A DNA stretch of 64,000 bases from Candidatus Hodarchaeota archaeon (GCA_048887225.1 JBHLJY010000001.1:352001-416000); one strand, 5' to 3'; positions 1 through 64,000 are shown, counted from the stretch's first letter. Numbers and translations: made by a program. Notes: generated by a model from the sequence alone, not told the origin.

Positions 1-2
1 TA

Positions 3-1685
3 GGAGGGTATAAAAATCTTGATTCTGCTTACCAAAGAAGAATTTGCTTAAGATATAATCTTACTATCCCAAAAAACGCTGTAATTTTAAATGCATACTT
101 AAATCTTACAGTTGAGAGTTGGAGTACGGTGGGTGGTTCTGCCTATAATGGATTTACAAGTCAAATTTGGACTTTCGATAATGTCTCAACGCCCGATTTC
201 TCAAATTCAGGAGAAAATATTATGAATACGCGATCTCGTGTCTCGGGACCAATAGATTGGCCGATGCCAGATTATATTACTATTACCAAAAACCAATCGT
301 ACTTATCACCAGATATCGCTTCTCTTTTGCAAAATATCGTTAATCGTGACAATTGGCAAAGTGCCAGTGAAAACAGCACTTTTGGGATTTATATTGATGC
401 ATCAACCGGATTAAATGAGCGATTATATTTCCATTCTTTTGACGGACCTAATCCTGATTATACACCAAAATTAATTGTTAATTGGGCGGAGCCTCTTACT
501 CCTACATATAAACAATCAGATTTCGATGCAACTGATCAACTTATAACAACAGACTATAACATAATAAATGTCATTGGAGTCTGGAACACTTCGGATCATT
601 CTTATGGAAATCTATATAATGAATCAAATGGAGATTATTTCACTGGAAATTATACCATTTTGAAAACTCCACAACCTTTGAATCAAACAGCTTTATGGAT
701 TAGATATGAATCAGATGAAATTCTTGTAGAATCAGACAACGAATTGAATATAAATGGTGAATCCATAGGAACAAGATCATTAAAATGGGCCAGATCTGAG
801 CCATCGATTCTTATACGTGATGAAAGTTTAAATTATATTATAGACATTGAAGATTACTATAATATTATAGACATTGAAGAAGAAGAAATTCTGACATTTT
901 ACATTGATTATAATAACTATACAAGACTAAATGGCAAAATTTCCTTTAATTTCGTTGATAATCTCGGAAGAAAAATGAGGTCCAATCCAATCCAATTTGG
1001 AAATACATCTTATGGAGATTGGCAAGAAATAGCACTACCTATTAATTACCAAAATTTTAGAATAGACACTGGGTTTGATTTCAAAGCGGAAAAATTAATT
1101 GAATTTGAATATAGTGGAACTGAGCAAGTGGAGATTTACATCGATCATATAAGCATCTATTCTAAAGATGCTTATAGCTCACATCAATATTTTACATATA
1201 ATTTACAAATAAGGTATTCGGATTTTAGCTATTTTCTCGCAAATGTTTTCCTGAAGCCAGCACTAAAAGAAAAGATAATACCCAATACCGGAGATCCCAA
1301 CCTTAAATGGAATCAAGACAGATCACATACGAGCTATTGGAACTTTCTTGACTTGATTGCAACGAGTAAAGTATTTGTAAACGAATGGGACGATGAAGAA
1401 TTTAATCAGCATTCGACAGGAGCCAACCTACTCTTAGAATGGTATGGTGTACAAAACCAATTTGAAGCATTTTGTTCGTTAATTGGCGCTGAAATTGAGG
1501 AATTAGAACCGGCCACCACGGAGGAGGATATATATCCCTACGCTCAAAAATTCGCAATGACGGCGATTTATTTTTCCTTAGGATTCATTGCCTCTCTTGC
1601 GAGCATTAAAAGGATAGGGAGATATCGAAGTAGAAAAAAAATAGAAAAAATAAGGAAAAAATACGGAAAAAAAATAATAAAGTAG
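3..1685 (+). CDS. 5'-truncated cell-surface protein (DNRLRE-like domain, CBM/galactose-binding-like domain, C-terminal TM helix and basic tail); paralog of 6103-9537
   Basis: Frame is open from the window edge (GGYKNLDSAYQRRICLRYNLTIPKNAVILNAYLNLTV...), so the GTG at 129 is not the true start. Colinear with the C-terminal half of the 1144 aa ORF. Confidence 0.85.
   Translation, partial: GGYKNLDSAYQRRICLRYNLTIPKNAVILNAYLNLTVESWSTVGGSAYNGFTSQIWTFDNVSTPDFSNSGENIMNTRSRVSGPIDWPMPDYITITKNQSYLSPDIASLLQNIVNRDNWQSASENSTFGIYIDASTGLNERLYFHSFDGPNPDYTPKLIVNWAEPLTPTYKQSDFDATDQLITTDYNIINVIGVWNTSDHSYGNLYNESNGDYFTGNYTILKTPQPLNQTALWIRYESDEILVESDNELNINGESIGTRSLKWARSEPSILIRDESLNYIIDIEDYYNIIDIEEEEILTFYIDYNNYTRLNGKISFNFVDNLGRKMRSNPIQFGNTSYGDWQEIALPINYQNFRIDTGFDFKAEKLIEFEYSGTEQVEIYIDHISIYSKDAYSSHQYFTYNLQIRYSDFSYFLANVFLKPALKEKIIPNTGDPNLKWNQDRSHTSYWNFLDLIATSKVFVNEWDDEEFNQHSTGANLLLEWYGVQNQFEAFCSLIGAEIEELEPATTEEDIYPYAQKFAMTAIYFSLGFIASLASIKRIGRYRSRKKIEKIRKKYGKKIIK
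835..880 (+). repeat. 27-bp-period in-frame tandem duplication (ATATTATAGACATTGAAGA x2)
   Basis: Identical 19-mers at 835-853 and 862-880. Adds 9 aa (IIDIEDYYN) relative to the paralog. Confidence 0.85.
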
Positions 1686-1694
1686 TGAAAGGAA

Positions 1695-2780
1695 ATGGAA
1701 AAAAGCAAATCTAAATATCCGGAAACATTAGGAATAGTTATAGCGAAAGTATCTCAGAGTTTAAAGAGAAATCGTAAAATTGTAATTTCCATCTTTATTG
1801 GAATAGTTTTACCCTGGATTTTATCGTTAATTTTCGTCATTGCTTTAGACCGAACGCATGGATTGTCTGATGAGCTTACAGAGGACGCTGGACTTTTGTT
1901 TCGAATAATAATCTTTTATACTTTTACTTTAACATACGATCTTCCTGTCCTTGGGAAAGGGTTTTGGCTTTGTATCTTTATTTGGGCTGCCACAGGGCTG
2001 TTTATTGGACTTATTTCACAAAAGATGGGGAAGAGTTTAATTGCAGCATTGATCGGGTTAGGAGTTAATTTTATTCTCTATTTGGTCCTAATTCCAGTAC
2101 CCTATACGTCATTTCCAGATGATATGGACATTGATACATTAATTTTTACAAAAGTTTATTCTGAATTTGTTCTAGCTACACCATATTATCTTTTATTTCT
2201 GATTTTATTTCACTCGTTTGCCTTTCCTATCTTAATGCTTTTCACGCTATTAGGGATATTGTTTAACCCACCAAGAAGAACTCGTGTGACTCCTTCTGAG
2301 GTTTTACCTGAGAAGATTAAATCAGAAGCCATTTCGGAACCGAAAGTTAAAGCAGAACCAGTAACTGACATAGCAACTAAAGAAGAGAAGAAACTGAGAG
2401 GATTTGCTGGGATTGTTTATAATCAATTCCAACCTTTAAATGCTAACGAAGAATTTAAAGAAAAATTCAAAAAGACATCTCTTAAGATTCTTTTGAACCC
2501 TATTGATGAATCAACAGCAGCCTTGGTAATTATGGATAAAGGAACTTTTAACGTACAGGAATACAAGAAATTTGATCCTCTCATGAAAATGGATAAAAAG
2601 AAAATTGGATTTGATGCGCTGTTACAAGTGCCAACTGAAATGATGTTTGACATTGCTATGGGAAAAATTTCTACAATGCAATTATTAAAAGCGACGAGGA
2701 AAGACAAAGATATAATAGTTAAAGGAAAATTAAAACTTTTGAAACTGACAAAAGCTCTTGGATTGCTAGCAAAAAGTTAA
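1695..2780 (+). CDS. Multi-pass membrane protein with C-terminal SCP2/sterol-carrier-like domain
   Basis: About 5 hydrophobic segments, a Pro/Glu linker, then an SCP2-like pattern (DALLQVPTEMMFDIAMGKIS...IIVKGKLKLLKL). Confidence 0.65.
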   Translation: MEKSKSKYPETLGIVIAKVSQSLKRNRKIVISIFIGIVLPWILSLIFVIALDRTHGLSDELTEDAGLLFRIIIFYTFTLTYDLPVLGKGFWLCIFIWAATGLFIGLISQKMGKSLIAALIGLGVNFILYLVLIPVPYTSFPDDMDIDTLIFTKVYSEFVLATPYYLLFLILFHSFAFPILMLFTLLGILFNPPRRTRVTPSEVLPEKIKSEAISEPKVKAEPVTDIATKEEKKLRGFAGIVYNQFQPLNANEEFKEKFKKTSLKILLNPIDESTAALVIMDKGTFNVQEYKKFDPLMKMDKKKIGFDALLQVPTEMMFDIAMGKISTMQLLKATRKDKDIIVKGKLKLLKLTKALGLLAKS

Positions 2781-2806
2781 AAATCATATCAAAATATAGA
2801 ATTAAA

Positions 2807-2822
2807 TTTTTTTTTTTTTTTT
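2807..2822 (+). terminator. Poly-T archaeal-type terminator
   Basis: T16 run about 25 bp after the stop codon at 2780. Confidence 0.55.
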
Positions 2823-2912
2823 AATATTATTTTGAATAAATAAAAATTATTCAATGGAGAATTAAGAAGTAGAAAGAATTTTCTAAAAAAATTGTTTTTT
2901 TAAAAAACGCAG

Positions 2913-3623
2913 ATGAAAGAATCAATTAAAGGAAAAACTAAGACACGTAAGATAGAGTTTGAAATACTAGAATATATAAACGAAAAACCTAATGGAGTGA
3001 CTATAACTGAAATTTCAAAGAACATAGGTTTTTCGAGAAATACTATTTCCAAATATATTTCAATCTTGGAATTAAAAAAAAAAATAGTAAGTAAAAAAAT
3101 AGGGGCTTATCGTTTATACTTTAGTACTAAGATGAAGGTTCTCTTAAAAATATTTACAGAAGTTTATTATAAAGCACTTTTAGCTGGTTTAAAGGACGAA
3201 TTTCCAGATGCAGAGGAAACTTTTAAAGAAATTGGTCGAAATAGCCTCGAATTTATAGATAATTATCTTACTTCTTCGAACTCGGAAAAATTAAAAGGTA
3301 TAAAGATTAATCTCCTCTTAAAATTATATTATGATGTGTTTGGTAAATTCAATTCTTCTCTCAATAGAATTCAACCTATTATCAACCTTTCAAAGAGAAG
3401 AAAAGAAGGAACGACTAAATTTATATTAAGACATACGGATTCTGAATTTTTAGATAATTCTAATAAATTTATATATCATTATTATATTATTGCTGGCCTT
3501 ATTGAGGCAATTTGGAAAAAGAAAATAAATAGAGATGCGGTATGCAACGTTGAGACGATATATGTTTCTGACGATAAAGAGCACTCATATATTGAATTTT
3601 CAATTGAAGTTGAAAAGCGTTAA
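2913..3623 (+). CDS. Winged-helix transcriptional regulator with C-terminal V4R/H-NOX-like ligand-binding domain
   Basis: HTH motif GVTITEISKNIGFSRNTISKYISILE; C-terminal FKEIGR...HYYIIAGLIEA...CNVE pattern. Confidence 0.7.
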   Translation: MKESIKGKTKTRKIEFEILEYINEKPNGVTITEISKNIGFSRNTISKYISILELKKKIVSKKIGAYRLYFSTKMKVLLKIFTEVYYKALLAGLKDEFPDAEETFKEIGRNSLEFIDNYLTSSNSEKLKGIKINLLLKLYYDVFGKFNSSLNRIQPIINLSKRRKEGTTKFILRHTDSEFLDNSNKFIYHYYIIAGLIEAIWKKKINRDAVCNVETIYVSDDKEHSYIEFSIEVEKR

Positions 3624-3739
3624 AAAAAGAGATGAAAAATACTTAGATTGACTTTATTTAATTTCAGTAAGAAAAAATTAATAAGCCCTTCTTTTTCTAG
3701 TATTAAGAAGGTATGATTAAAAGAATATATTAAAGCAAA

Positions 3740-4048
3740 GTGGGATTTTTGACTTTAAAAGTTGTTCAAGACCTTTGGATTCTTTTAGATAGCGGAATAG
3801 TCCTATTTAGTAGAGTATATAATCCAAAAATCAACCAACAGCTTTTTGGTTCTTTGATGACAGCTTTAAATAGTTTTGCGGGAGAACTTGCTGCTGGAGG
3901 TCTTACAAGTTTTGAGCTCAAATAAATTCGATTTACTTTAATAAAAAATAAAAAATTTATATTTGTAGCAAACTCTTTAAAAAAAATTAAGGAAAAGCGC
4001 GTTTTTGAAGAATTTAAAAGCATTGCAATGGTGAGAAAAAAGGGATAA
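3740..4048 (+). pseudogene. Longin/roadblock-like gene interrupted by an in-frame TAA and apparently 3'-truncated
   Basis: QDLWILLDSGIVLFSR...QLFGSLMTALNSFA...GGLTSFELK*IRFTLIKNKKFIFVANS. The family-like sequence continues in frame after TAA 3923-3925 to TAA 4046-4048. Confidence 0.7.
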
Positions 4049-4081
4049 AACTCATAAAAAGAAGAAAAATTGAGGAGGTAG

Positions 4082-6106
4082 ATGAAAATGAATAGATTCC
4101 ATACTAAAATTAAATTACTCCCTATAGTTTTCCTTTTTTCTATTTTTATCCCGTTTTTGATTCTGCCGTTCTTTAGTAGTAGGCCTTTTAATCCTTCTTC
4201 CAATTCTTCAGAAGAACAGGCTCAAACTAAGGAACACGATACACCTCCTAAATTACCTCCCTCGATTTCAGGTATAAATCATACAAATGATATTTTTCCC
4301 ATAAAAGCCTCAGCGGATGATGCTACGAATAATGAATCTGGTCCTCCTTATATAAACTACACTTCTCATACTCTAACTGTAGGAGGGAAGAGAAATGATG
4401 ATGACATAAGACAGAGAAGAATCTGTTTGCGATTTAACGTTTTACTCCCAAAATATGCTAAAATCCATAATGCTTACTTAAATCTTACGGGATCCCAAGT
4501 ATCCCCATCGGTCCTGGGAGGGGGGTTAAGATTTTTTGTGATTCAAGATATAGCTACACCTGATTTTTCAAATACAAATGAAAACGTTTATAAGGAACGA
4601 CCCATAAGTGATTATGTAGATGATTTTGGATCTGGTCCTGATGAAAACCAGACAATTCAGTATGATGTTAAAAATCTTGTAGAATATATTACTGGCGAAT
4701 CTGATTGGGAAAATAATAGCATTATAGGATTTATAATTAAACCAGTTAAACCAGCTAGCACAGATTCCTGGACCAACAAATATTTTAATTTCTGGTCGTT
4801 TGATAGTCCCGATCCCAAATACTATCCGAAATTAATTGTAGATTGGGAAGAGACACCCATTATTACGTCTAAACCTGCGGATCAAACTATAAATAATAAC
4901 ACTCTAGGCTATTATATAGAGTGGACCGCTGTGGACGACAATCCAACGATCTATACTATTGAATGTAATTATACGGGGTCTTTCGTACAAGTGGAAAACG
5001 ATACGTGGCAATCTGGTGTTGAGATTAGGTATAATATACCAAAACTCGATATTGGCGTTTCTGATTATATAATTGTTAATTATACTATTAACATTACTGA
5101 TGCAGATGGAAAATTTGACTGGGATTCAGTCCTTATTAATGTTACTGATTTAGGACTCCCTGTTTTCTCTGATGTTAGACTTTTACAAGGGGATGCTAAT
5201 TTTACTTACAATGAGAGGGATTATTTTATATGTGGTGATGGTCCGTTTTCCTTGCAGATGTTTAACAGTACTCCTGTCAATAATATTGAACTTGAGCTTA
5301 CTGCATATTGTCCAGACTATCAATTATCTTTTGATTTATCTTACCAATGGTATTTTGAACCATATACTTACTGTCCAGTGATATTCGAGTTAAATTATAG
5401 CACTGAATTGGGATGCTTTAATTTTACGCCCCCCTTTTGGGCTTATTATTTATGGGCCTGGTGGATAAAGGGCTTACCGAACCCCGTATTTTTTTTGAAT
5501 AGGACAGTTACCTCTATTTCGTATAATATTTTAAATTTTCTTAACTTAACGGTTGATGGGGGGTCAGATTTCATTGTAGGAGATACAATAGTATTTGCTC
5601 CTGCAATCTATGAAATCTTAAATAAGGATACTCGTCCACCGAAATATGGAAATCCAGAATTTATTGAACCGGATGATCCTGACGAGCATTATGCAATAAA
5701 TATGCGGGCATGGGAAGGTAATGAATATGAATCAGGAGTTTCTGAGGTTTTACTTTATTATTCGGTTGACGATGGTAAATGGAGAGAAGTCCCCATGCTA
5801 TTATCTCAAGAATTGTATAAAGGGGAAATTCCACCCCAACCAGAGGGAGTGGACTTAGACTATTATATAGTAATTAGAGATGTTGCTGGAAATTCAATTA
5901 CTACAAAAGTATATTCTGAAAAAACCGTTGATTTTGAAGGGAACCCAGTGATTGTTCTATTACTCATTCTTATTATTGCAATGATCGGAGCAATTTCAAC
6001 TGTATTAATCTACAAATTATTGCGAAGAACATTTTCAAAAAAAAAATATAAAATGGAAATTAAAATGGAATCTAAAAGAAAATTATCGAAATTAAAGGAG
6101 GTTTGA
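4082..6106 (+). CDS. Cell-surface protein: N-terminal signal/TM, DNRLRE-like domain, Ig-like domains, C-terminal TM anchor
   Basis: SD GAGGAGGT (ATG 4088 also possible). DDAT...TLTVGG...RICLRFNVLLPKYAKIHNAYLNLT...FWSFDSPDPKYYPKLIVDW; many NxS/T sequons; C-terminal hydrophobic helix plus Lys tail. Confidence 0.8.
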   Translation: MKMNRFHTKIKLLPIVFLFSIFIPFLILPFFSSRPFNPSSNSSEEQAQTKEHDTPPKLPPSISGINHTNDIFPIKASADDATNNESGPPYINYTSHTLTVGGKRNDDDIRQRRICLRFNVLLPKYAKIHNAYLNLTGSQVSPSVLGGGLRFFVIQDIATPDFSNTNENVYKERPISDYVDDFGSGPDENQTIQYDVKNLVEYITGESDWENNSIIGFIIKPVKPASTDSWTNKYFNFWSFDSPDPKYYPKLIVDWEETPIITSKPADQTINNNTLGYYIEWTAVDDNPTIYTIECNYTGSFVQVENDTWQSGVEIRYNIPKLDIGVSDYIIVNYTINITDADGKFDWDSVLINVTDLGLPVFSDVRLLQGDANFTYNERDYFICGDGPFSLQMFNSTPVNNIELELTAYCPDYQLSFDLSYQWYFEPYTYCPVIFELNYSTELGCFNFTPPFWAYYLWAWWIKGLPNPVFFLNRTVTSISYNILNFLNLTVDGGSDFIVGDTIVFAPAIYEILNKDTRPPKYGNPEFIEPDDPDEHYAINMRAWEGNEYESGVSEVLLYYSVDDGKWREVPMLLSQELYKGEIPPQPEGVDLDYYIVIRDVAGNSITTKVYSEKTVDFEGNPVIVLLLILIIAMIGAISTVLIYKLLRRTFSKKKYKMEIKMESKRKLSKLKEV

Positions 6107-9100
6107 AAAAAATGAGAGGTAGTGGAACATTGAAAAAAATCGCACCTTTTTTGGCTGTTGTAGGAATTTTCACAGCAGTGATCACTCCTTTAGGATTACA
6201 TACAATAAACGAATTAACGCCTTATTTAAATTTAGCGGACGTTATGATGATGCCTGAAGCATTAGAAGTTGACTCTATGGAGGTAGTTGATAAAAAATAT
6301 GATAAAACTGCTGAAGAATGGCTTTTGTCTATCTCAAAAACAGAGATTAACACAAATTATCCTATCTATGAAGTTAATGGAATTTTCCTACAAAGCGAAT
6401 ACGGTTTAGATCATCCTATAAATCATTATAATAGAAAAGTATTAATCTCCGATAACTCAATAGATTTATCCGAAGCTCCCTTGCCAGGTTCAGGTCAAAT
6501 TCCTGTAGTCGTAGAATATACTATTAAAGAATGGACATCAATAACATGGCTTTTTAATTTGAAACTCAGCAATCGAGGTGATAATGATATATTATTTCCT
6601 GCCGCCAACGTCACGATCGAATATTTAGATGATACATTAGGAGAAGGATGGATCCTTCACGATTACGAAGTTCGTGCTCATCAGGACGAAATAATTAATC
6701 TCTATTTAAGAATGGAAAACAATGAACTGACTTCAAGTTTCGTAAATGCTTTGCTGCTTGGCTTACCTTTAGAGTTAACAGGAGTCCTTGAAGCTTATAT
6801 ACTTATTGAAGACGCAAACGGAGATCCTCTATTACCTATTAAACAGTCTCAGAAATTTGATTTTGTATTGCCTGCTGTAAAGAGAGGTCCTCCTCCTTTC
6901 ATCTGGTCGCTAACTAGAGGTGGAGTCTCCGCATATGAAGAGGTAGAGATTATTATAACAGCGACGGACGAAGGAACAGGAATAAATGCCAGACCTTCCA
7001 CTCCCCCTTATTCCCCAAATGAATATCGATCATATATTTACTATTCTATTGATAATGGTATCTCCTGGGAACGAACCCAGCTAAAAGGGCCTCCATGGGA
7101 TACTGAATTTAAAGGAAGATCGCTAGAGGGTTATTATCCAATAAGCTCAACTTTTTCACCACAAACTTATTCAGCAGAAATACCTGGATTTCCAGGAGGC
7201 ACTCAAGTTCTTTTCTATGTTTATCTTGAAGATTATGCTGATAATATTGATCATGAAAAACCAGGCAATTGGGCTACATCCCAAACATATTCATATGTTG
7301 TTCCTTCTGGCGGGATGTTATCATCATTTTCGGTTGAGTTCGAGGAAAGTACTGAGGATTCAATTGGGGAGAAGTTTTTTAACTGGCTGGATGAGAATGG
7401 TTTTAATCAAGATCACTTTCTATCTTTAAGTGGCATAAAAATATTCGAATCGGCTTATCTGGGTCCATATGATCCTATAATACAGTTATTCGAAGATTTT
7501 GCCGATTTACTTTATGACAAGGATGTAGACTCAACTTATGTAGTTTCAACTTTTCTTGCCGGCGATAGCGACTTCGCAGGGAGGATAATAGCAGATTCTG
7601 GTGTAGCTCCAACTTATTTATTAATTGGTTTGGGAATAGACCTTGATGACCTCTTTACTTACATTGTAGATCATATATTTTTACCCGTAAACTCTGAATT
7701 TAATTACCTTGCGCAACAAAGACTCGACGAGATATTTATCGTTGATGACTTGGAAGGTTCTTTTCCAGGGGATTGGAGTCTGACCCCTTCATATAGAAAT
7801 GAATATGATGATTCAAAATTTACAAAGATCCAACTTAATGATATATACACTATAGAGTATTCTGATGACGATGCATGGACATGGAATCAGGATCCTAGGA
7901 CAAATTCTGACAGCGTTACTCTTGAATTAGGGGGTCATCTGGCCTATACACAGAATCTCCAAAAAAGAATTTGTTTAAGATATAATCTTACTATCCCAAA
8001 AAACGCTGTAATTTTAAATGCATACTTAAATCTTACAGTTGCCGGTACTGGAGGCATTTATAATGGATTTACAAGTCGAATTTGGACTTTCGATACTGTT
8101 TCAACACCTGATTTCTCAGATTCAGGAGAAAATATTATGGAAACACGATCTCGTGTCCCAGAATACATCTCTTGGCCGATGCCATATCCTATTTCCATCA
8201 ACCAGGCATATTTATCACAAGATATCGCTTCGCTTTTGCAAAATATCGTTAATCGTGACAATTGGCAAAGTGCCAGTGAAAACAGCATTTTTGGGATTTA
8301 TATTGATGCATCTACAGATTATAATGAGCGATTACATTTCCATTCTGTTGACTTGTATAATCCTGATTATACACCAAAATTAATTGTTAATTGGGCGGAG
8401 CCTCCTACTCCTACATATAAACAATCAGATTTCGATGCAACTGATCAACTTATAACAACAGACTATAACATAATAAATGTCATTGGAGTCTGGAACACTT
8501 CGGATCATTCTTATGGAAATCTATATAATGAATCAAATGGAGATTATTTCACTGGAAATTATATCATTTTAAAAACTCCACAACCTCTAAATCAAACAGC
8601 TTTATGGATTAGGTATGAATCAGATGAAATTTTTATAGAATCGGACAATATAATATGGATAAATAGTGAACCTATAGGAACAAGATCATTAAAATGGGTC
8701 AACAATGAGCCTTCGATTCTTATATGTGATGATACTTTAAACTATGTTATAGACATTGAAGAAGAAGAAATTCTGACTTTTTACCTTAAATATGATAACT
8801 ATACAAGATTAAATGGCAAAATTTCATTTAATTTTGTTGATAATCTCGGAAGGAAAATGAGATCCAATCCAATAGAATTTATGAATACAGGAAGTTTTCA
8901 AGAAATTCCAATACCTATTAATCTCCAAAATTTTAGAATAGATAACGGGTTTGATTTCGAAGCAATTAATAAAGTAGAATTTGAATATAGTGGAACTGAG
9001 CAAGTAAATGTTTGGATCGATTATTTATGCATCTATTCTCGAGATGCTTATAGTTCACATCGATATTTTACATATGATTTACAAATAACTAATGAGAGAA

Positions 9101-9537
9101 TTGATTCTTTTCTCGATACAAAGTTCCTCTCAGCCCTATTTTATGAAGATATAATAAATGAAGCTGATTGGAGACCGAACTATACGCGCACGAGTTATTG
9201 GAACTTTCTTGACTTGATTGCAACGAGCAAGGTATTTATAAACGAATTGGGCGATGAAGAATTTAATCAGCACATGACAGCAGCTAACCTACTTTTAGAA
9301 TGGTGGGGTGTACAAAAACATTTTGAAGCACTTTGCTCATTAATAGGTGCCAAAATTGATGAATTAGAACCGGCCATCACTGATGAGGATATATATCCCT
9401 ACGCTCAAAAATTCGCAATGACGGCAATCTATCTCTCCTTAGGATTTATTGCCTCTCTTGTAGCCATTAAAAGGATAGGTAGATATCGAACTAGAAAAAA
9501 AATAGAAGAAATACGAAAAAAATATGGAAAAAAATAA
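6103..9537 (+). CDS. Large surface protein anchored at both ends (LEA_2-like, Ig-like, DNRLRE-like, CBM-like domains)
   Basis: 1144 aa ORF overlapping the upstream stop, SD AAGGAGG, hydrophobic helices at N and C termini; domain motifs recognised by eye. Confidence 0.8.
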   Translation: MKKMRGSGTLKKIAPFLAVVGIFTAVITPLGLHTINELTPYLNLADVMMMPEALEVDSMEVVDKKYDKTAEEWLLSISKTEINTNYPIYEVNGIFLQSEYGLDHPINHYNRKVLISDNSIDLSEAPLPGSGQIPVVVEYTIKEWTSITWLFNLKLSNRGDNDILFPAANVTIEYLDDTLGEGWILHDYEVRAHQDEIINLYLRMENNELTSSFVNALLLGLPLELTGVLEAYILIEDANGDPLLPIKQSQKFDFVLPAVKRGPPPFIWSLTRGGVSAYEEVEIIITATDEGTGINARPSTPPYSPNEYRSYIYYSIDNGISWERTQLKGPPWDTEFKGRSLEGYYPISSTFSPQTYSAEIPGFPGGTQVLFYVYLEDYADNIDHEKPGNWATSQTYSYVVPSGGMLSSFSVEFEESTEDSIGEKFFNWLDENGFNQDHFLSLSGIKIFESAYLGPYDPIIQLFEDFADLLYDKDVDSTYVVSTFLAGDSDFAGRIIADSGVAPTYLLIGLGIDLDDLFTYIVDHIFLPVNSEFNYLAQQRLDEIFIVDDLEGSFPGDWSLTPSYRNEYDDSKFTKIQLNDIYTIEYSDDDAWTWNQDPRTNSDSVTLELGGHLAYTQNLQKRICLRYNLTIPKNAVILNAYLNLTVAGTGGIYNGFTSRIWTFDTVSTPDFSDSGENIMETRSRVPEYISWPMPYPISINQAYLSQDIASLLQNIVNRDNWQSASENSIFGIYIDASTDYNERLHFHSVDLYNPDYTPKLIVNWAEPPTPTYKQSDFDATDQLITTDYNIINVIGVWNTSDHSYGNLYNESNGDYFTGNYIILKTPQPLNQTALWIRYESDEIFIESDNIIWINSEPIGTRSLKWVNNEPSILICDDTLNYVIDIEEEEILTFYLKYDNYTRLNGKISFNFVDNLGRKMRSNPIEFMNTGSFQEIPIPINLQNFRIDNGFDFEAINKVEFEYSGTEQVNVWIDYLCIYSRDAYSSHRYFTYDLQITNERIDSFLDTKFLSALFYEDIINEADWRPNYTRTSYWNFLDLIATSKVFINELGDEEFNQHMTAANLLLEWWGVQKHFEALCSLIGAKIDELEPAITDEDIYPYAQKFAMTAIYLSLGFIASLVAIKRIGRYRTRKKIEEIRKKYGKK

Positions 9538-9600
9538 TAACACGGTGAAAGTAAATGGTAAAAAACTATCTGGAAACATTAGGAATAATTATTGGGAAAA
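7927..9600 (+). repeat. Segmental duplication; second copy of 1-1750
   Basis: Long near-identical DNA blocks (about 450-660 vs 8360-8570) alternate with diverged blocks. Similarity runs past the stop into the start of the next gene. Confidence 0.9.
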
Positions 9601-9668
9601 ATGCATCAACACGATTTTTTCTATTTCATGTAAAAATTAAAACTAAATCAAATTCTTTAATTTTATGA
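9555..9668 (+). pseudogene. 5' remnant of the membrane/SCP2 gene (1695-2780)
   Basis: MVKNYLETLGIIIGK vs MEKSKSKYPETLGIVIAK; shared GGAAACATTAGGAATA; similarity ends at about 9600. Confidence 0.75.
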
Positions 9669-9702
9669 AAAAGATAAGTAATTAAATAAATATTTATAAA
9701 AA

Positions 9703-11043
9703 ATGAAAAGATTGAAAAAAGCAATTTTAGTCGGATTTATTTCTTTTTCAATAATTTATATGATGTCAGTAAGTTTGGTTTTATTATTGGATGAAGATGG
9801 CAACGGGGCTGAGGGGGGAGGTGCGGAGGTCCAATTTTTACCAATAGTAATAGAATATGAAATAAAAGGAATCAGATTAACTTTCATTCATAATTTTAAT
9901 GATTCTGTTGTAATATCCTGGTTTACTGATTGGCTTTTGGATAATTATGAACCATTTGTTCGGTATTCCAGTGAATCAGATTTATCCAATTTTATCGAAA
10001 TTAAAGCAAACCGAAAATATATTAGTGGCACATTTATTTATACAGCAGAATTAGTAGATTTACGTCCTAATAGAACATACTTTTATCAAATCAGGTGTGA
10101 TGAATATAGTAAACGAGAAATAATGAGTTTTACTACCATGGCGAATAACACAGACCACATAAGATTTTTGGTTTGGGGTGATACGCAAGCAGGATTGGCT
10201 CGGGGAATTATTCTTTCTCAAAAAATGATGGAGAATAATTTCAAAGATAATTTTGAGTTCACAATTAAAACTGGAGATATCGTAGATGATGGAAGAGAGC
10301 AGTATCAATGGGATGATTATTTTATTGGTACTGAATGTTTAAATGCATATAAACAAGGAATTTATTGCGAAGGAAATCATGACACTAATGATGGAAAATC
10401 TCCGGTAACTGAAATGTATGATAATTTGCCTATGGGTAATAATTACACTAATCGTTATTATTCTTTTAGTTATGGAGGTATAGGTTTTATAATTCTCAAT
10501 TCTAATAAATATGCTGAAGGAGATGATATTCAAACGGATTGGCTTAACCAAACATTAATTCAATTTTCTCAAGAAAATTTATTTAACTTGGTATTTTTGC
10601 ATCATCCTTTATTACATGATGAGCGTGCAGGTGAATCTGATTATTATAGAGCCAATTGGAGACCTTTATTCGAGCAATATAATGTATCTATTATATTTTC
10701 TGGACATAATCATCATTATGAGCGAAGTTATCCCATTATTAATTCTTCTGTTAATCCAGAAACTATAGAATTTAATAATTCAACGCTTTATAATTATACA
10801 TATCTTAATGATCCAATTTATATAGTTTCTGGAGGGGGAGGGCACCTCTTATATGAACCTGATCGATGTAAGTGCTCAACCCACGATTTTAGAGCAAAAT
10901 TTGAGAAGGCTCTACATTTTCTACTAATTGATGTTAAAAAAAAAGCAACAAGAACTACATTATCTTTAGAAGCATGGGGGATGCCAACAGATTTCGGTGA
11001 TCTATTCTTATTCGATAATTTTACGATTTCAAAACAAAACTAG
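9703..11043 (+). CDS. Secreted/anchored purple acid phosphatase-family metallophosphoesterase with FN3-like N-domain
   Basis: Motifs GDTQ, GDIVDDG, GNHD, HHP, GHNHHYER; N-terminal hydrophobic segment. Confidence 0.88.
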   Translation: MKRLKKAILVGFISFSIIYMMSVSLVLLLDEDGNGAEGGGAEVQFLPIVIEYEIKGIRLTFIHNFNDSVVISWFTDWLLDNYEPFVRYSSESDLSNFIEIKANRKYISGTFIYTAELVDLRPNRTYFYQIRCDEYSKREIMSFTTMANNTDHIRFLVWGDTQAGLARGIILSQKMMENNFKDNFEFTIKTGDIVDDGREQYQWDDYFIGTECLNAYKQGIYCEGNHDTNDGKSPVTEMYDNLPMGNNYTNRYYSFSYGGIGFIILNSNKYAEGDDIQTDWLNQTLIQFSQENLFNLVFLHHPLLHDERAGESDYYRANWRPLFEQYNVSIIFSGHNHHYERSYPIINSSVNPETIEFNNSTLYNYTYLNDPIYIVSGGGGHLLYEPDRCKCSTHDFRAKFEKALHFLLIDVKKKATRTTLSLEAWGMPTDFGDLFLFDNFTISKQN

Positions 11044-11052
11044 TGATGCATT

Positions 11053-12282
11053 TTATATCAAGGATGCTATGAAATCAATAATATCAATTACTTTTATTTT
11101 GTTTTGAGTCTCGGGTTCCATCTCTTTCCATGCATCACTCAGACTGCCAACACAGAAGGGGCAACTCGTTATTAGAAATTGAGCTTCTGTTTCAGTAGCT
11201 TCTTTTATTCGTTCCTTTGAAATATCTAAAGCTAACTCTGGAAATTGACTTTTTACACCTCCACCAGCACCACAACACCAAGCATTTTTTTTATTTCTTT
11301 TCATTTCAATAAATTCAATTCCAGGAATTTTAAAAATAACCTCACGAGGAATATCATAAAGGTCCATATGGCGACCTAAATGACATGGATCATGATAGGT
11401 TATTTTTATTTTCTCTAGTTCCTCTGATTTAAAAGGAATTTCGTTATTATTTAACATTTCGACTAAAATTTCTGTAATGTGATTCACTTCAAAAGGCAAA
11501 TCTTCTCTTATAATTTCAGGATAATCTTTTTTCAAGGTTCTATAGCAACCTGCACACGCAGTAAATACTTTTTTTGCACCCATATCTTTAAGCATATCGA
11601 CATTATACTTCAATGTCTCTTCAATGGTTTCACCAATGCGTAATCCGATAGAACCACAGCACCACTCTTCTTTAGAGATAGCTAATTCCTTTCCAGCTGC
11701 TTGTAGAATTTTTACCATATTTTTTAAAGTGCTTGACTGTCTAAGAGGCATTGTACAACCAGCAAAAAAAACAAATTCTCCTTTTTCCTTTATATTTGGG
11801 AACTCTGCAATCCATTCATACTTTTTATCTTTATTCTCTCCGTAAGGATTTCTCATTATATCATTATTCATGTTTGCAACTATATCTATGTGTCTATCAA
11901 TGGGGGCGAATCCTGCTTCAACTAAATCTTTTCTTAGCGCTTCCCATACTTTAACATGATCAATCCAATTGCATGTTGGAAGTAAAATATAATCATTCCG
12001 GCTTTGATGACAAACTTCTGTACAGTTTCCACATTCCGAACATTGATAAATTAATTCAGCAAGTTCCTGGCTTAGAGGAATTTGCCCCATTAGAATTGAC
12101 TTTAATACATTCATTCTTCCTCGAGAAAAGTAAATTTCAAAGTCATCTCCAGTTTTAGCCTCCTTTATGGGGCATGTTAGATACCTTCCTGCAAAAGGTC
12201 TTATTGCGTAACCACAATCTCCACATCCCATACAAGCCATAATTGCTTCCCATTCTTTTTTTAAATTTTCTAATTTACTCAT
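11053..12282 (-). CDS. Fe-S oxidoreductase, GlcF/GlpC/HdrD-like (CCG domains)
   Basis: CxxCxxC ferredoxin motifs, EEWCCG, YHDPCHLGR, CCGAGGG, TSCPFC. Confidence 0.9.
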   Translation of the reverse strand: MSKLENLKKEWEAIMACMGCGDCGYAIRPFAGRYLTCPIKEAKTGDDFEIYFSRGRMNVLKSILMGQIPLSQELAELIYQCSECGNCTEVCHQSRNDYILLPTCNWIDHVKVWEALRKDLVEAGFAPIDRHIDIVANMNNDIMRNPYGENKDKKYEWIAEFPNIKEKGEFVFFAGCTMPLRQSSTLKNMVKILQAAGKELAISKEEWCCGSIGLRIGETIEETLKYNVDMLKDMGAKKVFTACAGCYRTLKKDYPEIIREDLPFEVNHITEILVEMLNNNEIPFKSEELEKIKITYHDPCHLGRHMDLYDIPREVIFKIPGIEFIEMKRNKKNAWCCGAGGGVKSQFPELALDISKERIKEATETEAQFLITSCPFCVGSLSDAWKEMEPETQNKIKVIDIIDFIASLI

Positions 12283-13799
12283 TTTTCATCCCCCCAAAAG
12301 TTAAATTTTCCTCGACTTAATATGAATTTTGGATCGAGTGTCTTTTTTATTGATTTCATAAGATTATAAAATTCTGGTGAATATGCTCCAATATCAACCA
12401 TATATCGCGACAAATATTCTCCCATCATATACCATTGTACTCCATGTTTAGTAACTCTTTCTAATAGAGATCTCCAAAGTTTTAGATTTATCTCCTCTAA
12501 AATTTCATGAATTTCCCCATCAAAATATTTTCCAAAACTAACAAAACCAGCTGTTAATTCTACATTATTACCGTCAACCAATGGAATTGGTCCAGTTCCA
12601 GAAATAGGTCGAGTTTTTGTAATTTCAAAAATTTTCTGCATATCTTCCGAATGTTCCATATCCCATTGATCGACATCTTGTGCTATCTTAGGAAAGGTAT
12701 TTATGGGAGTAAAACATTCCGCGGTCAATGGTATTAATCCTGGTTCCATCCCCCATAAATTATGGTAAAATAGCCAATGTCCTTGTTCAGTGTAATGCCA
12801 CTTGGCAATATTTCCATCAGAAATTTCTGGACCCAAATATTCAGATTTTTTACTTAAGATAATTTCATCTAATTGTTTAACATTTTCATTTAATTCCGCT
12901 TCTGAATTTGCTTGTATAGTATAAAAAAACATTCCGCGCTTTCTTTTTAACCTCTCCCATAATGGAAAAAATCCTCGTTCAGAACCTATCGCCACAACGA
13001 CATCAGGGATAAAAATAGCATCATAAACATCAATCCCTTTATGTCTAATTTCGGAAAATATTTGAGCGCTAGCTTCAGCAGGTTTTCTTGGGAGAAGGAA
13101 CGTTTTATAATCGGCATAAGGTGGTTTTGGAAAAACTTGTAAGGAAGCCATTGTTTTTACTCCAAAAATTCCATTATCTCCACAAAAAAGCCCAGTTAAA
13201 TCGGGACCATTACCAAATCTATTGAATGGAAACTTAGTATATTTGTTAGCCTGAGAGCCAGTTTCAATAATCTCTCCATTTGGTAAAACAACTTCCAAAG
13301 AAACCAATTGATTAGTGCATGCTCCATATTTAGCACAACCTCCACCTCCAACTGAATGATGGGAAATACCTCCTCCTATAGAAGCTGTCATACCAGATCC
13401 AGGACCCATACATCCAGTATATAAACCATAATGGCACAAATACTCGTTTAATTTGCCCCATGAAATACCTGCTTCGACAGTAGCTATTAAGTTCTCTTCG
13501 TCAAGATTTATAATATTATTCATTCTTTTCATATCCAAAACAATTCCATTATCACCAATAGGTTTGCTACCTCCAAACTCGCAATCCCCGCCGCCACGGG
13601 GTATAATTGGAACATTCTCTTCATTCGCAATTTTAAGAATTTCCGAGATTTCTTGAGCATCTTTCGGACGAATAACTATATCGGGAACTCCTTGTAATAC
13701 AGGGTCAATATTTCTTGAATAAGCGTGCCTAGTATATATGCTGTTTGAAATAAATTTTTCCGAAACAATATTTTCTAATTTTTGATACAATTCTGACAT
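12279..13799 (-). CDS. FAD-binding oxidoreductase (GlcD/D-lactate dehydrogenase family)
   Basis: PDIVIRP, IPRGGG, VEAGI, LEVVLPNGEII, GPDLTGLFCG, KKTLDPKFILSRGK. Confidence 0.9.
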   Translation of the reverse strand: MSELYQKLENIVSEKFISNSIYTRHAYSRNIDPVLQGVPDIVIRPKDAQEISEILKIANEENVPIIPRGGGDCEFGGSKPIGDNGIVLDMKRMNNIINLDEENLIATVEAGISWGKLNEYLCHYGLYTGCMGPGSGMTASIGGGISHHSVGGGGCAKYGACTNQLVSLEVVLPNGEIIETGSQANKYTKFPFNRFGNGPDLTGLFCGDNGIFGVKTMASLQVFPKPPYADYKTFLLPRKPAEASAQIFSEIRHKGIDVYDAIFIPDVVVAIGSERGFFPLWERLKRKRGMFFYTIQANSEAELNENVKQLDEIILSKKSEYLGPEISDGNIAKWHYTEQGHWLFYHNLWGMEPGLIPLTAECFTPINTFPKIAQDVDQWDMEHSEDMQKIFEITKTRPISGTGPIPLVDGNNVELTAGFVSFGKYFDGEIHEILEEINLKLWRSLLERVTKHGVQWYMMGEYLSRYMVDIGAYSPEFYNLMKSIKKTLDPKFILSRGKFNFWGDEK

Positions 13800-13840
13800 T
13801 TTTGATACCTTAGATAATGATAATTTGAATATAGTTAATA

Positions 13841-13852
13841 TTGAGTACTCAA
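13841..13852. promoter_or_regulatory. Perfect palindrome TTGAGTACTCAA, candidate operator
   Basis: Lies 42 bp upstream of the 13799 start, just downstream of a minus-strand TATA-like element at about 13858-13868. Confidence 0.45.
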
Positions 13853-13972
13853 ATAAAATAAATATATTTCTTTGAAATATTAATTAAAATAGAGATTTTC
13901 ACATACTTGAATTTAATTAAAATTTAAAAAAATTCAATAATTAATTAAAAGAGAATTTAACCCAAACATATA

Positions 13973-14581
13973 TTGATCTTGTGGAAAATGGAAAAAATAA
14001 GAAAATATACAATATTAACAACATTATGCGTTATTTTGATTATTCCAATATTTTTTGGAATCTATAGCGAATATCTTTATGCAAGAAATTTAAACTTATT
14101 TGTTATCTTGATTTTATTGCTTAGTATGCTTATGCTCCTTTTAATAGGCAAATTAATTGGAATTTATGGTTATGATAACGAAAGTATTGAAAAGATGAGA
14201 AAACACGATGTCATTGAAGCGTTGATAAATAAAACGAATAAACTGAGATTATGGCTTTTCTTTCCGATAATTATAGTAATAGAGGAGCTAATTTTTAGAT
14301 ATTATTGTATCGGTTTTTTAATAAATCAAGTAGATGTAGATGTCATTATGGCCATATTAATCTCAAGTTTGGTTTTTTCTTTATTTCACATTCACATCTG
14401 GTTTTCTTTTAAGAATTTAAGAATTTTATTAATAAATCTAAGTTATTCATTTTTGATTGGTTTATTTAACGGATATACTTTTATAACTTTAGGACTTTTC
14501 CCTTGTATTGGATTTCATTATGCTTTAGCGATCTTATTATATTACGACATTTATAGAAAAAATTTCAAACCAGCAAATTAA
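13973..14581 (+). CDS. CPBP (Abi/Rce1-like CAAX protease II) intramembrane metalloprotease
   Basis: EELIFR, FSLFH and a final H (CIGFH) motifs; multiple TM helices. Confidence 0.8.
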   Translation: MILWKMEKIRKYTILTTLCVILIIPIFFGIYSEYLYARNLNLFVILILLLSMLMLLLIGKLIGIYGYDNESIEKMRKHDVIEALINKTNKLRLWLFFPIIIVIEELIFRYYCIGFLINQVDVDVIMAILISSLVFSLFHIHIWFSFKNLRILLINLSYSFLIGLFNGYTFITLGLFPCIGFHYALAILLYYDIYRKNFKPAN

Positions 14582-14642
14582 TAGATTTTGACAAGCTGCT
14601 AAATAAAATTTTGAAATAAATAAAAAAAAATAAGTTTTAAAA

Positions 14643-16370
14643 TTACATTTTTCTGAGAGATTTTTTATCAATCTTGCCAATAACAGTGAGAGGTAGGTTA
14701 TCAGAAATTTCGATAATTTTAGGTATCTTATATTTAGCTAAATTTTCTTGTGCGAATTTTAAAATATCTGCCTTCGTTTCTTCATTATTCTCATATCCTT
14801 CCTTCAATAATACATATAATTTGACTATTTCGGAGCCTGGACGATCGGGATCGGGAATGCCGATACTTGCACAAAGCTCAATTGCGGGATGTTTATTCAT
14901 TTTATCGTCAACTTCTACGCTGAATACTTTATATCCTGAAACAATTATCATATCTTTTGTTCGGTCAACTATTTTTATATACCCATCCTCATCCATAATT
15001 CCGACATCTCCAGAATAGAACCACCCTTCTTTTAGGGCATTTTTAGTCTCTTCTGGCTTATTCCAATAACCCTGAAAAATTTGAGGACCTCTTATTGCAA
15101 TCTCACCCGCCTGGCCAATTGGAACCTCTTTTTCTTTTTCTATGACATCTACTAATTTAACTTCTGTATTCGGTAATGGAACACCAACGGTTCCGATTTT
15201 TTTTGGCCCTAGATAAGGATTCATTGTTACGCCAGGAGATGCTTCTGTCATACCATATGCTTCTAATACCTTTCCTTTACCAACCACATCCTCAAATTCA
15301 TTTATGCTTTTTGTTGCGAATGGCGCAGCACCAGAAATATATCCCTGAACAGAACTTAAATCTAATTTTTTGAATTTTCGATTTTTTAAAAGCATAAGAT
15401 AGAGCGTTGGTACATTATAAAAGAGAGAGATTTTGCCTTCATATTCTTTCAATTTATTTACAATATAAGACACATCTCTCGGGTCTGGCACTAATATTTG
15501 TGAACTCGACATATAAACTGTCTGTAGGCAAAATTGTAAACCAGCTAGGTGAAAGAAAGGAAATCCAGAAATATATATATCTCCCGGATTAGCACCAGGT
15601 TTAAACCAATGTTCAATTATTTGCAGCATAGATATCAAATTTCTATGAGTTAAAATTGCGCCTTTAGGAGGACCAGTGGTTCCGCCTGTATATTGAAGTA
15701 ATAGAACGTCGTCAGGTTCGATTTTGACATCAGGAGGTTTATCACTTGGATATTTTTCTAAAATTTCATTATATGTGAAGTATTTTATTCCCTTAATAGG
15801 CTCTACTTTTCCAAATGGAATCCTACCTATTTTTATCAGTTGTTCTTTCATAGATGGCTCTATATCTAACGTATCTGCCGCACTTGTAGTAATAACGATC
15901 TTAACATCAGTTTCTCCTCCTTGAAGCGCTTCTCTAACCTTTTCTTCATAAAAAGAATCAAGAGTTACTATAGCAACTGCTCCACAATCTTTTAATTGAT
16001 ACGTTATCTCGTGAGAAGAGAGGAGAAAATTTATGCCTGAAGCAGCACATCCCGAGCAGAACGTTCCAAATAGGCTTACAATAAATTGCGGAAGGTTTGG
16101 TAAATTTATAGCCACTCTATCGCCTTTTTTTAAACCATTTTCAACAAGACATTTAGCAAAACTATTAACTAACTTTTCTGCTTCTTTAAACGTCGCACGA
16201 GAACCTTGAAAATCGTAACAAAGATTATCTGGATAATTGTTAACGGTTCTTTGAAACATTTCAGCTATTGAATAAACCTCTATCTCAATCTCCGGCTTTA
16301 CGTGGTCGTCATAAGATTTTAACCATATTTTTGACGAATATGGACTACTTTCACTAGTTTTTTGTGTAAT
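14643..16370 (-). CDS. fadD: Long-chain fatty acid-CoA ligase; probable true start ATT 16370 (track start 16259)
   Basis: YTGGTTGPPKG, AYGMTE, SGD, DRTKD and GKIDKK motifs. The in-frame upstream extension contains the family-typical KIWLKSYD. Confidence 0.9.
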   Translation of the reverse strand: MTQKTSESSPYSSKIWLKSYDDHVKPEIEIEVYSIAEMFQRTVNNYPDNLCYDFQGSRATFKEAEKLVNSFAKCLVENGLKKGDRVAINLPNLPQFIVSLFGTFCSGCAASGINFLLSSHEITYQLKDCGAVAIVTLDSFYEEKVREALQGGETDVKIVITTSAADTLDIEPSMKEQLIKIGRIPFGKVEPIKGIKYFTYNEILEKYPSDKPPDVKIEPDDVLLLQYTGGTTGPPKGAILTHRNLISMLQIIEHWFKPGANPGDIYISGFPFFHLAGLQFCLQTVYMSSSQILVPDPRDVSYIVNKLKEYEGKISLFYNVPTLYLMLLKNRKFKKLDLSSVQGYISGAAPFATKSINEFEDVVGKGKVLEAYGMTEASPGVTMNPYLGPKKIGTVGVPLPNTEVKLVDVIEKEKEVPIGQAGEIAIRGPQIFQGYWNKPEETKNALKEGWFYSGDVGIMDEDGYIKIVDRTKDMIIVSGYKVFSVEVDDKMNKHPAIELCASIGIPDPDRPGSEIVKLYVLLKEGYENNEETKADILKFAQENLAKYKIPKIIEISDNLPLTVIGKIDKKSLRKM

Positions 16371-16469
16371 ATTTGATCACTTTATAAATATTTTTACTAA
16401 ATTCAACTAAATTTAATATATAAAATTCAGATATTTCGATATATAAAATTATTCACATTCGATTTTATT

Positions 16470-16702
16470 TTTAAAAAAAAGAAAAAGAGGTTAAAAAAAA
16501 GGTTAAAAAATTCCGATTATTCTTTTTCAAGAAAGGCGATTGGGGTATGGTAATTAGCAATGAATTTTTTTAGTAGGTGGTTCACATCCACCTCTACACC
16601 CGCCCCTTTAGGAGCAAGGATTACATTTTGGATCAGATTGGGATATTTTTTACCTTTTTTTCTAATGTCTAAAATCTTTCAATTGATATTTAAATGTTTT
16701 TC
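16470..16702 (-). other. Small standalone transcription unit (structured ncRNA or interrupted Cys-rich peptide gene)
   Basis: BRE-TATA GAAAAACATTTAAATAT (16702-16686), GC-rich core with hairpin AGGTGG-N7-CCACCT, and T-rich terminator-like tracts at 16510-16470. Confidence 0.45.
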
Positions 16703-16767
16703 AAATAAATTATAAGCCTCAAAACTATATTTGATAGTAAAAAAAATTATGAAAAATCACAATACAC

Positions 16768-16956
16768 TTATTTTTCTAAAAGTTCCTCAAGTAATTTGAT
16801 AATTGCCTTATTTTGCCAATATAGTGCTTGAATCATACGCATAGTAGCATAATCAAACATAGCAGTATCTCTGACTTTATACCCTCGGACGATTTTTAAT
16901 GTTTTATCATAGATAGTTTTTGCTTTCTCTTCCAATTCTGTTGTTATTTGAGTCAT
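16768..16956 (-). CDS. Small hypothetical protein (62 aa)
   Basis: ORF with GTGA SD-like site and amphipathic helical composition. Confidence 0.65.
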   Translation of the reverse strand: MTQITTELEEKAKTIYDKTLKIVRGYKVRDTAMFDYATMRMIQALYWQNKAIIKLLEELLEK

Positions 16957-17046
16957 ATAATCACTTTAAATTTAAATTATGTTTTTATATATCTCTAAGA
17001 TTATCTTAGTCAAAAAATTATCGTTTAAATCTTAAAATTTCTTTTT

Positions 17047-19539
17047 TTAGCCCACAAATCTCGTTTGTACTTGCTCATATAGATTTTGTTTATAAACCGT
17101 TCTTAAACCTATAAATGAACCTAATATGTAAAGGATTAATGGCGGAATAGTTATCATTATAATAGCCGTAATTCCGATGATTATTTCGAGTGCAAAATTT
17201 TCAGCATACACTTGCCCCATCTGTAGAGTTAGAGGATAGGTAAATGCGATTGCTAAAATGATAGGAATTATTCCTTGTAAAATGTTTTCAGTTAATATAA
17301 TTCTAAAAACGCTCATCTTTGAGTATCCTAAAGATCTCAATATACCATATTCGTAGTTTTTATCATAGATATTCATAACTGAATTATAAAACACAATAAA
17401 AAAAGAAACTAATAATGTATAAAATATGATTACATAAAGCACAGCAGAGTAATTATTTATAAATTCAATCGCTTTCTCATTCATTTCTTCAGCATCGAAG
17501 ATTACCTCAATATTACTAAGATCATAGATCTCTTCTATAATATCATCTTTATCAACATCACCATCAAGAATTATATATATTCCATCAATGAAGTTTAAAC
17601 CATTATAAAATATGTTTTTTCCAGCTTCTAATGTTACATAAGGTGTGACAACCAATTCCGAATGGACACCAACAATTTTAAATTTAAATTCTTGATTCGC
17701 AGCATTTTTAATTGTTAATTTATCCCCAACTTCTTTATCAAGTTTGTGAGCATGAACTGACGATATCACAATTTCATCATCATCTTCAGGCGGGGAATTA
17801 TCGTGCTTATCGCCATACCATGAAAATTGATGAAATTTACTATTTGCGATATCAATTCCCAGCAAATTAAGATTTTGATCATCTTTATCTCCTTTAGCTT
17901 TCGCTAAAACTACTCCTTTACAGTAAACTTTAATATCATCAACGCCCTTAATTTTTTCAATTTGCTCTATTACATTATTTTTCATTGATAAATTGACGCT
18001 CGTTTGAAAAATGACATTCAAATCCCACGTTTCAGAGGATTCAACTGTACTTTCTTCGGTAGCATACGTTCTATCTATGTTATAATACATAGAATCAAGC
18101 AGACTTTCTGTTGAAGATATAATCAGTAGGGAAAACGTCATAGCGATGATCGTAAATGCAAATCTTTTTGGATTCTTGAATAGATTACGAAATACCAATC
18201 GTTTAGTTATTTTCCGCGATTTTTTGGGTTCTTTGACTTTTTTGATTTTCCTGGTAACTTCTGTTTGCTCATAGATCAATTCTGCGATAACCATCTTATT
18301 AATTTTCCTGATTGAAAAATAGGTACTAAAGAATACGAGCAGCGTTCCAATAATTAATCCAAGATACATAACTCCTGGTAGAAAAATGAAGGGGAAATCT
18401 AATACGCTTAGGTTTGCCATTTCAGCAAGCATCACGCTCAGCATTAGATAACCTAAACCAAAACCCACTATGATTCCTATTGGAATAGATATAACAGAAA
18501 TTACGAAAACATTAAACAGAAAATACTTTAAAATATCTTTTCGCGTATATCCCAAACCTAATAGAACTCCAATTTGTTGTTTTTGGCGATTAACGTATCG
18601 ATTAAATATGACAAATACAATAATTCCCCCCAATAATGCCATGAAAATTAATAAAATCATCATGATTTCGCCTGTGTCTTCAACATCCGCCTTCATCAAT
18701 GAATATGCATATGAATCCTCGAATTTTTCCGATTTTTCTATATTAAGACCGCAAATAACACTTAGATATTCTTTCAACTCATCATGCCCATCTGACACGT
18801 CGTCTTTAAAGGTGACAGCAATGTTGTTATAATCTACTTGCTTGTAATAATTTATAAGGTCTGTGTAATCCTCAGGAGAAGTATTATTTATAGCAATAAA
18901 ATATTCAATAATATAGTTTTTAAGAGAATCTTTTGCTATAAAAATTAGTGCCATTGACCCTTCAATTGGGAATAAGTACTCGGGATTTGAGGTCATAACA
19001 ACAAATTCAGGAGCACTACATATACCGAGTATATTTATTTCTGCGTTATTGAGGCCATCGATTTCAATTTCATCACCTATATCTATATCATTTTTCTCAG
19101 CGAATAAACTATCTATTACAGCTGTATTATTTTCATTTTTATCAAAATTTTCCCCTAATTGAATATTGTAATTATAAACTTCTGGCTCTTCTATACGCGA
19201 ATCTAAGCCTACGAGTAATACATATTTTTTCTCATCTTGACCTGGTAGGGTCATTGATGTCGTCCAAAAGAGGCGTCCAGTATAATCATCAACTTCATCA
19301 AGATATTCTAAACCATCTAGTTGAGCTTGAGTAATCCATGTATCATCAGATAATTGATAGGTGTAATCTGCATGGTCTACATCATCAAAATATAAATCCA
19401 TCATAGGAATCGCTGCTTGGGTCGCATAATATAGGCCTAATCCTCCTCCTAGCGATAATATTATAGTCATTATGATGAGATAACTACGCCACCCGAGGTT
19501 CCTAAAATCTTTAACTGCTTTTTTAAGGAGTATATTCAT
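17047..19539 (-). CDS. ABC transporter permease, FtsX/MacB-like with duplicated domains
   Basis: Two TM-plus-extracellular units; RQKQQIGVLLGLGY and EYGILRSLGY motifs. Confidence 0.9.
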   Translation of the reverse strand: MNILLKKAVKDFRNLGWRSYLIIMTIILSLGGGLGLYYATQAAIPMMDLYFDDVDHADYTYQLSDDTWITQAQLDGLEYLDEVDDYTGRLFWTTSMTLPGQDEKKYVLLVGLDSRIEEPEVYNYNIQLGENFDKNENNTAVIDSLFAEKNDIDIGDEIEIDGLNNAEINILGICSAPEFVVMTSNPEYLFPIEGSMALIFIAKDSLKNYIIEYFIAINNTSPEDYTDLINYYKQVDYNNIAVTFKDDVSDGHDELKEYLSVICGLNIEKSEKFEDSYAYSLMKADVEDTGEIMMILLIFMALLGGIIVFVIFNRYVNRQKQQIGVLLGLGYTRKDILKYFLFNVFVISVISIPIGIIVGFGLGYLMLSVMLAEMANLSVLDFPFIFLPGVMYLGLIIGTLLVFFSTYFSIRKINKMVIAELIYEQTEVTRKIKKVKEPKKSRKITKRLVFRNLFKNPKRFAFTIIAMTFSLLIISSTESLLDSMYYNIDRTYATEESTVESSETWDLNVIFQTSVNLSMKNNVIEQIEKIKGVDDIKVYCKGVVLAKAKGDKDDQNLNLLGIDIANSKFHQFSWYGDKHDNSPPEDDDEIVISSVHAHKLDKEVGDKLTIKNAANQEFKFKIVGVHSELVVTPYVTLEAGKNIFYNGLNFIDGIYIILDGDVDKDDIIEEIYDLSNIEVIFDAEEMNEKAIEFINNYSAVLYVIIFYTLLVSFFIVFYNSVMNIYDKNYEYGILRSLGYSKMSVFRIILTENILQGIIPIILAIAFTYPLTLQMGQVYAENFALEIIIGITAIIMITIPPLILYILGSFIGLRTVYKQNLYEQVQTRFVG

Positions 19540-19554
19540 TTTTTAAGCAAACCA

Positions 19555-20292
19555 CTAATTTTCGATAAGTCCATCTCTCAAATGAATAACTGATGTCGCA
19601 AACTTTTCTGCTATATGTAAATTATGAGTAACAAATATACAAGTAATGCCTTCAGTTTCGTTTAGTTTAATAATTAACTCTAAAATCCTATCACTCGTTT
19701 CTGTATCTAAATTTCCAGTAGGTTCATCACATAATAGAAGGAAATTTCTTCCCACGAATGGTATTTTTGCTAAAGCTCTTGCAACTGCCACTCGTTGTTG
19801 CTCACCTCCACTTAGCTGAGAAGGATAATGAAATAATCTATCACCTAATCCAACCTTTTCCAAATAATCAGTCGCAATTTCAAGAGAGTCTAAATCGCTT
19901 TTTAATTTCTTTTTTAGAAGATCTATTCCAATTATCACATTATCCAAAGTATTTAGGGCAGGAAATAGATTAAAGAATTGGAAGATAAAGCCGATTCTCT
20001 CTCGTCGATAATCAGTTAATTGTTTATTATTGAAATTTTGAATTTCATTATTGAAAATTTTTAGAGATCCTTCATTTTCATCTGGATTAGTTATACCGCC
20101 TAATAAATTCAGCAATGTTGTTTTTCCTGATCCAGATGGGCCTAAAATTATTATTCTTTCTCCATTTTCTACTTTAAAATTTAGATTTTTTAAGGCTCGG
20201 ACAATTATTTCTCCAGATATGTAAGTTTTGGAAATATTAACACTTTCAATTGCATTTCCTTGGTAGATTACATTTTCTTTACTTTTGGACAT
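19555..20292 (-). CDS. ABC transporter ATP-binding protein (LolD/MacB-like)
   Basis: GPSGSGKT, LSGGEQQRVAVARAL, CDEPTGNLD, VTH. Confidence 0.95.
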   Translation of the reverse strand: MSKSKENVIYQGNAIESVNISKTYISGEIIVRALKNLNFKVENGERIIILGPSGSGKTTLLNLLGGITNPDENEGSLKIFNNEIQNFNNKQLTDYRRERIGFIFQFFNLFPALNTLDNVIIGIDLLKKKLKSDLDSLEIATDYLEKVGLGDRLFHYPSQLSGGEQQRVAVARALAKIPFVGRNFLLLCDEPTGNLDTETSDRILELIIKLNETEGITCIFVTHNLHIAEKFATSVIHLRDGLIEN

Positions 20293-20400
20293 AAATAAAC
20301 ACCTTTCAATTTTATTGTTCTTTTAAATCTAATATTTCTTTAAATATTAAGATTAAAATTTATTAGTTTTATCATTTTTTATAAAATTAGGGATTAAAAA

Positions 20401-20658
20401 ATGTCAGAATTGGAAAGAGTTAGAAAAATAATTAAAGCTCACGATTCAACCCCTAAACAATGTCCTTATTGTTTTAGAAAATTAAAACCAAAATTAATTA
20501 AATTTTCTAATACTGTAAATTATTATTGTTCAGTTTGTGAACAATTTATCGATATAGAATGGGATTATTTACACGCTATAGCTGTGCATCTAAAAAAATA
20601 TTCAGTTTTAAAAAGCGATTTTTCAGGAATGGATCTTAGGAAGACACTCAGGCGATAG
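20401..20658 (+). CDS. Small zinc-ribbon protein
   Basis: CPYC...CSVC. Confidence 0.6.
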   Translation: MSELERVRKIIKAHDSTPKQCPYCFRKLKPKLIKFSNTVNYYCSVCEQFIDIEWDYLHAIAVHLKKYSVLKSDFSGMDLRKTLRR

Positions 20659-20821
20659 ATATAAAAAAATTCATTATAAAAACTGGATATAATACAAAGA
20701 ACCATTAGAAAAGTATATAAACTATATTATGTCAATAGTTTGTGAGTTATTGCTATAAAATAGGTTATTAAGATTTCTCTTTTTCATAATTCTCAATATC
20801 TTAATGTAATTTTATTAAAAT

Positions 20822-21943
20822 TTATATAGGGTTACATCCAAAACACCAATCATTTTTATAGGCTTGACATTCTAGACAATTCCTCCCACAAATGGTGTTT
20901 TGGTTATCTACACTAAAAAAATTTATAGGTAAAAATTGAGGCTTTGATATTTCTGAAGAAAAAGTAATTTCAAAGGATTTTATTAATTCTCTTTCCGATA
21001 GAACGCAATAATTTAAAAAATTATTTAAATCGTCCAGAGTTTTTCCTATAACACCTATAAAGAGATGAAATTGCCCTGTAATTTTTGATATCATGTATAT
21101 CCTAGGGCAATCATAATATTTATTGAGATAATTATTGATATCATTATAATTGTTAAATTCAATCTTAATTTGGGCAAATTTAAGATTAAGGCGGTTAGGA
21201 TCAATATTAGCTTGGATTTTAAGAAGACCCTTATTTATTAATTTATTAATTCGATTTTTAACTCCAGTATGACTCATTATTTTCTTTTTAATTTTAATTT
21301 CCATACCGATTCGGGTTTGGGTTCCATCAATAAATAATTGGTTTAATATTTGCTTATCAACTTCATCAATTATATTATTAGACTTTTTTGTGACTTTTTT
21401 TGAATCTTTTAATTTTTTTTCAATTTCTATTCTTTCCTTTTTATCTCTTTTACTTTCCAATCTTAGTTTTAGAATAGGTGATATATAAGATGCAATTGTT
21501 TCTAATAATTCAACTTCTTGTATGTTATAATCAGATTCTTTATTTGCAACTTCTAGAATTCCAATTACTTTATTTTGGGATTTAATTGGAACCATAATAG
21601 CTCTATTCATTGGAATATGCCCTTCTGGAACTTTAAATGGTTCATTGGAATACTTAGTTGTGCCTTCAATGATAGCTCTAGCCCACAAGGCTCTACTATT
21701 TTCCCAATCTTTACGAGGGAATATAATATCCTTGCCCTCAATTCTGCATTCTTCCATTACATCTCGAGTCATTGAAGGACAAATTAAATCACCATTAGTA
21801 GCGATATAACCAAAAATTCCATAGCTACTTTTTATTGTATTCATGATTATGTCTAATACGTTGGCATATATCTCATATCCCGGATATTTATTAAAGGTGT
21901 CAATAATTTTATCTCGAATTTGTAAATCCTTTTCCAAACTCAT
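20822..21943 (-). CDS. GAF domain-Lrp/AsnC regulator fusion with C-terminal Cys cluster
   Basis: GAF (VPEGHIPMNRAIMVPI...IGILEVANKESDY), coiled linker, IDEVDKQIL HTH, RAM domain, CGRNCLECQAYKNDWCFGC. Confidence 0.85.
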   Translation of the reverse strand: MSLEKDLQIRDKIIDTFNKYPGYEIYANVLDIIMNTIKSSYGIFGYIATNGDLICPSMTRDVMEECRIEGKDIIFPRKDWENSRALWARAIIEGTTKYSNEPFKVPEGHIPMNRAIMVPIKSQNKVIGILEVANKESDYNIQEVELLETIASYISPILKLRLESKRDKKERIEIEKKLKDSKKVTKKSNNIIDEVDKQILNQLFIDGTQTRIGMEIKIKKKIMSHTGVKNRINKLINKGLLKIQANIDPNRLNLKFAQIKIEFNNYNDINNYLNKYYDCPRIYMISKITGQFHLFIGVIGKTLDDLNNFLNYCVLSERELIKSFEITFSSEISKPQFLPINFFSVDNQNTICGRNCLECQAYKNDWCFGCNPI

Positions 21944-22280
21944 TGATTATTATTTTCTCCTCTTTTCTTTCTAAAATAAGTATTTTTTCTACTTTTTAAA
22001 TAAATGTTTTATAACTTTAAAGTATAATTTTTGATGTTTATTCTAAACTCAGATTAATTTATAATATTTATGATTTTAAGATTTTTAAATATTTTCTAAA
22101 TTAATTATGATATTGAATGTAATTAAGGAAGAAAGTTTAATAATCCCAGATAAATTATAGAAAAGTTTAAATATGAAAGTATTATCTTTTTTTGTAATAA
22201 AAAATTTTTAAAAATTTGTCCAAAAATGAAATTTACTATTCATTAATATGGTGATTTGAATTATAAGTAAAGTCTTAGAA

Positions 22281-22772
22281 ATGGATGATATTGATAGGAA
22301 TATTATTCAAATAATACAAGAGAATTCAAATCTTACACATACCGAAATTGCAAAAAAAGTTAATAGGAGTCAACCTACAGTTGGAATGCGAATCCGAAGG
22401 CTTGAAAAAGCTGGCATTTTGAAGTTTCAAGCAGGAATAAATTTAAAAACTGCTGATATACTTCTTGCAAGAGCTGAAATTGTAACAAATAATCCTAAAG
22501 AAATAGAACGTATTGTAAAAAATTGTCCTTTTATGATTAATGCATTTCGATTAAGTGGAAATTCAAATATTAGCGTTTTTATCGTCGGTTTTAAAATGAG
22601 CGAAATTGATAATATTATAAATTGCCATTTTAGAAAGAACCATTATGTAGAGAACATTAGTTTAGATATTATTCTTGATATAATAAATGATTTTGTCTTA
22701 CCTTTCAAGATTAATATCGACTATTGCGAAATTTGTAAAAAGGGGCAATGTTTTTCTAATTTTAAAGAATAA
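22281..22772 (+). CDS. Lrp/AsnC family transcriptional regulator
   Basis: DDIDRNIIQIIQENSNLTHTEIAKKVNRSQPTVGMRIRRLEKAG; C-terminal CEIC...C. May start at ATT/ATA 22260/22263. Confidence 0.9.
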   Translation: MDDIDRNIIQIIQENSNLTHTEIAKKVNRSQPTVGMRIRRLEKAGILKFQAGINLKTADILLARAEIVTNNPKEIERIVKNCPFMINAFRLSGNSNISVFIVGFKMSEIDNIINCHFRKNHYVENISLDIILDIINDFVLPFKINIDYCEICKKGQCFSNFKE

Positions 22773-22927
22773 ATTATAAAATTCTTTTAATTAAATTATA
22801 AATTATTTATGGGAAAAAAAGCCACTATTCTTACATTTAGAGATTAAAATTAAACCTGGGAACTCATAATAATTAGTAAAAAATTAAAATTAAATAATAT
22901 AGATAAACAAATTAATACTAACAAATT

Positions 22928-22942
22928 AAAAAGGTATAAATA
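22928..22942 (+). promoter_or_regulatory. Candidate BRE-TATA promoter of the trp leader/operon
   Basis: AAAAAGG followed by TATAAATA (22935-22942), about 55 bp upstream of the leader ATG. Confidence 0.5.
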
Positions 22943-22996
22943 ACATTTATTAATTATTTTTAATAATATTCAAAATCAAGTTAATGGAAAAGAAAA

Positions 22997-23068
22997 ATGT
23001 TTAGAAAAAATTTAAACCTAAAAGTTCCCTCATCAACTTGGTTTTGGGTTTGGTGTTGGCACGCATAG
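22997..23068 (+). CDS. trpL: Trp-rich leader peptide MFRKNLNLKVPSSTWFWVWCWHA (TrpL-like)
   Basis: 23-codon ORF with 4 TGG codons within 7 codons, ending 174 bp upstream of trpD on the same strand. Confidence 0.8.
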   Translation: MFRKNLNLKVPSSTWFWVWCWHA

Positions 23069-23120
23069 AGCGTGCGCAATGACTTTATCTATTTAAGAAT
23101 TTCTTGCTTTTTTCTCTTTA
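23014..23120 (+). promoter_or_regulatory. Candidate attenuator: two hairpins plus U-rich terminator tract
   Basis: AAACCTAAAA (23014-23)/TTTTGGGTTT (23042-51); GCACGC-ATAGA-GCGTGC (23059-75) extendable with TTG/CAA; pyrimidine tract TTTCTTGCTTTTTTCTCTTT at about 23100-23119. Confidence 0.6.
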
Positions 23121-23242
23121 TAATTCCTAAAGATTTTAGTTTGAATTATGAAGATTAAAATTGTTTTTTAAAATATTAGAAATTCCAATTCTATAAAGAT
23201 TTTAAAATGTTATGTTAAAAAAAAGAAATAAATTGTATAAAA

Positions 23243-24307
23243 ATGTCTGAAGAAAAAATAGTTGAAGGTTTAAAAAAAATAAGTCAAAATGTTAGCTTGA
23301 CAATTGAAGAAGCAGAAAATATAATGAGAGATATAATGTCTGGTAAAGTGCAAGACGCTCAATTAGGAGCATTTTTAACAGGATTAGCTATGAAGGGAGA
23401 GTCTATTGAGGAAATAACAGGCTTTGCTCTAATAATGAGAGAATTTGCAAACCGAATTCAACCTAAAGTAAACGGCGAGTTATTAGACACATGTGGAACT
23501 GGAGGAGATAAAATCAAAACATTTAATATAAGTACAATTTCAGCGTTAGTAGTGGCAGGGGCGGGAGTTCCTGTAGCAAAACATGGGAATCGTGCTGTAA
23601 CGAGTAAATGTGGAAGTGCTGATTTGTTAGAGGGATTAGGGGTGAAAATTGATTTACCTCCTGAAGAGGTTAAGACGTGTATTGAAGATGTAGGGATTGG
23701 ATTTATGTTTGCGCCTCTATTTCATCCAGCGATGATGTATGCTATGCCTACTAGAAGAGCATTAAAATTAAGAACAGTATTCAATATACTTGGTCCTTTA
23801 ACAAATCCCGCTAATGCGAAGTATCATACTTTAGGGGTTTTTGATAAGAGTTTAGCTCCGATTATGGCAAAAGTTCTCGGAAGCGGTTTAGGCGCAAAAC
23901 ATGTTTATACGATTCATAACTCTTGTGGCATTGATGAATTAGCACCTGTGGGAATTAATTATATAACAGAATTTAACAATGGAAATATTGAAACTTATGC
24001 TTTGACAAATAAAGATTTTGGAATTGAAGATTGCAATATAAATGATATTTTAGCAGGTAAATCTTTACAGGAGAATTTAGAAATTGCAGTTAGAATTTTG
24101 AAAAATGAACTCAAGGGTTCAAAATTTGATACTGTCTTAATGAATTCAGCTTTAGCCCTTACAAGTGCTGGTATAGCAAGTGGTATTAAGGAAGGTGTAA
24201 TACTCGCAAAAAACGCAGTAGAATCTGGAGCTGCTCATAAAAAACTTGAAGATTTAATTAATATATCGGGCGGAAACCAAGCAAAACTAAACAATTTATT
24301 GAAATAG
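23243..24307 (+). CDS. trpD: Anthranilate phosphoribosyltransferase
   Basis: DTCGTGGD, FNIST, KHGNRAVTSKCGSADLLE, RTVFNILGPLTNP. Confidence 0.97.
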   Translation: MSEEKIVEGLKKISQNVSLTIEEAENIMRDIMSGKVQDAQLGAFLTGLAMKGESIEEITGFALIMREFANRIQPKVNGELLDTCGTGGDKIKTFNISTISALVVAGAGVPVAKHGNRAVTSKCGSADLLEGLGVKIDLPPEEVKTCIEDVGIGFMFAPLFHPAMMYAMPTRRALKLRTVFNILGPLTNPANAKYHTLGVFDKSLAPIMAKVLGSGLGAKHVYTIHNSCGIDELAPVGINYITEFNNGNIETYALTNKDFGIEDCNINDILAGKSLQENLEIAVRILKNELKGSKFDTVLMNSALALTSAGIASGIKEGVILAKNAVESGAAHKKLEDLINISGGNQAKLNNLLK

Positions 24308-24308
24308 C

Positions 24309-25115
24309 ATGGAAGGAATGATATCAAATAAAATAAAGGAAATAGTAGAACAACGGCGAAAATCTATTGATAAGGATAGAAATTTTAAGTTCACATTAGG
24401 AGAGAAGGTGCATAAAGATAATCGACCAACTCTTAGTGAATCTATTGAAAAAGAGTCCGGGATCTCAATTATTTCTGAAATCAAGCCAGCTTCGCCAACT
24501 CTCGGTAAAATACGTAAAGAATTAGATATAAAAAAGATCGCAAAAGAAATGGAAAGTTCAGGTGTTGTTGGTTTAAGTGTTTTAACAGAACCTAATTATT
24601 TCGATGGTTCATATGAGAATTTGAGACTTGCGATAGAGAACACAAAAATACCATGTTTAATGAAAGACTTTGTTGTAGATCCTGTTCAAAATATAATTGC
24701 GTCTCAGTTGGGCGCAACAAATATATTGATAATTAATTCTATTTGTGATTTAGAAGAAAACTATCACTCTGCTGTAGATCATGGCCTGGAACCGTTAATA
24801 GAAATTCACGAGGTTGAAGAATTACAGGACATTAAGCATTTATTTGATATTGGGTTGAAACCGAAATTAATAGGAGTTAATAACCGAAATCTGAAAACGC
24901 TTGAAATTAATCTTAATACTTCAAAAGAAATTATTCCCAAATTAAAAGCGGAATTTGGGAATGAAATTGTTATTGTAAGTGAAAGTGGTGTAAACACGAT
25001 TGACGACATTAATTTTCTTTTAGAATATCAAGCTGATGCATTCTTAATTGGATCTTCTATAATGCAATCAGAGAATATAAAAGAAAAAATTTTTTCATTG
25101 AGAGGTGTAAATTGA
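24309..25115 (+). CDS. trpC: Indole-3-glycerol phosphate synthase
   Basis: ISEIKPASPTLG, LSVLTEPNYFDGS, KDFVVD, GVNNRNL, SESG. Confidence 0.96.
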   Translation: MEGMISNKIKEIVEQRRKSIDKDRNFKFTLGEKVHKDNRPTLSESIEKESGISIISEIKPASPTLGKIRKELDIKKIAKEMESSGVVGLSVLTEPNYFDGSYENLRLAIENTKIPCLMKDFVVDPVQNIIASQLGATNILIINSICDLEENYHSAVDHGLEPLIEIHEVEELQDIKHLFDIGLKPKLIGVNNRNLKTLEINLNTSKEIIPKLKAEFGNEIVIVSESGVNTIDDINFLLEYQADAFLIGSSIMQSENIKEKIFSLRGVN

Positions 25116-25762
25116 TGGAGTACATTAAAGTTTGTGGCTTAAGAGAAAGTGAACACATTAAATTATGTATAGATAATGATGCTAATGCTGTGGGCTTCAT
25201 TTACAACGTTCCTAGTTCACCGAGGAATTTAGAAAAACCTGAATTATTAAACCTTTTAAAAGGTATTCCTAAGAAATTATTAACTGTTGTTGTATCTAAA
25301 CCTAAAGATATCATGGAATTAGAAAATATAATGAATGAAATAGATGTTAATTTATATCAAATTCACAATAATTTTGAAGATACTGAAATTGATGATATTC
25401 CAACTGATTTAAAAGAAAAAATTGTTTTAGCATTAAAAGTAAATCCTTCCAATAAAAGTAATGTAATTAAAAAAATAAACAAATATCATGACCAGTTTTA
25501 TGCATTCTTAATTGATAATAGTGAAGGTCATGGTACTGAATTTAATTTCGATATCGCTAATGATATCATAAATAATACCGAAGGAGCGAGAATAATAATC
25601 GCTGGAGGTATAAATATTAATAATATTGAAAAGATAATTAGAGATTTAAACCCTTTTGGAATCGATGTGAGTAGTTCTTTAGAATCCAAAAAAGGGGTTA
25701 AAGAGCCATTAAAAATTCAAAATTTTTTAAATAAAATAAACGAAATTAAGAAAGAGTTGTGA
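25112..25762 (+). CDS. trpF: Phosphoribosylanthranilate isomerase
   Basis: [23 protein letters not shown]; position in operon. Confidence 0.93.
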
Positions 25763-25769
25763 GAGAGAC

Positions 25770-26972
25770 ATGAAATATAGTGAAAAATATCCCAATGAGT
25801 GCGGCAAATTTGGGGATTTCGGAGGGATATTTGCTCCAGAAGTTCTCATGCCAGCGCTAACTGAGCTTGCTGAAGCTTTTGAAAAATATAGAAATGACTT
25901 AAGTTTTAAAAATGAATTTTATCAGATTCTCGAATCATATGGAGGGCGTCCAACACCCTTATTCTATGCTAAAAAATACAGTGAAGATATAGGATGCAAA
26001 GTGTATCTGAAAAGAGAGGATTTAGTACATGGTGGAGCTCATAAATTAAATAATGTAATAGGACAGGCTTTATTAGCGAAAAAAATGGGAAAAACAAAAT
26101 TGGTTGCTGAGACTGGCGCTGGACAACATGGATTCGCGACAGCTATTGCTGGTGCTTATTTCGGCATGGAAACAAAAGTATTTATGGGAGAAGTTGATAT
26201 TGTTAGGCAAGCGTATAACGTCTATCGAATGCAGCTTCTCGGAGCTGAAGTAATACCCGTAAGCACGGGTTCCAGAACACTAAAGGATGCAATTAATGAT
26301 GGACTTAGATATTGGATCACCAATGTTAGAGACACTCACTATTTAATGGGAAGCGTTGTCGGTCCACATCCCTATCCGCTATTAGTTAGAGAATTCCAAA
26401 GAATTATTGGTATTGAAACTAAGAAGCAAATAATAGAATTAGAGGGACGATTACCTAATGCCATTGTTGCGTGTATAGGTGGTGGAAGTAATGCCATTGG
26501 TATAATGTATGATTTCATTGAAAATGAAAATGTCCAGTTAATTGGAGTTGAGGCGGCCGGAGAGGGATTAGAAACAGGAAAACATTCAATAGCATTAGGA
26601 TTAGGTCGAAGAGGTGTTTTACATGGATCATTAATGTATTTATTACAAAATGAATATGGTAATATATTGGAGACTCATTCTATAAGTGCGGGACTAGATT
26701 ATCCCGGTGTAGGTCCTGAACATTGTTTCTTAAAAGAATTAACTCGCCTTAGAGTGGAAGCCGCAACCGACAAAGAGACTTTAGACGCTTTTCAAAAATT
26801 ATCAGTCTTAGAAGGTATCATTCCAGCATTAGAATCTTCGCATGCCCTTGCATGTCTGGAAAGAATTAAGGGTGAGTTTAATAAGGATGATATTGTAATA
26901 ATTAATTTATCTGGCTCAGGATCTAAAGATCTAGACATAATTAAACAGCATATGGAGTTTAAAGTAAAATGA
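25770..26972 (+). CDS. trpB: Tryptophan synthase beta chain (TrpB1 type)
   Basis: [44 protein letters not shown]. Confidence 0.98.
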
Positions 26973-27808
26973 ATGATTCAAATAGAATTTTGAACCTTTT
27001 TAATGATAAGGAAGTAATAAACGAAAAATGTTTTATGCCTTTTCTAGTATGTGGAGATCCTTCAATTGAGCAGTTCATATCAATGGTTAAAAAGATCGAT
27101 CCATATATAGATATCCTTGAATTAGGAGTGCCATTTAGCGATCCAATTGCCGATGGTCCCACCGTTCAGGAGGCAAATATGAGGGCATTTGAAGCGGGAA
27201 TCAACACAAAAGTAGCTCTTGATACAATCAAGAGAATCAGAACATTTTTTAACAAACCGATTGTTATTTTAACTTATTATAACATCTTAATCCAAGGATC
27301 AGAGACAATCGAAAGTTCTTTGGATAATACCTTAAAATTATGTAAGGAAAGTGGTATAGATGGAATTGTTATCGCTGATCTCCCAATTGAAGAAGCAGGA
27401 TTAGCGTTGAAATATTGTAAAAAACATGACATATCGCTTATATTTTTAATTGCTCCAACAACTACAGACGATAGATTAGAAAAAATCTTAAAAGAAGCAA
27501 GAGGATTTGTCTATTTAATATCAATCTTAGGTGTTACTGGGGCTCGAGAAAAAGTCGCACAAATCACGAAAGAAACGATTAAAAGAGTAAAAGAAAAGAT
27601 CAAATCTAAAATACCAATATTCTTGGGATTTGGTATATCTAAACCTGAGCACGCTTCCACTCTAGTGGAACTAGGAGCTGATGGTATTATTATTGGTTCG
27701 GCAATAATAGACGTCATTAAGAGAAATTTAAGTGATTTTAATAAAATGGAGCAAGAATTAGTTGAATTTGTATCAAGTATAAAAAATGCGATAAAGAGGT
27801 CGAGTTAA
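26969..27808 (+). CDS. trpA: Tryptophan synthase alpha chain
   Basis: [28 protein letters not shown]. Confidence 0.97.
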
Positions 27809-27810
27809 CT

Positions 27811-29307
27811 ATGGAATTTGATATACATATAGAAAAAATTGGTCATTTGGATAATATTTTTAGTTTTTATAAATATTTAGTTAAGAAATATGATTTAAAA
27901 AAACATGTTCTATTAGAATCTGCTTCGGAAAACACGAAGGAAACCCTTTACAGCTTTATAGCGTTAGAACCCGATTATATGCTGGAAATCAATGAAGATA
28001 AATATAAAATTTTCGATATCACTACTGAGCGAGGGGAAAATATTAATGATTACGTAGAATCTAAAGATATTTCGGAAGAAAGGCCGCATAATCCACTGCC
28101 ATTTAAGGACAATGTTGAATATAACATGGTCGCCCTTGATACTCTAAGTTCTCTTACGCCATATTCAAATCTGCCTTTCACGGAGTTATTTCCAAGAAAT
28201 ATTTTCTACGGCGGAATGTTAGGTTATATAGGATATGATGTTGTTGCCCCATATGTAGGTTATAAATCTACTAGTGAATTTTCTGATATTTTAATGGGAT
28301 TATATACAAAAGTGCTTGTTTACTCTCATGAATCTAACTTATTATTTATGATCGATAATAGTATCGATGATTACTCCCGAGATAAAGAAATTCGTTATCA
28401 GTTGAGTTTATTCAAGAGAAATAACAGTTCCGCCGAAAAGAAGGAAATTCCCTTGGATATCGAAGATATTGATGAATCTGGGTTTAGATCTAATACGTCC
28501 AAATCCGCTCACGAGAGAATGGTTGAAAAAACTAAAGAATATATATATGCAGGCGATATAATACAAGCAGTTATTTCCCGAAGATTATATACTGAGAGTA
28601 AGATTGACCCTATGGCTATTTATGAGGTTCTACGGGTTTTAAATCCTTCACAATATATGTATAACTTAAATTTTGATGATATTAAAATCATAGGGAGTAG
28701 CCCTGAAGCGCTGATTTCTAAGAATAAAGACGTTCTTAATACTGTTCCGATTGCTGGTACAATAAGGAGGGGCAAGACTCCAGAAGAAGACCTTAAATTG
28801 GAAAAAGAATTACTTAATGATCCCAAGGAGCAAGCCGAACATCTCCAATTGGTGGATCTTGGGAGAAATGACCTTGCTAAAGTTTCATATCCTGGTTCTG
28901 TCGAAACTTATGAATTTATGATAATTCAAAAATATCAAAAAGTTCAGCATATTGTAAGTAAAGTTAGAAGTAGGACACCTTTAGACGGCTACGAAGTTTT
29001 GAAGAGCGTTTTCCCTGCTGGGACGCTCTCTGGTGCGCCTAAACTGAGGGCTATGCAAATAATACAAGAATTAGAAACAGAATCGAGGGGCCCCTATGGT
29101 GGTGGTGTGGGATATTTCTCGTTTAATGGTGATATGGCGTTTGCCATAGCCATCAGGACTCTATTTGGAATGGACGGGACATATTTTGCGCAAGCGGGAG
29201 GTGGCATTGTTTCCGATAGCCAGCCTCACGAAGAATACATAGAAACTTACAATAAACTATATAGCGTTCTAAAATCAATAAAAATAGCGGAGGCCAGAGA
29301 TAAATGA
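27811..29307 (+). CDS. trpE: Anthranilate synthase component I
   Basis: LLES, GSSPE, PIAGT, EHLQLVDLGRND, FPAGTLSGAPKLRAM. Confidence 0.96.
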   Translation: MEFDIHIEKIGHLDNIFSFYKYLVKKYDLKKHVLLESASENTKETLYSFIALEPDYMLEINEDKYKIFDITTERGENINDYVESKDISEERPHNPLPFKDNVEYNMVALDTLSSLTPYSNLPFTELFPRNIFYGGMLGYIGYDVVAPYVGYKSTSEFSDILMGLYTKVLVYSHESNLLFMIDNSIDDYSRDKEIRYQLSLFKRNNSSAEKKEIPLDIEDIDESGFRSNTSKSAHERMVEKTKEYIYAGDIIQAVISRRLYTESKIDPMAIYEVLRVLNPSQYMYNLNFDDIKIIGSSPEALISKNKDVLNTVPIAGTIRRGKTPEEDLKLEKELLNDPKEQAEHLQLVDLGRNDLAKVSYPGSVETYEFMIIQKYQKVQHIVSKVRSRTPLDGYEVLKSVFPAGTLSGAPKLRAMQIIQELETESRGPYGGGVGYFSFNGDMAFAIAIRTLFGMDGTYFAQAGGGIVSDSQPHEEYIETYNKLYSVLKSIKIAEARDK

Positions 29308-29909
29308 AAATTTTATTTATTAACAACTACGACAGTTTTGTGTACAATTTGGTGAATTATTTCTGCCAAGTAGCACCAGATTCAAATATAATCGTTGAGG
29401 ATAACAATATCCCAGTTGATAAAGTCAAGAATATGAATATTGATAAGATTGTTATATCTCCTGGTCCAGGACATCCTAAGTACGATACAGGCACAGTAAT
29501 ACCCATCATTAAAGAATTTTATTCTAAATTACCAATATTAGGAGTTTGTCTAGGACATCAAGCGCTAGTAGAAGCATTTGGAGAATTGGAACATCCCGAT
29601 AATGACATCGAATATGTGGGACTGGCGAAAGTTGGTCCTATGCATGGAAAAATCTCAAAAATATTCCATGATCAAGAAACTATTTTTAAAGATATACAAA
29701 ATCCTCTAATGGGCGTAAGATATCACTCTTTAGCTGCTAAATCAGATTTATTGTCTCAAGATTTAAAAATCAGCGCTACTGCAGACGATGGCACTATAAT
29801 GGGCGTTCGTCACAAACATTACTGTATCGAGGGTATTCAATTTCATCCAGAATCCATTAAAATGAAGCCTCATGGAATTACAATATTGAAAAACTTTTTA
29901 AAACTATAA
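29304..29909 (+). CDS. trpG: Anthranilate synthase component II (glutamine amidotransferase)
   Basis: NYDSFVYNL, SPGPG, GVCLGHQ, RYHSL, QFHPES. Confidence 0.96.
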   Translation: MKILFINNYDSFVYNLVNYFCQVAPDSNIIVEDNNIPVDKVKNMNIDKIVISPGPGHPKYDTGTVIPIIKEFYSKLPILGVCLGHQALVEAFGELEHPDNDIEYVGLAKVGPMHGKISKIFHDQETIFKDIQNPLMGVRYHSLAAKSDLLSQDLKISATADDGTIMGVRHKHYCIEGIQFHPESIKMKPHGITILKNFLKL

Positions 29910-30121
29910 ATTCGGTTAATTAACTTATTATTTTTACCTCACACTTATCCAATAATATGAAAGTAATACTGAAAATATGTCATACTAAATTATCTTACGA
30001 TAACTTCAAGGAAATTGTAGAAAAATTAGATAAGGTAAAGACACATTTATTATGAGAATTAATAAAAAAATTTGGAATAAAAAGAAATTGTAAAAAGAAT
30101 TAAGAGATCTTTAATAAATAT

Positions 30122-30307
30122 CTAAAGATCCCTAGCTTTTACGGTTTTTCTCCCATTTGCTTTAGCTCTCGCAATGGCTTTATCAAGAAGTTTTATAATA
30201 CTTGCATTTAAACCTCCCTTTTCATCTAATACAGCACCCGCTGTATTACAACCCTTCTTTTTAATGTGTTCTTTTACTTTAGATTTAACAAAAAGTGCAT
30301 CAACCAT
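30122..30307 (-). CDS. Histone-fold protein, short alpha3-truncated type
   Basis: LLDKAIARAKANGRKTVKARDL C-terminus; SD GGAGGA; own promoter. Confidence 0.85.
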   Translation of the reverse strand: MVDALFVKSKVKEHIKKKGCNTAGAVLDEKGGLNASIIKLLDKAIARAKANGRKTVKARDL

Positions 30308-30379
30308 AATTTATTCCTCCTTTTGTAATTAATTTTTAATTTGTATAAGATTTTTTGTTATTAAATTATAGGATCAAGG

Positions 30380-30395
30380 ATATAAAAACCTTTTC
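30380..30395 (-). promoter_or_regulatory. BRE-TATA promoter of the histone gene
   Basis: GAAAAGGTTTTTATAT on the minus strand. Confidence 0.6.
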
Positions 30396-30828
30396 TCACT
30401 TCATATTAATTATATAATATCCATAAACCAAAAGGCATATAATAGTCCCAAAAAAGATTTTACAAATGCTCATTGCTTTTACATTAATGATAATAATAAT
30501 AATATTAGTTTTGGGAATTTAAAATAATGATATTCCAATAAAAACAAAATAATTTTGCGATCAAAATATTTCAATATTGAATTATTTTAATATAGAATGA
30601 TGTTCTCTGTTAAGAGAAGCTCTATAACGAAATTACTAAATTGGATTATAATTTAGAATGTAAATAATCAATGAGCCACTAATTAAGAGATTTGAAATAA
30701 TAAAGAAAAATAAAAGAGAATTCCATTAAATAATGCAAATATTAAACCATTTTTAAAATAAAAATTAAATATAATCATTACTTTATATACTATAGATTTA
30801 AAAATGATTCGATATCCTTTTATCTTAA

Positions 30829-30873
30829 TTGTTCAATTAAATATTAAAAATGCGCTTTATATTAATTGAACAA
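30829..30873. repeat. Inverted repeat TTGTTCAATTAA-N21-TTAATTGAACAA
   Basis: Perfect 12-bp arms, extendable inward with two bulges. Confidence 0.7.
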
Positions 30874-30990
30874 GCTCAATAGGTGATTATCTAACTTTAA
30901 TTTCTCTCCTATAGAGATGATAAAATTTAGAAAGGTGTAGATTACAAATTTAGATGTATTTATTTTATGATGTAGAAAGGAGGTGATTGA

Positions 30991-31257
30991 ATGGGAAGTA
31001 GTGAATTTTTCATCAAAAGAGTATATGAAATAGTAAACGAAATGAGAATTCCTTTAATCGATGAAAGAGTACATGATAAAGTTAGCTTTAGTTCTAAAAA
31101 TACCGTGGCAACAGTAATTTTTAAATTTGAAGAAGATGAATCAGTTTTACGAGGATTTTTAGGATTAGCAGATTATTTTCATACAGTAATAATAAAACAG
31201 AAAGATAAATTCTATATTCCGAATAATTCTATATTGTTTAGATTGGAATGCTCCTAA
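30991..31257 (+). CDS. Hypothetical protein (88 aa)
   Basis: Strong SD AGGAGGTGA; globular composition. Confidence 0.75.
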   Translation: MGSSEFFIKRVYEIVNEMRIPLIDERVHDKVSFSSKNTVATVIFKFEEDESVLRGFLGLADYFHTVIIKQKDKFYIPNNSILFRLECS

Positions 31258-31375
31258 TTTGCTTCAATATATAATTTTTTCCTATTCTGTGTTCTTGACT
31301 TACAATCAATCAGATTTTAGGCAAGAAAAACATATAAAAAAATTTATAGGAATTATTAAGACAAGGTGATATTTT

Positions 31376-32038
31376 GTGAAAAATTCAGAAAAATTAAATG
31401 GTTTTCCACTAATTGGGGATGAATTTCCAGAGATGGAAGTAAAAACCACTCATGGAATAATGAAATTGCCAAAAGATTTTAAGAAACAATGGTTTATTTT
31501 GTTTAGTCATCCAGCTGATTTTACACCAGTTTGTACAACAGAATTTTACGCTTTCTCAAAACGATATAATCAATTTCTAGAGCTGAATTGTGGCTTAATA
31601 GGACTTTCTATGGATCAGGTCTTTTCGCATATTAAATGGATTGAGTGGATTGAGAAAAATTTAGAAGCTAAAATTCAATTCCCTATTATCGCGGATCATG
31701 GTGTTGTTGCTAAAAAACTTGGCATGATACACACTGCTAAAGGTACAAATACGGTTCGAGCAGTTTTTTTAGTTGATCCCGATGGAATTATTAGGTTAAT
31801 TCTCTATTATCCACAAGAACTTGGTCGAAATATCGATGAGATTATAAGAATTATAAAAGCACTCCAGACAGCTGATAACGAAAAAGTTGCTATGCCAGCA
31901 AATTGGCCTGAAAACGAGCTAATTGGCAAACAAGTTATTATTCCTCCTGCTTCAGATGTACAAACAGCAAAAAAACGACCAAATGAACACTCATGTAAGG
32001 ATTGGTGGTTTTGTTATAAATCTCTCGAATATGAATAA
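31376..32038 (+). CDS. Peroxiredoxin (archaeal Prx6/TDXH type)
   Basis: [27 protein letters not shown]. Confidence 0.95.
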
Positions 32039-32137
32039 TCATTTTTAGTAAATTAGAGTTTAAAACCTTAAATGAAATCAATATAAATATGACATTTAAT
32101 TTGATGAGATAATAAATAAAAAAGTATGAAGTAAACG

Positions 32138-33040
32138 TTGAATGAAAAGATTTTTTATATTATTTACGGAATAGGGTTAATAATATCGACAATATTAATG
32201 ATTTGGATTTTAATCCTAGGAAGATTAAATTTTATGTTTTTATTTTTCTATTGGATTTTTAAATTTCTTTCTGGATTTGGAATCGTTTATACAATAACAA
32301 GTATTTTCTTATTAATTTTAAAAAAGGCTAAAGACAATATAGGTAAATGGGGGATTAATTTCGTTATATTTCTTAATATATTGATGCCAATTTTATTGAT
32401 TTTGTATTCTATATATCAAATATTTTCAAGCAATTACCAAGCAGAATTAGGCATAGATATTGCCGTATTATTATGGATTGATGCTATAATTTTTATTTCA
32501 GGGATTAGCACATTTCTTTTATTCTTTTATATTATTCCAGTTGTAAGAGAACAACTACATGAAATGGCATTTTTGAGTAAAATTAAAAGATTTAAGAAAA
32601 GGGCGAAAAATATTGGTCGTGGAATAAAAAAAAAGTATTTTTTTTTTAGAAGGAAATATGCTAAAGCTCATATTCAAGATCAAATAACAATCAAAGAATC
32701 TTTAGATCTTTGGCAAAAGAAATTAACTGCTTATTTGATACTTCCAATTATAATTGGATCAATTATCTTTACCCCAATTGCTTTTGTTTGTTTAATTTTT
32801 TGGTTAAAAATTTTTATATTTGATGATTTTGAGATAACAATTTTCGATAAAGTGGCATTTTTAATTTCCATAATAATTGTTTGTATTATGGCTTGTTTAA
32901 TACCATTTATAAATTTAGGAATATATACCACTTTCTCAGAATACTTCTGGACAATTAATATATTTTACATAATTGGAGTCTCACTAGCTTCATGTATTTT
33001 TATTTTCAAATTTCTTAATTTAAGAGGAATAATCTTTTAA
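32138..33040 (+). CDS. Hypothetical multi-pass membrane protein
   Basis: About 7-8 hydrophobic helices with a basic cytoplasmic loop. Confidence 0.7.
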   Translation: MNEKIFYIIYGIGLIISTILMIWILILGRLNFMFLFFYWIFKFLSGFGIVYTITSIFLLILKKAKDNIGKWGINFVIFLNILMPILLILYSIYQIFSSNYQAELGIDIAVLLWIDAIIFISGISTFLLFFYIIPVVREQLHEMAFLSKIKRFKKRAKNIGRGIKKKYFFFRRKYAKAHIQDQITIKESLDLWQKKLTAYLILPIIIGSIIFTPIAFVCLIFWLKIFIFDDFEITIFDKVAFLISIIIVCIMACLIPFINLGIYTTFSEYFWTINIFYIIGVSLASCIFIFKFLNLRGIIF

Positions 33041-33092
33041 AATATTAAATGGAAAATTGTATAAACTAATATAAAATAGGTGGATGAATTAA

Positions 33093-33776
33093 ATGTCTAC
33101 AAATCAATTATTAAAGCAATTATGGTTTGAAAAAAGAGAATTCATCACTTCAGAAGAACTTATTGAATATAGTAAAGCTTTATATTTTAGCTATAGTAAT
33201 AATATGATCAAATATCTCATTTCAAGAGGATATCTCCTAAAAATTTTTAGAAATATATTTTATGTTAAAAGTCGTAATGAATTCCAATTCAATAAAATAA
33301 AATATTCACCTTTAGAACTTGTTTCAAAAGGTCTTAAATTAAAAAGAGTTCATAATTGGTATTTTGGTTTATACACCGCGCTGACTTTAAATGGAATTAC
33401 AAATAATCACGACCAAGAATTCTATATTATAAATGATAAAATAGTTAATCACAAACCGATAAAGATTGAGCATTATCCGCTTAATTTCCTAATATTAAAA
33501 TCTCGCCTTTTAAATTTTGGAATTATAAAAAATAAAATACAATATTCTGATCTTGAAAAAACAATTTTGGATTTTATCTATCTATGGAAAATTAATAAAA
33601 AAACTGATACAAAAATTATTCAAAATATAACTGAATTCATAAGAGATATTTCTAAAGATAAGATTATTAAATATTCGAACTATTATCCTGAAAGTAATAG
33701 AAAAATCCTTGAAAAATTAATAAAATTATTAGATTTGATGAAAAATCGTGAGTTATCGTACAAAAAAAACCTATAA
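33093..33776 (+). CDS. AbiEi-like (type IV antitoxin-family) transcriptional regulator
   Basis: wHTH (YLISRGYLLKIFRNIFYV), WYFGLYTAL, YSDLEKTILDFIY. Confidence 0.7.
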   Translation: MSTNQLLKQLWFEKREFITSEELIEYSKALYFSYSNNMIKYLISRGYLLKIFRNIFYVKSRNEFQFNKIKYSPLELVSKGLKLKRVHNWYFGLYTALTLNGITNNHDQEFYIINDKIVNHKPIKIEHYPLNFLILKSRLLNFGIIKNKIQYSDLEKTILDFIYLWKINKKTDTKIIQNITEFIRDISKDKIIKYSNYYPESNRKILEKLIKLLDLMKNRELSYKKNL

Positions 33777-34362
33777 AAATAAAATAGAGCTAGACCATGA
33801 ATGCAATAAATGTGGAGAATGTTGTAGAGCAGGTTATGATATATATATCGTAAAAGAGGATGTCAAAAAATGGATGAAAGCCAATAAAATTAATTATTTA
33901 CAATACATTCAGATTAATCCAAACTGTATTTCTCCAATAGGTTTAAGTAAATTTCATAATAACCAAGGAAAGGCGACAGAAATTATTAAAAATAATAATA
34001 ATGAAAAAAAATTTGACATAAATAAAAAAAGACTTATTCAATTCATCCAAAAAAACCATTCATATCAAGGAAAAGGTTCGAATTCTTTTCTATTATATAC
34101 AATATTACCGAATATGAAACAAAATCCTATTTTAATCCCTAAAAATTTTAATGTAGTTTTGGAGGGATTTGAATGGGGATTAACTTATAAAATAAAATTA
34201 GATCCAAACGGTTATTGTCCTTTTTTAAAGTTGAATCTTTGTTCAATTCATGATATCAAGCCAATGGTTTGTAAAAAATTTCCTTATGATGAAAATGGTG
34301 ATTTAAGAGAAGATGATTATTTTTTCTCAATTTGTAATGGCATAGAAAAAAAAAATTTCTAA
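33748..34362 (+). CDS. YkgJ-family cysteine-cluster protein
   Basis: CNKCGECC...CPFL...CSIHDIKPMVCKKFPY. Confidence 0.85.
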   Translation: MSYRTKKTYKNKIELDHECNKCGECCRAGYDIYIVKEDVKKWMKANKINYLQYIQINPNCISPIGLSKFHNNQGKATEIIKNNNNEKKFDINKKRLIQFIQKNHSYQGKGSNSFLLYTILPNMKQNPILIPKNFNVVLEGFEWGLTYKIKLDPNGYCPFLKLNLCSIHDIKPMVCKKFPYDENGDLREDDYFFSICNGIEKKNF

Positions 34363-34406
34363 ACAATTAAATAAAAAAATAATTTGAATTAACGGAGGTG
34401 AAAAAT

Positions 34407-34730
34407 ATGGTAGAAGGAACAGTAAAATGGTTTAACAGCAGAAAGGGCTATGGATTTATATATTCTGAAGACGGAAGTGATGTATATGTTCATTTATCTG
34501 CATTAAGGGGGGATGATAATTATTATAAAACGTTAAATGAGAATGACAAGGTTGAGTTTGATGTTATTCAAGGTCAAAAAGGACCACAAGCGAGTAATGT
34601 TGTAGTTACTCAAAAAGCCCCTCCTCAGCTTCGTAAGAGTTTTAAATTTTATAAAGGCGGCGGAAAAAGAGGCGGTGGAAAAAGAGGTGGTGGAAAAAGA
34701 GGCGGTGGAAAAAAAAGACATCGCTACTAA
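34407..34730 (+). CDS. csp: Cold-shock domain protein with Gly/Lys/Arg-rich tail
   Basis: [15 protein letters not shown]...DVYVHLSAL...[18 protein letters not shown] favours ATG 34407 over GTG 34398. Confidence 0.93.
34656..34715 (+). repeat. 15-bp tandem repeat x4 (GGYGGYGGAAAAAGA) encoding GGGKR
   Basis: Read directly from the sequence; the last unit ends AAAAAA. Confidence 0.9.
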
Positions 34731-34815
34731 TCCTTTTAATTGGAATTAACGGTATATAAAAAAAGTTATATAAAAAATATAAGAAGTGGTGAAAAATTAG
34801 TTAATTGTTCAAAAT

Positions 34816-35463
34816 ATGAGGATAAATGTCAAATTGAGGGAATTAAAGATAAATAAAGAAGATTTTGATTATAAAGAAGTATTGGATTATAAAATTAATA
34901 ATGTTGTTGCTTCAGTTTCCTTGAAAATTTCAGAAAAAATAGATCTCGCTCAAATAGCAAGAAAATTAAATGAAGTAGAATATAGTCCAGAAAGATTTCC
35001 TGGTTTAATTCTAAGAGTAGATAAACCAAAATCAACAGTTTTAATTTTCTCCACAGGCAATATGGTTGTCACTGGAATTAAAAATGTATCCAATGCGGAT
35101 AAAACAGTAAAAAATATCATAAAAAAAATTCGAAAAATTGGAATTAAATTACCCGATCCTAAAATCATAATTCAAAATATAGTAGCAACCGGAGATTTGC
35201 ACTCGTCTATTGATTTAAATAAGGCGACAATTATTATGGATAATGTAATGTTCGAGCCTGAAATCTTTCCAGGGCTAATTTATCGCATGCAAGATCCTAA
35301 AACTGTTTTTCTTATCTTTTCTACTGGAAAAGTAGTATGCACCGGGGCTAAAAATGAAGAAAAAATAGAAAAAGCATTATTAAAATTGAATCAAATGGTA
35401 CATGACCTTAATATTACAAGAGAACCTTCGAAAGAATCTAATTATGAAATTATTTTTAAATAA
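34816..35463 (+). CDS. tbp: TATA-box binding protein
   Basis: Two repeats: NVVAS...YSPERFPGLI...LIFSTGNMVVTG and NIVAT...FEPEIFPGLIYR...LIFSTGKVVCTGAK. Confidence 0.95.
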   Translation: MRINVKLRELKINKEDFDYKEVLDYKINNVVASVSLKISEKIDLAQIARKLNEVEYSPERFPGLILRVDKPKSTVLIFSTGNMVVTGIKNVSNADKTVKNIIKKIRKIGIKLPDPKIIIQNIVATGDLHSSIDLNKATIIMDNVMFEPEIFPGLIYRMQDPKTVFLIFSTGKVVCTGAKNEEKIEKALLKLNQMVHDLNITREPSKESNYEIIFK

Positions 35464-35503
35464 GTAAAATAATTTTTTTAAAAAAAATAGGATGTTATGT
35501 CTT

Positions 35504-35656
35504 ATGGTTGAATTTTGTGATAAATGTGAAGGACTTTTACTTCCTTCAAAAATTAATGATAAAGGAGTACTCAAATGTATTAATTGTGGTAAAATAAAAC
35601 CTTTCGATGAAGAATTAACTGAAGCTTACAAACTCGATGTTAAAATTGAACAATAA
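35504..35656 (+). CDS. TFS/RpoM N-terminal zinc-ribbon-only protein (50 aa, not in ORF track)
   Basis: MVEFCDKCEGLLLPSKINDKGVLKCINCGKIKPFDEELTEAYKLDVKIEQ; no C-terminal RSADE ribbon. Alternative ATG at 35492. Confidence 0.75.
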   Translation: MVEFCDKCEGLLLPSKINDKGVLKCINCGKIKPFDEELTEAYKLDVKIEQ

Positions 35657-35754
35657 TCAAAAAGATTGTATACTTTACTTAATAAAATTCAAAACATAAA
35701 AATTATTAAAAATTCATTGTTATATCAATTAATTAAATTAGAAATCAGATTAAT

Positions 35755-35811
35755 GTATTATTTTTTAACCATCCAGCAGATTTCACACTTGTATTATGTA
35801 CTACTGAATTC
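35755..35811 (+). pseudogene. Peroxiredoxin active-site gene scar
   Basis: Reads VLFFNHPADFTLVLCTTEF (cf. [17 protein letters not shown] at about 31500); no start codon in this frame. Confidence 0.7.
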
Positions 35812-35860
35812 TTAAATGAAATCATTTATTCCTCAAAATTTACTTTTAATTTACTAAAAT

Positions 35861-38179
35861 ATGAGGTGGAATACTATCACTAATGAAAACTATGAACTGA
35901 AATTAAAGAATATTGCTTTTATTGGTAATTACTTGCCAAGAAAATGTGGAATTGCTACATTTACTACGGATCTATTACAAGCAGTTTCCAATGAAGCTCC
36001 AGAAATATCTTGTTGGGCATTGACAATGAATGACAAACCTCAAGGATATTCTTATCCTAAGCAAGTTCGTTTTGAATTATATGATAAACGATTGGGAGAT
36101 TATGAATTGGCAGCAGAATTTTTAAATGTTAACAAGGTAGATTTGGTTTGTTTACAACATGAATTTGGAATTTATGGTGGCGATTTTGGCAAATATATTT
36201 TAGCGTTAATTCGTAACTTAAGAATGCCTATTGTAACTACTCTACATTCGATATTACCTAATCCACACCCACAACAAAAAAAAATTATTGAAACAATAAA
36301 TCAAATTTCAGATAAAATAGTTGTTATGAGTAAAAAAGCCAAACTTTTCTTAAATGAAGTATATGGAGTAGCTAATGAGAAAATTACTTTGATTCATCAT
36401 GGTATTCCCGATGTACCATTTATTGATCCGAATTTTTTTAAAGATCAATTTGGTGTTGAAGGGAAAGATGTTATCTTAACATTTGGTTTGCTTAATCCTG
36501 GTAAAGGAATTGAATTTATGATAGAAGCATTACCTGAAATAATACAAAAATATCCAGACGTAATATACATTGTTCTTGGAGCAACTCATCCAAATATAAT
36601 CAAAGAACAAGGTGAAAAATATCGTCATTCTCTTCAAAGAAAAGCTAGAGACCTTGGTGTAGAAAACAATATTCTTTTTCATAATAGATTTGTAGATTTA
36701 GAAGAGCTTTGCGAATTCTTAGGAGCTGCTAATGTGTATGTCTCACCATATATAAATAAGGATCAAATAATTTCTGGAACTTTAGCTTATGCTATAGGTG
36801 CGGGTAAAGCAATAATTTCAACACCTTATTGGTATGCTGAAGAGAGTTTAGCTGGAGGGAGAGGAATAATAGTTCCTTTTAAAAATCATAAATTACTAGC
36901 TAAAGCTATAATAGATTTATTGGATAATGAAACTGAAAGACACGCTATGCGTAAAAAAGCTTATTTGTACTCTCGAGAAATGATATGGAAACAAGTTGCT
37001 ACTGAATATCTTAAAATATTTCATGAAATTTTAAAGAAACGAGAAATTCAACCAATAATTCCAATTCAAAAGAAATCCTTAAGAGTTACTCCATTTGAAG
37101 TTCCAATACCGAAATTTGACCATCTTTATAGACTAACGGATGATGTAGGTATATTGCAACATGCTAATTTCATTATTACTAATCGAGATGATGGTTATTG
37201 TACGGATGATAATGCTAGGGCATTAATTGCAGTTTTAATGGCTCAAAATTTGTCTATTGAAGATAAATTATTGAAAGATTTGGATTGTCGCTATTTAAGC
37301 TTTTTATTGCATTCCTTTAATCAGAAAATAGGAAGGTTTCGTAATTTTCTAGGATATAATCACAAATGGCTAGAAAGGAAAGGATCTGAAGATAGTCATG
37401 GTCGTTCTGTCTGGGCCTTAGGTATTACAATAGGATTAGCAAAAATCAAGGAATTTGGCGATATATCTTTAGAAATTTTTGAAAGAGCAGTATCAACTTT
37501 AACAAAGTTTAATTATCCTCGCTCTTTAGCTTTTGGTTTAGTAGGAATTCACGCTTATCTAGCAAGATTCAGTGGAGATAGTAGAATGAAGCGGTATCGA
37601 AAATTAATAGCAAATAAATTATTCAAATTTTACCGCGATAATGCCAGTAATGACTGGTCTTGGTTAGAAAATACCATTACCTATGATAATGGAAAAATCC
37701 CACAAGCTCTACTGATGTCTGGAAAATGGATGCAGCGAGGAGATATGATTGAGGCAGGTCTTGACATGTTAGATTGGTTAATTAAAATTCAAATTGGCTC
37801 CAAAGGACAGTTTTCTCCAATAGGTAATAAAGGTTGGTACTCAAGAGGAGGTGAAAAAGCGAGATTTGATCAACAACCTCTTGAAGCACAAAGCATCCTT
37901 GAAGCATGTATTGAAGCATTTAATATCACTCAAGATAAAAGATGGATCATTGAAGCACGACGTTGTTTTGAATGGTTTTTAGGTCGTAATGATATGAATA
38001 TACCTCTCTACGACTATAAAACAGGAGGATGTTATGATAGTTTAACATCAATAGGTTTTAATAGAAACCAAGGTGCAGAATCAACAGTAGCTTGGTTATT
38101 ATCTCTTTTGAATATGTATTATCTAGAAAGTCTAATAGATATTGATGAAAAATTAATTAAGGTTGAAAAAAGTGTCTAA
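35861..38179 (+). CDS. GT4 glycosyltransferase fused to a six-hairpin glycosidase-like domain
   Basis: YLPRKCGIATFT, QHEFGIYGG, HGIP, GKGIE, SGTLAYA; C-domain GYCTDDNARAL, FDQQPLE, NQGAES. Confidence 0.88.
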   Translation: MRWNTITNENYELKLKNIAFIGNYLPRKCGIATFTTDLLQAVSNEAPEISCWALTMNDKPQGYSYPKQVRFELYDKRLGDYELAAEFLNVNKVDLVCLQHEFGIYGGDFGKYILALIRNLRMPIVTTLHSILPNPHPQQKKIIETINQISDKIVVMSKKAKLFLNEVYGVANEKITLIHHGIPDVPFIDPNFFKDQFGVEGKDVILTFGLLNPGKGIEFMIEALPEIIQKYPDVIYIVLGATHPNIIKEQGEKYRHSLQRKARDLGVENNILFHNRFVDLEELCEFLGAANVYVSPYINKDQIISGTLAYAIGAGKAIISTPYWYAEESLAGGRGIIVPFKNHKLLAKAIIDLLDNETERHAMRKKAYLYSREMIWKQVATEYLKIFHEILKKREIQPIIPIQKKSLRVTPFEVPIPKFDHLYRLTDDVGILQHANFIITNRDDGYCTDDNARALIAVLMAQNLSIEDKLLKDLDCRYLSFLLHSFNQKIGRFRNFLGYNHKWLERKGSEDSHGRSVWALGITIGLAKIKEFGDISLEIFERAVSTLTKFNYPRSLAFGLVGIHAYLARFSGDSRMKRYRKLIANKLFKFYRDNASNDWSWLENTITYDNGKIPQALLMSGKWMQRGDMIEAGLDMLDWLIKIQIGSKGQFSPIGNKGWYSRGGEKARFDQQPLEAQSILEACIEAFNITQDKRWIIEARRCFEWFLGRNDMNIPLYDYKTGGCYDSLTSIGFNRNQGAESTVAWLLSLLNMYYLESLIDIDEKLIKVEKSV

Positions 38180-39398
38180 AAAACCTATAATAATGATAAG
38201 TTCTTATCCTCCGCGCTTATGTGGAATCGCAACTTTTGCGGAAGAGGCTCGAGAATTTATCCAAAAAGCAAACCCTGATAAAGATGTTCTTGTTATAAGT
38301 CATTATGATGGTGAAGGCGAAGGTATTTTTCCGATTATTAATACCAGCAGTGCAAAATGGTGGAAAATCGTAGCTGATAAAATAAAGGAATTAGATCCAT
38401 ATGCAGTTCATCTAGAACACGAGTATGGGCTTTATGAATATTATGATGCACGTGGAATTAGCGATAAAAATGAGGGGTTTCTCATCCTTCTTGAAGCTAT
38501 AAGTGAATATCCATTGATAGTTGAGCCCCATACTATTCATGGACGGATTAGCGATTATGAGGCTAATTTTATTTATCAGCTTTGTCAGAATAGCGATGTT
38601 GTTCTTTTTAAATGCCATTATCAAAAATGGAGGTTAGATTGGTCATTTCGAGCAAGAGGTTGGGAACCTCCTCAAAATATTATGGTGATACCACATGGCG
38701 CTCGACCTGATAAGCGATGGGGTGTTCAAGAAATACCAAATCTTAAAAAAGAATTGGGATTAAATGGTTCAAATCGATATGATCATCTTATAGGAATGGT
38801 GGGATGGATACAAACAAATAAACGATGGGATATCTTACTTTCAATATGGGAAGAAATTTATGAAGATATTAAAAAAAAAAGTGATCAAGAATGGCAGTTA
38901 TTTGCTGCTGGGACAATGCGTGATCCTAACCATAAAAAAGATTATGAAATGTGGAAATCTCAAATTCTTGAACTTCAAGATAAGGGATTAGCTTATTATT
39001 ATGAATTTATTCCCAGAGGAGATCTTTATTATAAAGTGATGGCTATCTGTGATTTTATCGTCTTACCTACTATTGATGAAACTCAATCCGGCACTCTTGC
39101 AAGAATTATTTCTTTAAATAAACCATATATTACTAGTGCTCCAATGGAGGGTTTAACGGCCCAGACTTTAGAGAATGAAGGTGGCTTATTATTTACAACT
39201 AAAAAAATGTTAAAAGATAAAGTTGTTCAATTAGCATGTGATGAGAATCTTCGATTAAAGTTAGGAGAAAATTTAAAAAAATACCTTGATAACACGGTCT
39301 CTTGGGAAATTGTAGCTCAACAATATAATTATGCCTATGAATTAGCAAGAAAGGCCAAAAGAACTGGCAAACCAGTAATGTTAGAAAAAGAATTTTAA
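38163..39398 (+). CDS. GT4 glycosyltransferase
   Basis: SSYPPRLCGIATF, EHEYG, IPHG, QSGTLAR. Confidence 0.85.
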   Translation: MKKVSKKPIIMISSYPPRLCGIATFAEEAREFIQKANPDKDVLVISHYDGEGEGIFPIINTSSAKWWKIVADKIKELDPYAVHLEHEYGLYEYYDARGISDKNEGFLILLEAISEYPLIVEPHTIHGRISDYEANFIYQLCQNSDVVLFKCHYQKWRLDWSFRARGWEPPQNIMVIPHGARPDKRWGVQEIPNLKKELGLNGSNRYDHLIGMVGWIQTNKRWDILLSIWEEIYEDIKKKSDQEWQLFAAGTMRDPNHKKDYEMWKSQILELQDKGLAYYYEFIPRGDLYYKVMAICDFIVLPTIDETQSGTLARIISLNKPYITSAPMEGLTAQTLENEGGLLFTTKKMLKDKVVQLACDENLRLKLGENLKKYLDNTVSWEIVAQQYNYAYELARKAKRTGKPVMLEKEF

Positions 39399-39413
39399 AA
39401 AATCGATAATATT

Positions 39414-40385
39414 ATGACAAATAATTTAAATAAGGAACTTTTTATTCGGCACCCAAATAATCCAATAATAACAGCTTTAGATTTGCCTTATCCAGCTAAT
39501 ACTGTCTTTAATACTGGTGCCGTAAAGATAAAGGATGAATTCTTACTTTTAATGCGAGTTGAAGATAAAAGAGGTATTTCTCATTTAACATTAGCAAGAA
39601 GTAATAATGGCATAAATAACTGGTTAATTGAATCACATCCCGCTTTAATGCCAAATCCAGATCTTTATCCGGAAGAAATTTGGGGGATTGAAGATCCTAG
39701 AATTACTTTTCTTGAAGAAAAGAAAATTTGGGCTATTACATATACAGCTTATTCAACAGCAGGTCCCTTGGTGTCGTTAGCAACTACTTCGGATTTTAAA
39801 GAATATAAACGTTTTGGCCCTATAATGCCCCCAGAAAATAAAGATGCTGCTTTATTTCCTATTAAATTTGATGGTCAATGGGCGATGATTCATAGACCGG
39901 TATGCAATCGTCCTGGTATAGGAGCCCATATCTGGATCTCCTATTCGCCAGATTTAATACATTGGGGAGAGCATCAGATCCTCATTCCAGCTAGAAGAGG
40001 TAGTTGGTGGGATGCAAACAAAGTTGGTATCTCCCCACCTCCAATAAAAACCGAAGAGGGATGGTTAATTCTTTATCATGGTGTCAAAAAAACTGTTGGA
40101 GGGATAATTTATCGTTTAGGATTGGCTCTTTTAGATTTTAAAGAACCAAATAAATTAATCGCAAGATCTGATGAATGGATTTTTAATCCTAGAGAATCTT
40201 ATGAGGTTATTGGTGATGTTGATAAAGTAATTTTTCCTTGTGGCTGGATTTTGAATGATAATGAAATATTTTTATATTATGGGGGTGCTGATAAATGTAT
40301 CGCTTTAGCTAAAGCGAATCTTTTAGAATTACTTGAATGGTTAAAAACACATAATTCTGAAGGAGGTAACAAACAATGCATGTAG
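39414..40385 (+). CDS. GH130 glycoside phosphorylase/hydrolase
   Basis: NPII, VFNTGA, GIEDPRIT, NKDAALFP, HRP, YHGV, YYGGAD. Confidence 0.9.
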   Translation: MTNNLNKELFIRHPNNPIITALDLPYPANTVFNTGAVKIKDEFLLLMRVEDKRGISHLTLARSNNGINNWLIESHPALMPNPDLYPEEIWGIEDPRITFLEEKKIWAITYTAYSTAGPLVSLATTSDFKEYKRFGPIMPPENKDAALFPIKFDGQWAMIHRPVCNRPGIGAHIWISYSPDLIHWGEHQILIPARRGSWWDANKVGISPPPIKTEEGWLILYHGVKKTVGGIIYRLGLALLDFKEPNKLIARSDEWIFNPRESYEVIGDVDKVIFPCGWILNDNEIFLYYGGADKCIALAKANLLELLEWLKTHNSEGGNKQCM

Positions 40386-41392
40386 CAATGCTTTCACCAA
40401 TTGCTTGGCGTACACCACCCAGACATTATGGTCCTTGGGAGTCTGTAGTTTCTTTATTAACAGAAGGATTAGTTGATAAGGGAATAGAAATAACCTTATT
40501 TGCTACAAAGGATTCAATAACAAAAGGGCATTTAGTAGGTGTGTGTCCCCGGGGTTATGAGGAGGACAATGAACTCATGCCAAAGGTATGGGAATGCTTA
40601 CATATATCTGAATTATTTGAGAGGGGAGATGAATTCGATCTTATTCACAATCATTTTGATTATCTCCCGCTAACTTATATGAAGATGACAAAAACTCCAA
40701 TATTAACAACTATTCATGGTTTTTCTTCTCCTAAAATACTTCCTGTGTATAAAAAATATAATAAAAATTGTTATTATATATCTATTAGTAATGCAGATCG
40801 CCATCCAGATTTAAATTATATGTCAACAATATGTCATGGTATTAATCTTAGCCAATTTACATTTAAATCTGAAGTAGGAGATTATCTACTCTTCTTTGGT
40901 CGAATTCATCATGATAAAGGTGCTTGGGAAGCAATTCAAATTGCTCTTAAGTTTGGAATGAAATTGATATTAGCAGGTATTATCCAAGATGAAATTTATT
41001 TCGAAAAAAGGATAAAGCCATATTTAAACCAAGATAATATTAACTATATTGGTATTGTAGATACGAAAACAAGAGATAAGCTTTTAGGGGGAGCATTTGC
41101 CTTACTTCACCCAATTAATTTTAATGAACCATTTGGGTTATCTGTTATTGAGGCAATGGCCTGTGGTACACCTGTAATTGCGTATAATAAAGGCAGCATG
41201 CACGAGGTTATAAATGACGGGAAAACGGGATTTTTAGTCAATTCAATTGAAGGTGCTGTAAGCTCATTAAAAAGAATCGAAAGCATCAATCGAAATGAAT
41301 GTCGAAAATGGGTTGAAAAAAAATTTAGTGTCGATCGAATGGTGGAAGATTATATTCAAGTTTATAAAAAAATTTTAGCTAAGACTAAATAA
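40376..41392 (+). CDS. GT4 glycosyltransferase
   Basis: PPRHYGPWE, GRIHHDKG, EPFGLSVIEAMACGTPVI. Confidence 0.92.
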   Translation: MHVAMLSPIAWRTPPRHYGPWESVVSLLTEGLVDKGIEITLFATKDSITKGHLVGVCPRGYEEDNELMPKVWECLHISELFERGDEFDLIHNHFDYLPLTYMKMTKTPILTTIHGFSSPKILPVYKKYNKNCYYISISNADRHPDLNYMSTICHGINLSQFTFKSEVGDYLLFFGRIHHDKGAWEAIQIALKFGMKLILAGIIQDEIYFEKRIKPYLNQDNINYIGIVDTKTRDKLLGGAFALLHPINFNEPFGLSVIEAMACGTPVIAYNKGSMHEVINDGKTGFLVNSIEGAVSSLKRIESINRNECRKWVEKKFSVDRMVEDYIQVYKKILAKTK

Positions 41393-41465
41393 AAAGATGA
41401 TATTATTACCATGGTCATGTCTAAAATTTGTAATTAAAAAGAATTTACAGGGAAGAAAACATTAA

Positions 41466-41960
41466 TTGAATAAAGAACAACTTTTAAAACTCTGTTTTAG
41501 GATGAAAACTATTGAAAAATTAGATTGGAAAGAGAGCTTAGTAAAAAGTTTAATTTATAGATTTATGACAATATTTCTTGGATTTTTAACTGTTTATATT
41601 ATTACTGGTAGCTTTATCATTGCATTAGGAGTGGCTTTATTAACCGAATTCGTTCAATTTATGTTTTATTTCGTCTATGAAATTATGTGGACGAATCTGA
41701 TTACTAGAAAAAGAATAATAGAGGAATTAAAACAAACAATTGATTTACAATTGAATTATAATGTGATATTAGAGCTTGCTTATCAATTGAGTCAAACCGA
41801 TACTTTTATAGGAGAAGTATATCTTTCAGCTCATAATTTTCTTAAAAGTATATTAGAGAATGAGGATTTAAAAGATATTCATAATGAAGTTTCAAAATAT
41901 TACCAACATTTTCAATATACTCATAGAAATAGAGAATTTGGTACGTATCAGGTGAATTAG
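41466..41960 (+). CDS. DUF2061-like membrane protein with C-terminal helical extension
   Basis: ESLVKSLIYR...YIITGS...YFVYEIMW. Confidence 0.65.
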   Translation: MNKEQLLKLCFRMKTIEKLDWKESLVKSLIYRFMTIFLGFLTVYIITGSFIIALGVALLTEFVQFMFYFVYEIMWTNLITRKRIIEELKQTIDLQLNYNVILELAYQLSQTDTFIGEVYLSAHNFLKSILENEDLKDIHNEVSKYYQHFQYTHRNREFGTYQVN

Positions 41961-41996
41961 ATCTAACTCTGGTTTGGACTATACCATTCCTTTTAA

Positions 41997-42018
41997 TAAA
42001 TGAAGGAGTCTTCATTTA
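41997..42018. other. Perfect hairpin TAAATGAAG-GAGT-CTTCATTTA
   Basis: 9-bp stem and 4-nt loop, 37 bp after the 41960 stop. Confidence 0.55.
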
Positions 42019-42234
42019 CAATCAAAATAAGGAATATCAGCAGAATTAATAATCATTTTATTCTTTTAAATCTAATTTAATATAAGTTTCCATTTGTCCT
42101 TACTAATTTCTTATTAAATGTCTATTTTCTTCTTGAAAAAGATAAGTTTAAATCTAACTAAGATTTTATTTATTCTCATAATCAAATTAGTTAAGCATAT
42201 TCAGAAAGAACATTTTCGCTATTAGCATTTAAAT

Positions 42235-43182
42235 ATGTTGAATGTTCAAAAAATCTTTAACAACATGGCAGATGAATATGATAACATATCTGATTTATGG
42301 TATTCTTGGCTTTTTTCTCGACTCCATTATTTAATCGCTTCCAACATTTTATGTAGAAAAATTCCAATGAAAGTTTTAGATGTTGGATGTGGAACAGGTT
42401 TTCAATCATATCTTTATGCTCAAGCAGGTTGTGAAGTTTATGGGATAGATATTGCTAATGATTTAATAGAAATAGCAAAAAAAAAGTTACAATCTTTTAA
42501 CTCTGAAAGATTTGAATTATTTTCACCATATTTTGATTATGTAAAACGCTATAACCAACTAATAAAACAAATAATTAAAAATAATGGATGCAAAAGTAAA
42601 TATATTCCCCCTAAGTTTTTTGAAGGAAATGCTATTAATATTCAATTTAACAACGAAGAATTCGATCATATTAACTGCTGTGGGAGTACATTAAATTTCA
42701 TTCCTAGATATAAAAAAGCAATTTCAGAAATTTCAAGAGTATTAAAAAGAAATGGTACTTTCTTTATTGAAGTAGATAACAGATGGAATTTTGATATTAT
42801 ATGGTATGTTTTAGATCCGTTATTTCGAGGTAAATTTGAATATAACCATGATTTTAAAACTGGTTTAAAAATCTTAATTAGGAAACCTACTCGTAATATA
42901 TGGGTTGATTATCCCTTTGGAGATTATGATAAACCTGTGAAGATGAGGGTAAAATTATTTACTGTCTATTCACTTAAACGTATTTTGTTAAATTATGGTT
43001 TAAAAGTAGAAAAAAAGTGGACTATTCATTCAATTACAAATTTGATCCCCTACACTCTTTTAGACTGTTCAAAACCTACCCAGAAATTAATTTCAAGATT
43101 TAAATTTTTAGCAAGATTGGAAGAGAAGTTTTCTTTTAAAATGCCAGGTTCAAGTTTATTACTATTTGGTCAAAAAATTTAG
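42235..43182 (+). CDS. Class I SAM-dependent methyltransferase (UbiE-like)
   Basis: VLDVGCGTG, GIDI, EISRVLKRNG. Confidence 0.88.
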   Translation: MLNVQKIFNNMADEYDNISDLWYSWLFSRLHYLIASNILCRKIPMKVLDVGCGTGFQSYLYAQAGCEVYGIDIANDLIEIAKKKLQSFNSERFELFSPYFDYVKRYNQLIKQIIKNNGCKSKYIPPKFFEGNAINIQFNNEEFDHINCCGSTLNFIPRYKKAISEISRVLKRNGTFFIEVDNRWNFDIIWYVLDPLFRGKFEYNHDFKTGLKILIRKPTRNIWVDYPFGDYDKPVKMRVKLFTVYSLKRILLNYGLKVEKKWTIHSITNLIPYTLLDCSKPTQKLISRFKFLARLEEKFSFKMPGSSLLLFGQKI

Positions 43183-43204
43183 AAAATTAATTGATATCAT
43201 TATT

Positions 43205-44206
43205 TTAAATAATCTTTAATCTTTGGAATAAACCAGTAACCAGAATCGGTAGCGCTATTGTAGCATCACACCAAACACTCACATATTGAGAGTCAAGAGC
43301 ATACTTGCCCCATGATTTAGATTCTGAAATTGTACAACCTGATAAACCACCATCATATTCCGTTGCTGTATGAATACGGACAGAGTATTTATATCCACAC
43401 TCAATTCCATGTTCTCTTAATCCTTCAAGATTATCTAAATATGGAAAGATTTGTTGTGCCCAATTTCTCGGTACACCACCACCAACAAGAAATAATCCAG
43501 CTTTCTTATATGTTTTTATAATTTTTGCAAATTTTTTAACATCCTCAAAGATGTTAAAATTAAATTCATATCCCTCCTTAACAGTGAATTTAATTAAATC
43601 TAGCGATAATTCAGAGTCGCTAAAAGCAGGGATAAAGATTGGAAGATTATGTTTAGCAGCAAGGGAAAGAATGCATCTTTTATCTATTTTATTTCCAATT
43701 TGTTTTAAAAATTCAGAGGGAGAAATTTCTATCTTTTTATCCTTAAATACTTCATTTATTATCTCTAGAAGCTTATTCTCTGTTGTTATATAATTATCCT
43801 CAGGGAGTAATATATCATAAATTCGATTAATTTTAAGGTTATAGAGCTCATTATCATCGACATTAGAGCTTCCTATATAATGTCCGATATTAACGATAGC
43901 GTCAACTAAATCATGGGTAATAATAGCACCTGTAGTTATCAACACATCAATAATATTATGTTCAATTAATGAGCAAATTAATCCACCCATACCTGCTGGA
44001 ACCATTGCTCCAGAAAGGGCTAAAACTTTTAGACATTCATTATCTGAAACCATTTTTTCAAGGATATCAAGTGCGTGTCCTAAATTTCTTCCTTGGAATC
44101 CACAGTATTTAAGATTTTCCAAAAGATCTTCTATAGATCTAATTTTATATACATCGAAGGGAATAACTTTCTTTATCAAATAATCGTCTTTAATTTGATG
44201 TCTCAT
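43205..44206 (-). CDS. dys: Deoxyhypusine synthase
   Basis: LSGAMVPAG, TTGAIITHD, GGGVPRN, DGGLSGCTISESKSWGK (catalytic Lys), DATIALP. Confidence 0.92.
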   Translation of the reverse strand: MRHQIKDDYLIKKVIPFDVYKIRSIEDLLENLKYCGFQGRNLGHALDILEKMVSDNECLKVLALSGAMVPAGMGGLICSLIEHNIIDVLITTGAIITHDLVDAIVNIGHYIGSSNVDDNELYNLKINRIYDILLPEDNYITTENKLLEIINEVFKDKKIEISPSEFLKQIGNKIDKRCILSLAAKHNLPIFIPAFSDSELSLDLIKFTVKEGYEFNFNIFEDVKKFAKIIKTYKKAGLFLVGGGVPRNWAQQIFPYLDNLEGLREHGIECGYKYSVRIHTATEYDGGLSGCTISESKSWGKYALDSQYVSVWCDATIALPILVTGLFQRLKII

Positions 44207-44281
44207 ATATTAAGAAAATGTTTAAATAAATAAATTATTAATTATTATTATTAAAATATATAAAACAAATTCTTCCGAAAT

Positions 44282-44830
44282 ATGTCATTAGTACCAAAAT
44301 CGGTGTTCTTTGTAAAGGGTAAGGGTTTTCATAAATCAAAATTAGGTTCTTTTGAACAAGCTTTAAGATCTGCTGGTATTGCTAAATATAATTTAGTTGA
44401 AGTAAGTTCAATATTGCCCCCTTACTGTATTGAAATTCCAAAAGAGGATGGATTAGCTCAACTTCGTGCTGGACAAGTAGTATATGTTGTAAAGAGTCGT
44501 GCGAGCAGTAATGAATTCAATCGTTTAATTTCAGCTTCTATAGGTGTTGCTAAACCTGCTGACCAAAGAATATATGGTTATTTAAGTGAACATCATGCCT
44601 TCGGAGTAAAACCCGAAAAAGCAGGAGAATTTTCTGAAGATTTAGCAGCGGAAATGTTAGCAAGTACTTTAGGTGTTCCATTTGATCCTGAAGCAGATTA
44701 TGATGAAAAAAGAGAAATTTTTAGAATGGACGGAAAAATTGTTGAAACGAAGAATATAACAGAATCCGCAACTGTTAGAGAAGAAAATGAATGGGCTACG
44801 GTGATAGTAGCAGCTGTTTTTATAATATGA
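44282..44830 (+). CDS. pdaD: Pyruvoyl-dependent arginine decarboxylase
   Basis: SFEQALRSAGIAKYNLVEVSSILPP (Ser-Ser cleavage site), GYLSEHH. Confidence 0.93.
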   Translation: MSLVPKSVFFVKGKGFHKSKLGSFEQALRSAGIAKYNLVEVSSILPPYCIEIPKEDGLAQLRAGQVVYVVKSRASSNEFNRLISASIGVAKPADQRIYGYLSEHHAFGVKPEKAGEFSEDLAAEMLASTLGVPFDPEADYDEKREIFRMDGKIVETKNITESATVREENEWATVIVAAVFII

Positions 44831-45149
44831 ACTATTATAAATAATTATTGCATTTCTTTAACTTATAAACGTTATTCAAAATCAATATAACTATAATCTA
44901 AAAGTACCAAGCTAAAATACCTTAAAATTTAGAGCTTTAATCTGAAACGATAGAGCTATAATTAAGCTAACATAAATATCAATTCAGTTAATTAATTCTA
45001 AATTCCTATTCTTTTTTAAAAAGAGAGCAATTTTTGCTTAGTTAATTTTTTTTAAAAATCTTTAAATATGATTTTTGATATAATAGATAATTGAAAAATA
45101 GCAATAATTTCAACCTATTTTAAGAAAATTAAAAACGGAGGTCTTTAAA

Positions 45150-45311
45150 ATGAAACCCATTATTCAAAATGAACCAAAGAAAAATAAAAAAGATAGAGAT
45201 TGGGAAGAAGATGAGGAAGATGAGGAAGAGGAAGATGTTGAATACGATGAAGATTATGAAGACTTTGATGAATATGACGAAGAAGATTATGAAGTTGATT
45301 ATTTTGATTGA
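45150..45311 (+). CDS. Small hyper-acidic protein (53 aa, not in ORF track)
   Basis: MKPIIQNEPKKNKKDRDWEEDEEDEEEEDVEYDEDYEDFDEYDEEDYEVDYFD; SD GGAGGT at 45137-42; upstream AAAAATCTTTAAATAT promoter. Confidence 0.75.
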   Translation: MKPIIQNEPKKNKKDRDWEEDEEDEEEEDVEYDEDYEDFDEYDEEDYEVDYFD

Positions 45312-45654
45312 ATCAATCTCCCTACATTAACTCTCGACAAATAAATATTAAAAACCTAAATAAAAAAAGCCAAAGAAAAGACCTGTGGGGAGATAGAATA
45401 AAATAAACTTAATAGACACAAAACAGTTAGATCAACTAGACAGAAAATGTGAATTTTGTGGAAAAACATTAAATAAGAGTAAAAACATAAAAAATAACCA
45501 TTATAACAAAATAACAAATAAAACCCATTATTTTTGCAGTCTCAGGTGTAAAGCCCAATGGTGTTATAAACAAGCTAGAAATTGAAAGAATTGAACATTA
45601 AATCAATATAAGCAAAAGAATGAAGCCTCATGAAATGTCAATATAGACTTTAAC

Positions 45655-45879
45655 CTACTCTCTCCAATCTTCTTCATCAAAAACGACGGCCGTGAATTGG
45701 ATTTTATCATCAGAGACATCGATAATAGTAAAAGGTGCGCCACAATCTTTACATTCAATAACATCGTCTACTTCTGCATCTTCGATCAGATTCTCAAAGT
45801 AGCATTCGGTGCATTCCATTTTGAACTTGCCATCTTCTGTTTTTGTACCCTCATATATTTTTTCAGCCATATACATCAC
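45655..45879 (-). CDS. lysW: LysW-like amino-group carrier protein
   Basis: CTEC...CKDC zinc finger, acidic, C-terminal EEDWRE; adjacent to the kinase and ATP-grasp ligase genes. Confidence 0.85.
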   Translation of the reverse strand: MMYMAEKIYEGTKTEDGKFKMECTECYFENLIEDAEVDDVIECKDCGAPFTIIDVSDDKIQFTAVVFDEEDWRE

Positions 45880-45944
45880 CGTTATTAATTATAATAATAA
45901 GATAAATTTTAATTACTATTTTTATTTTTTGGCGTAAATTAATA

Positions 45945-46754
45945 TTAAGCAGTTATAATTGTGCAATTCTCATTATTAAGAGCTTTTAAAATTGGATTCT
46001 TTCGTAGACCAGATCCGATAATAACTTGTTTAATTCCTTCACTGGCAGATTGTAAGGCTGCAATAATCTTAGTTTTCATACCTCCAGTTACGTTTTCAAG
46101 GATTGATTCGGCGGTTTGACTATTTATATGATTTATAAGTTTATTATCTTCATCTAAAACACCATCGACATCAGTTAATAGTATTAATTTATCAGCTTTA
46201 GTCGCTACTGCGATTGCATTAGATATTCTATCACTATCACAACCAACAATCTCATTATCTTCACTAATAGCAACGGAGGCTAAAACTGGAATATAATCTT
46301 TATTCCAGAGTGTTTCAATTAATTGAACATTCAGTTTAGAAGGTTTTCCAGTGTAGTTCTCCTTGAGTTTTTTTTTCCCATTAATAATTACCATTGCTTT
46401 CTTAAATCTATCGGTAGTAATCAAATTTCCATCAACTCCTGAAATTCCAACAGCGGGAAGATCATTTGCAATCATTTCTTTTACAATTCGTTTATTATTT
46501 AGACCAGCCACAACCATTATATAAATGTCTCTGGTTTCTTCATCTACATAACGGGCCTTATATCCTTTTGTAGAGTAAGTAAAAATCTGGGGCTTACCCA
46601 TTTTTTCCGCAACAGCAGTAATTATATCGGCTCCAGCATGGCATAAAATTATCTTTTTATTTTCACCATGTAATTTGATTAAATCTGAGATTACATAATC
46701 CAGATTTTCCTTTAGTAAATCGCCACCTATTTTAATAACAATCTTTTCTGACAT
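45945..46754 (-). CDS. lysZ: [LysW]-aminoadipate/glutamate kinase (LysZ/ArgB)
   Basis: IVIKIGG, SGVDG, LLTDVDGV, VTGGMKTKI. Confidence 0.85.
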   Translation of the reverse strand: MSEKIVIKIGGDLLKENLDYVISDLIKLHGENKKIILCHAGADIITAVAEKMGKPQIFTYSTKGYKARYVDEETRDIYIMVVAGLNNKRIVKEMIANDLPAVGISGVDGNLITTDRFKKAMVIINGKKKLKENYTGKPSKLNVQLIETLWNKDYIPVLASVAISEDNEIVGCDSDRISNAIAVATKADKLILLTDVDGVLDEDNKLINHINSQTAESILENVTGGMKTKIIAALQSASEGIKQVIIGSGLRKNPILKALNNENCTIITA

Positions 46755-46786
46755 AGATCTTAATTACATCCTTAATTTTTATTATT

Positions 46787-47935
46787 TTAGATTATATTGC
46801 TAACAGCACATTCCACTATTCCACGAGCTACTTTACCCTCGCTAAACATGTGAGTTAGATCTCCAAAATCGATTGTAGCATTAGCCTCACTCGCAAAAAG
46901 ATTTGCCTTGCTAGCTCCGTCAGTAAGCAACTTTCTTAATTCATGATAGACATCAAGATTCATATATTTATCCATATCTGAATGAAACTTTTTATCTTTG
47001 GCCTCAAAATCCACTTTAAATTGTTTTTTCATGTGAGTTAATTTAAATTCTTCTGAGTTTTTTAGTTGAATTCCAAGATCTCTTACAGTATTTCTTAGGT
47101 CTATATCATCGGAATTAACTATTATATCAATCCCTAATAGTATGCCTCGATCTTTAATCCTATCCAATTTATTGGCACCATCTAAGACAGACTGGCACAT
47201 TTTATATGACAATGATTTAACTCTATCAGAGATCTCAAATTTAACTGAGGGGTTGCCTTGAGAAGTGTTAGCGACTATATATTCCTTCAGAGGGATTCTA
47301 AATAATGCCGCAAATATTTCTAAAGGTGAGCCCTTCTTTTTACCAACCACTACTCTGATATCTGCAATATGAGACTTGTATTGTTGAACATATAAGCCCC
47401 ATGGATTTGCAAGGATTCGTTGGTCATCATATAAATATTTATTTAATTGTTCCCGGTTTTTAATAAATGTGACCTTCCAGCCACGACCACCCCCAGTTGG
47501 TTTAATTACAACGGGGTAATCAAACTGGCTTTCAATATTATTTATAATAGATTTTCTAATCGTTTTAACTCTTAATCTTGGGAAATTTGTGATTGGAATC
47601 CAGACTGTCGGTGTTGACTGAATCTTAGCAGCTTCAAAGCATGCAGTCGTCAATGTTTTATTATCACAAATAGTTGTGACGCTGGGATTATTAAATAATT
47701 CATATTCATTGAATGATAACATTGGTTGAATATAATTTACCTGAGACATTAAACCTAATCGGTTAATAATGACGGAGTCTTTTCTATAATCCTTTATAGG
47801 CTTCAGCAAAGGCCAACCAACATCCTCCACAGAAAATATTTGATATGAATATCCTAAATCCTCTGAGGCTTGTTGAATTCTTTTAATTTCTAACCAATCA
47901 CTTCTATATCCCGATAATATTATTATATCTGGCAT
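46787..47935 (-). CDS. lysX: RimK/LysX/ArgX-family ATP-grasp ligase (divergent)
   Basis: CDNK, YPVVIKPTGGGRGWKV, YVQQY, DIRVVV, ANTSQG, GIDII...EAN. Confidence 0.75.
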   Translation of the reverse strand: MPDIIILSGYRSDWLEIKRIQQASEDLGYSYQIFSVEDVGWPLLKPIKDYRKDSVIINRLGLMSQVNYIQPMLSFNEYELFNNPSVTTICDNKTLTTACFEAAKIQSTPTVWIPITNFPRLRVKTIRKSIINNIESQFDYPVVIKPTGGGRGWKVTFIKNREQLNKYLYDDQRILANPWGLYVQQYKSHIADIRVVVGKKKGSPLEIFAALFRIPLKEYIVANTSQGNPSVKFEISDRVKSLSYKMCQSVLDGANKLDRIKDRGILLGIDIIVNSDDIDLRNTVRDLGIQLKNSEEFKLTHMKKQFKVDFEAKDKKFHSDMDKYMNLDVYHELRKLLTDGASKANLFASEANATIDFGDLTHMFSEGKVARGIVECAVSNII

Positions 47936-48008
47936 TTTGGAGGTGGTAATTTTTTTTTATAGTTGTACTTATATATATTGACAATAAGTAAAGAAATTTA
48001 TGAAATAA

Positions 48009-48074
48009 AGAATCATTAAAACGAAACCTCATGGAATGAAAATCTTGAAAAACTTCTTAGAATCAAAGGAGTAG
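48009..48074 (+). pseudogene. Scar homologous to the trpG 3' end
   Basis: 47 of 55 nt identical to 29849-29903 by manual alignment; reads IKTKPHGMKILKNFLESKE* vs IKMKPHGITILKNFLKL*. Confidence 0.75.
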
Positions 48075-48147
48075 AACTCAAAATTAGTTTCGAAAGAAGA
48101 ATATAAGAACAAAACAAAAAAATTTATACTCAGGGAATATTAAGCTA

Positions 48148-50391
<2,244 letters not shown>

Positions 50392-50588
50392 TTAAATTTA
50401 TAGAGAATCTAAATCAGATTATCAGAAAGATCCCTAAATAATAACTATTATTATTTAATTATAGTTTTTAAAAAAGATTATGTCTTTATCTTATAAGTAA
50501 AAGAAATAATTTATCTTGGAAGAACAAAAGTAAATTTTTTCTTCCGAAATAAAGTATATAAAATGACTCGTAGCGTTTAGTTATAATT

Positions 50589-51005
50589 ATGAAAGAACAA
50601 TCCGAATTAGAACTAGATGATAAGAAACCCCGTAAAAAAATTGTAAAAGCCTTATATTTTACTGGGGGAACTATTTCATTGATTTTAGGAATAATAGGAA
50701 TTGTTCTCCCCATATTGCCAACAACTCCTTTTCTTTTACTCGCAGCGGCGTGCTTTGCTAGAAGTTCTGAGAGATTTTACAATTGGCTCTTAAATAACAG
50801 ATTTCTTGGCTCATATATTAGAAACTATAAAGAAGGAAAAGGAATGCCAAAAAAAATCAAAATTTTTACTATTTCTCTGTTATGGATAACAATTCTCTTA
50901 ACATCGTTCATTTTTATAAAAATTGTATGGATTAGATATATTCTAATCATCATTGCTATAGCTGTAACAATACATATTATTTTAATACGCCCAAAAAAAG
51001 TGTAA
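50589..51005 (+). CDS. YbaN/DUF454 membrane protein
   Basis: LGIIGIVLPILPTTPFLLLAAACFARSSERFYNWL. Confidence 0.9.
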   Translation: MKEQSELELDDKKPRKKIVKALYFTGGTISLILGIIGIVLPILPTTPFLLLAAACFARSSERFYNWLLNNRFLGSYIRNYKEGKGMPKKIKIFTISLLWITILLTSFIFIKIVWIRYILIIIAIAVTIHIILIRPKKV

Positions 51006-51204
51006 AAGTGAGAGCAAATTAAATAACTCTGGTTTAAAATAATCTTTTATTTGGATTTAATGAGAATAAAATATTTAAGAAATTTAGACTGATTTTTTCA
51101 TTATTGTTAATTTAAAGAAATAAAAATATTTTATTTATAATAGATATACATAGATTTATGCATAATATTATAATTGTATCTTTATTATTCTAAATTATAA
51201 AAGG

Positions 51205-52977
51205 ATGAGAATTATGAATGAAAATAGTAAAAAAGTAGAAGATAATGAAAAAGAACAGCGAATCAAACAATATGAAGAAAGGAAAAAACGAGAAAACGAA
51301 ATTTCAAATCAAGCTTTAGAATTAATGGGAAGAGCTACCGAATTAGCAAAAACTAAGGATTATGAGGAAGCATTAAATTTATATAATGAGGCAGTGGAAC
51401 TCCTAAAAGAAATAAATTGGACAGACCAAATTCAAACGATTCAAAAAACAATTAGTCAATTAGAAATAGAAAAAATACATTATTTTCAGGGCTTAGAAAA
51501 GCAAAAAGCTAGGGAAGAGAGACAACGTAAATTAGATGCTGAACAAGCCGCTGCGTTAGAGGAACAGGTAAGAAAACAAAAGGAAATGGAAGAACAAAGA
51601 ATTGCCCAGTATAAAGAAAAGAAGGAAAAGGAGGAGAAAGCTTCAAACCAAGCTTACGAATTAATGGAAAAAGCTTCAGAATTAGTTAATGCTCATGAAT
51701 TCGATAAAGCTTTAGAAATATATAATGAGTCCTTGGAATTATTTAAAGAGATTAATTGGACCCATGAAATTCAAACAACTCAAAAAACGATAAGTAGAGT
51801 GAGAATAGAAAAAGAACAATACTTTAAAGGATTAGAGGAAAAAAAAACTCGAGAAGAGCGAGAACGGAGGTTGAAAGCAGAACAGGAAGCCAAATTAGAA
51901 GAAGAAGCTCGCAAATTAAGAGAAAAAGAAGAACGAGAAAGAGCACAAAAGCTTGCAGCATTGGAGGATGAAAAACAATTCAAGCAGCGCATTACTGACA
52001 TGGGTGAAGAAGCTGATAAAATGGTGAGAGAATACGAGGTTGAGATAAAAAAGGGAAATTTCGAAATTGAGCCTCCCTATGAACAAGCACTAGGAATTTA
52101 TAGGAATTTACATCAGATGCTCCTTGATAGAGGTTGGAGTGAACAAGCTAGAATTGCATCCAATCAAATAACACATCTTAAGAACAAATTAGAACAAGAT
52201 AAATATTTAAGAGAAGTTGAAGTAGAAAAAATAAGAAAACACCAAGAATATTTAGACTCCTTGAAATTTACAAAGAAAGAAAAAGATATGTCAGAGTATG
52301 AAAGGAAGAGGAAAGAAGAGGAGGATTTTCAAAACCAAATCAACGACATTATGAATGAAGCGGATAGAATGCACAGAGATTACGAGATTGAATTTCGAGA
52401 TAGAGGTATAGAAGTACCGTGCCCTTATCACGATATAATAAGAAAATATCTAGATTTAAAAGAAATGTTAAAGGAAAGAGGCTGGGAAGGACAAGTAGAT
52501 ATCATAAATAAACAACTAAAATTTTATAAAGACATGTTAGAACAAGACGAAAAACTGAGAGACGTTGAGGAAGAGAAAATAAGAAAGCATCAAGAATATT
52601 TAGACTCATTGAAATTTACAAAGAAAGAAAAAGATATGTCTGAGTATGAAAAGAAGAGGAAAGAAGAGGAGGATTTTCAAAATCAAATCAACAACGTTAT
52701 GAATGAAGCGGATAGAATGCACAGAGATTACGAGATTGAATTTCGTAAAAGAGGTATAGAAGTACCGTGCCCTTATCACGATATAATAAGAAAATATCTA
52801 GATTTAAAAGACATGTTAAAGGAAAGAGGTTGGGAAGGACAAGTAGATATTATAAATAAACAACTCAAATTTTATAAAGACAAATTAGACCAAGATAAAA
52901 AACTACGAGAGATTGAAGCTCAAAAAATACAGAAACAAAAGGAATACGAAAATCACATGAGGGTAAAAAAAGATTGA
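51205..52977 (+). CDS. Highly charged helical-repeat (TPR/MIT-like plus coiled-coil) protein
   Basis: Two copies of the A..LM..A.EL....Y/F..AL..YNE...L.KEINWT unit, then three ~116-aa units. Confidence 0.75.
   Translation: MRIMNENSKKVEDNEKEQRIKQYEERKKRENEISNQALELMGRATELAKTKDYEEALNLYNEAVELLKEINWTDQIQTIQKTISQLEIEKIHYFQGLEKQKAREERQRKLDAEQAAALEEQVRKQKEMEEQRIAQYKEKKEKEEKASNQAYELMEKASELVNAHEFDKALEIYNESLELFKEINWTHEIQTTQKTISRVRIEKEQYFKGLEEKKTREERERRLKAEQEAKLEEEARKLREKEERERAQKLAALEDEKQFKQRITDMGEEADKMVREYEVEIKKGNFEIEPPYEQALGIYRNLHQMLLDRGWSEQARIASNQITHLKNKLEQDKYLREVEVEKIRKHQEYLDSLKFTKKEKDMSEYERKRKEEEDFQNQINDIMNEADRMHRDYEIEFRDRGIEVPCPYHDIIRKYLDLKEMLKERGWEGQVDIINKQLKFYKDMLEQDEKLRDVEEEKIRKHQEYLDSLKFTKKEKDMSEYEKKRKEEEDFQNQINNVMNEADRMHRDYEIEFRKRGIEVPCPYHDIIRKYLDLKDMLKERGWEGQVDIINKQLKFYKDKLDQDKKLREIEAQKIQKQKEYENHMRVKKD
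52190..52920 (+). repeat. Intragenic 348-bp tandem duplication
   Basis: ATAAGAAA.CA.CAAGAATATTTAGACTC at 52231 and 52579; near-identical DNA over the unit. Confidence 0.9.
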
Positions 52978-53161
52978 TCTAATTAAGAGTATGTACCAAA
53001 GATGCGGTAATACCAAAATTACCAGTTATTTTTTAACTGATTTTAGATTTAATATTTTTTATAAAATATAAATTAAAAATTCTATACCATCTTTTTTCTT
53101 AAAAAATTTGAAAGACAATAGTAAATTATTAATTAATTTTAAGTAAGTTTGAGAAAACTAA

Positions 53162-54295
53162 ATGAGTAAAGTCGGTATTGCTACACTTCCTTTGCATGGT
53201 GGTAAAGCGCCAGCGTGGTTATTTAAACGAATGGTAATATTAGCAAAACCAATGTTTAAAATTTTATTTGATGAGGAGGGACCTAACGGCATTTTAAAAA
53301 AGTTATCTGATACATATTGGTTTCAGGGATTATCTTGTATATTAGGTTATGATTGGCATTCAAGTGGTACGACAACTGTTTTAGGAGGTGTATTAAGAGA
53401 AGTTTTAAATCCAAAAGATCATAAATTGATTGTTGCTGGAGGAAAAGGTAAAACATCATTAAAAGTAAAAGATCATTTACTTAACAACGCAAAATCATTA
53501 GATTATTCTGAAGATGATGTAGAAGAGTTAAGTGAAACTAGTAGATTAGTAGCAAAAATAGATAATGCTGCAATTCAAGATGGATTCTCCCTATACCATC
53601 ATTTAATGGTTGTTTCAGAACACAATTGGGCGATAATACAACAGGGTATTGATGAGAATATACAAAAAGCAAGGCGATATCATTGGCTTTCTCAAGAATT
53701 AAATAGCTTCTTAAATGATCCTCATACTGATATTAGCTCAGAAATCCTTAAAGACAAAGCTTTAAATATGGCATCGAGGGATAGCCACGAATGTAGGAAA
53801 GTTTCCTTGGATTTAATAACAGAGGGATCAAAAAGAATTAAGAGATACTTGAGTAAGTTAAAGGATCGGAATCAAACGACGTTGGGTGATTTCGTTAATC
53901 CAAATCAGCCAATTTCGCTCAATAACTTGCCTCATCTTAACATGCCAATACCATTTAATTTGAAATGGGAGAGTGTAGAAATGGCAAAAGAATTAGCTAT
54001 TACTGATTATACTGAATTATTAAAAATTCGAGGTTTAGGACCAGGTTTAATAAGGGCATTAGCATTAATCTCTGAGTTTATGTGGGGTGAAGCCCCAAGT
54101 TGGAAAGATCCTGCAAAATATGCTTATGCAGTGGGGGGAAAAGATGGAATTCCTTATTTTACAAATATAAAAAGAATGGAACGATGTGCGCAAATCTTAG
54201 AAAATGCATTAAATCAAGCCCGTTTGAACAAAAGAGATAAAATAAATGCTCTCAAAAGGCTCCATACGTTTAACAAAAGGAAGATGTTGATATAG
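53162..54295 (+). CDS. DUF763 domain protein
   Basis: LPLHGGKAPAWLFKRM, GYDWHSSGTTT, QDGFSLYHH, ARRYHW, GGKDGIPY. Confidence 0.88.
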   Translation: MSKVGIATLPLHGGKAPAWLFKRMVILAKPMFKILFDEEGPNGILKKLSDTYWFQGLSCILGYDWHSSGTTTVLGGVLREVLNPKDHKLIVAGGKGKTSLKVKDHLLNNAKSLDYSEDDVEELSETSRLVAKIDNAAIQDGFSLYHHLMVVSEHNWAIIQQGIDENIQKARRYHWLSQELNSFLNDPHTDISSEILKDKALNMASRDSHECRKVSLDLITEGSKRIKRYLSKLKDRNQTTLGDFVNPNQPISLNNLPHLNMPIPFNLKWESVEMAKELAITDYTELLKIRGLGPGLIRALALISEFMWGEAPSWKDPAKYAYAVGGKDGIPYFTNIKRMERCAQILENALNQARLNKRDKINALKRLHTFNKRKMLI

Positions 54296-54304
54296 AGATT
54301 AATA

Positions 54305-55657
54305 TCATTTTTCTGACGATCCATTTTCGGAATTATCTTTACCTTCAATTATTTTTTTAATCGATTCTTGCCATTTATTCCCCCAGCTTTTAATCTTATC
54401 TCCAATTTTTTTACCCATGGCAAGCATTCCTAACTCAAATGGAGATGGTTCAGCTTCGGGTCTTGTAAAAAACGCCCCTATATATTTAAACACTTGCTTT
54501 AGTGTATATTTGTCAACCATAAATTCTTTAAATCGGTTTGATGATTTAAAGACAATAATAGCAATCAAGATTGTCAATAAAGAACATATTAAAAAAATCC
54601 GATGGTAAATAGTAATCAATTCCAAGTTTGGTATAAAGAATGTTGGGAGTATTGGGATATCAATTTTAAAAAATGAATCTAAAATTGCCATATGATAACC
54701 AAGTGCAATTCCCATGATAATTAAAACAAGTCCTCGTTCCCCAAATATAGTTCTGAGTCGATCTGTAAAATATAGTCTAGATTGGAAGCGAATAGGTACT
54801 TCATGTGGTTTTAATCGGGTTGGAGTCTCAGAAATTCGTCTTGTAAAGCTCTGAACTAAAAAAAGAACAATAATTAATAAAAAAACCATGTCAACAATTA
54901 AGGAGAGAAAGGATGTGCTTATAGTAGAAAAACTCATCACCAAGTGAAAAAACATAAATATATAAAAAAATCCAAGAGCAGTAGCAAAATTAACAATTCC
55001 AGGAACGGATTCGACTTTCTCAGGTGCTCTCTTTATCAAGATTAATAAAATTAGCATGGTGATGATTCCAAAAATACCAAGAATTAAACCTCCGATAGAA
55101 TGGTTAAATATTATTAATAAGATGTAAAGTGGAATGGATACTAAGATTATAATTTTTATGAGATAACCAAAAAAAATATGTTCATTTGGCATGCCAAGTG
55201 CAATTACTTTCTTAGGAAATGATGTAAAGAAATATAGCGTTAAAAAAAACAAAGACAATAAAGAAATAAGAATCCATATTAAAAGGTAAAACAATTTAGA
55301 ATATCTAAAAAACACGTGGCTATATTCCAATTCAAAATAAAAAAGGGCAAAAATAAAGAGACCAAGAACACTGAATGCAACTATATAGTATAAGAAAAGA
55401 CTTTTAATCCTTCCAATTAAGACACCAGAAATTATTATTCCAAATGAAACAAATAGCTCAAATAAAAACAAGAACTGAATGATTCTTAAGGATATTAAAA
55501 GATTCAAATAATAAAGTATGGCCAAGACTGTATTAAGTGCCATAATAAAGAGAGTTATGAGTGCGAAAGGTAAATATTCCTTCCGCTTCAATTTTTGAAT
55601 CCCTCCAAAGATTTGATTTTTTAAGAACCAAGATAGAGTTCTTTCAAGATAAGACAT
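54305..55657 (-). CDS. Hypothetical multi-pass membrane protein
   Basis: About 10 hydrophobic helices. Confidence 0.75.
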   Translation of the reverse strand: MSYLERTLSWFLKNQIFGGIQKLKRKEYLPFALITLFIMALNTVLAILYYLNLLISLRIIQFLFLFELFVSFGIIISGVLIGRIKSLFLYYIVAFSVLGLFIFALFYFELEYSHVFFRYSKLFYLLIWILISLLSLFFLTLYFFTSFPKKVIALGMPNEHIFFGYLIKIIILVSIPLYILLIIFNHSIGGLILGIFGIITMLILLILIKRAPEKVESVPGIVNFATALGFFYIFMFFHLVMSFSTISTSFLSLIVDMVFLLIIVLFLVQSFTRRISETPTRLKPHEVPIRFQSRLYFTDRLRTIFGERGLVLIIMGIALGYHMAILDSFFKIDIPILPTFFIPNLELITIYHRIFLICSLLTILIAIIVFKSSNRFKEFMVDKYTLKQVFKYIGAFFTRPEAEPSPFELGMLAMGKKIGDKIKSWGNKWQESIKKIIEGKDNSENGSSEK

Positions 55658-55905
55658 GAATGGATAAATGAATAAAAGTATAAAATTATTAGTTTCTTCT
55701 TAGAATATGCTATTTTCTAATAACTTAGATTATTTCACATTATAACAATATTTGTATTTTATATAAATCATTTTTAAGATTTGGACAGTAATTTTATAAG
55801 AAAAATTCACTCAAACTATGGAAAACATTTAAAGAAAATTTAAAATTCAGTAATTAATTTTCCAAAATAATTTATTAATTTATTAAAATAATAAAAAAAA
55901 CAAGT

Positions 55906-57399
55906 TTGAATAAAATGTCATATAAATTACCAGATGATAAAGATTTAGAAGCCATGATTGGCATTGTAGGTAAGCAATACGCCACAAACAACAAAGCTAT
56001 AACAGCGTCCTACCTTGCCAAATCTGTCATGGGCTTAGAAAGTCAAATTCCTGATATTGTCGTACGACCAAAATATGTCGAAGAAATCCGTAAAATCCTT
56101 ATATATTGTACGGCTGAGAAAATTGCAGTCTCTCCGGTTTCTGGAGGATTATCTGGTGGTTTTTCATGTCCAACTATCAAGCCCGGAGGAATCCTTATCG
56201 ATTTAAGTAGAATGAAAAGAATAATTGAAATCGACGAGGCTAACCGCTATGCCATTGTTGAGCCAGGGGTAACTATAGGGGAACTCTGGGCGTATATGCA
56301 TAAAAATCATCCAGATTGGGCACCCCCTATACCAGATGGCGCTCCACCGGCAAGTACAGTAATGGGAGATGCTATTGACCGTGGTTTCGCACTATACACC
56401 TCTAGTGTAGGACCACAAGGAGATAATTTCATGTGTGCGGAAATAGTATTTCCGAACGGAGATGTCCTTCGGACCGGCTCTTGGGCACTTCCTTTTGCTA
56501 AACCTTTCTACAAATACGGTTTAGGACCTGATATTTGGTCATTCATTATGGGTAGTCAAGGAGCTTTGGGTATAGTCACAAAAGTCGCCGTTAAAATTTA
56601 TCCCCACCCCGAATTTAAGACCGTTATTACATGGGGTATGTCTAATCCTTACGATATGCAAGATTTAACCCTTGAATTAGGTCATTTAGAATTTGGAATT
56701 GCCCATAACACAGTTATGGTGCAGGGAGGTAATTATCCACTTGTTATGACACGCTGGCCAAAAGATAAAATACCTCATGATTATAAGTTCTATGAAGAAA
56801 TTGGAATCCCTAAATGGTGGATGAATTGGGAGATTTGGGCTCAAGAACAAAGTGAAATGGATCATGTGATTGATGTAATCAATAAAAGGGCTAAAGATTT
56901 CAAAGAAAATCGAGCTAAAGACGGTGCGGCAATGAAACCTTGGGAACTTCATCCTAAGCAAATAGCAAGCAGGCTAAAAAAGCCAAATAAAATAGCTGTA
57001 CCATATGGTTTTTACGAAGCAGGATTCTTGTTTATTACATGGTATACACCTTGGCCAGAGTGCGCAGAATTTGCAGAGATGTACGTTGCAGCAGCAGAAA
57101 AATATGGTATTCCTCCTACACTTTGGATTGCGAGCATAGAACGCTGTAGACAAGCAATTTGCATGCCAATTGTATGTTTTGATAGTACAAAAGAAGAGGA
57201 CTTTGAGAAAGTCCAAGATCTCAATCGAGAAACTACAGAATACGGTTTAAAAAGAGGGTGGTTAAATTATCGTCCTGACCCTTACATACATATAGAAGCT
57301 TATTATCAGGCAGGGATGTATTGGAAATACCTAAGAAAAATAAAGAAGATGTTTGATCCTAATATGATAATGCATCCGGGTAGATTGGCCCTACCCTAA
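55906..57399 (+). CDS. FAD-binding oxidoreductase (GlcD/VAO family)
   Basis: PDIVVRP, IVEPGVT, GPDIWSFIMGSQGALGIVTK, KKMFDPNMIMHPG. ATG 55915 is also possible. Confidence 0.9.
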   Translation: MNKMSYKLPDDKDLEAMIGIVGKQYATNNKAITASYLAKSVMGLESQIPDIVVRPKYVEEIRKILIYCTAEKIAVSPVSGGLSGGFSCPTIKPGGILIDLSRMKRIIEIDEANRYAIVEPGVTIGELWAYMHKNHPDWAPPIPDGAPPASTVMGDAIDRGFALYTSSVGPQGDNFMCAEIVFPNGDVLRTGSWALPFAKPFYKYGLGPDIWSFIMGSQGALGIVTKVAVKIYPHPEFKTVITWGMSNPYDMQDLTLELGHLEFGIAHNTVMVQGGNYPLVMTRWPKDKIPHDYKFYEEIGIPKWWMNWEIWAQEQSEMDHVIDVINKRAKDFKENRAKDGAAMKPWELHPKQIASRLKKPNKIAVPYGFYEAGFLFITWYTPWPECAEFAEMYVAAAEKYGIPPTLWIASIERCRQAICMPIVCFDSTKEEDFEKVQDLNRETTEYGLKRGWLNYRPDPYIHIEAYYQAGMYWKYLRKIKKMFDPNMIMHPGRLALP

Positions 57400-57421
57400 T
57401 CAAAATAAGGAGGTAAAAAAA

Positions 57422-58807
57422 ATGGCTAAAAGTGGAATTGAACGGCTCAATGAGCTGAAGAAAGAAATATTCAAATGTATTCACTGTAAGGCTTGTCGCT
57501 TCGCTTACTCAGGCGAGCCTAGTAGAAAAGGAATTGGTGAGCACCAAGGCAAACAAGGAGATGTGCTCTATGAAGGTATGGTAGATGCTTGCCCAGCAGG
57601 TATAGAATATGGATGGGAGGCATTCTGGAACGCTGGTAAAATCTGGATAGCTCGATCAATTCTTAATGGTGATCTAGAATTTTCTGAGGAAGTCCGAGAT
57701 GTAATATTACCATGTATTACATGCGGCATGTGTAGTGCGCAGTGTGAAAATAAGATTCCAACCGTAGACATAATTGAATCATTACGAGCAGCATGTATAG
57801 AAGCTGGTGTTCCCTTAATTGATAAACATGAATTGGTTAAAAAATTAACGGAGGAAAGAAATAATCCTTATGGCGGTGCTGCTGATGAGCGATTGAAATG
57901 GGCAAAAGATGCAGGTTTAGAGAAATTTATTAATAATAAAGATGCAAAAATTGCCTATTATGTGGGCTGTACTGCAAGTTATCGTCAAGTAGAAGTAGCT
58001 ATCGCAACCGCAAAACTTTTCGAGCAATTAGGGATTAATTTTACGATCGTTGAGGATGAAGTATGCTGTGGCAGCCCATTTTTTAGAATTGGTGCTGTAG
58101 ATACTGCTCAAGAATTAATGAAGAAAAATCTCGCAGCCTTTAAGAATGTAAAGAAGGTATATTTTTCTTGTGCTGGTTGTTATAGAACATTTACTGTTGA
58201 TTATCCGAAGTGGATGGGTGGTGAAGATGAAAAACTTCCTTTTAAAACTATGCATGCTTTTGAATTAATTGCTCAATTAATCCAGGATGGCAAAATAAAA
58301 TTCAAACCTAATAAAGATCTAAAGGGCAAGGTTGTTACATACCACGATCCATGCCATACAGGAAGGCATTTTGGATTAGAATTTGAACAAGAACTTATTA
58401 AACAAAGCAAGAATTTAATGTTTGATATGCGCAAGATAAAACAAAAAATAGATGAGTGGTTTGAGAAGCCAAGAATTATCTTAAGGAAACTTGAAGAAGA
58501 TGTTGGTATCGTTTTTAAAGAGATGTATCGTATCAAACTCGATAGTATGTGCTGTGGGGCTGGCGGGGGAGTTAGAGCAGGATATCCTGATTTTTCGCTC
58601 AGAACCGCGAGTCTTAGATGCGATGAGGCAAATGCAATAGGCGCAGATATTCTTACAACCGAATGTCCCTTCTGCTGGCGTAATTTAACGGATGCTAATG
58701 ATTTATATGCTCACGGCATGCAAGTATTAGGCGTTCTTCAGATGATCACTGAATATAATTTATTAGATATTGTAGAAAAACCTACAGAAAAAGATTTCTT
58801 AATCTAA
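57422..58807 (+). CDS. Fe-S oxidoreductase, GlcF/HdrD-like (CCG domains)
   Basis: CIHCKAC, CITCGMC, EVCCG, YHDPCHTGR, CCGAGGG, TECPFC. Confidence 0.9.
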   Translation: MAKSGIERLNELKKEIFKCIHCKACRFAYSGEPSRKGIGEHQGKQGDVLYEGMVDACPAGIEYGWEAFWNAGKIWIARSILNGDLEFSEEVRDVILPCITCGMCSAQCENKIPTVDIIESLRAACIEAGVPLIDKHELVKKLTEERNNPYGGAADERLKWAKDAGLEKFINNKDAKIAYYVGCTASYRQVEVAIATAKLFEQLGINFTIVEDEVCCGSPFFRIGAVDTAQELMKKNLAAFKNVKKVYFSCAGCYRTFTVDYPKWMGGEDEKLPFKTMHAFELIAQLIQDGKIKFKPNKDLKGKVVTYHDPCHTGRHFGLEFEQELIKQSKNLMFDMRKIKQKIDEWFEKPRIILRKLEEDVGIVFKEMYRIKLDSMCCGAGGGVRAGYPDFSLRTASLRCDEANAIGADILTTECPFCWRNLTDANDLYAHGMQVLGVLQMITEYNLLDIVEKPTEKDFLI

Positions 58808-58812
58808 AGAAC

Positions 58813-58846
58813 ACGAGCTTATTGCTCGTAATTTTTTATTTTCTTT
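58813..58846 (+). terminator. Hairpin plus T-tract between convergent genes
   Basis: ACGAGC-TTATT-GCTCGT followed by AATTTTTTATTTTCTTT. Confidence 0.6.
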
Positions 58847-60031
58847 TTATTTCAAAAAATCTTCAATGAGATTATAGACTATTTCCAAAATCTCTAAATT
58901 TGGTAAAAATGTAAGCCTTATATGTCCTTTACCGTAATTTCCAAAACCAGAACCATATACACCACAAACACCTGTTTTTTTAACTAGCTCTATTACAAAT
59001 TCCTTGTCATCCTTCCATTTTGAAAATTCATTAAAATCTATTTTTGGAAATAAATAAAACGCTCCATCTGCATTATTACATGATATCCCTTCAATTTGTC
59101 GCAGTCTTTTGTAAGAATAATCGCGTCTTTCTTTTAATTTCTTGACCATATTATCAGTGTGGTTACCGGGATTCCTCAATGCTTCTATCGCTGCATATTG
59201 TGCAATTGAGTTTGCACATAACCTAGCTCTTGCCATCTTTGCTAATCCTTCTTTTAATTCTTTTAATTTGTTCTCTGGGTCATGATAATAAAGATAACCA
59301 ATTCTCCATCCTGTAGCAAGATGAGCTTTTGAAAAACCGTTCATTCCTATTATAGGAACATCTTTAGTAAGGGAAGCTGGACAAGTGTATTCTTTTTCAT
59401 AAATTATTTGATCGTATATTTCATCCGATATAATTGGTAAATTATATTCTCCGGCAATATCTATTATTTCTTTTACTTTTTTATGGGTATAGACTACGCC
59501 AGTTGGATTATTTGGAGATGCTATTAATATCCCTTGTGTCTTATCCGTTATTTTCTTTCTTAAATCGTCGATATTAGGGTCCCAATCGTTGCCTTCGTCA
59601 AGTTCGTATTCAATAGGTATACCCTCAAAAAACTTAGCATAATTAATATATACGGGATAAGATGGTCCAGGAATTAAGATTTCGCTGTTTTTCTCTATTA
59701 TTCCTGCTAAAACGAAAAAAATTCCCTCAGTAACACCAGAAGTAATTAAAATATCATCAGCAGTAGTTTCTACATAGTTTTTACGTCTTTCATAATTGCT
59801 AATTTCTTCGCGAAGTTCATATACACCTAAGGAATCAACATAAAAATTTTGACCTTTAAATGTTGCTTCGGCCAATGCCTGTGAAATATATTCCGGAGTT
59901 CCGAAATCGTATTTTACAGGATCCCCTATATTTAAATGGTAAACCTTTTTTCCGCTCTTCTTTACATGATTAGCCACAACCGCCACATCGCGTATCGCGT
60001 ACTCTAAATCTCTAATCCTTCTAGATACCAT
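58847..60031 (-). CDS. PLP-dependent aminotransferase class I/II (alanine aminotransferase-like)
   Basis: LEYAIRDV, LNIGDP, PNNPTG, SDEIY, NGFSKAHLATGWRIGY. Confidence 0.92.
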   Translation of the reverse strand: MVSRRIRDLEYAIRDVAVVANHVKKSGKKVYHLNIGDPVKYDFGTPEYISQALAEATFKGQNFYVDSLGVYELREEISNYERRKNYVETTADDILITSGVTEGIFFVLAGIIEKNSEILIPGPSYPVYINYAKFFEGIPIEYELDEGNDWDPNIDDLRKKITDKTQGILIASPNNPTGVVYTHKKVKEIIDIAGEYNLPIISDEIYDQIIYEKEYTCPASLTKDVPIIGMNGFSKAHLATGWRIGYLYYHDPENKLKELKEGLAKMARARLCANSIAQYAAIEALRNPGNHTDNMVKKLKERRDYSYKRLRQIEGISCNNADGAFYLFPKIDFNEFSKWKDDKEFVIELVKKTGVCGVYGSGFGNYGKGHIRLTFLPNLEILEIVYNLIEDFLK

Positions 60032-60308
60032 TAAAGAACAACAAACCAGTTATAAAATCTGAAACGTTTATTGCTTATATAAAGTATTATAAAGTTAAAT
60101 AATATTATTATTAGCAAAAAAAGAAATGAGTAAGTTCTTATTAATATCAAAACAATTGCTTTAATGAATGTGATATATTAGAAATTGGTCTCCGAAAGAT
60201 TAATTATTATTTTTATCGATTTTTTAGACATTATAAATGAAACATAAAAATAAATGAATTTGTCACCTTTAATATCAAAACGAATTTTTTCGGAGTTTTT
60301 AACTATAC

Positions 60309-63300
60309 TTGATTAAAGAAAATTTGATTTTCAAGGAAGATTTAGTAGATGGAAAATCCGGTTATCCTTACATTACAATTTTTAAAAAGGAACCGTTTAG
60401 ATCTTTTATTTTATTAAGAAAAAGGGAGATTGGGTCTTTTTATATTAGAAAATATGAGGAGGTCGTAGAATTTTATCAATTTTTTAATAAAAATTTACTA
60501 AAAAACAAATTTCTTAACCTCGAAAATATTTACTGGTTTCTCTTATTAAGAAAATATTTAAAACAAGAGAAGAAAGATAATAAAAATAAATTATACGATT
60601 TCATTAGGAAATGTGAATTTACTAAAGGTGACATATTAGGTTTTAAATTTTCTCCCTATTCAAATCAAAAAGAGCCTGATATCTGGTCCACTTATTTCGC
60701 TTTAGCTAGTATGAAATTATTAGGAGTTTTAAAAGAATTTTTTGCTTCGCATGGTCAAAAGCGAGTAATAAGAGGTATTAAAAACTTTATCACTCTGCAC
60801 AATAAAGGGGATATATTCCTACATTGTCTAGATAAAGATTGCGAAATTTGTAAAAAGATGTCATCAGCAAGAACCTTGTATTTCGCATTAGAAGTTTTAA
60901 GGTTTTTAGGAATAGATACAAGATTAAGTAAAGATTTGTTTCGTTCCTATTTAAGTGATAGAAAACGGGATCCATCAATAGTTTTCAAATTACTATGTCT
61001 TAAACTTTTAGATCTTGATTTTAATGTTAATGATAAAACCCTTCAATATCTTCATCAATTTCAAAAAGAAAACGGCGGTTTTAGTTTTAAAAAAATAAAT
61101 GGAAGAATTAATACCACTTTTTGGCTAGTATATGTTCTTGATATTTATCAATGGTTATTAGATTATAATCCTATGGGTATCTATTCTTTTATAAATTTCG
61201 AGCTAAATGAGATCTTAAGTAACTCTTCCAATCGGAGCCCCATTAGAATAATGGAACTCTCAAAATTAATAATATTATTATCATTTATATGGAAAAAATT
61301 CATCAACAACATCGAAAGACTCTTGTTCAAACAATTAGAGCAAGAAAAATATGTTGATTTAAACCAAATTAAAACATCATTTGGATTGACCCATGGAATT
61401 GAAGAAGTAATTTCCTACATTAATAAATATTATATTTTTAATCTGCGTATTTTGGATAATAAAGTAGAATTGAATAATTATATTCGTGATTTTAATCAGG
61501 AAAAAAAAGCTTTTGTTTTAGATCTTTATGACAAAATCAAAGAAAATAGCATAGTCTCTTTCAAAAAAAAATATCTTAAAAAAATTAAATCAAAATATTA
61601 TCCTGAATCTTTTAAACTGAAAGAAGACATCTTTCCATTAATAAAGGATATGATACAAAGAAACTTTTTAAAAGGTAAGATTATTAAAAGAAGGTTTGAA
61701 TTAGATTTTCTATTAGACAAAATCATTGTGTCCGATACCGAAATTAATACAGATCGATTATTTTACGAAAAAGACAGATTAAAAGAAATTAAAAACGATA
61801 TATTCAATATGACTTTAAAGCTAAGAAATACATCATCGCAAATTAAAGAGGAGATTGAGTCTTATTTAATTTTGGGCGAGATTAATCTTGCTAAAGAAAG
61901 ATTAATGTATGTTTTAAGAGATGCTTTAATGGAAGCAGACTTTCTTAACGAAAACATTGAAAATTCTTTTAATGAGGAATTATATTTTGTTAATATTCAG
62001 GCTATTTTTGAATCAGAAATTACCCGCTGGAACAAATTATATTCCATTTTAAGTAAAGATTTGAATGAAACTAAATCTTATCTTAATGAAAAAATAGCAG
62101 AAAAAGAGGAGATAAGAAATTTAAATAATACATTAGAAAATTTAGATGAGAAAATCTTCACCTTTAAAGAATCAATAAATAAGAAATTTGATGAGTTTAA
62201 GAAGAATTTAAGAGAAGTTAGTGAAAAATATACAGATGATGAATTTTCAATTCTACTTCAAAATTTCGAAAAAATTAGAGAAATTGTTAGCGAATTTGAT
62301 AAAAAATTTTATGAAATTTCCCAAAAAATAATCACAAAAGAAGAAAATATTATTCAAAAACGTAAAGACGTAGTTAATAATTGGATAAGACAAATGAAAG
62401 AATTAGATGATGAGTTTAACTTCTATTCTGATGGTTTTAACTTCTTTAGAGAACATTTAAATAAAATAGATTATTTGAAAAATGCTATTATTCAAGAAAT
62501 TAAACCTATAAAGGAAAAAGCTAGAATTAAAACAAAAGAAAGTCAATTTAAGGAAGCCTTTAATGTTATTAAAGTAGAATCAGATTCTTTGTTAAAAATT
62601 AAAACAAGAGAAATTAAAGATCTTCAAGAGAGTGTTAATAAGGCGATAAAATCTAAACAAAAATTATATCTGCTATATAAACAATTGCAGGAGAAATTAG
62701 ATAATTTGGAAGAGTATTTACTCAAAGAAATCGCACAACAGATCAAATCTTTAAAAACTAAAGTCGTAGAAGAAAGAAATAGGGCAAAAATTGAAGACTT
62801 TGACAATTTTACTTCCCAAGAGATATCTAACTTTAAAAGTATGTTGAATAATTATAAAAAAAGTTTGGATCCATTAAGTGATAAAAATGTTAATGATGTA
62901 ATTAATGGATTTGATAACATTCAAAATAATTTTGATGAGATAGATCGATTATATTCAAAAAAGTTAAAAAACTGTAAAGACCTAGTTGAAGATTTTAATG
63001 AAAAATCCAATGTAACCATTATTCAATGGGATAATTTTAAAGAATATTTTTATAACACAATTGATATTTTAAAAGAAGAACTCATCAATAACATTATTAC
63101 AGAAAAAATTAATTCTATTGCAAACGAAAGAAAAACAAATACTATTAAAGTTATCGAATTAAAAGAGGAGTTGGGGTTAAAATGCAGAGTCTTAATGAAG
63201 AAAATAAAGGAAATGATTGAAATCTCTAAACTAAATGCTAAGCTTTACGATACCGAAAAATGTGTTTTATTATATACTCCCGCATATTATAAAAACAAAG

Positions 63301-64000
63301 AATTAAAGAATTTCATCGATAACAAGTTATTGAAGTTAGTAAGAGAGAGAATAGGGAAAATTTTAGCTCTATATGATTCCAGCATAAGAAACAGAACTTT
63401 AAGCGTAAATATGTTAGAACTTCAAAATCGAATAAGTGAGTTGAGTCTTGAAGAAATTGTAAGAGTTCAATTTACTAATAAAATCAAAGAACTCCAAATC
63501 GATCAAACAAGAATTGAATTTATTAAGACTAAAAATTATTTTGATTCTATTATAGAAAACCATAAATTAGCTATTAATTCAATAAAAAACAACCTTGAAC
63601 TTTTTGTTAATAAACAAAATTTTATAATTCAGGAATTTAATGATTTAAAAGCAGATTTAAACGAAAAAAATTCAAAAATTTTTGAAGTTATTGAAAAGGC
63701 ACATAAAGAATCGTATCTTAAAGTTAAGGAAAGTTTTAGAAATAAATGGAGAAAATTAGTCAATAAATTTGAACGAATTCAACAAAAAATTGAAGAAGAT
63801 TTAAGATCATCTTTAAGCAATATTAATGATTCAAATAAAATGGAGCCTGAACTTGTCGAGTTTTTTGTTAAAAATAAAAATACCTTTTTAAAAGAACTTG
63901 AAGAAAAAGGAGAAAAGATTAATGCTGAGATTATTATTTTGAAAGATGAAGCTTTCCGTGGAAGATTAATCAACTTCATTAACGAACGGAAGATACGTAT
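60309..64000 (+). CDS. Very large 3'-truncated protein: prenyltransferase-beta-like repeats, winged-helix/PCI-like segments, long coiled coils (not in ORF track)
   Basis: TTG at 60309 follows in-frame TAA 60300, and the same frame is open at the window end. Motifs GFKFSPYSNQKEPDIWSTYFALASMKLLG, FQKENGGFS...INTTFWLVYVL, and PCI-like TIKVIELKEELGL...IKEMIEISKLNAKLYD. Confidence 0.8.
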   Translation, partial: MIKENLIFKEDLVDGKSGYPYITIFKKEPFRSFILLRKREIGSFYIRKYEEVVEFYQFFNKNLLKNKFLNLENIYWFLLLRKYLKQEKKDNKNKLYDFIRKCEFTKGDILGFKFSPYSNQKEPDIWSTYFALASMKLLGVLKEFFASHGQKRVIRGIKNFITLHNKGDIFLHCLDKDCEICKKMSSARTLYFALEVLRFLGIDTRLSKDLFRSYLSDRKRDPSIVFKLLCLKLLDLDFNVNDKTLQYLHQFQKENGGFSFKKINGRINTTFWLVYVLDIYQWLLDYNPMGIYSFINFELNEILSNSSNRSPIRIMELSKLIILLSFIWKKFINNIERLLFKQLEQEKYVDLNQIKTSFGLTHGIEEVISYINKYYIFNLRILDNKVELNNYIRDFNQEKKAFVLDLYDKIKENSIVSFKKKYLKKIKSKYYPESFKLKEDIFPLIKDMIQRNFLKGKIIKRRFELDFLLDKIIVSDTEINTDRLFYEKDRLKEIKNDIFNMTLKLRNTSSQIKEEIESYLILGEINLAKERLMYVLRDALMEADFLNENIENSFNEELYFVNIQAIFESEITRWNKLYSILSKDLNETKSYLNEKIAEKEEIRNLNNTLENLDEKIFTFKESINKKFDEFKKNLREVSEKYTDDEFSILLQNFEKIREIVSEFDKKFYEISQKIITKEENIIQKRKDVVNNWIRQMKELDDEFNFYSDGFNFFREHLNKIDYLKNAIIQEIKPIKEKARIKTKESQFKEAFNVIKVESDSLLKIKTREIKDLQESVNKAIKSKQKLYLLYKQLQEKLDNLEEYLLKEIAQQIKSLKTKVVEERNRAKIEDFDNFTSQEISNFKSMLNNYKKSLDPLSDKNVNDVINGFDNIQNNFDEIDRLYSKKLKNCKDLVEDFNEKSNVTIIQWDNFKEYFYNTIDILKEELINNIITEKINSIANERKTNTIKVIELKEELGLKCRVLMKKIKEMIEISKLNAKLYDTEKCVLLYTPAYYKNKELKNFIDNKLLKLVRERIGKILALYDSSIRNRTLSVNMLELQNRISELSLEEIVRVQFTNKIKELQIDQTRIEFIKTKNYFDSIIENHKLAINSIKNNLELFVNKQNFIIQEFNDLKADLNEKNSKIFEVIEKAHKESYLKVKESFRNKWRKLVNKFERIQQKIEEDLRSSLSNINDSNKMEPELVEFFVKNKNTFLKELEEKGEKINAEIIILKDEAFRGRLINFINERKIR

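Follow-up and report, generated by a model that had tools for sequence, protein, structure and literature searches.

The window, by which we mean the whole 64,000-nt stretch of archaeal DNA that was analysed, contains seven ORFs matching the Pfam families of TrpD, TrpC, TrpF, TrpB, TrpA, TrpE, and TrpG, and a short ORF (sORF) on the same strand ends 174 nt upstream of this complete trp operon, whose trpD begins at 23243 (Table 1). The genome (G000) comprises 3.27 Mb with 30.5% G+C and is 98% complete. In the named collection, the MAGs closest to it carry the label Promethearchaeota or Promethearchaeia, i.e., Loki-type Asgard archaea, and its DNA was found in sediment metagenomes. The sORF starts with ATG, carries its four UGG codons at 23039-41, 23045-47, 23051-53, and 23057-59, and ends with TAG at 23066-68; these data confirmed the coordinates and the translation given in the original prediction, which had been made from the sequence alone and described four alternating Trp codons 174 nt before trpD. 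No Shine-Dalgarno-like sequence was found 5' of the sORF.

Sequences resembling the BRE and TATA elements that had been proposed upstream of the sORF were present, and in 24 leaders of the window's own family (f1) a TATA-like block aligned at the same place, approximately 50-60 nt 5' of the sORF start. The position of the TATA-like octamer predicts a transcript start near 22962-22968, about 30 nt 5' of the sORF. A 7-codon upstream ORF (22984-23004) that overlaps the sORF, and that had been suggested to affect initiation, exists in the window; its start codon was missing from several close relatives in the alignment, and it appears to be incidental.

The AsnC/Lrp-type regulator gene preceding the leader has two paralogues on contig C10 and scored under every NCBIfam equivalog cut-off, and no counterpart of it was found beside the trp leader when the upstream flanks of the other loci were compared. 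A GAF-domain protein of 373 residues (20822-21943, minus strand) is encoded upstream of this regulator gene. On the trpD side of the leader, 13 loci from relatives contain an ORF of 80-99 residues as the first gene of the operon (e.g., L036:600-899, L006:1242-1499, and L041:67-348 on the minus strand), with a conserved G-P-E-K ... T-A-x-F-I motif; it could be assigned to no family in Pfam or NCBIfam, and this genome has no copy of it.

Table 1. Features of the trp leader region, with positions counted from the first nucleotide of the window
Feature	Position	Strand	Basis or remark
AsnC/Lrp-type winged-helix regulator gene	22281-22772	+	Ends 224 nt 5' of sORF
Promoter-like element: BRE-like purine-rich stretch (22928-34) and TATA-like octamer TATAAATA (22935-42)	22928-22942	+	Sequence
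Helix PA, 5'UTR arm, pairs with 23031-23048	22969-22986	+	MFE and centroid fold, A1 alignment
Leader sORF, 23 codons (P0001), Trp at 15, 17, 19, and 21, then His, Ala, stop	22997-23068	+	Sequence, translation, orthologues
Helix PA, 3' arm, codons 12-17 including the first two UGG	23031-23048	+	Fold, A1 alignment, RNAduplex
Hairpin P2/P2x, 5' strand 23055-64 (last UGG, His and Ala codons), 3' strand 23070-75 and 23077-80	23055-23080	+	Fold, A1 alignment
Conserved post-stop motif GCAAUGAC (GCAAUGG or GCAUUGG in relatives)	23076-23083	+	Alignments
Long-range helix P6, 5' arm, pairs with 23177-23184	23097-23104	+	91% paired in A1, compensatory changes
U-rich tract with T6 run (23108-13), candidate archaeal termination or 3'-end signal	23100-23119	+	Sequence
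Hairpin P7, 23116-26 with 23143-53, inside the P6 loop	23116-23153	+	Fold; 69-83% paired in A1; weakest helix
Helix P6, 3' arm, followed by UCCAAU motif (23183-88) recurring in leaders of several families	23177-23184	+	A1 alignment
trpD-trpC-trpF-trpB-trpA-trpE-trpG operon, presumed regulated genes	23243-29909	+	ORFs; Pfam families for all seven

Conservation of the Trp-rich reading frame

A short, unannotated ORF that lacks a Shine-Dalgarno sequence could have arisen by chance in AT-rich intergenic DNA and be functionless, and AT-rich genomes are full of small ORFs (92,315 were counted here). The statistics of this genome contradicted such an origin. Windows with 4 UGG in 7 codons occurred approximately 24 times genome-wide in six frames, and among 10,525 intergenic sORFs, only 4 contained at least 3 Trp in 7 residues; the sORF of the window was the only one of these 4 with its Trp block at the C terminus. 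Trp accounted for 17% of its residues, compared with 0.8% of intergenic sORF residues genome-wide, and the prior odds that such an sORF would lie on the correct strand in the 250 nt ahead of the only trp operon were on the order of 1 in 1,000. On these sequence statistics, a chance origin within the genome was excluded, and the conservation described below refutes a functionless ORF for practical purposes.

The comparison with related Asgard genomes that had been suggested alongside the original prediction revealed that the Trp-rich sORF is conserved across families. We located trpD in 60 relatives and scanned the 700 nt upstream with one script. In the first search, a short ORF ending in W-x-W-x-W, followed by Arg or His, 0-2 further residues, and the stop, was found at approximately 21 of 25 trpD loci, the positives spanning four other families of the class and including some loci at 45-54% G+C. 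A class-wide search of 161 genomes, 40 of them with trpD, added 13 loci, and all those among them that came from the window's own family carried the sORF. The sORF was likewise present at all 21 AT-rich Loki-type metagenome loci whose upstream sequence extended to 250 nt or more and at trpD in all 12 records named Promethearchaeota or Promethearchaeia. In total, approximately 60 Promethearchaeota (Loki-type) trpD loci had an upstream Trp-rich sORF ending 1-4 codons past the last UGG, a count that overstates independence, as the compared sequences are mutually related. When the same script was applied to about 52 control trpD loci with approximately 50% identical TrpD and 40-56% G+C, it returned 0-1 match, the one being doubtful, and it returned no proximal Trp-rich sORF at 68 further control trpD loci from Bathyarchaeia, Hadarchaeota, Hydrothermarchaeales, and others.

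The pattern of conservation indicates, at the sequence level, that the Trp-rich element behaves as a reading frame. An in-frame stop followed the last UGG within 1-4 codons in 31 of 32 leaders (median 2, vs 16.5 and 9.5 in the other frames), and the frame 5' of the UGGs stayed open for a median of 21 codons (vs 6 and 10). Nearly all leaders had an ATG start. The spacer between the start codon and the first UGG took at least 8 different lengths, ranging from 7 to 41 codons, with the frame always kept. Conservation across groups was limited to the Trp codons and the codon that follows them, and the N-terminal parts were unrelated between groups.

RNA structure of the leaders

The 286-nt leader of the window folded better than its shuffled versions (z = -3.45). 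Thirteen leaders of the window's type (group A) were aligned (A1), and four helices, PA, P2/P2x, P6, and P7, were tested together. In this alignment, 82% of the cells were paired, compared with 30-45% in slid controls, and 14 pairs had changed on both sides, compared with 7.2 +/- 1.6 in shuffles, of which 0 of 500 reached this number, the structure under test having been derived from the window sequence, which favours the window structure somewhat. Helix PA, between the 5'UTR and the Trp codons, was 82% paired with 6 pairs changed on both sides, reached -12 to -20 kcal/mol by RNAduplex in 12 relatives, and had an equivalent with an unrelated sequence in a family-f3 locus. The predicted GC-rich hairpin over the last Trp codon, with the stop in its loop, was present (GCACGC/AUAGA/GCGUGC, 23059-64 with 23070-75, the stop codon lying in the AUAGA loop); P2/P2x was 88% paired in A1 with compensatory changes, and its equivalent in the other leader type was 86% paired in 38 sequences, with GC-rich versions in family f4. 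The covariation of PA and P2 answered the proposal to look for covarying hairpins among relatives. A different hairpin (23014-23 with 23042-51), which had been proposed to hold the first two Trp codons, can form in the window; it was not conserved, being 56% paired in relatives, the same as in slid controls, and the aligned sequences place PA, i.e., pairing of the 5'UTR with the Trp codons, as the conserved helix over the first two UGGs.

Beyond the stop codon, part of the conserved post-stop motif pairs back onto the last Trp codons, and a covariation scan paired UGGCC with GGUUA. P6 was also predicted de novo in a close relative. The UCCAAU motif was found in the leaders L020, L026, and L014 and in a hairpin (P4) of the group B leaders described below, and CAUUGG, which resembles its complement, recurs after the stop in Trp leaders of different families as well as in a Leu leader (L238, approximately 2865-2870, minus strand). 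Neither motif had a consistent pairing partner, and CAUUGG-CCAAU pairing, inspected by eye, was without covariation.

The second leader type (group B) precedes most trp operons of the family and also trpB2, a stand-alone TrpB-like gene. In these leaders, the 5'UTR pairs with post-stop sequence (P1) and thereby encloses the whole sORF, the conserved post-stop motif pairs with the last Trp codons in P2 and its extension P2b, and a hairpin module (P3/P4) lies 20-40 nt 5' of the gene. In the corresponding alignment of 38 sequences (A2), 85% of the cells were paired, compared with 36-52% in slid controls, and 61 cells were doubly changed, compared with 19.9 +/- 4.8 in shuffles (0 of 500 as high); one P3 pair alone was A-U 15 times, G-C 12 times, U-A 4 times, and G-U or U-G 5 times. 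Two metagenome loci (L047 and L048) joined a group B 5' half, with its pairing between the 5'UTR and post-stop sequence, to a group A 3' half with the P6 arms. Because of these mixed leaders, the two halves appear, from their sequences, to be interchangeable modules, with two 5' types and two 3' types.

Related leaders before trpB2 and leuA

A Trp-rich sORF was found before trpB2 (NCBIfam NF009057) in 20 of 30 relatives, its stop lying 125-170 nt before the start codon of the gene, and several of these relatives had no trp operon. In this genome, the trpB2 leader (C11:31654-31821; L207:255-422, plus strand) is of the group B type and has lost its Trp codons and start codon, a loss shared with two close relatives, whose trpB2 leaders likewise retain the structured 3' module. 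The leader of this genome keeps the stop hairpin P2, the post-stop motif, and the P3/P4 module (nhmmer E = 4e-12), which suggests that the 3' module can persist without the sORF and has some role of its own. A further nhmmer match, on contig C25, lay inside a coding region and was discarded as a false positive. On this comparative evidence, the trp operon and trpB2 form a regulon under one leader type.

The original prediction had also proposed a search for His-, Leu-, Phe-, or Thr-rich leaders before other biosynthetic operons, and this was borne out for Leu. On contig C11, a 32-codon sORF (L238:2901-2999, minus strand) with seven Leu among its last nine residues ends 93 nt before the 2-isopropylmalate synthase gene leuA (L238:1194-2807, minus strand; NCBIfam NF002085, above the cut-off). 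A Leu-run sORF occupied the same position before leuA in 24 of 30 relatives, the sister family included, and a hairpin starting at its stop codon covaried among the relatives. One complete genome of the sister family (6.0 Mb) carries leaders of both the Trp and the Leu type (loci L020 and L263). We regard it as a candidate Leu-sensing leader peptide, and its presence before leuA supports the sensing of codons. The codon-enrichment scan of this genome's sORFs also returned His, Thr, Cys, and Met candidates, none of which had a matching downstream gene.

A proposed sensor, its alternatives, and known systems

The conservation of the ORF, its frame, and its stop, the covariation of the RNA, and the parallels at trpB2 and leuA agree with the original prediction of a Trp-codon leader peptide with a logic similar to that of bacterial TrpL. 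Taken together, these comparative data strongly support a Trp-codon-rich leader peptide, predicted to be translated, that would act as a cis sensor before an Asgard-type archaeal trp operon. Our main reading, to which we assign a probability of roughly 0.7, is that the region constitutes a ribosome-dependent tryptophan sensor, i.e., a leader-peptide attenuator in the broad sense. We infer the following course of events, from sORF translation and ribosome stalling to the sign and the output of the regulation. Transcription would start approximately 30 nt upstream of the sORF, and a ribosome would translate its 23 codons while the leader is still being synthesised. When charged tRNA-Trp is scarce, the ribosome would stall shortly before the sORF ends, at its four alternating UGG codons. 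In every version of the leader, the Trp codons are helix strands, with the stop located inside or beside a hairpin, and a stalled ribosome would hold these helices open; in the window, the UGG codons form strands of both PA (with the 5'UTR) and P2 (with the stop in its loop), and both would remain open. A ribosome that reads through and leaves would allow PA and P2 to close, and this closed state, together with the downstream U-rich sequence, would reduce trpDCFBAEG expression, whereas the open, stalled state would result in read-through. For the sign of this regulation, we assume that stalling switches the operon on, as the biology of biosynthetic operons suggests. The most likely route would be premature 3'-end formation, either by intrinsic oligo-U termination or in dependence on aCPSF1/FttA, and we rank it ahead of control of translation or mRNA stability. 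A coupling of stalling to archaeal termination is a plausible hypothesis.

The U-rich tract that had been noted at approximately 23100-23119 was present. Among 51 leaders, 65% had a T run of at least 5 at 20-70 nt past the stop, compared with 31-40% of the background (approximately 2-fold); a cruder test, counting T runs of at least 5 within 60 nt of the stop, found no enrichment (41% of leaders vs 36% of the background), and the T6 run of the window was interrupted in its closest relatives. A scan for consensus terminators found no terminator-like hairpin with a U run in the leader. Folding with and without a ribosome footprint on the Trp codons, a check that had been proposed with the original prediction, left the downstream structure unchanged in 17 leaders. 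The freed 5'UTR arm of PA had no partner in the downstream leader better than shuffles by RNAduplex, and a possible match between the post-stop strand and the P3 strand, considered by eye, was without covariation. The terminator scan, the constrained folds, and RNAduplex therefore agreed with the earlier impression that no classical, mutually exclusive terminator/antiterminator pair is present.

The same sensor might instead act on the initiation of trpD translation, or on mRNA stability or processing, without any termination. The weak and inconstant enrichment of U-tracts would fit this output, as would the conserved, covarying module 20-60 nt before the downstream start codon (P6/P7 here, P3/P4 in the other type) and the retention of a structured 3' module in trpB2 leaders without an sORF. 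Moreover, intrinsic termination in archaea needs no hairpin, which would leave a hairpin switch without an obvious target. Nonetheless, trpD lies 174 nt from the sORF stop, no pairing was found between the leader and the trpD initiation region, and the folds with occupied Trp codons left both the 3' module and the trpD start unchanged, so we consider this output unlikely, albeit the most serious of the competing explanations. A TnaC-like arrest peptide, which would sense free tryptophan in the ribosome tunnel and stall at high Trp, is improbable. Arg, Gln, Pro, and His are favoured between the Trp positions, the Trp block is invariably 1-4 codons from the stop, and the W-x-W alternation departs from the tandem arrangement of regulatory codons in bacterial leaders, all of which such a peptide might explain; however, the residues in between differ greatly from group to group and are under the additional constraint of RNA pairing, the N-terminal parts share no similarity between groups, and the Trp-Asp-Pro spacing of TnaC was not seen on inspection of P0001 and its orthologues. 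The Leu-run leader before leuA likewise fits the sensing of codon supply rather than of a ligand.

Bacillus TRAP binds regularly spaced triplets, and the 6-nt period of the UGGs recalls such a site; the UGGs could accordingly represent a TRAP-like protein site or a DNA operator, with the ORF being incidental. One more UGG in the conserved post-stop motif and the AsnC/Lrp-type gene just upstream would suit this explanation, which we consider very improbable. No member of the TRAP family (Pfam PF02081) was found in the 98%-complete genome, a search in which the Bacillus subtilis control was positive, and the neighbouring regulator was not syntenic at any other locus. The start codon, open frame, and stop position are conserved far beyond those of the other frames, the helices keep pairing via G-U changes, as expected of RNA and not of a DNA palindrome, and both the codon and the pathway differ in the Leu analogue.

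Returning to the leader-peptide sensor, leader-peptide attenuation is the textbook case of coupled transcription and translation, and what such attenuators share in general, a conserved sORF with cognate codons and the placement of these regulatory codons in conserved RNA structure, was found in the Asgard leaders. As in enterobacterial trpL (RF00513), a short ORF lies directly upstream of the trp genes, its Trp codons stand a few codons before the stop and are followed by an Arg or His codon, these codons take part in an RNA helix, base pairing encloses the region where the leader ORF is initiated, and U-rich sequence lies downstream. In contrast to trpL, the archaeal Trp codons alternate (W-x-W-x-W) instead of being in tandem and pair with the 5'UTR, neither a 2:3 antiterminator nor a 3:4 hairpin-plus-U terminator was found, and the RNA polymerase and termination factors are different. 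A cmscan of 22000-24000 with E values up to 10 returned neither RF00513 Trp_leader nor a T-box, only four chance-level snoRNA/lncRNA matches. Because the leader matched no Rfam model and had no alternative terminator/antiterminator pair, it does not belong to the trpL RNA family, and because archaeal termination does without hairpin terminators, its mechanism must differ from that of E. coli.

Leader-peptide attenuators predicted in other bacterial phyla and the Cys-codon sORFs of mycobacteria, all of them bacterial (PMC1262725; bioRxiv 10.1101/834739), resemble the Asgard leaders in being conserved cognate-codon sORFs before biosynthetic operons that were found by comparative genomics, and in covering several amino acids per lineage (Trp and Leu in Asgard); the archaeal element differs in having an RNA architecture of its own. 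The archaeal trp regulators that we found described, TrpY of Methanothermobacter and Tar (TK0271) of Thermococcus, are DNA-binding proteins (PMC6737238). These concern the same pathway in Archaea, and the response is presumably to tryptophan supply in both cases, but they bind DNA at the promoter, whereas the Asgard signal consists of an ORF and RNA helices beside a regulator gene that is not positionally conserved. The Bacillus TRAP/anti-TRAP and T-box systems also employ a leader RNA with repeated triplets that reports tryptophan or the charging of tRNA-Trp; unlike these, the Asgard genome lacks a TRAP homologue, the leader lacks a T-box match, and the UGGs are sense codons of a conserved ORF. 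A full-text search of the published literature found no archaeal leader-peptide attenuator. One apparent match to archaeal leader peptides concerned secretion leader peptides. As far as we found, leader-peptide attenuation is established only in bacteria, and the Asgard element would represent a regulator of a known sort in a domain from which we found no prior report.

A broader reading, which we advance tentatively and hold to be rather less probable than its negation, is that Loki-type Asgard archaea possess a general ribosome-based system of amino-acid sensing, covering at least Trp (trp operon and trpB2) and Leu (leuA), whose output is archaeal and not a hairpin-terminator switch. The stalled ribosome could, as one possibility, govern whether aCPSF1/FttA or another factor reaches the nascent leader; action of the released leader as a small RNA is another. 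If this general reading is correct, leader-peptide control would have been built independently on an archaeal, eukaryote-like transcription machinery. The very difference from E. coli makes regulated termination in archaea directly testable, and the leader, if it works as proposed, would offer a natural cis-element for studying the coupling of the archaeal ribosome, RNA polymerase, and termination factors. It would also imply that current Asgard annotation lacks small ORFs and leader RNAs of this class, and that metabolites are sensed by means of the ribosome in the archaeal lineage nearest to eukaryotes.
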